Virus record (IMG/VR): IMGVR_UViG_3300037704_000061
Coordinates: 1 to 24,462 of that record
DNA: 24,462 bases
Direction: 5' to 3' (one strand)
DNA from: a virus
Taxonomy: Duplodnaviria > Caudoviricetes
Shown piece by piece: positions 1 to 24,462 of the stretch (position 1 is the first letter of the stretch; each line of letters starts with the position of its first letter). The position numbers were made by a program, and so were the translations under genes. The notes under the pieces are model-generated. The model was not told the DNA's origin, did not search any database, and saw only the letters and a list, made by a program, of their open reading frames with translations.

Positions 1-2
1 CA

Positions 3-89
3 GCTACCCAAAAGGAAGCCGTCTTGCGATCCAGTATCAAGCAACTTTTAAAAGAAGTACTGCAAGAAATGGAGCAAAACAATGAGTGA
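3..89 (+). CDS. 3' end of an upstream gene, truncated by the window edge
   Basis: Open frame ATQKEAVLRSSIKQLLKEVLQEMEQNNE*; its stop overlaps the next ATG (ATGAGTGA, 82-89), typical of translational coupling. Confidence 0.6.
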   Translation, partial: ATQKEAVLRSSIKQLLKEVLQEMEQNNE

Positions 90-348
90 ACCCGAAAAAA
101 CCTATGCAAACGCCTTTAGGTCTTCAGTGAACCAGAACCAAAAGGATGTTTTAGACGCTGTTTATTTAATTCAAGATGAAGTTTTCGACAAAGTGTTAGC
201 TATGACCGGAAGCCTAAAGGGCGCGGAAGGGTTGGACATGAGATTTTTTTCTATCTGGGCGACTCACATGGAAGAAGGTTTTATGGCACTTAGAAAGGCA
301 ATCTCTCAGCCAAAGGGTAGGCTCAGAGCAAACGGCGAACTAGCATAG
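82..348 (+). CDS. Acb2/Tad1-like helical-hairpin protein, putative cyclic-oligonucleotide sponge (anti-CBASS-like)
   Basis: 88 aa; C-terminal DMRFFSIWATHMEEGFMALRKAISQP resembles the Acb2 pattern [24 protein letters not shown] (recalled); GGAG SD upstream. Confidence 0.6.
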   Translation: MSEPEKTYANAFRSSVNQNQKDVLDAVYLIQDEVFDKVLAMTGSLKGAEGLDMRFFSIWATHMEEGFMALRKAISQPKGRLRANGELA

Positions 349-356
349 CATATCAC

Positions 357-411
357 TTTCACGGCTAACGTCATTTTGTGAAGTCGTGACGTTAGCCGTG
401 AAAATTTTTTT
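357..411 (+). terminator. Intrinsic terminator with a 17-bp perfect stem
   Basis: TTTCACGGCTAACGTCA (357-373) / TGACGTTAGCCGTGAAA (387-403), followed by a T7 run (405-411). Confidence 0.8.
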
Positions 412-512
412 ATCAGCGAACAAGAAGGGTGGTTATGAAAAATAGTCAAAAAACATTTTAGTTTTCGTTAAATCAAATTACTATTTTTATAAACAGTATA
501 AAGAGTTACATC

Positions 513-734
513 GTGAAGCTAGAACACCGAGACATAACGCTTGCGCTTCCTTCTAAGAAGCTAACCCCCGATGAAATGGAGGATATTACTATCCGGTTCA
601 AATATGCGGTTGATAAGCTGTATAAAGAGTGTGGCGACAGTAACGCGGTACTATGGGTATTACACTATGAAGCGGGGAACACATGGACGAAAGTTCTAAG
701 CTACTTGCGTGGTTTGCGGCTGGCTGCGCTGTAA
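513..734 (+). CDS. Hypothetical protein, 73 aa
   Basis: ORF with GTG start and weak SD; its 3' end overlaps the convergent gene 701-1057. Confidence 0.5.
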   Translation: MKLEHRDITLALPSKKLTPDEMEDITIRFKYAVDKLYKECGDSNAVLWVLHYEAGNTWTKVLSYLRGLRLAAL

Positions 735-1057
735 TCACGGTCGCTTTTATTATCTACCTCATTAAGCGAATGGACTGACCGCCTAGGGTGATGGTGCATC
801 CTTGCCCCGTGGATATGTAAATCTACTTCCAGGTTTTCGCCGGACGAATCAGATCGCGGGTTATCATTATCAGGAGCTACAGGACGCGCTAGGGCTTCTG
901 GTCTTGCTTCGCGCGGTTCGACTCGTAGAACGGCAACCGCACCCGCTAGACAGATTGTTGATAAGGCGATCAAAGGCGGCACGAATGCAGCCCCTATCCC
1001 GAAGCCGATCCCCGCGACAATCAAAGTAGCAAACGCTGCCTTCTTATATCTGCTCAT
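701..1057 (-). CDS. Membrane protein (N-terminal hydrophobic hairpin, disordered His/Arg-rich tail), moron-like
   Basis: Hydrophobic aa 7-43; G-run SD about 7 nt before ATG; own promoter immediately upstream. Confidence 0.7.
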   Translation of the reverse strand: MSRYKKAAFATLIVAGIGFGIGAAFVPPLIALSTICLAGAVAVLRVEPREARPEALARPVAPDNDNPRSDSSGENLEVDLHIHGARMHHHPRRSVHSLNEVDNKSDRDYSAASRKPRK

Positions 1058-1074
1058 GACTCAGCCCCCCTGTT

Positions 1075-1104
1075 ATTCTATGAGTATGGACAATTTATCA
1101 GCAA
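1075..1104 (-). promoter_or_regulatory. sigma70-type promoter for 701-1057
   Basis: TTGCTG-18 nt-TAGAAT on the minus strand, with AT-rich sequence upstream. Confidence 0.5.
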
Positions 1105-1181
1105 AAATCTGGGGAACTCAAAAAATTTGGAAACTAGTTAAGTTGCTAGATAAAATGGCGATTCCCTGTCACTGTTCCCTA

Positions 1182-1190
1182 TGCTATAAT
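1182..1190 (+). promoter_or_regulatory. Extended -10 promoter upstream of terS
   Basis: TGcTATAAT about 46 nt upstream of the terS ATG; no good -35. Confidence 0.55.
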
Positions 1191-1236
1191 TTGACCAACT
1201 CAGAACATCTGAACCCCACAAAAGGATTTTGTGTAA

Positions 1237-1788
1237 ATGGTGGCGACAAAGTACACCAAGGAAATGCCCAAGAAGTTGATCACGATGTTTACCAAGGGCG
1301 AGAGTAGGGCGCATTTTTGCGCTAGCCTTAGTATCTCTAAAGCCACATTTAGCGCGTGGCTAATCGCTTACCCAGAGTTTGCGGAAGCCTACGAGGTAGC
1401 CAGAGAGAAAGCGCAAACATGGTACTTAGACAAAGCAGCAGCCCACATAGAAGAAGAAAGCGACCCAGACGGCCCCACCACCAAGCTCAACACTACTTTA
1501 TGGTCAATGATTATGCGTAACCGGTTTGATTTTACCGAGCATCGCAAGCTTAAGATACCAGGACTTGCTAAGTCTCGAAACTTCGTTGAGCAAATGCAGG
1601 CCATACTCACCGAGCTTGGAAACGGGAATTTGACCGCCTCTGAAGCTACGCAGCTATCCAAACTTGTGGAAGTGGGTATAAAAGTATTTGAGGTTACCGA
1701 GCTTGAGCGCAGAGTGGCGCAGATTGAGCAGGGGCAGCGAATTGGCGCGTCTGATGGTGAGTTTAAACTGGAAGCTGAGAAAGTTTAA
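1237..1788 (+). CDS. terS: Terminase small subunit (Sf6/P22-like HTH plus oligomerisation helices) with a C-terminal helical extension
   Basis: TKY..EM...LI...GES...CA.L.ISKATF..W...YPEFAEAY..ARE and NT.LW...M.NRF are typical of small terminases; AAGGA SD. Confidence 0.75.
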   Translation: MVATKYTKEMPKKLITMFTKGESRAHFCASLSISKATFSAWLIAYPEFAEAYEVAREKAQTWYLDKAAAHIEEESDPDGPTTKLNTTLWSMIMRNRFDFTEHRKLKIPGLAKSRNFVEQMQAILTELGNGNLTASEATQLSKLVEVGIKVFEVTELERRVAQIEQGQRIGASDGEFKLEAEKV

Positions 1789-1792
1789 TTAA

Positions 1793-1870
1793 GTGCCGGT
1801 TTATTTTGTTTCGAGTTCCCGGCTTCGAGTGCTTCCTGAACACTTTGCCGAGTCAGGGCAAGATCGGCAC
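1793..1870 (+). other. Long imperfect RNA hairpin directly after terS
   Basis: GTGCCGGTTT...AGATCGGCAC outer stem with G-U pairs; inner CGGC/GCCG and AGTG/CACT stems; followed by TTTATTT. Confidence 0.45.
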
Positions 1871-1907
1871 CGTTTATTTCACCGGATTTGAGTTTATTAT
1901 ATCAGGT

Positions 1908-1943
1908 CTAGGCGCTGGGTTCATGGGCAGCGCCTAGGGTTTT
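1908..1943. terminator. Hairpin terminator between convergent transcription units
   Basis: CTAGGCGCTG (1908-1917) / CAGCGCCTAG (1928-1937) 10-bp stem, then GGTTTT. Confidence 0.7.
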
Positions 1944-1951
1944 AGTATAGG

Positions 1952-2140
1952 TTATAGGGTCACTTCTTCCTTAGCGCAAAACCTGACAATACGATTTGTG
2001 AGGATTTGAAAGTCCGCTAAAATCGCGACTACTTCCCGCCCGTCTTCGTCTTGCTCATCGGTTGCCCCCACTCCATCCGAAAAATGGGAAGCTGCCCAAC
2101 GTAGGTTATCTAATATGCCGCTTATGTCTCTTGATTTCAT
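1952..2140 (-). CDS. Small acidic hypothetical protein, 62 aa
   Basis: Strong SD AGGAG 8 nt before ATG; second gene of the LPD29 island. Confidence 0.7.
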   Translation of the reverse strand: MKSRDISGILDNLRWAASHFSDGVGATDEQDEDGREVVAILADFQILTNRIVRFCAKEEVTL

Positions 2141-2154
2141 TCTGATTACTCCTG

Positions 2155-2182
2155 TTCGTTGTTAAAATTTCGTTGTTAAAAT
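2155..2182. repeat. Perfect 14-bp tandem repeat (TTCGTTGTTAAAAT x2)
   Basis: Copies at 2155-2168 and 2169-2182, intergenic, just upstream of an RBS. Confidence 0.9.
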
Positions 2183-2186
2183 AGGT

Positions 2187-2648
2187 TTAATACTTCATCA
2201 TTTCATCTGAATAGCCGTTAGTTAGGTCAATATCCCCTAGCTTGCGTCTTATTTCCTGCCGTACTGTGTAGCCCGATCCGTTGTGCATTTTCCAATCATC
2301 GATTGTTTCGGCGTGCATGGCTGTATCCCAATAAGTGCGTACAAAGGTAAAGGCGGCCTGGTATATATCTTCGCTAATGTCGCGGTCTGCAAAGACATAT
2401 TTTGATTGCGGTAGATCATCACGCGAGTTTGAATTGTGGTAGAGGTCTTCCATGCCGTCAAAATGTCCGTATTGGTATTTTTTAATAACATCGTTTACGG
2501 CATCATAAGTAGGGCCATTAACCCAGCTAGCCCTAACTGAGCAGCCCATGCTATAGCCTTTAGAAGTCACCGAAAATTTGGTGAGGGGGAAAAGTTGCTT
2601 TAGCTCTTTACGAATCATTTGGGCGGCTTTGGCATAATCGTTTTTCAT
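2187..2648 (-). CDS. LPD29 (large polyvalent protein-associated domain 29) protein
   Basis: AAQMIRKELKQLFP.TKFSV.S..YSMG.SV..SW.NGPT...V...Y..G.FDGMEDLY...YVF..R motif; true start likely ATG 2648 (MKNDY), with GAGG SD. Confidence 0.75.
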   Translation of the reverse strand: MKNDYAKAAQMIRKELKQLFPLTKFSVTSKGYSMGCSVRASWVNGPTYDAVNDVIKKYQYGHFDGMEDLYHNSNSRDDLPQSKYVFADRDISEDIYQAAFTFVRTYWDTAMHAETIDDWKMHNGSGYTVRQEIRRKLGDIDLTNGYSDEMMKY

Positions 2649-2683
2649 TGTCTTTTGTCCTCGTTGTTTCTGAATACAAGGCC

Positions 2684-2712
2684 ATAATAACAAACAATAT
2701 TAACTTATGCAA
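2684..2712 (-). promoter_or_regulatory. Strong sigma70 promoter for the LPD29 island
   Basis: TTGCAT-17 nt-TATTAT with TGn extension and an AT-rich UP-like tract at about 2720-2745. Confidence 0.75.
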
Positions 2713-2735
2713 CAGTTATGATCATTTATTTTAAA

Positions 2736-4148
2736 TTATTTTATAAGGGGGTATTTCGGCATGTTATTAGTAGAGTAGTCTTTGTCTCGCTTAGGCTGCC
2801 GGTAGCGTGCGTATTCCTTTTGCTGAACTAGGCGCGGCTTATTGTAAGTGTCTAACCAGCCCACGTGACCATATTGAAAGGCCGCTGAAGCATGGCTTGC
2901 CCAGTCGTGAACCTCGTCAGACGTGAAGGCCCGGCGGTTTTCATCCCATCCAGAGCGAGAAACCTCTAAGGCTGCCAGGCCATGCTTGCAACTGACTTCA
3001 TCGAACCAGCATTGTTTAAACGCAATCCTTGCCACCTCTACGCGCTCAATGACGCGCAGCTTTGGCACTGGGGTAACATGTATCCCTTTCTGTTCCATCG
3101 TCAGCCTACGGGTCTTGTTGCTCGTATACTCTACGTTGGTAACGTCATGGGGTAAGAAGTGATGGCCGTAGCGCTCGAACTTGTACTTTTTCTGTATCTC
3201 TAGGAGCTTTTGAACGTAAAAGTCTGTGTCTTGGTAGTTGTGGTCTTCTTGGTGAATGTATCGGAACTGGGCAGCGTCACCCACGCCGACCACCTGAAAC
3301 CACCATATCGCGTTAGTGTCACGGCTTCCAATATCCCAGGACGTGTGAACCGGCAGCTTTGGGTAAACCTGGATTGCCTTTACTATGCGCCCCTGGTTTC
3401 GAGCGTCCGCAATCTGAGAGGCAAAAAACGTGCCTTTAATGGCGACCGTCTCATCGCAATAGTATTCTTGCTGTATTAGTTCCTCGTCCATGCCGCTGTC
3501 ACGTTCTTCCTGGACTTCCTCGGGGCTAAAGATATAGTTACCCTCATTGTCGCGTGTCTGGTCGACAGTGAGCTTGAGACAATGCCAAGCTGGGTTATTT
3601 TTATTTTGCTCAAAGAGGCGGTAGGCGTGGCCCTTACCAAATGCCGTGTAATTGAAGGCAGCAAAGCCCTTGCTACGCTTGAGGATTGGGCGCAAGTAAT
3701 CCCAGATACGGGGGTGTGTTTTGTGAAATTCGGACATAAATAGGCCGCGCAAGTTACTTCCTAGGTGCATGTTTAGGATATTATCCGCGCCGGTGACGTG
3801 AAGTAAGCCCCCAGACGTGAAGTAAAGCTTGCAACTGGTATTGTTGGGTTCGCGTGCTAGTAGGTGCTTAGGTATGCTGTCGATCCAACGCTGCCCATTT
3901 AAGTCGGTGCCTTCCCAAATGACGTTACGGGCTTGACCGATTTTAGGCAGCGTATAGACGAAGTTACCGGGAATCATGGCCGCCGTAAGCCATGCGGTGT
4001 TAAAAAAAGTGGCATCCTTGCCACCCCTTCGGTGCCACAGTTCGCAAAAGTATTTGTACTGGCCACTGAAGAACGCTTGCATCCATGCTTTTTGGTGCGG
4101 GTAAGCGTTAAAAATATCGTTAAAAAAGTCTATCTCTTTGACTAGCAT
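2736..4148 (-). CDS. terL: Terminase large subunit
   Basis: Walker A WHRRGGKD, Walker B-like LFMSEF, motif III YTAFGKGH, RNase H-like nuclease SWDIG..D, LPHD and HDWASH. Confidence 0.93.
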   Translation of the reverse strand: MLVKEIDFFNDIFNAYPHQKAWMQAFFSGQYKYFCELWHRRGGKDATFFNTAWLTAAMIPGNFVYTLPKIGQARNVIWEGTDLNGQRWIDSIPKHLLAREPNNTSCKLYFTSGGLLHVTGADNILNMHLGSNLRGLFMSEFHKTHPRIWDYLRPILKRSKGFAAFNYTAFGKGHAYRLFEQNKNNPAWHCLKLTVDQTRDNEGNYIFSPEEVQEERDSGMDEELIQQEYYCDETVAIKGTFFASQIADARNQGRIVKAIQVYPKLPVHTSWDIGSRDTNAIWWFQVVGVGDAAQFRYIHQEDHNYQDTDFYVQKLLEIQKKYKFERYGHHFLPHDVTNVEYTSNKTRRLTMEQKGIHVTPVPKLRVIERVEVARIAFKQCWFDEVSCKHGLAALEVSRSGWDENRRAFTSDEVHDWASHASAAFQYGHVGWLDTYNKPRLVQQKEYARYRQPKRDKDYSTNNMPKYPLIK

Positions 4149-4516
4149 ACCGTGATTGTGACAACCGCGCAGCCCTCAGCCACATTGCTTTTACTGTGTC
4201 TCCAGATTGATAGTCGGTCGACCTGGTTATCATCCTCAAACACGCAGGCATGTTGCAGGGCATCGAGCAGCCCTTTAAGTAGGTTGTCTATATCCCGTTT
4301 GCGTTTGTCAGGCGGAAAAGCGTCAATATGAACAGATAGCCGACTATTACCAAACCAATGTAGGTAAGGTCGTGCCAGGTTAGCCACTTCCGAGCGAAAC
4401 GCCTGAGCCTCTTTAGATAGAAACCTACGCTTTCCCCTTGTAATCCAATAATGATTAACACTAACAGGCCAAGGAACAGTAAGCCTAATTCGTTCATTTT
4501 TTGGCGCTGGAATCAC
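4142..4516 (-). CDS. rusA: RusA-family Holliday junction resolvase
   Basis: PWPVSVNHYW and PPDKRKRDIDNLLK.LLDAL....FEDDNQV canonical motifs; GTG start with AAGG SD. Confidence 0.92.
   Translation of the reverse strand: MIPAPKNERIRLTVPWPVSVNHYWITRGKRRFLSKEAQAFRSEVANLARPYLHWFGNSRLSVHIDAFPPDKRKRDIDNLLKGLLDALQHACVFEDDNQVDRLSIWRHSKSNVAEGCAVVTITVC
4288..4497 (-). CDS. Putative holin-like two-TM protein nested in the +1 frame of rusA
   Basis: 69 aa, two hydrophobic segments around a basic loop; ATG overlaps the upstream stop (ATGA); rusA third codon positions strongly T-biased under the TM segments. Confidence 0.6.
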   Translation of the reverse strand: MNELGLLFLGLLVLIIIGLQGESVGFYLKRLRRFARKWLTWHDLTYIGLVIVGYLFILTLFRLTNANGI

Positions 4517-4700
4517 GGGCAGCCTTCTTAGCCTTGCTGAAATCTATGTCAATGCCCTCATCATGTAGGACACTTTCGGCGATTTGTTCGGCTGGCGAGT
4601 CTATGGCATCCGATTTGAAGTAGAAATAACCGCCTACGGCAAAGCACGCAACGATTATAATTAAAGTAACTGGCTCAACTAATCCCTTGAACTTTGTCAT
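4494..4700 (-). CDS. Single-TM membrane protein of the lysis region
   Basis: Likely start MTKFKG at 4700; TM VTLIIIVACFAVGGYFYF followed by acidic DSPAEQIAESVLHDEGIDIDFS; directly after the endolysin. Confidence 0.7.
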   Translation of the reverse strand: MTKFKGLVEPVTLIIIVACFAVGGYFYFKSDAIDSPAEQIAESVLHDEGIDIDFSKAKKAARDSSAKK

Positions 4701-5175
4701 TTTCGATCCATCCTTTGGCATCGTTGTAAGCTTTTACAAACTGGTCGACCGTTCCATCGCCCTTATATGTATTGTAGTGCGCCTTGTAATAGTGTCCGAG
4801 TCCGACCGGATCCATTGCGGTCGGCAGGGGTTCGGGCTGCATCCAATATTTAACACGGGCAATCAAGACATTTAACACCATGTCGGTCATAAGCGTTGAT
4901 TTACGGGTCGGGAAGTGGTCGCGCTCACATTCAAGAAGTATCAAAGTTCGCAATGTTCTTTTGCTGTCTAGGTAGCGCACCACGTCCAAATAGGTAGCCC
5001 ATTCGACTTGTAGAAAGCCTAACGCTGGCCCTTTTGGTAGCTGCATGATATGGGTAAGCTTGGATTCAACTAAGGCGGTGCATGTCATTAAATACAGCGC
5101 CTCAGTCGAATATAGATCGCAAGCAATCAATGAAGGCTTGATGACTTCATGTATATATTGCTGGGGGTTTATCAA
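4675..5175 (-). CDS. Putative endolysin (lysozyme-like/transglycosylase fold)
   Basis: TALVES (catalytic Glu), GPALGFLQVE.AT, ARVKYW..PEPLP and YYKAHYNT..G.GT motifs; TTG start. Confidence 0.75.
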   Translation of the reverse strand: MINPQQYIHEVIKPSLIACDLYSTEALYLMTCTALVESKLTHIMQLPKGPALGFLQVEWATYLDVVRYLDSKRTLRTLILLECERDHFPTRKSTLMTDMVLNVLIARVKYWMQPEPLPTAMDPVGLGHYYKAHYNTYKGDGTVDQFVKAYNDAKGWIENDKVQGIS

Positions 5176-5259
5176 TCAGCAGCCTTTCTTACCCTTTCCG
5201 CCTTTACCTGGCTTCATGGGTGCGCTGCCTTTCATTGGTGCCTTGTTCTTGCCTCTCAT
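5176..5259 (-). CDS. 27-aa Lys/Gly-rich peptide MRGKNKAPMKGSAPMKPGKGGKGKKGC (below the ORF-track cutoff)
   Basis: GGGAG SD 8 nt before ATG; fills the gap between two genes; its TGA abuts the endolysin TTG. Confidence 0.65.
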   Translation of the reverse strand: MRGKNKAPMKGSAPMKPGKGGKGKKGC

Positions 5260-5276
5260 TTCGCATACTCCCTTTG

Positions 5277-5486
5277 CTACTTACCTTTACCATTTAATAC
5301 TTTGTCGGCCTTAGCGTCAATTTTTTTCTTTTCTGCCTCTGAGATATTCCCCTTGTTGTATTGCTGGGAAGCCCTGGCCTTAGCATTTCTAGCGTGCGAT
5401 TTATTTTCGACTGGGTAGGTACGGTCAGGGCCAGCGAATGCCTTAGCGGGTAAGGCGTTCCGTGCTTTTGTGGTTAATTTAGCCAT
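5277..5486 (-). CDS. Small basic protein, DUF6582-like
   Basis: MAKLTTKARNALP...FA.P.R.YP.....HARNA.AR.SQ pattern recurrent in phages; AGGA SD. Confidence 0.75.
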   Translation of the reverse strand: MAKLTTKARNALPAKAFAGPDRTYPVENKSHARNAKARASQQYNKGNISEAEKKKIDAKADKVLNGKGK

Positions 5487-5494
5487 TGTCTTTC

Positions 5495-5794
5495 CTATGC
5501 TGGGGGTGGGTTTGCGTCATTGATTGCTTTGATGGTGTCATAGAAAGACGTAGCCTGCGGTATCTCGCCGCTGTCCATTGCATCCCATAACATTAAGAGC
5601 TGGTCTTGCACGCTGGGATAGGATTCATAGCGTTTTGTTTTGTATAGAACTTTTTTTGTATAATCGGCTACCCATTCATCGAGGGTTGCCTTGTCAGGTA
5701 TAGCTATTTCATAGGGCCATTCGCTAATAACCCCACCCCGTTCGCCTAATCCTTGTCTGTAACCCAGCTTATCGATGACTGCATCTATTAACAT
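5495..5794 (-). CDS. Tail-fibre assembly chaperone-like protein
   Basis: Directly after the fibre; Y...R...YPS..DQL.ML........F...IKAI....P motif. Confidence 0.7.
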   Translation of the reverse strand: MLIDAVIDKLGYRQGLGERGGVISEWPYEIAIPDKATLDEWVADYTKKVLYKTKRYESYPSVQDQLLMLWDAMDSGEIPQATSFYDTIKAINDANPPPA

Positions 5795-5803
5795 TTCAAT
5801 TCC

Positions 5804-8638
5804 CTATGCTGTAATTTCTGTAATTTTTAAGAAAGCAAAACCTTTGCCGCCCATAGTAACCGACCCATCTTGCGATTGCAGGACATAGGCCGTACCACTG
5901 TCACAACCATATCTTAATGTAAAGGTAGTGGCGGAGGTAGTACCAGCCACCATGATATATTGCAGGTAGTAAGAGGTACACCGTGCCACTGAATCCGAGT
6001 TAATCTCGATCCCAACGGCTACTGCATTAGCTGCCCCATCTTGAAAGAGTGCGCCGACCCACTGGGTGCTGGCACTCGACCGCCCAATCATTGATATGGC
6101 TACTTCGATAATCAGTAAACTGCTTGCGCTAGTAGGGGTAATGGCCTGACTAAATAATTGGGTTCCCTCTCCAACCTGTGGGATAGAGGTATCGCACGGT
6201 ATGTTGCTTGAGTTACTGGTAGGGGTAGAGGTAGAAGTGTACACCGTTTGAATCAGTTTACTTGATCCCCCACTGGCGGCGATGGTGATAGATCCGGCCC
6301 CTGGGGTGATTGTGATACCGGAACCCGCCGTAAGTGATGCAGCCACCGGCGTTCCGCTGGTATCCCCAATAATGAGCTGTCCGTCTGTCATCGTTCCCGA
6401 AAAGACAGGAACACCTGTGGCACCCGTGACTAATACGGCACTGTTAGCCGTGGCTAATCCTGCGATGGTATTGGCAGCAGAGGAGTAAAGAATTTGATTT
6501 ATTGTCGTACTGGATAATCCTGTACCCCCACTAGTAACAGCAACAGGAAGCGCCAAGGGTGCCGATGAAAATTGACTGAAGGTCACGGGGTCTGTTCCCA
6601 CTGCCGCTACGGTGGCAGTTTGCAACCAGAGTGTGTTAGCGTTCACGGTTCCCGCGCTGATAGGCACTAAGTCGCCTGGGGTTATTTCGGCGGGTGCGTC
6701 ATAGTCGGTCGTTCTGGTTAATACCCAGTTAGTTGCACCGCTTCCAACGTCAGTAACCGTATATATACCGTTTTGGAAGGTAGAAGCCTGGTTTTTAATA
6801 AGTACGCGCTGTGTAGCGCTTGGAGACTGTCCATCAAGCGAGAAAGCCGCCTGTGTGTCTGCATTGGTTAGGGTCGCACCCACACCGGACGCACCGTTAT
6901 CGTAAGTTACCGTTAAGGCTATTGTACTGGCAGCGACACACGCACCTTTAAAATCAAGGCCAGCGATAAGGGCATCGGCGTATTGCTTGGTTACGGCTTG
7001 CATAGCGCTTACTGGATCGGCGTTTAGCGTTACCGTGCCAGGAAATACAACAGTACTGGACAGGGTTAGACTGGGCGTTGTTGTTCCGTTGGCTACGTCA
7101 ATCTGATTGGCTGTACCCGATACGCTTGTTACTGTACCGCCTGAGCCAGTAGCCGCGATTGTGATTGTGCCAGCCCCGGGGGTAATCGTTACACCGCTTC
7201 CAGCAGATAGAGACGCGCCAACAGGTGTACCACCCGTAACACCAATAACGACCTGTCCATCGGTTAATGAAGAAGTAAAGACGGGAACGCCTGCCACGGT
7301 GGTAACCAGGGCCGCGCTATTGGCGGTTGCTAATCCCGCGATGACGTTATTTGCAGAGGAGTAAAGCAACTGATTTATAGTCGTTGTGGCCGGATAGGTG
7401 GCAGTCGACCAGGCTGGGGCCGTATTAGAGCCAGACATTACAATTTGATTGGCGGTAGCTGTCGGCGCAAGAATGGCTAGGCTATCTGCGTCACTGTAAA
7501 CGATACCCCCGTCAGCCGCCGTGAGTGCCACCCCAGCGCCGCCTCTGGCCATAGCTAAGGTTCCCGTCCATCCAGCCGTGATGCTTGCAGCTCTCAATAA
7601 GGCGGTAAGGGGTGTGCCACCTAATGTTAGTGTGACGTTTGTGTCATCCGTTTTTGATAGGGCAGCCCCGGCGGTCGCTGCGTCCACGTACTGTTTTGTG
7701 GCGGCAGCAAGCGCGACCGATGGATCGTTAGGTAGTAGTAAATCGTTTCCAGATACAGCAAATGGGGAATCATCCAATGCCCCAGTAGTGTTGATAAACA
7801 TAGGGATTTGATTAGCAATAGTTGCGGCGCTGGTACTGGCGACATTTAGATAAGCCAATACACCAGCGGCCACGCCCACAACCTGCCCATTAGTTCCGAT
7901 ACTTGCAGGCCAGCGCTGGCCATTAAGATTTAGGTATTGTGTGGCCGTTAGGTTTAAATCAATCGCTGAACTAATCGACCAGCTAGCAGCAGTACTCTGC
8001 ATTACAAGCGCGTCAGTAAGCTCGATATTCATTTGTTGGATTTCGTTACCCGCCGATATTTTTGTGCGTACAAGGCGGTTAGCGTCTGTGAAGTTTGCAC
8101 CAAAGGAACCCACGGGGAACTCTGGTACGGTAGCAACCTCAATCGCGGTGTTACCTGCGTTCTTACGCCATATACCCCCAGCGGTTAGGATTGGAAGCCA
8201 TCTATCTAGGGTAACCGTGTCATCCTGTGATACTTGAGCGTAGGGCGCGTATTTGAGTTGTAAGTAATCCTGGGTGGTTTGCTGTTGCTTAATCATGATG
8301 ATGTCACGATTAAAGTCGCTGTTCAGGTCATCACCAGTTAGGTTTGAAACTGTCGGCGAATAAATCGATGTCCGGTCGACTGGGGTATCGCCGTAAATGG
8401 TAATGATGTCGTTGACTGTAGCCCCGGTAACCAGGGTCATCGTGCCGCCGCTGGCTGTTCCTGCCCCTGATAGGCCGTACTGTCCAGCGCCACCGCCTAG
8501 GACTAGCTTTGTACTATTTTGGTATACAACGATGTCCGTATTGGCCAAAAACGGAAAAGTGATCGCAAACACCGTTTGGGAAGCGGTAGCCGTGTACTGC
8601 TTACGTTGGGGCGTGTCGGCAATTCTGATATTTGGCAT
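5804..8638 (-). CDS. Tail fibre protein
   Basis: N-terminal T7-type adaptor-binding domain (QYTATASQTVFAITFPF...DIVVY); Thr/Ala/Gly-rich shaft; ATKQYVD repeats; RVLIKNQ...QNGIY domain. Confidence 0.88.
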   Translation of the reverse strand: MPNIRIADTPQRKQYTATASQTVFAITFPFLANTDIVVYQNSTKLVLGGGAGQYGLSGAGTASGGTMTLVTGATVNDIITIYGDTPVDRTSIYSPTVSNLTGDDLNSDFNRDIIMIKQQQTTQDYLQLKYAPYAQVSQDDTVTLDRWLPILTAGGIWRKNAGNTAIEVATVPEFPVGSFGANFTDANRLVRTKISAGNEIQQMNIELTDALVMQSTAASWSISSAIDLNLTATQYLNLNGQRWPASIGTNGQVVGVAAGVLAYLNVASTSAATIANQIPMFINTTGALDDSPFAVSGNDLLLPNDPSVALAAATKQYVDAATAGAALSKTDDTNVTLTLGGTPLTALLRAASITAGWTGTLAMARGGAGVALTAADGGIVYSDADSLAILAPTATANQIVMSGSNTAPAWSTATYPATTTINQLLYSSANNVIAGLATANSAALVTTVAGVPVFTSSLTDGQVVIGVTGGTPVGASLSAGSGVTITPGAGTITIAATGSGGTVTSVSGTANQIDVANGTTTPSLTLSSTVVFPGTVTLNADPVSAMQAVTKQYADALIAGLDFKGACVAASTIALTVTYDNGASGVGATLTNADTQAAFSLDGQSPSATQRVLIKNQASTFQNGIYTVTDVGSGATNWVLTRTTDYDAPAEITPGDLVPISAGTVNANTLWLQTATVAAVGTDPVTFSQFSSAPLALPVAVTSGGTGLSSTTINQILYSSAANTIAGLATANSAVLVTGATGVPVFSGTMTDGQLIIGDTSGTPVAASLTAGSGITITPGAGSITIAASGGSSKLIQTVYTSTSTPTSNSSNIPCDTSIPQVGEGTQLFSQAITPTSASSLLIIEVAISMIGRSSASTQWVGALFQDGAANAVAVGIEINSDSVARCTSYYLQYIMVAGTTSATTFTLRYGCDSGTAYVLQSQDGSVTMGGKGFAFLKITEITA
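6266..7384 (-). repeat. Internal duplication of an ~80-aa module in the tail fibre (copies at about 7136-7384 and 6266-6508)
   Basis: TTINQLLYSSANNVIAGLATANSA...TITPGAGTITIAA versus TTINQILYSSAANTIAGLATANSA...TITPGAGSITIAA. Confidence 0.9.
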
Positions 8639-8653
8639 TTAATAACATCCTTG

Positions 8654-11600
8654 TTATTTAAACATGTCCTTAAGTTTGGTCTCTTGCGCTTCCTCGAACC
8701 CCAGCTTTTTAGCCACGGCCCCCGAAACCTTCCTTGACAAGTAGTAAGTGTAAAATAGATTCTGGTAAGGGGCGAGCCTTAATATTTTCTCAAAGTCTTT
8801 TGTCGTTAGTGGGTGTTCGCCGTCTGCCTTCCTGATTGAGTTAACGAGATTAAACATTTCATCGAATGCGCCGGTAGACGGGCCGAGTAATGCGCCCCAG
8901 AGTGACCGGGATTGATAGCGCGAGGCTTGCGTGCCAAAGCCTAGCCCTGCTTTCTCTGCCATGTTGTAAACCTCTGAGAGGATACCAAGCAGGCCGCTGC
9001 GGTCGATTGCTTCCCGGGATAGTTTAGAAAAACTTAGATCGATGTTGTCATTGCCGCGCACTGCCTGGGTTACCGCATAGCTGAACGCGCCTAGCCCTAG
9101 CATGGTGGCCATGCCCCAATAGGTGTTTGCATCGTTACGGCGCTGGATACCTGAAAACAAAATCTTATTGGTAGCGGTGAAGGCAAAAGACTTAAACTGT
9201 AGTAGCAACTTACCTAGATTTGTATGCGCTATGAGCGGCTTATCACCGAGGCCGGGAACGATTACAACCGAGTCAATCTCTTTGGCGGTCGCCCGTTTAA
9301 AGGCTTCTAGCGCGCCTCTGTCATTGTGATTGCTGGGATCCCAGGTAACCCAATTAGCAAAATACGTGCCACCTTCGTTTCCTTTACCGCTCTTTACCCA
9401 CATATCATAGATGCTTTGATACTGGCCCTTATCGATACCAAGGCGAGCTAAGCGCGTGATTTCTTCCTTAGTGATGGTTCCATTGTGCCAGGCTTCAATC
9501 GACTTTAAGGTACGGTTAATACTCATGGTGCCAGCGATTACTTGCTGGGTGTCGTTCCATTGGTTCATGAACGTAAAATTACCAAAGGTCTCGACCATCT
9601 TATCGAAGGTGCGCCCAAAGAATGAGGGTTGAGTAGAAAGCCCCTCATGCCCGGCCATAGACTTTAAACGGGTTCCCTTAACGGTTTCCAGGGCGTACCC
9701 CATAGCCTGTATGTCGTCCTTTGACATATTCTTCAGGGTGCCGAATACATCGCCTAGCAAGGGGCGTAATCCGTGGTATAGCGTGGCAAATGGGCCGTGG
9801 GTAAGTACGTGCATTCCTATATCGGGAATGGCTGAAAGTGTCATGAACCCTAGGAGCCTGACATAGTTCCAGTTTAGGAATGCCTTGTAATACTTAGAGG
9901 CGCTATTGTCATGGACGTTAGGGCCATCGCCATAGATACCCAGGATTAGCTCAAAAGAGCTGGTTATATTCTTTTCCTGCTTCTTGAATTCTTTATTAAG
10001 CTTGTCGGCTTCCTTTCCTTTCACGCCTTCAGACTTTGATTCTAAATCGGCTTGTATCTTGTACGCCTCACTGCCTGGCGCATTGCCAAATTCTTTAAAG
10101 GCTTTCTCTACGGTCTTTCGGTCTTTCTTATTTAGTCCGCTAATTCTAAATTTAAGTTCGTCATTCATCTTAGAGATTTCGTTATTGTGCCAGTCTTCAA
10201 TAGACTTGTAGCCGAGCTGATGGGCTATCTCAGTCATGCGTACAACCGGAATCACGGCACGGGCGTAGCGTTCGGCCACCTCTGAGGCGTTTTGATTCTG
10301 CCAGTCAAAGGCCAGCCGTTGCGGTATCATAAAGGTACGCTTCTTAGCCGAGGCAGGGCGCTTGTTTAACTTATTAACTACCGCCTTAGAAGGCCCCCCG
10401 ATGTCGTTACCGATAATACGGTCGTAGGTTTGTTCAGCCGCCAATCTTATGTAATCAGGGTCTAGCACTGGCTTTCTTAAGCGCCCTTGCTTGCCTTCAC
10501 TTTGGTGAAAGATAGCGGCGATCTCATCCGGGTCTAGCACCCTACCCGCCAGATTTTCGGCGAGCTTGTTGGCTTCCGCTTCTAGGACGGCGATTTGTTC
10601 GTCCAGGTTTCCGAGGTTTTCGGCGCTGTACTTCTGCTTTGACTCTTTGATTTTTTGCTTTTTATCTTTAATTTCACCCAAGATTTTTTGATATTCCGGT
10701 GATTTATCGACCTTTCTGACCAATTCTTTTAAACTTTTTTCCTTTTCAGAGACTTTTTTTCGCAATTCTTTAACATTTTGTGGCTCTGTACCCGTGCGCT
10801 CGATCATTTCTTTCGTTTTTTTGATGTCCAGTACCAGCTCTTTGTACTCTGGGTACTTCTTGATCTCGCGTAAGGTCTGGGAAGCTATGGCCTTAGCCTT
10901 CTTACCCAGTTTCTTTTCGATGTCTGCCTGCATTCCCTTAATGGTGGTTACGTCCGCTTGGTGCTTGGTAACCTTTTCGCGCTCTTTCTTCATCTCTTTT
11001 TCGAGCGTGTGGACTTTATCCTCTAGGTGTTCGATTTCCATATCGAGCAGACGCTCGACTTCAAGGCTAGGGGCTTTCTTGTTCTTTGCATCCCGAAGCT
11101 TTGCGCGCGCCTCTGATAGCTTAGATTTGGCGCTACCTAAGTCTTTATGCTTGACCACCACTTCGGCGTGGGCCTCTTTCCGCATCGCCTCTGCGAGCTT
11201 TAAATCAAGCCCTAGGGATACATAATCCGTATGGCCTGAAAAGCCTTTAACGCTGTTCTTAACCTGGGTTAGCTTCTTCTTAAGCTCAGCTAGGTTAGTC
11301 CGCATCTCTTTGACATTGGCCCGGCGGTGTTCGCGGTTTGCCTTTCTGATGTCATGCTCTAGGGTTCTAATTTCTTTTTCAGTGGCGCGGTATTCTGGGC
11401 TTTGGGCGACATTCTTAACGGCCCGGCGTAACTCACGTTCTAGCTTACGTGACTGTTGTTCTAGCTTCCTGGTTTCCGGTGGGGTCATGCCACGTTTAAC
11501 CCGGCGCACACGGTCTCTCAGGGCTTTAGCGTCTTTAACCTCTTGCTGTGCAAATTGATAAAAAGTATTTCCGTGAATGCTTTCTACGACCTTATCGATC

Positions 11601-12931
11601 CTGTGCATCCAGTCGGTCGTCAATTTCATGAAGCCGCTTTTATCTTCTTTGAGTTTTTGCTGGTTCCAGTTCACGGGGAAGTAGTCAAAAGCGTTCTGAA
11701 CCGTGGCACCCTTGGGCAGCTCACCCAAAGCGATCAGGGCTTCCTTATAGGGTTCAAATATCTTGTCGCGGATTAGGGCAGCGGCTTTATTTACTGCTTC
11801 GTTGGGGTGCTTGGTGGCTGTGAATAAGGTATATGATACGGCCTTTTGGTAGGCATCGTTGTTTAAGATCGCGCCGGAAAGGTCAGCCTTTGCCGCCCTG
11901 TTTGCTCGCATCTCTTTGCCGAACCCTGAAGATATACCGGCTTGCTCATAGAATAGGTTATCTACCTCAATCAATACCGGCGCTATGGCTCGTATGCTCG
12001 ATACGATGTTGCGCTCTGCGTTGATGGTAGCCTCGCCTTGTTCGTTTTTAACAAGGTTGTAAGTGGTCTCTATGACGCTGGTCACCACGTCTTTAGGGGC
12101 TTGGAACTCACTAGTCAGCATGTCATTTGATATGCTGGTCTTCATTCCCTTTTGAACAAATTTAGGCATGTTCGCCAGTTGATTACCGCTTATGTGGGCC
12201 GCTGAGCTTCCGTGCTTGTAAGGGGTAAGGTTTTCTTCCTTTTCGGTGAAAACGTCCAGGATTTCGGCTTTGGCACGCTCACGGTTCTTATTGGTGAAGC
12301 GTTTAAGTTTTGGGCCTAGAATGGGTGACACTCCACCGATAGCCGCGCTGAACAAGCCACCGGCTGCCGTGTTCATAATGCTTTCATCGACTTCACGGCT
12401 TAATTGTGTTCGCTGTAAAAATGATTCCTGAACCGCCGTAGAGATAACGCCAGCGGCCCCGGCTTGCAATGCGCCCTTTGTGGCTCGTGACATACGCTTT
12501 AGGTTGTTAAAGATAACGCCGCCGGGTAACCAGTTGGCTGGGTCAATCGGTTGCAATCCAAAGTTATAAAAAAAGGATTTCCAGGGATTGGAAGCAACTA
12601 AGGCGGTGCGTTCGTTTTCTTCATCTAGGGTACGCATCACGCTATAGGCTTCGTCCTTGTTGGTCACAAGTGCGTAAGCATCAAACTGACTCATGTGACG
12701 GCGTGGCACGAACTCCATAAAGTCTAGGCCCATGTTCTTATCGGGATCGAAGGCCGTAGCTTCTGGGCGCTTTAAGAATGAGCCTATCGTGGTATCACGA
12801 AAGAATATGGCCGAAAACAGATTGCCGGTAGGTTCTTCAAGAGGTGCAGAGGTCTGTAACCGATTATAGGTTAGTGGTGGTAGGGTAGTAATCGATTTAC
12901 CCAGGTCTGTTAAATCAAGTTCATCACTCAT
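8654..12931 (-). CDS. Large internal virion/ejection protein (T7 gp16-position analogue) with a long coiled-coil region
   Basis: True start probably MSDELD at 12931 (ATGAGTGA overlap); C-terminal GKLLLQFKSFAF, AIDRSGLLG, LLGPS.G and PYQNLFY motifs; position before the fibre. Confidence 0.8.
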   Translation of the reverse strand: MSDELDLTDLGKSITTLPPLTYNRLQTSAPLEEPTGNLFSAIFFRDTTIGSFLKRPEATAFDPDKNMGLDFMEFVPRRHMSQFDAYALVTNKDEAYSVMRTLDEENERTALVASNPWKSFFYNFGLQPIDPANWLPGGVIFNNLKRMSRATKGALQAGAAGVISTAVQESFLQRTQLSREVDESIMNTAAGGLFSAAIGGVSPILGPKLKRFTNKNRERAKAEILDVFTEKEENLTPYKHGSSAAHISGNQLANMPKFVQKGMKTSISNDMLTSEFQAPKDVVTSVIETTYNLVKNEQGEATINAERNIVSSIRAIAPVLIEVDNLFYEQAGISSGFGKEMRANRAAKADLSGAILNNDAYQKAVSYTLFTATKHPNEAVNKAAALIRDKIFEPYKEALIALGELPKGATVQNAFDYFPVNWNQQKLKEDKSGFMKLTTDWMHRIDKVVESIHGNTFYQFAQQEVKDAKALRDRVRRVKRGMTPPETRKLEQQSRKLERELRRAVKNVAQSPEYRATEKEIRTLEHDIRKANREHRRANVKEMRTNLAELKKKLTQVKNSVKGFSGHTDYVSLGLDLKLAEAMRKEAHAEVVVKHKDLGSAKSKLSEARAKLRDAKNKKAPSLEVERLLDMEIEHLEDKVHTLEKEMKKEREKVTKHQADVTTIKGMQADIEKKLGKKAKAIASQTLREIKKYPEYKELVLDIKKTKEMIERTGTEPQNVKELRKKVSEKEKSLKELVRKVDKSPEYQKILGEIKDKKQKIKESKQKYSAENLGNLDEQIAVLEAEANKLAENLAGRVLDPDEIAAIFHQSEGKQGRLRKPVLDPDYIRLAAEQTYDRIIGNDIGGPSKAVVNKLNKRPASAKKRTFMIPQRLAFDWQNQNASEVAERYARAVIPVVRMTEIAHQLGYKSIEDWHNNEISKMNDELKFRISGLNKKDRKTVEKAFKEFGNAPGSEAYKIQADLESKSEGVKGKEADKLNKEFKKQEKNITSSFELILGIYGDGPNVHDNSASKYYKAFLNWNYVRLLGFMTLSAIPDIGMHVLTHGPFATLYHGLRPLLGDVFGTLKNMSKDDIQAMGYALETVKGTRLKSMAGHEGLSTQPSFFGRTFDKMVETFGNFTFMNQWNDTQQVIAGTMSINRTLKSIEAWHNGTITKEEITRLARLGIDKGQYQSIYDMWVKSGKGNEGGTYFANWVTWDPSNHNDRGALEAFKRATAKEIDSVVIVPGLGDKPLIAHTNLGKLLLQFKSFAFTATNKILFSGIQRRNDANTYWGMATMLGLGAFSYAVTQAVRGNDNIDLSFSKLSREAIDRSGLLGILSEVYNMAEKAGLGFGTQASRYQSRSLWGALLGPSTGAFDEMFNLVNSIRKADGEHPLTTKDFEKILRLAPYQNLFYTYYLSRKVSGAVAKKLGFEEAQETKLKDMFK

Positions 12932-15329
12932 TTTTCTGAAGTATGTCCTGTAACTCTTGTAATGTTGGCCCCTCTTTCTTCGGCGCATTCCTTCTGCTTT
13001 CGCGGCTCTTATTAGGAACATCTGGGGCTGCGCCAATCCATTGCCTTAACTCATATTTCATGGCTTCGTGTAACTGTTTGGTTTGTGCCTTATCTAATAT
13101 TGATTTCAATCGTTTAGCGTCTATTTCGCCAAAAGCGGCAGGGTTAATTTTGTCTAAATCATTCAGAACGATATAGGCCAGGCCGTCCTCTGACTTAGGG
13201 TTTGGCAACTGTTGGTATACGCCGAACTTATCTTTGGCAAAAACCCCGTATACAAACCCCTCTCCCCTCGCCCGTGTTTGTCGGTTGGACTTTAGAACGA
13301 TGTCGGATTTAACGCCATTTACCTCAATAGGAACCGGGGTATCTGGCGAAAAGAAAGATTCTGCGGGTGTTGATATTGGGCCTATGGCCGTGGCTACAGT
13401 AGTGCCGGTTGTATCGCTGTACCCTAGTGGTCTAAAAACATAATCGTCAGCGCTGTATTTTTCGGGAATCGGTGGGCCGTACAACTTCATTTTGTACTTG
13501 CCGTTTTTGCTGGTCACCAATTCATTATTGGCTTTGACAATATAATCTAGGCCGGTTACAACTTGGTTTCGGACATTATAAGTGCCAGCGCTTAAGGGAA
13601 ATTCTCGTTCCGGCGCACCCCAGCCGATTTCATCCTTTTCAAACCAGATAGACTTACCGGCCCCGCGCATCGCATTTTTTGTCATGCGGATCGCTTCTTC
13701 TTGATTACCCGCAGAATCATAGGCATTTAAAAATGCTTCCTTCATGACAAAGTAAGCCCCATGATCCATGAAGGGATCCGGGGTTGCATCAAATAACTGC
13801 TTGTAGAGGGCCGGGCCATTTTTCTCTAGGAAGGTAGTAGCGGCCTTATATCTTTCTTTTACCTCTGAGTCGCTTACCTTCATAACCTGATTGATTGCGC
13901 CCTTAATGGCATCCTCTGAAGGGGTATCTGTTCCATTTAAAAGGGTGGTCATTTTTTGGGCGATAGCTTGTGCGTCTTTAGAAAGGCTAATTAGGTTTTC
14001 TTTATCACCCAACACCGCCGTAGAATATAAGCGTCCTGCGGCCATTGTTTCAGCTGGGATCATTGATGTTAACTTTGCGTTCATGATCTTATCGAAGTCA
14101 GGAACATTGGTGTCTAGCTCTTGCACCATCGAAAACTGAGCTTCGAGTGACGCAGGTGTTCCGGTAATTTCTTCGTATTGCTGCAATCGACTGTCAAAGA
14201 TTTCGTTTATGACTCCCTTATCAACTTTGGCGGATTGCCCTAGAGAGATTTGGCGCATGGCCTTTGTGATTTTGTCGGCTCGCGTGTTCTCTTTCATCTG
14301 ATTTTGTAAGAACGCACCGAAAACCTGTTGCTGTTGAAAAGGGGTAAGCACCTCATAGGCTGGGTGAGATTGCAGGCTTTCCAAGCTACTGATATGGTCA
14401 GGCGAGTAGGGGTTGATCATATCGTTTTGTATGATCTGTTTGGCAAGTGCCTGGTTTGCGCTGTCCGCAGAATTGAATGTGTTCTGCATGGCGAGCATCT
14501 TTTGAAGCGCCGTAAAATGCTGTTCAGTCGTCAAACCTTCTGGCTTCTTAGCTCCATAACCTGCTAGGAACTTTTCAGATTCCCCGGCCTCACGCGCGGC
14601 CATATATGCGCCGACTTGTTCCGCTATGGTGGCGGACTCGTTGAGCTTTGCGGTAATCTCAGGTAGCTTATTTTCAACCTGCTTGCTTAGATTCCGGTAG
14701 TTTTCGAGTATGTCACCGATGTTTTTATTGGCTTCTGCGACTGCCTCTTTATTGCCGATTGAATATGCTTCATCCCTTATCTTTTCGGCCTTATCTAAGT
14801 CACGCTTTAGACTGCTAAGCACTTTCTCATTGTCATAGTTAATTGACTCATTCAACATGCTAATTTGAACGCGGCTAACTAATGGGTCTAATCCTTGCTT
14901 AACGGCTGCCCTATTCTCTGGCCTTGCATTCTCTAATATCCCGGACTGAATGCCCTCTATTCTTGCCTTAAATAGGGCCGGTGTTTGCTCGCTGAACTTA
15001 GATTTGTCCGTCATCTGCGTATAGGCTTCAAGCAGTTGATTTTTACCTTCGGTAAGCAGTTGATTTGTTTCGATTTTCACCACGGCATCGTTATAGGCAG
15101 CCGTGGATTTGGTCAAAGGGAAAGCTAGGTTCTTTGGGGCGCGGCCTTCTAGGGCAGCCTGTTGGCCAGCCAGTCCGCTTTGATAAGCCGCTTGATTGGA
15201 TAATTGTGTACCTAAAATCTGGGTAAGCTTGCCCATAGACTCGCCCATTTTTGCATAGGCGTTATTGTTCCCGGTATTAACGATGGGCGTGATTACCTTT
15301 CTTTCGATAGGTTCTAATTCTTTAGCCAT
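12924..15329 (-). CDS. Internal virion/ejection protein (gp15-position analogue)
   Basis: 801 aa, helical Gln/Ala-rich; synteny between the small and large internal proteins. Confidence 0.7.
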   Translation of the reverse strand: MAKELEPIERKVITPIVNTGNNNAYAKMGESMGKLTQILGTQLSNQAAYQSGLAGQQAALEGRAPKNLAFPLTKSTAAYNDAVVKIETNQLLTEGKNQLLEAYTQMTDKSKFSEQTPALFKARIEGIQSGILENARPENRAAVKQGLDPLVSRVQISMLNESINYDNEKVLSSLKRDLDKAEKIRDEAYSIGNKEAVAEANKNIGDILENYRNLSKQVENKLPEITAKLNESATIAEQVGAYMAAREAGESEKFLAGYGAKKPEGLTTEQHFTALQKMLAMQNTFNSADSANQALAKQIIQNDMINPYSPDHISSLESLQSHPAYEVLTPFQQQQVFGAFLQNQMKENTRADKITKAMRQISLGQSAKVDKGVINEIFDSRLQQYEEITGTPASLEAQFSMVQELDTNVPDFDKIMNAKLTSMIPAETMAAGRLYSTAVLGDKENLISLSKDAQAIAQKMTTLLNGTDTPSEDAIKGAINQVMKVSDSEVKERYKAATTFLEKNGPALYKQLFDATPDPFMDHGAYFVMKEAFLNAYDSAGNQEEAIRMTKNAMRGAGKSIWFEKDEIGWGAPEREFPLSAGTYNVRNQVVTGLDYIVKANNELVTSKNGKYKMKLYGPPIPEKYSADDYVFRPLGYSDTTGTTVATAIGPISTPAESFFSPDTPVPIEVNGVKSDIVLKSNRQTRARGEGFVYGVFAKDKFGVYQQLPNPKSEDGLAYIVLNDLDKINPAAFGEIDAKRLKSILDKAQTKQLHEAMKYELRQWIGAAPDVPNKSRESRRNAPKKEGPTLQELQDILQKNE

Positions 15330-15799
15330 TATTTCGGCCCTTTAAGCTTTGCTTGCGTTAGGTTGTTCACGTTCCAGGCATTGATAGAACTACTGATAGC
15401 GCCAAGAGCCGCATTTGTTTTGCGCGAACTTCTATTTGCTTTGGCTTGTGCGGTTTGGTTTAGAGCCTGTACATCAATAAGCTTGCCACCGCGCTTAATG
15501 GCTTCCTGGTCTTTAAGGAAGTTGCTATAGGATTCCCCGCCGAATTGTCTGACCAAAGAGCCGCTGCCGCCTCGCATACTGGCTAGGGCAACCTGTGAGG
15601 CTAGGGCTTTCCTAAATCCCCCGGCGCTTGCGTTGGCCTGTTCTGCGGCCTGATAGTGGGCTTGCTGGCGCTGAAGCTCGATAGCGGCTTCATCCATCTT
15701 GTACTGACTATTTGCCGCGTTTCGCTCACTGACATATCCATAGGCGGACACACCCGTAGCGGCAGCGGCAAAAGCTAAAGCGGCGACCTCTGGCCCCAT
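15329..15799 (-). CDS. Small internal virion protein (gp14-position analogue)
   Basis: Hydrophobic Ala-rich N-terminus, Gln/Ala coiled coil, ASMRGGSGS motif; TAATG coupling at both ends. Confidence 0.75.
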   Translation of the reverse strand: MGPEVAALAFAAAATGVSAYGYVSERNAANSQYKMDEAAIELQRQQAHYQAAEQANASAGGFRKALASQVALASMRGGSGSLVRQFGGESYSNFLKDQEAIKRGGKLIDVQALNQTAQAKANRSSRKTNAALGAISSSINAWNVNNLTQAKLKGPK

Positions 15800-18255
15800 T
15801 AGGACACCTCCAATTCATAGCCAACGCCGATGATTGTCATCGGGCCTGGTAGCGATTGAGTAACTAAAAATTCTTGCCGTGGGTTCCAATCGTTTAGGGG
15901 TTCTACCTTTTCAAAATCGGTAACCGGCTGGACGGGTTGCCCTAGGGTGTAATTTCCAAGCGGGATAATGGCTATATCTTTGAGTGAACCTTCGTAGCCT
16001 GCTTGCAGGTAAAGCGAGTCCACATAATCGACATACATGGAACGCACATATTTTTCGGAATAGGTTTGGTCGCCTTCTTTGGTCGGCGTGTTCAGCGGCA
16101 TAGGAACGAGTTTAGGCTTGTACTGTATGCCTATATCGACAACGGCGAACTCTTTACCGATGTTGGTTGCGCCGGTGGAATCAACAAAAAATGGGCCATA
16201 GGTAGCGCCGTAGGCAATGGCATAGACTTGCTGGCCCTTGAGGTTAGTCAAGCCAGTGACGGCCCCCACGGAGTTACTAGAAGTCGTAACCGTGGAATCC
16301 ATGTATTTGTCGAAATTAAGTTTCTCTAAGAACAAACGGATCCCTGTGTTCATAATGAGTCTATCTTCAATAGGGATAGTCGTTACCGTTTCCGTGGTGC
16401 GCCGTATCCGAATCCAGAACCTTGATTCTACACCATTTACGGTGTTAGGTGCCCAGTCAAGCACGTCAGTAAATGTCCAGGTGATATTACCGGCGACAGT
16501 AAAGCCGGTCGTGCCATCTGTCGGGGTAAATACGTTCCAGTTCCCGTTCCCGTCAAGGTACTCGAAGGTAGGAGCTAGGTTGTGACTGGACACCGTATTA
16601 AAAGCAAACTGTAAGCCAGTAAACGGAACATCGTTACCGAAAACCACATAGTCGTACTGGCTTGTGAACATGGCAACATCTGTACCAGCGTCCCCGAATG
16701 CAGTGGTTTGATCGTCAAAGGCGGTCATATCGGTATTCGATAGATAGGCGTAGTCCATTGTCGACTCATAGCTTGCGCCTAAATTTATTTGTCGCTCAAC
16801 AATCACGTGGGCCTGTATTCCATCCCCGATTACGCGCTTGTATAAACCACGGGTTGTACGCATTGACCAGGCGGCCACATTCTGATCGATAAGGGTATTG
16901 TAAAAAAGCATGGTTCCATTGGCCTGTGTAGCCATATAGAGGCGTGCCATGATGTTTTTAGGTTCCCAGGAAGCGTTTGTTTCCAGTGTCTCAAAGAGGT
17001 GAGCCGACAAAAGCCCGATGGGTGTCGCGATATATTTAGCGTCAGCCGTAGAATACATCGACTGAATAACCTGTGAGCGGTTACCGTTGATATGCAGGAT
17101 TTGATTATCCAGCGACACGGGTTCTACATCGCTTGCTGGGTCTTTGCTCTGTGGAGCGAAATAGAAGTTAGAAGGGGATAAGGGTGACTCGACCAAGGGA
17201 TTTTGGGCAAACGTCTTATTGCTGGTTAGGAACACCAGATTATCTTCGGCGACAATCGCTTGTACGGATTGATTACCCTTTCCATTAAATGACGCTGAGA
17301 AACCGGCGGTTGCGTCCGAACTGGAATCGTCAAAGCTGTCATATACGCCGGATTCGGATATGGCCACGACATTAGGAAGCGCTGGACTACGGCCCAGTGC
17401 GAGACGGTTTAAAAAAAATGCCCCCCGAGACGGCCATCCGTGATCGGCACCGGCTGGAACACCCCCGCCGGAAGTCCACATGATTTCCGAGAGAGAGGCT
17501 AATTTGCCGTCTATGGCTGCCGTGCTTACAAAATCGTCAATAATTGTCATAACGGCGACTGTAGTACTGGTCACCGAGGTAATTCGCGCAATGCCCCCAC
17601 CGCCTACAAATAGGCCGCCTACGTGGTTATTTGTGAATATGGCACTGGAAGCGGTTAGGTTAACACCTGAACCCGTAGTCGCCGCCGGGGTAAACGTAAA
17701 TGCGGCTACTCGATACTGAGTACCCCCAATCACCGTAAAATCGAACACCGGATAAAGCGGAAAGGGCAGCGCCGTAAATGTCCAGGTCGCATGATCTGCG
17801 CCACGGATTAACTGGCGAGTCGGTACGGTGCCATGCAAAAACAAGATCCGGTCTTGCCCGGGTGCGAAGTGAATGTCTTCAATTTTAGCTACTGTATAGG
17901 CGCTTCCGTCTACGCTGGCGCGTAAGACTTCATCGTAATAAATATCTATGGCCACGGTAAAAGTGGTATCTGGCCGAATAATGATTGTATAAACGATGTC
18001 GTCATCAACGCTGTATTGAAAATCAACGCCGTTAATGTAGGCCGCATTTGTTACCGGGGCATTAGCATTAGTGCGGTCGACCATAATATCGGTGTACGTC
18101 TGGCCTGGTGCCAAAGTACCGGCCCCCGTCCATAGCGCGATCATGTTACGAAGCTTTCTTGCGCCTTTGGTGAAAATCTCAAAATCAGATCGAGCGAGTA
18201 AGGTGGGGTCTAGCTCACCACGTGAAAAGCTGTTGTGTATAGTCGTAAAGGTCAT
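15799..18255 (-). CDS. Tail tubular protein B / nozzle
   Basis: NSFSRGELDP.L..R.D...F..GA..LRN, GWPS...FF.NRL, NVAAWS, and C-terminal Q..PGPMTI.GV. Confidence 0.9.
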   Translation of the reverse strand: MTFTTIHNSFSRGELDPTLLARSDFEIFTKGARKLRNMIALWTGAGTLAPGQTYTDIMVDRTNANAPVTNAAYINGVDFQYSVDDDIVYTIIIRPDTTFTVAIDIYYDEVLRASVDGSAYTVAKIEDIHFAPGQDRILFLHGTVPTRQLIRGADHATWTFTALPFPLYPVFDFTVIGGTQYRVAAFTFTPAATTGSGVNLTASSAIFTNNHVGGLFVGGGGIARITSVTSTTVAVMTIIDDFVSTAAIDGKLASLSEIMWTSGGGVPAGADHGWPSRGAFFLNRLALGRSPALPNVVAISESGVYDSFDDSSSDATAGFSASFNGKGNQSVQAIVAEDNLVFLTSNKTFAQNPLVESPLSPSNFYFAPQSKDPASDVEPVSLDNQILHINGNRSQVIQSMYSTADAKYIATPIGLLSAHLFETLETNASWEPKNIMARLYMATQANGTMLFYNTLIDQNVAAWSMRTTRGLYKRVIGDGIQAHVIVERQINLGASYESTMDYAYLSNTDMTAFDDQTTAFGDAGTDVAMFTSQYDYVVFGNDVPFTGLQFAFNTVSSHNLAPTFEYLDGNGNWNVFTPTDGTTGFTVAGNITWTFTDVLDWAPNTVNGVESRFWIRIRRTTETVTTIPIEDRLIMNTGIRLFLEKLNFDKYMDSTVTTSSNSVGAVTGLTNLKGQQVYAIAYGATYGPFFVDSTGATNIGKEFAVVDIGIQYKPKLVPMPLNTPTKEGDQTYSEKYVRSMYVDYVDSLYLQAGYEGSLKDIAIIPLGNYTLGQPVQPVTDFEKVEPLNDWNPRQEFLVTQSLPGPMTIIGVGYELEVS

Positions 18256-18866
18256 CGCGGCCAGCCATTTCTATTGTCTCTGAAGTTGTAGCGCACCTGC
18301 GCCCAGGGGTTTGATTTAATGGTGCGTGTGGGTGAATTTTGACCGTCAGCGAACAAGGCGCGGGATTCCCACATTTTAGTATTGGAATCGAGGCGAGCTA
18401 ACAGCCTATCGGAATTGGTGACGGATACGCCTAGCATGGTGGCTAGGGCATATACGATATAAAGCGAGAATGCAGGCGGCCATTTACTGACCGGCACATT
18501 CTTAGAATAAATTGCGGTTAAAGATTGGTTGCTCGTGGTTAAAATTCTGTCGCCAAACACGATATAGGGAATGAGTGGGTAAACTCTGTGTAGCATCATA
18601 ATATCGGCGGGTAAGTCCCAATAGTAGAGCCAGCCCTCAAAGCTGGGCGTTAAGTCGGTTAGGGTTCCCATTGCTTGAAATTCTTGAGCGAAACGCCAGC
18701 GGTTGCTACCCAGTTCTGCGCTAATCAAGGTGCCATAAAATCGGGCGGCATCTTGAGCGAATGGGCCACCGGAAGCGATGGTATTGAAGTTACCCTTTCC
18801 ACAAAGTGAACACGCCTGCGAGATTATCTCGATGTCGGTTGTTGGCGGCGATATGGAAAGTGGCAT
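18252..18866 (-). CDS. Tail tubular protein A / adaptor
   Basis: TDIEIISQA...G, WRFA, W.YY.DLPAD and WPPAF motifs; ATGA overlap with the nozzle gene. Confidence 0.88.
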   Translation of the reverse strand: MPLSISPPTTDIEIISQACSLCGKGNFNTIASGGPFAQDAARFYGTLISAELGSNRWRFAQEFQAMGTLTDLTPSFEGWLYYWDLPADIMMLHRVYPLIPYIVFGDRILTTSNQSLTAIYSKNVPVSKWPPAFSLYIVYALATMLGVSVTNSDRLLARLDSNTKMWESRALFADGQNSPTRTIKSNPWAQVRYNFRDNRNGWPR

Positions 18867-18877
18867 CTAACATCCTT

Positions 18878-18913
18878 AAAAAAATCCCGGGAACGAAAGG
18901 GAACGCCCCCGGG
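18878..18913 (-). terminator. Intrinsic terminator after the head genes (T7 T-phi position)
   Basis: CCCGGGGGCG / CGTTCCCGGG stem (G-U pairs on the minus strand) followed by ATTTTTTT. Confidence 0.85.
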
Positions 18914-18919
18914 TAGCCG

Positions 18920-19840
18920 TTAGACTGTTGGAATAACGCTGTACCAAACATGGGCAACAAAGGTACTGTCGCCAGTGGTAAATGCGCCGGTAATGTTCGA
19001 TAAGTACAAGCCTTTGTTAACGCAGGTGCTGAACGTCTGAGGTACAACGCCGGTGTTGAACATGAAGCCTGTGGAGGCCGCGGCCTGGAAGGTAGCAGCG
19101 GATAAAGTGGTCGAGGCGATAACCCCGGCACCGTTAATGGTTGAGTCGTACTGAACAGCAGCCACACCACCAGCAGCGTAGTTAGCGCCGACGTATGTCA
19201 TTAGCAAGTCGAGTCTGTGCAGAACCAACAGGGTGTTGGCACCGCCAGCGGCGACTAACAATTTCGGCGCGGCGTACATGCCGTTGAACTCAGCGGCGCT
19301 GATAGCGACAGCGGCATACTTAACCACCAATGGCGAGATCATGGCGCTAAGCACTTTGCTAGTACCGATTGCAGTCACACCCGCATTGCTGACAGTTACA
19401 TCACCAGTAACCGCAACAGCGGTAGCCACGTTACCCGCCGAACCTACGAGTATCTCAGCGCTTGGTAGGGCCGCTAATTTGCTGAAGTCAATCGCAGCAG
19501 CCGCGTCTACTTTAGCGTTTGTTACCGCACCATCCACAATGTTTGCCGTATCAATCGAGTTAGCAGCCGCAAACGCACTAACTTCTACGTTAGTGGTTAC
19601 ATCGGTTACCTTGTACATTCCGTTGCCATCACTACCGGATATGATAATGGTGTCGCCAATAGCCAGCGGCCCGTCACCATCGACCAGATCTTGCATGAAG
19701 TCATTGAAGTACCCAGCCGCGGAAATTTCAGCGACCGTATCATCGGCACCCGTACTGCTTCCGTTGTATGTCCAGACTTTGAGAGCGACAGTGTTACCAG
19801 AACTTGAAACACGTGCCATGTATTTGATATTAAAAGCCAT
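18920..19840 (-). CDS. Capsid decoration / head-fibre protein
   Basis: N-terminal MAF....ARVSSSGN...VWTY......ISAAGYFN.....L.IGD.I domain typical of the post-capsid gene, followed by a fibre-like shaft and a beta-rich C-terminal domain. Confidence 0.7.
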   Translation of the reverse strand: MAFNIKYMARVSSSGNTVALKVWTYNGSSTGADDTVAEISAAGYFNDFMQDLVDGDGPLAIGDTIIISGSDGNGMYKVTDVTTNVEVSAFAAANSIDTANIVDGAVTNAKVDAAAAIDFSKLAALPSAEILVGSAGNVATAVAVTGDVTVSNAGVTAIGTSKVLSAMISPLVVKYAAVAISAAEFNGMYAAPKLLVAAGGANTLLVLHRLDLLMTYVGANYAAGGVAAVQYDSTINGAGVIASTTLSAATFQAAASTGFMFNTGVVPQTFSTCVNKGLYLSNITGAFTTGDSTFVAHVWYSVIPTV

Positions 19841-19877
19841 TTAAGTTATCTCCCTGATAAAGTTTTCCGTTTAGTCC

Positions 19878-20720
19878 TTAAACGTAATCAATTTCGACTA
19901 AGCCCTTTGCATCGATAACGGCGGCGTTAGCGGATAGCCACATGTTGATCAAGTAAGAAGCCTTCACGTTTTCCCAAGAAATATCGCCGCCCAGACGTTC
20001 ACCGGAACCATAGCCAACGGCCATTGAGTTCCATGCAAAGGCTTTTCCACTGGGTAACCCAGCTTCTTCCATGTCAGGAATTACGATAAAATTGAGGCCC
20101 AGAAGCTTCATTCCGTCTAACCCGTCAGCCGCGATAGCCTTTTGATTAACGTAGAAAGCTGAGGTTAATTTTTCTTCTTGGAGCAAGTCTTCTTCTGCTT
20201 CAGCAGAGATAACCAAGAACTTTTCGCCCATGTTGGCAGAACGCTTACGCAAGAATTTGTGTACAGCGGACAGCTTCGCATAGGTGAATCCCGTACCACC
20301 GGCAGCGATTAAAGCGCCCTGGGTGTCGGAAGGAGTAGCGGAGTAGGAAGCGGCGTTAACCACATCGATGATCAGCTGATCGGCGCGTCTGGCCAATGCC
20401 CAGGAACACAACTTGGTGTATTCACTTACGGCGTTGACTGCGATTTTGTCGATGAACGATCTATCCACGTATTCAGGGGCGTACCAATCCTCGATAGTCA
20501 GCGTCACATCTCTGTTGCTAATGTTTAAAGGTGTTACGTCATCCTGCGGCGATTTCTGGTTGGCAATACCCTGGCCAAAAACTGGGAAATGTAGAACAGA
20601 ACCCTTCACACCAGATTTGGTGCGAACGGATTTTTCTAAAAGGAAACCTGAAGATTGAAATTCGGCGTGAGCATCACTTAAGAATTGCTCGATGAGAATC
20701 TGGTCTAACTGAAGTGACAT
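19878..20720 (-). CDS. Major capsid protein
   Basis: 280 aa; IEQF....H..FQ.....L...VR...GV.G....FP..G, DWYAPEY.D..D and ALARRADQLIID; directly after the scaffold. Confidence 0.92.
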   Translation of the reverse strand: MSLQLDQILIEQFLSDAHAEFQSSGFLLEKSVRTKSGVKGSVLHFPVFGQGIANQKSPQDDVTPLNISNRDVTLTIEDWYAPEYVDRSFIDKIAVNAVSEYTKLCSWALARRADQLIIDVVNAASYSATPSDTQGALIAAGGTGFTYAKLSAVHKFLRKRSANMGEKFLVISAEAEEDLLQEEKLTSAFYVNQKAIAADGLDGMKLLGLNFIVIPDMEEAGLPSGKAFAWNSMAVGYGSGERLGGDISWENVKASYLINMWLSANAAVIDAKGLVEIDYV

Positions 20721-20732
20721 TTTATGCCCCTT

Positions 20733-20837
20733 AAAAAATTAAAAACGATATGAAACAAATATCGAATTACATTTTTCAGGGTGTCCCAGTCAGTGACGCG
20801 GCCCACTTGCGTGGGGTATCCCGTATGCTGCGGCCTG
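20733..20837 (-). promoter_or_regulatory. Structured 5' leader of the capsid gene
   Basis: GCAA-tetraloop hairpin CCCAC/GTGGG, two GGCCGC...GGGAYACC units, outer CAGG/CCTG stem, then CGATAT/ATATCG hairpin plus U-tract before the RBS. Confidence 0.55.
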
Positions 20838-20854
20838 TCGTAGTTCTTGATTCC

Positions 20855-20882
20855 AGTATAGCAATGGGATACCTTTTGACAA
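20855..20882 (-). promoter_or_regulatory. Internal sigma70-type promoter for the capsid gene
   Basis: TTGTCA-16 nt-TATACT with TGn extension. Confidence 0.65.
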
Positions 20883-20899
20883 GTATCGTAGCGGTAGGT

Positions 20900-21691
20900 C
20901 TAGCGTTTGCCGCGCATCTCACGCAACTTAGCATCGCGGAATCGGTTATGTAGCTGGGTTTCATAATTTCCGTCTTGAACCCTCAGCCCGGCTTTAATCT
21001 CTTTGCGGTACTTAATCTTGTCCTGCTCGACCTCTGAGGCGGACTCAAACTGCACGGCGTTCGATGACATAGTGCTAGGTACGTTGGTCTTATTTGGAAT
21101 CATGGCTTTCAAGGTGCTTAGAAGGTGGAAGTCCTTTTCGTTGACTATCCATGAGCGCATCGTTTCCGCATCCTCTGGGCTAAAGGAGTCATTAAGCCAG
21201 CCGTCTACGTCCTTAATAGCCGTGGCATCCTTTTGTGTGAGGGTCTGCTTAAGGTCGGCCTCTAATTTAGTAACTGCGGCCACCTGTGCGGCCTGATACT
21301 TTGTGATTAGGCGTTCAAACCCTTCCTGGGATAACCCCATTTCTTTAAGTTCCGGCTTTAAATGGGCAAGCACTGGATCGTTTGGGTTAATCCCTTGGAT
21401 ACCATCCATTTTATAATCGTCTTTGGGTGGCCCCCATACTGGCCCAATAAGTTTACGCATTTCGTACTGGGCCTTTGCCTGGTCTTCAATGCTTTTATAT
21501 TTATCTTTCATGAACCATTCCGGTAATTCCGGAGTACTGTTTTCCGGCGGTGTCACCGCATCTGCGGTAGCGTCCGGCGTAGGTGCAGTAGCAGGAATAG
21601 CAGGAATAGCAGCTTGCGGGGCGGCGGCGGCGGCGGGTTCAGGTGCGGCAACGGCTGGCGCATCTGTCGATTGAACATCCTGTTCTGACAT
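20900..21691 (-). CDS. Capsid scaffolding/assembly protein
   Basis: Ala/Pro-rich N-terminus; PEWF..DKYKSIEDQAKA..E..K..G..PK.DY and KEMGLSQE.F motifs; position before the capsid gene. Confidence 0.85.
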   Translation of the reverse strand: MSEQDVQSTDAPAVAAPEPAAAAAPQAAIPAIPATAPTPDATADAVTPPENSTPELPEWFMKDKYKSIEDQAKAQYEMRKLIGPVWGPPKDDYKMDGIQGINPNDPVLAHLKPELKEMGLSQEGFERLITKYQAAQVAAVTKLEADLKQTLTQKDATAIKDVDGWLNDSFSPEDAETMRSWIVNEKDFHLLSTLKAMIPNKTNVPSTMSSNAVQFESASEVEQDKIKYRKEIKAGLRVQDGNYETQLHNRFRDAKLREMRGKR

Positions 21692-21693
21692 AT

Positions 21694-21996
21694 TTATTTC
21701 CTTTCACGGTTTACTTTCTGGGGTTCGTCTGCTTTTTTGGGGTTGACCATAAACCCCTGTCCTGAGCGCCGGACGGCACGCAGAAATTCGTTTCGGCCTT
21801 CGTTGTGGTCGGCGAAAGATCGGTCTACACCGGGGATACAGACGGGCGCATAGAAGAAGCGATGTTCACACATTTGAAGCCATTCCTTACCGGCTTCTGT
21901 ATTAAAGTAAATGTGGTAGTTCAGTTCATTAAAGCGTTTGAACCATGCTTCGTCATAAAGCTCCTGCGGGGTTTTGGGTCGCTGTGGTTTCGTCAC
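21694..21996 (-). CDS. Bbp19-like post-portal protein
   Basis: F.TEAGKEWL....... and ..NEGRNEF...V motifs; overlaps the portal 3' end by 44 nt. Confidence 0.75.
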   Translation of the reverse strand: MTKPQRPKTPQELYDEAWFKRFNELNYHIYFNTEAGKEWLQMCEHRFFYAPVCIPGVDRSFADHNEGRNEFLRAVRRSGQGFMVNPKKADEPQKVNRERK

Positions 21997-23641
21997 CTGG
22001 GATCATTCCTTGTTCCATAGACTGGCTAGCAAAGTCGGCTGCGGCTTGCAGCTCTTGTTCAATCTCTTCCTGAGATTTAATTACATCTAAGTTAGCCCCG
22101 GAGTACTGGGCCATTGCTTGCGTAAGCTGTGCGGGTCTGAGCGTTGCGGTGGCGGCTTCTGGGCCGACCATAGAGGCAAGTGCTTGGTAGTACCCGATTA
22201 AGGCATTGGCTTTGATTTGGCCGCGTGCCGTCATTAAAGGGGTTTCATATCGAAGGCTGAGGATTTCGCCATCGAGGGAAATAATCTTGTTTCGGATTTC
22301 TGGCCCCATGCCTTCAAAGATTTCAGGGCGTACCTTGTTCAAGATAAAGAGTGTTCGCTGAATGGTCGGGTCAAAAAACTCTGTTTGCAGACGGGGAGCC
22401 ATCGCGCTAAAGTTTTCGAGATTCTCCATGTACCTAATATTTTGTTCGGTAGCTGTCTTATCTGGGGAAGTAATCGGGCCTAGGGGTGCAGTAAACAGGA
22501 GTTCGTTAATCTGTTGGCGGAAGTCGTTAATCACCAAGGCGCTAAAGTTAATGTCACCACCACCGGGAAACATTTGAATAGGCCACTGGCCCATAATCAT
22601 TTGAACGGGAATTATATTTCCAGGACGGGCTTTAAAGGTATCTGGGTTGAAAGCTGAGTCACTGGCTGACATATACATCGGGTTAGCCGTGAAAGCGGCG
22701 GCCATCAATTCGTCACCCACGGCCTCGTTAATGGTGGCAGCGGTTGGGTAAGCATCAAGGGAAGGGCCGCGACCACGGGTTTCACCGGCAAGTTTTCGCA
22801 TACGAAAGATAACCCAAGGCCAGCTAGCGCTAGCATCTTCAAACAAAACCTCTTTCTGGTCGGTGAGTACCGCATATTTGTATTTCTCTTTGGGATCGGC
22901 GTGGTTATCAATGTAGCAACACTCGTAAATGTTAACTTTGTCGTCTTCTTTTTTGTTTGATGGAGCCTTAGCCTTTGGCCATAGCATCGGGATATAGTCT
23001 ACTCGAACGTCATACCAGTCGCGGAACACGCCATCGATTCCACCGAGCGGGTTACCTTCAAGCATAACTTGCGATACTGGGCAAGCCTCGAATCTAAAGG
23101 GGTTTTTATAGGTTCCCTCATTGATAGCCATGATCCCAGTCGATATGACGGTATCCGACATTGATTCGGCGACAGCGAGGTAGAAGTTTGAGCGGTCAAG
23201 GATGTTGAAATACTGGTCGGTAAACTTTTGTGTGGCGGACAGCGCCCGATTATAGTCTGATGAATTTTCATCCCCGAAAGCATCCCCGGGCATATATTTA
23301 AGCCATTGCTGGCCCTGCGGCACCATCCCAACAAGCATTTTATTAACGAGCTTCTGGTGGGCGATGGGTAGGGTCAAGTCGTAAATGTCGGCGTTGAGCT
23401 GGTCGCCAGGCGTGATAGCCCCGCCACGCCCCAGATTCACCCAGGGATTATAGTTAGGCACCGAGTAGCTGTAAGCCGTCTCTAAAAGGCCGCGCCACAT
23501 ATCGAGGTCACACTTAGCCCGGGTGCGCCGATCCATCAAAGAATTTATATTTATCTGGGGCTTAGGCTGCCCGGCTCTCATTAGAGCGAATACATTCGGG
23601 CCTTCCTTGCGTTTAAACAAGGCATTAACATTTGTCGCCAT
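21953..23641 (-). CDS. Portal (head-tail connector), T7 gp8/BPP-1 type
   Basis: IYD.T...A...L...M..G..P....W, SNFY, RM.K..GE..GRGP, KTATE and RLQTEF..P.I.R motifs. Confidence 0.95.
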   Translation of the reverse strand: MATNVNALFKRKEGPNVFALMRAGQPKPQININSLMDRRTRAKCDLDMWRGLLETAYSYSVPNYNPWVNLGRGGAITPGDQLNADIYDLTLPIAHQKLVNKMLVGMVPQGQQWLKYMPGDAFGDENSSDYNRALSATQKFTDQYFNILDRSNFYLAVAESMSDTVISTGIMAINEGTYKNPFRFEACPVSQVMLEGNPLGGIDGVFRDWYDVRVDYIPMLWPKAKAPSNKKEDDKVNIYECCYIDNHADPKEKYKYAVLTDQKEVLFEDASASWPWVIFRMRKLAGETRGRGPSLDAYPTAATINEAVGDELMAAAFTANPMYMSASDSAFNPDTFKARPGNIIPVQMIMGQWPIQMFPGGGDINFSALVINDFRQQINELLFTAPLGPITSPDKTATEQNIRYMENLENFSAMAPRLQTEFFDPTIQRTLFILNKVRPEIFEGMGPEIRNKIISLDGEILSLRYETPLMTARGQIKANALIGYYQALASMVGPEAATATLRPAQLTQAMAQYSGANLDVIKSQEEIEQELQAAADFASQSMEQGMIPGDETTATQNPAGAL

Positions 23642-23666
23642 TAGCTTAGCATCCTTGCTATTGCTA

Positions 23667-23894
23667 TTAACCTAGTAAGCCGGAACCCCCTAACAGGTTG
23701 CTACTTGAGTCCGACTCGAAGAATCCGCCACCACGGGCGCGTAGGGATCGAAAAAGGATTTTTTGGGCACGCATGGCGTTTCGTTCCGCCTGCTTTCTTA
23801 ATTGGTTTGTCTGCTCTCTTAATAGGTTTGCCTGCTCTCGTGAGGCTTCCGCTGCCGCATTTGCGGCTCGTCTCGCTCTTTTACCGCCTGCCAT
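23667..23894 (-). CDS. Small pre-portal virion protein
   Basis: Basic coiled coil ending in GLLG, typical of the gene preceding podoviral portals. Confidence 0.75.
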   Translation of the reverse strand: MAGGKRARRAANAAAEASREQANLLREQTNQLRKQAERNAMRAQKILFRSLRARGGGFFESDSSSNLLGGSGLLG

Positions 23895-24322
23895 TGTTGT
23901 TTCAGCCTTATCCCAGGTACGTGTGCCTTCACCAGCCTACAGTATAACTGATAGGGTGTGATTATCAACGGCCAGTATACCCCTAGAAGGTACTGCATAA
24001 CGGACACGCAGCTAATCAATCCAAGTCTGGGGTAGGTATTCACTTCTTTTTCGTTGTGCGCGACAGTCAACCTTATAACGGTGGACGTAGGGTTCTGGTC
24101 TAGGAAGGGTGTAATTATATCGGCGTGAAACCCTGCGGGTAGGATCGTAGCAATAAAATTTTTGCGGGATGGGTCTACGCATATCCAGCCTAGAGCTTGC
24201 CTTTCAAGGGCAAAACAGTGCTTAAAACCTTTCTTAAATAAGGCGCTACAGAGATAACTCTGGTCGGCCTGAAAGATTAAGTATATGTCTCTCTCTGCTT
24301 CAGCGTCATAAAGGACGGTCAT
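23819..24322 (-). CDS. Permuted papain-like (NlpC/P60-related) protein
   Basis: His motif GFKHCFA precedes Cys motif ISCVS, followed by ITPYQLY. Confidence 0.6.
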   Translation of the reverse strand: MTVLYDAEAERDIYLIFQADQSYLCSALFKKGFKHCFALERQALGWICVDPSRKNFIATILPAGFHADIITPFLDQNPTSTVIRLTVAHNEKEVNTYPRLGLISCVSVMQYLLGVYWPLIITPYQLYCRLVKAHVPGIRLKQQWQAVKERDEPQMRQRKPHESRQTY

Positions 24323-24462
24323 AGTCTAACCACGATTCGGATTACTTTGTCTTTATTGGTGCCACGCCAAACCCGGCGCAGCACCTTTTCATTCTGTTTG
24401 ATGATGATTTCTGAGCTTACCTCACTGATGATGTCAGTGTGCAGCTTAGATACCCGCGTTTT
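24319..24462 (-). CDS. 3' end of an upstream gene, truncated by the window edge
   Basis: Open frame KTRVSKLHTD...KVIRIVVRL*; stop overlaps the next ATG (ATGA). Confidence 0.6.
   Translation of the reverse strand, partial: KTRVSKLHTDIISEVSSEIIIKQNEKVLRRVWRGTNKDKVIRIVVRL

Follow-up and report, generated by a model that had tools for sequence, protein, structure and literature searches.

The window, by which we mean the whole stretch of DNA analysed (24,462 nucleotides), is a 24.5-kb linear virus record with an estimated completeness of 79% (CheckV). Its minus-strand ORFs resemble the late region of a podovirus-type phage, with genes for portal, scaffold, capsid and tail (named by the order and size of the ORFs and tested in part), and the named matches of the window genes are mostly phages of Proteobacteria. 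After the tail genes, the minus strand carries, in this order, a probable endolysin, a small gene called here g75, rusA, and the large subunit of the terminase (terL). The features to which the text refers are these:

4675 to 5175, minus strand: probable endolysin, lytic-transglycosylase-like (phrog_3108).
4494 to 4700, minus strand: g75, a single-TM protein of 68 aa from the ATG at 4700, its stop overlapping the nested ATG.
4142 to 4516, minus strand: rusA, Holliday-junction resolvase of 124 aa, GTG start with a Shine-Dalgarno (SD) sequence; the host (ancestral) frame.
4288 to 4497, minus strand: nested ORF of 69 aa, a predicted two-TM membrane protein, ATG start, in the +1 frame of rusA.
4441 to 4491, minus strand: predicted TM1 of the nested ORF (residues 3-19, KD17 2.72), over the run of T-ending rusA codons (codons 10-25).
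4384 to 4416, minus strand: predicted basic amphipathic helix of the nested ORF (residues 28-38, hydrophobic moment 0.98).
4312 to 4362, minus strand: predicted TM2 of the nested ORF (about residues 46-62, KD17 2.31), from hydrophobicity.
2736 to 4148, minus strand: terminase large subunit, its start overlapping the end of rusA.
701 to 1057, minus strand: g118, a stand-alone two-TM hairpin protein outside the lysis cassette.

The identity of rusA is given by its family matches (PF05866, E 1e-17; phrog_34; NF007305) and by the conservation in the alignment of D75, D77, K81 and D96, presumably the catalytic acidic and lysine residues if those of E. coli RusA are taken as the guide. The gene at 4675-5175 is called a probable endolysin because of the annotation of its homologues, five of the 40 listed phage homologues being labelled "lytic murein transglycosylase" or "endolysin" and the others mostly hypothetical; its fold model (pLDDT 43) was too poor for use, and a PDB sequence search gave no match.

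The nested ORF lies entirely within the older, conserved rusA at an offset of 19 nt, and its ATG overlaps the TGA of the upstream g75 in the form ATGA, just as the sequence-only reading had described. This overlap was dropped as evidence, because the two other frames force it (the Lys-stop of g75 and the Asn-Glu of RusA) and because the closest relative keeps it before a stop. The ATG has no SD sequence (duplex +0.5 kcal/mol, the weakest of the 18 starts scored, among which that of the endolysin was placed one codon off), while the start of g75 has a strong one (-7.8 kcal/mol), and no stop interrupts the nested frame in the five codons 5′ of its ATG. A run of six A's closes g75 just before its stop (4497-4502, minus strand), where a slip by -1 would lead into the nested frame; this run is absent from the closest relative.

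Against a null in which rusA is recoded, the loop helix is strongly amphipathic (moment 0.98 versus a null mean of 0.51, p=0.0024), prolines are missing (0 versus 4.9 expected, p=0.0024) and TM2 stands out as well (p=0.005). The basic residues of the loop do not (6 K/R versus 5.5 expected, p=0.47), and the basic loop was set aside because the K/E/Q codons of RusA largely force K/R, so that the amphipathic pattern alone counts. All six K/R belong to the loop, with none at the N-terminus or within the last seven residues, and the topology predicted by the positive-inside charge count, the single criterion used, is N-out, loop in, C-out.

The counts of T-ending rusA codons made by the sequence-only reading hold: 13 of 16 under TM1 (codons 10-25), 13 of 20 over codons 50-69, with 11 of 16 under the TM2 stretch as quoted there, and 10 of 48 after the nested stop, the proportion for the whole genome (T3) being 0.247. 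It had named two Trp codons as exceptions under TM1, which is correct; the third is an Arg AGG. When the residues of RusA are held and the codon usage of the phage is applied, 4.2 T-ending codons are expected under TM1 (p=9.7e-7; rank 1 among 7,352 sixteen-codon windows of the genome) and 5.1 under TM2 (p≈1.4e-3, with 4th place of 7,352 for its best window), the skew and the hydrophobicity of the +1 frame being the same fact, a single line of evidence that was picked post hoc. A nested two-TM ORF appeared in 1% of 300 recoded genomes in which all 24 genes were recoded, and when rusA was recoded 20,000 times the frame was open in 1.7% and held two TMs in 0.0001 (0.01%).

How far such a run may arise in other genes can be judged from related phages. 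In 266 genes from related loci, which total 61,900 codons, the best T3 window had a p of 1.9e-5; in 44,699 codons of related phages, a gene set that overlaps the former, it was 1e-5, and neither equals the run in the window. Nested ORFs in the 266 genes number 34 with one TM and three with two TMs, these three lying in genomes richer in T3. Nested one-TM ORFs are overdispersed in real genes relative to the null (45 observed versus 28 expected). Because real genes are noisier than the null, the TM1 run is unusual yet within reach of a very large scan. It is not a property of rusA in general, as 82 T-ending codons were observed against 83.3 expected at the TM1-equivalent site in 18 other rusA genes, nor of gene starts, where T3 is 0.28 versus 0.25 and no general rise matches the run; among other possible causes, no promoter match, repeat, Rfam family or unusual RNA fold was found.

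Searches of 5.8 billion and of 1.84 billion proteins gave no homologue of the nested protein. Against 90% clusters it found only itself, and the two matches among 50% representatives were discarded as unrelated repeat proteins. It matched no Pfam or PHROG family and no holin family, its NCBIfam row was non-significant (E 0.86), and Foldseek gave no match in the viral library. The top match in the ESM Atlas (0.90) is a hypothetical protein and serves as a lead only, and the single-sequence fold, two helices with a pTM of 0.40, is uninformative. Judged by titles and the starts of abstracts, no literature report of a gene nested in rusA was found. One protein collection holds the nested ORF as a called gene of the contig, which makes the locus an annotation trap.

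In the viral, metagenome and genome scans, the sole close relative with full DNA is a syntenic genome, G001, whose RusA is 74% identical to that of the window, its terminase 90% and its endolysin 87%. G001 keeps the ATGA, and the nested frame there stops at codon 4, leaving an ORF of three codons; TM1 is absent, and only 4 of the 16 rusA codons under it end in T. The remnant in G001 is an ORF of 49 codons that starts at a GTG behind a weak SD (-3.1 kcal/mol) and comprises the helix, a weaker TM2 (KD17 1.86, with an Arg in the middle of the helix) and the identical stop. The sequence-only reading had accepted that stops in close homologues would speak against it, and this is borne out in part: G001 has one at codon 4, and not one of the 18 other rusA genes scored is open over the full span. 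Its account of the T-ending codons as the footprint of selection agrees with the extreme rank of the TM1 run in the window and disagrees with the 4 of 16 in G001.

The comparison of the two genomes gives several further measures. The helix of G001 has a moment of 1.07 (p=0.003 given the window codons), and over codons 27-75 its T-ending codons number 23 of 38 possible versus 15.7 expected (p=0.008, from seven regions tried and conditional on the codons of the window); none of the 71 control blocks fell below 0.05. In BLOSUM terms the shared part scores at p=0.025 and the loop at p=0.013, five regions having been tested; these tests are semi-independent and were selected after the sequences had been seen. 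TM2 shows no significant conservation (p=0.26-0.29), and TM1 has diverged even more than neutrality would give (p=0.02). At the distance of G001, neutral drift would leave the nested frame open over its whole length in 17% of cases, so that its break matches neutrality. Synonymous change between window and G001, which the sequence-only reading had proposed to check for constraint, is not reduced under the nested ORF (24/51, versus 11/32 downstream and 164/404 in terL). Taken as a comparison of sequences, the part of the nested frame that survives in G001 nonetheless looks selected. One RusA protein, P0048, joins a G001-type N-terminus to a window-type middle, and because of this mixture recombination around codons 9-26 may account for TM1 differing as a block.

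Beyond G001, eight close RusA proteins (74-98%) are known as protein only. Of eight DNA sequencing runs, one (X4) gave no match; three (X3, X7, X8) contain pieces identical over part of the nested ORF, which shows its presence and nothing more; another (X5) has no listed change in the covered nested part versus six in the rest of rusA, numbers too few to judge; and a last one (X9) spans the nested ORF free of gaps with 49 differences, at least three of them within the ORF, the three listed being silent in RusA and altering the nested tail.

In the wider family, 22 distinct RusA hits were collected, of which three were skipped and 18 were scored besides the window, and none of the 18 has the frame open across the span. 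A larger set held 58 distinct rusA genes, with eight dropped for too little background and 50 scored; the two-TM nested ORF occurs in the window only, being found neither in the 48 other scored rusA genes nor in G001. One-TM ORFs in the +1 frame, with TTG starts, occur in 3 of 12 rusA genes of the family versus 0.55 expected, two of the three being related, and in none of 36 rusA genes located in other contexts, versus 0.29 expected. T3 clumps at p<1e-3 number four in 1,419 codons of the family rusA genes versus 29 in 43,280 other codons, and two of the four either lack a start or are interrupted by a stop. These figures give a weak hint of repeated overprinting at the rusA site.

The three TTG-start ORFs lie at L044:1969-2121, L052:1097-1378 and L051:1250-1354. 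Those of L044 and L052 are in frame with the stop of an M15 endolysin and begin 3 nt after it, where restart or read-through is possible; the one in L044 was considered as a counterpart of the nested ORF and rejected, as it does not align with it.

The sequence-only reading had further argued that no other holin is evident beside the endolysin. This argument falls, because g75 and g118 are both present and are better conserved membrane genes. The g75 family comprises 41 clusters and matches no curated family. Of 34 viral loci, 21 have a peptidoglycan-hydrolase motif no more than 1.5 kb from the g75 homologue, and 19 have one within 300 nt (near-duplicates are included, and 13 loci have no motif match); by motif, the 21 hydrolases are 12 M15 peptidases, five phage lysozymes and four transglycosylase-like genes, and three examples were confirmed with Pfam. 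Judged by this genomic company, g75 is likely an unrecognised holin-like family of its phage group; it travels with three unrelated types of endolysin and would be a good holin candidate for the whole group of uncultured phages. The Cys of g75 is not invariant in the 30 aligned members. The hairpin protein g118 has a basic N-terminus and a predicted N-in/C-in topology and is 62% identical in G001; weak relatives of it stand directly after the g75 homologue in three loci (L055-L057), and between the g75 homologue and a lysozyme in a fourth (L037). Thus g118 is a candidate for a conventional holin-like protein and g75 a candidate lysis-membrane protein, and both are better conserved than the nested ORF.

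De novo overprinted lysis genes are known in ssDNA and ssRNA phages, and nested spanins in dsDNA phages. In its build the nested ORF is like gene E within gene D of phiX174, where, as an account of this system describes (PMC8227390), the T at the third position of the old frame becomes the T at the second position of the new one, and from there a hydrophobic TM. The nested ORF likewise specifies a small predicted membrane protein, read in +1 relative to an older gene, with the same passage from T3 to T2. The two differ in setting: E, which inhibits cell-wall synthesis, is the only lysis gene of its ssDNA microvirus, whereas rusA, the host gene of the nested ORF, belongs to a tailed dsDNA phage equipped with an endolysin. 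The nested ORF has two predicted TMs, is incomplete in the nearest relative, and its activity is putative. The single-gene lysis proteins (Sgls) of leviviruses offer a second parallel: in the part of the survey drawn on here (PMC7693330) they are embedded, short, TM-bearing and homologue-less, gained and lost between close relatives, and some functional ones have no RBS. The nested ORF resembles them in being embedded, short and homologue-less, although the Sgl phages are RNA phages without an endolysin. The same part of that survey reports 178 of 293 TM-bearing candidates as inactive, so that a TM is weak evidence.

Among the lysis proteins of dsDNA phages, the nested ORF resembles pinholins and S21-type holins, as they appear in the sections of the literature used (PMC9671378; bioRxiv 2024.01.23.576932), in its length of about 70 aa, its two TMs and its place beside an endolysin; it differs from pinholins in having neither a family match nor an evident dual start, and the endolysin of the window has no obvious SAR anchor. 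It also resembles the lambda Rz1 o-spanins, as presented in PMC6139136, in being a nested membrane gene in a dsDNA lysis cassette, after a single-TM protein, but Rz1 is nested in the i-spanin and the window ORF in rusA; an o-spanin was rejected, as there is no Cys in the 69 aa and so no lipobox. The closest functional model for an accessory role is Lcc6 of LambdaSo, according to the section consulted (bioRxiv 2024.01.23.576932) a 65-aa TM accessory lysis factor beside the holin and essential for lysis. The likeness would lie in the role; Lcc6 is a stand-alone single-TM gene, and the nested ORF is two-TM and overprinted.

That rusA is the old, conserved frame and that the nested ORF was overprinted on it is supported by the comparisons above. 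Our leading explanation, offered tentatively and as one that could well be right, is that the nested ORF would be a young, lineage-restricted overprinted gene under selection and accessory to lysis. If so, its history and action could be outlined as follows: (i) synonymous T's at third positions of rusA would have placed T in the middle of the +1 codons, giving F, L, I, V or M there while RusA remained unchanged; (ii) the helix and TM2 are the part common to G001, and TM1 would have been either gained in the lineage of the window or lost in that of G001; (iii) since the nested ATG has no SD, ribosomes that finish g75 would probably restart at the overlapping ATG and yield a low-level product; (iv) in this product TM1 would run N-out, the basic amphipathic helix would lie on the cytoplasmic face and TM2 would end C-out, as the positive-inside prediction has it; (v) and finally, the protein would be placed in the inner membrane, where it would help or modulate lysis alongside g75 or g118, a role suggested solely by its position directly behind the endolysin and g75. 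The sequence-only reading, which saw a lysis membrane protein overprinted on rusA, is in this way borne out as to the overprinting, to which the T-ending codons, the helix, TM2, the missing prolines and the excess conservation of part of the frame in G001 all point, and not as to the holin.

The case is built on the statistics of two genomes, and a chance by-product must be weighed seriously, although we consider it rather doubtful: a local clump of T-ending codons would make a hydrophobic open +1 frame, translated to no purpose. The forced ATG, whose identical ATGA heads a three-codon ORF in G001, fits this well, as do the unlowered synonymous change, the missing SD and the lack of homologues; T3 clumps and nested TM ORFs are commoner in other genes than a simple null predicts, half of the four family clumps yield no intact ORF, and an event of 1% per genome is expected often across a very large scan. 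Chance would nevertheless have to bring together the TM1 run at p≈1e-6, TM2, the amphipathic helix, the open frame (1.7%) and the place in the lysis cassette, and it leaves the excess T3 and the amphipathicity in G001, given the window, unexplained. A wider version of the leading explanation, that rusA, between the endolysin and terminase genes, acts as a nursery in which a lysis membrane gene is being born by overprinting, could cite the 49-codon helix and TM of G001, the 69-codon two-TM form and the one-TM ORFs in 3 of 12 family rusA genes, and we hold it to be unlikely.

It is quite improbable that the nested ORF would be the main holin of the phage, whether a two-TM pinholin or class-II-like, that times the release of the endolysin. 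Its size, its two predicted TMs, the ATGA coupling and its position after the endolysin and g75 suit such a role. Holins of two TMs are canonically N-in/C-in with a basic or charged C-terminal tail, whereas the nested ORF is predicted N-out/C-out with no such tail, which sets it apart from pinholins too, and the holin families gave no match. Moreover, G001, with its 87% identical endolysin and its g75, lacks TM1 and an open start; two loci with the same endolysin and g75 (L028, L029) carry a DUF1064 nuclease in place of rusA and no such ORF; g75 and g118 are the better conserved candidates; and the inactivity of 178 of 293 TM-bearing embedded ORFs in the consulted part of the leviviral survey (PMC7693330) weighs against reading function from TMs. 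Equally far from likely would be a real but non-lytic late membrane protein, for example in superinfection exclusion, or a longer g75 whose C-terminal extension comes from a -1 slip. The signals of selection would be the same as for the accessory gene, and the five open codons before an ATG without SD, together with the six A's before the g75 stop, are what a fused product could use; but a place in the cassette speaks for lysis, G001 lacks the A run, and this run misfits the usual slippery heptamer. If the leading explanation, a young accessory gene, is true, a recombination nuclease would carry an overprinted membrane gene of which two allelic stages can be seen, and the birth of a gene in a dsDNA phage would be directly testable by RusA-silent mutations.

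Some further features of these genomes were observed. The slot between the lysis genes and terL varies among loci (L022-L029, L042, L043, L049, L059, L061-L066), and this slot upstream of terL holds swapped small nuclease-like genes, among them RusA, DUF1064 and others (one of which, when tested, had no Pfam match), while the endolysin in such loci is swapped among three classes. In the window, the small subunit of the terminase (1237-1788, plus strand) lies on the strand opposite to the large subunit, about 1 kb apart from it. An LPD29 protein (E 9e-18) is found at 2187-2693 (minus strand), downstream of terL, for which no orthologue was found in G001, and an ORF of 88 aa at 82-348 (plus strand), possibly an anti-defence protein, matches the Acb2/Tad1 hairpin domain weakly and below the cutoff (E 0.002). 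Finally, the 944-aa tail protein (5804-8638, minus strand) has a weak Pgp3_N match below cutoff, and its C-terminal part differs from that of G001, which suggests a receptor-binding swap.
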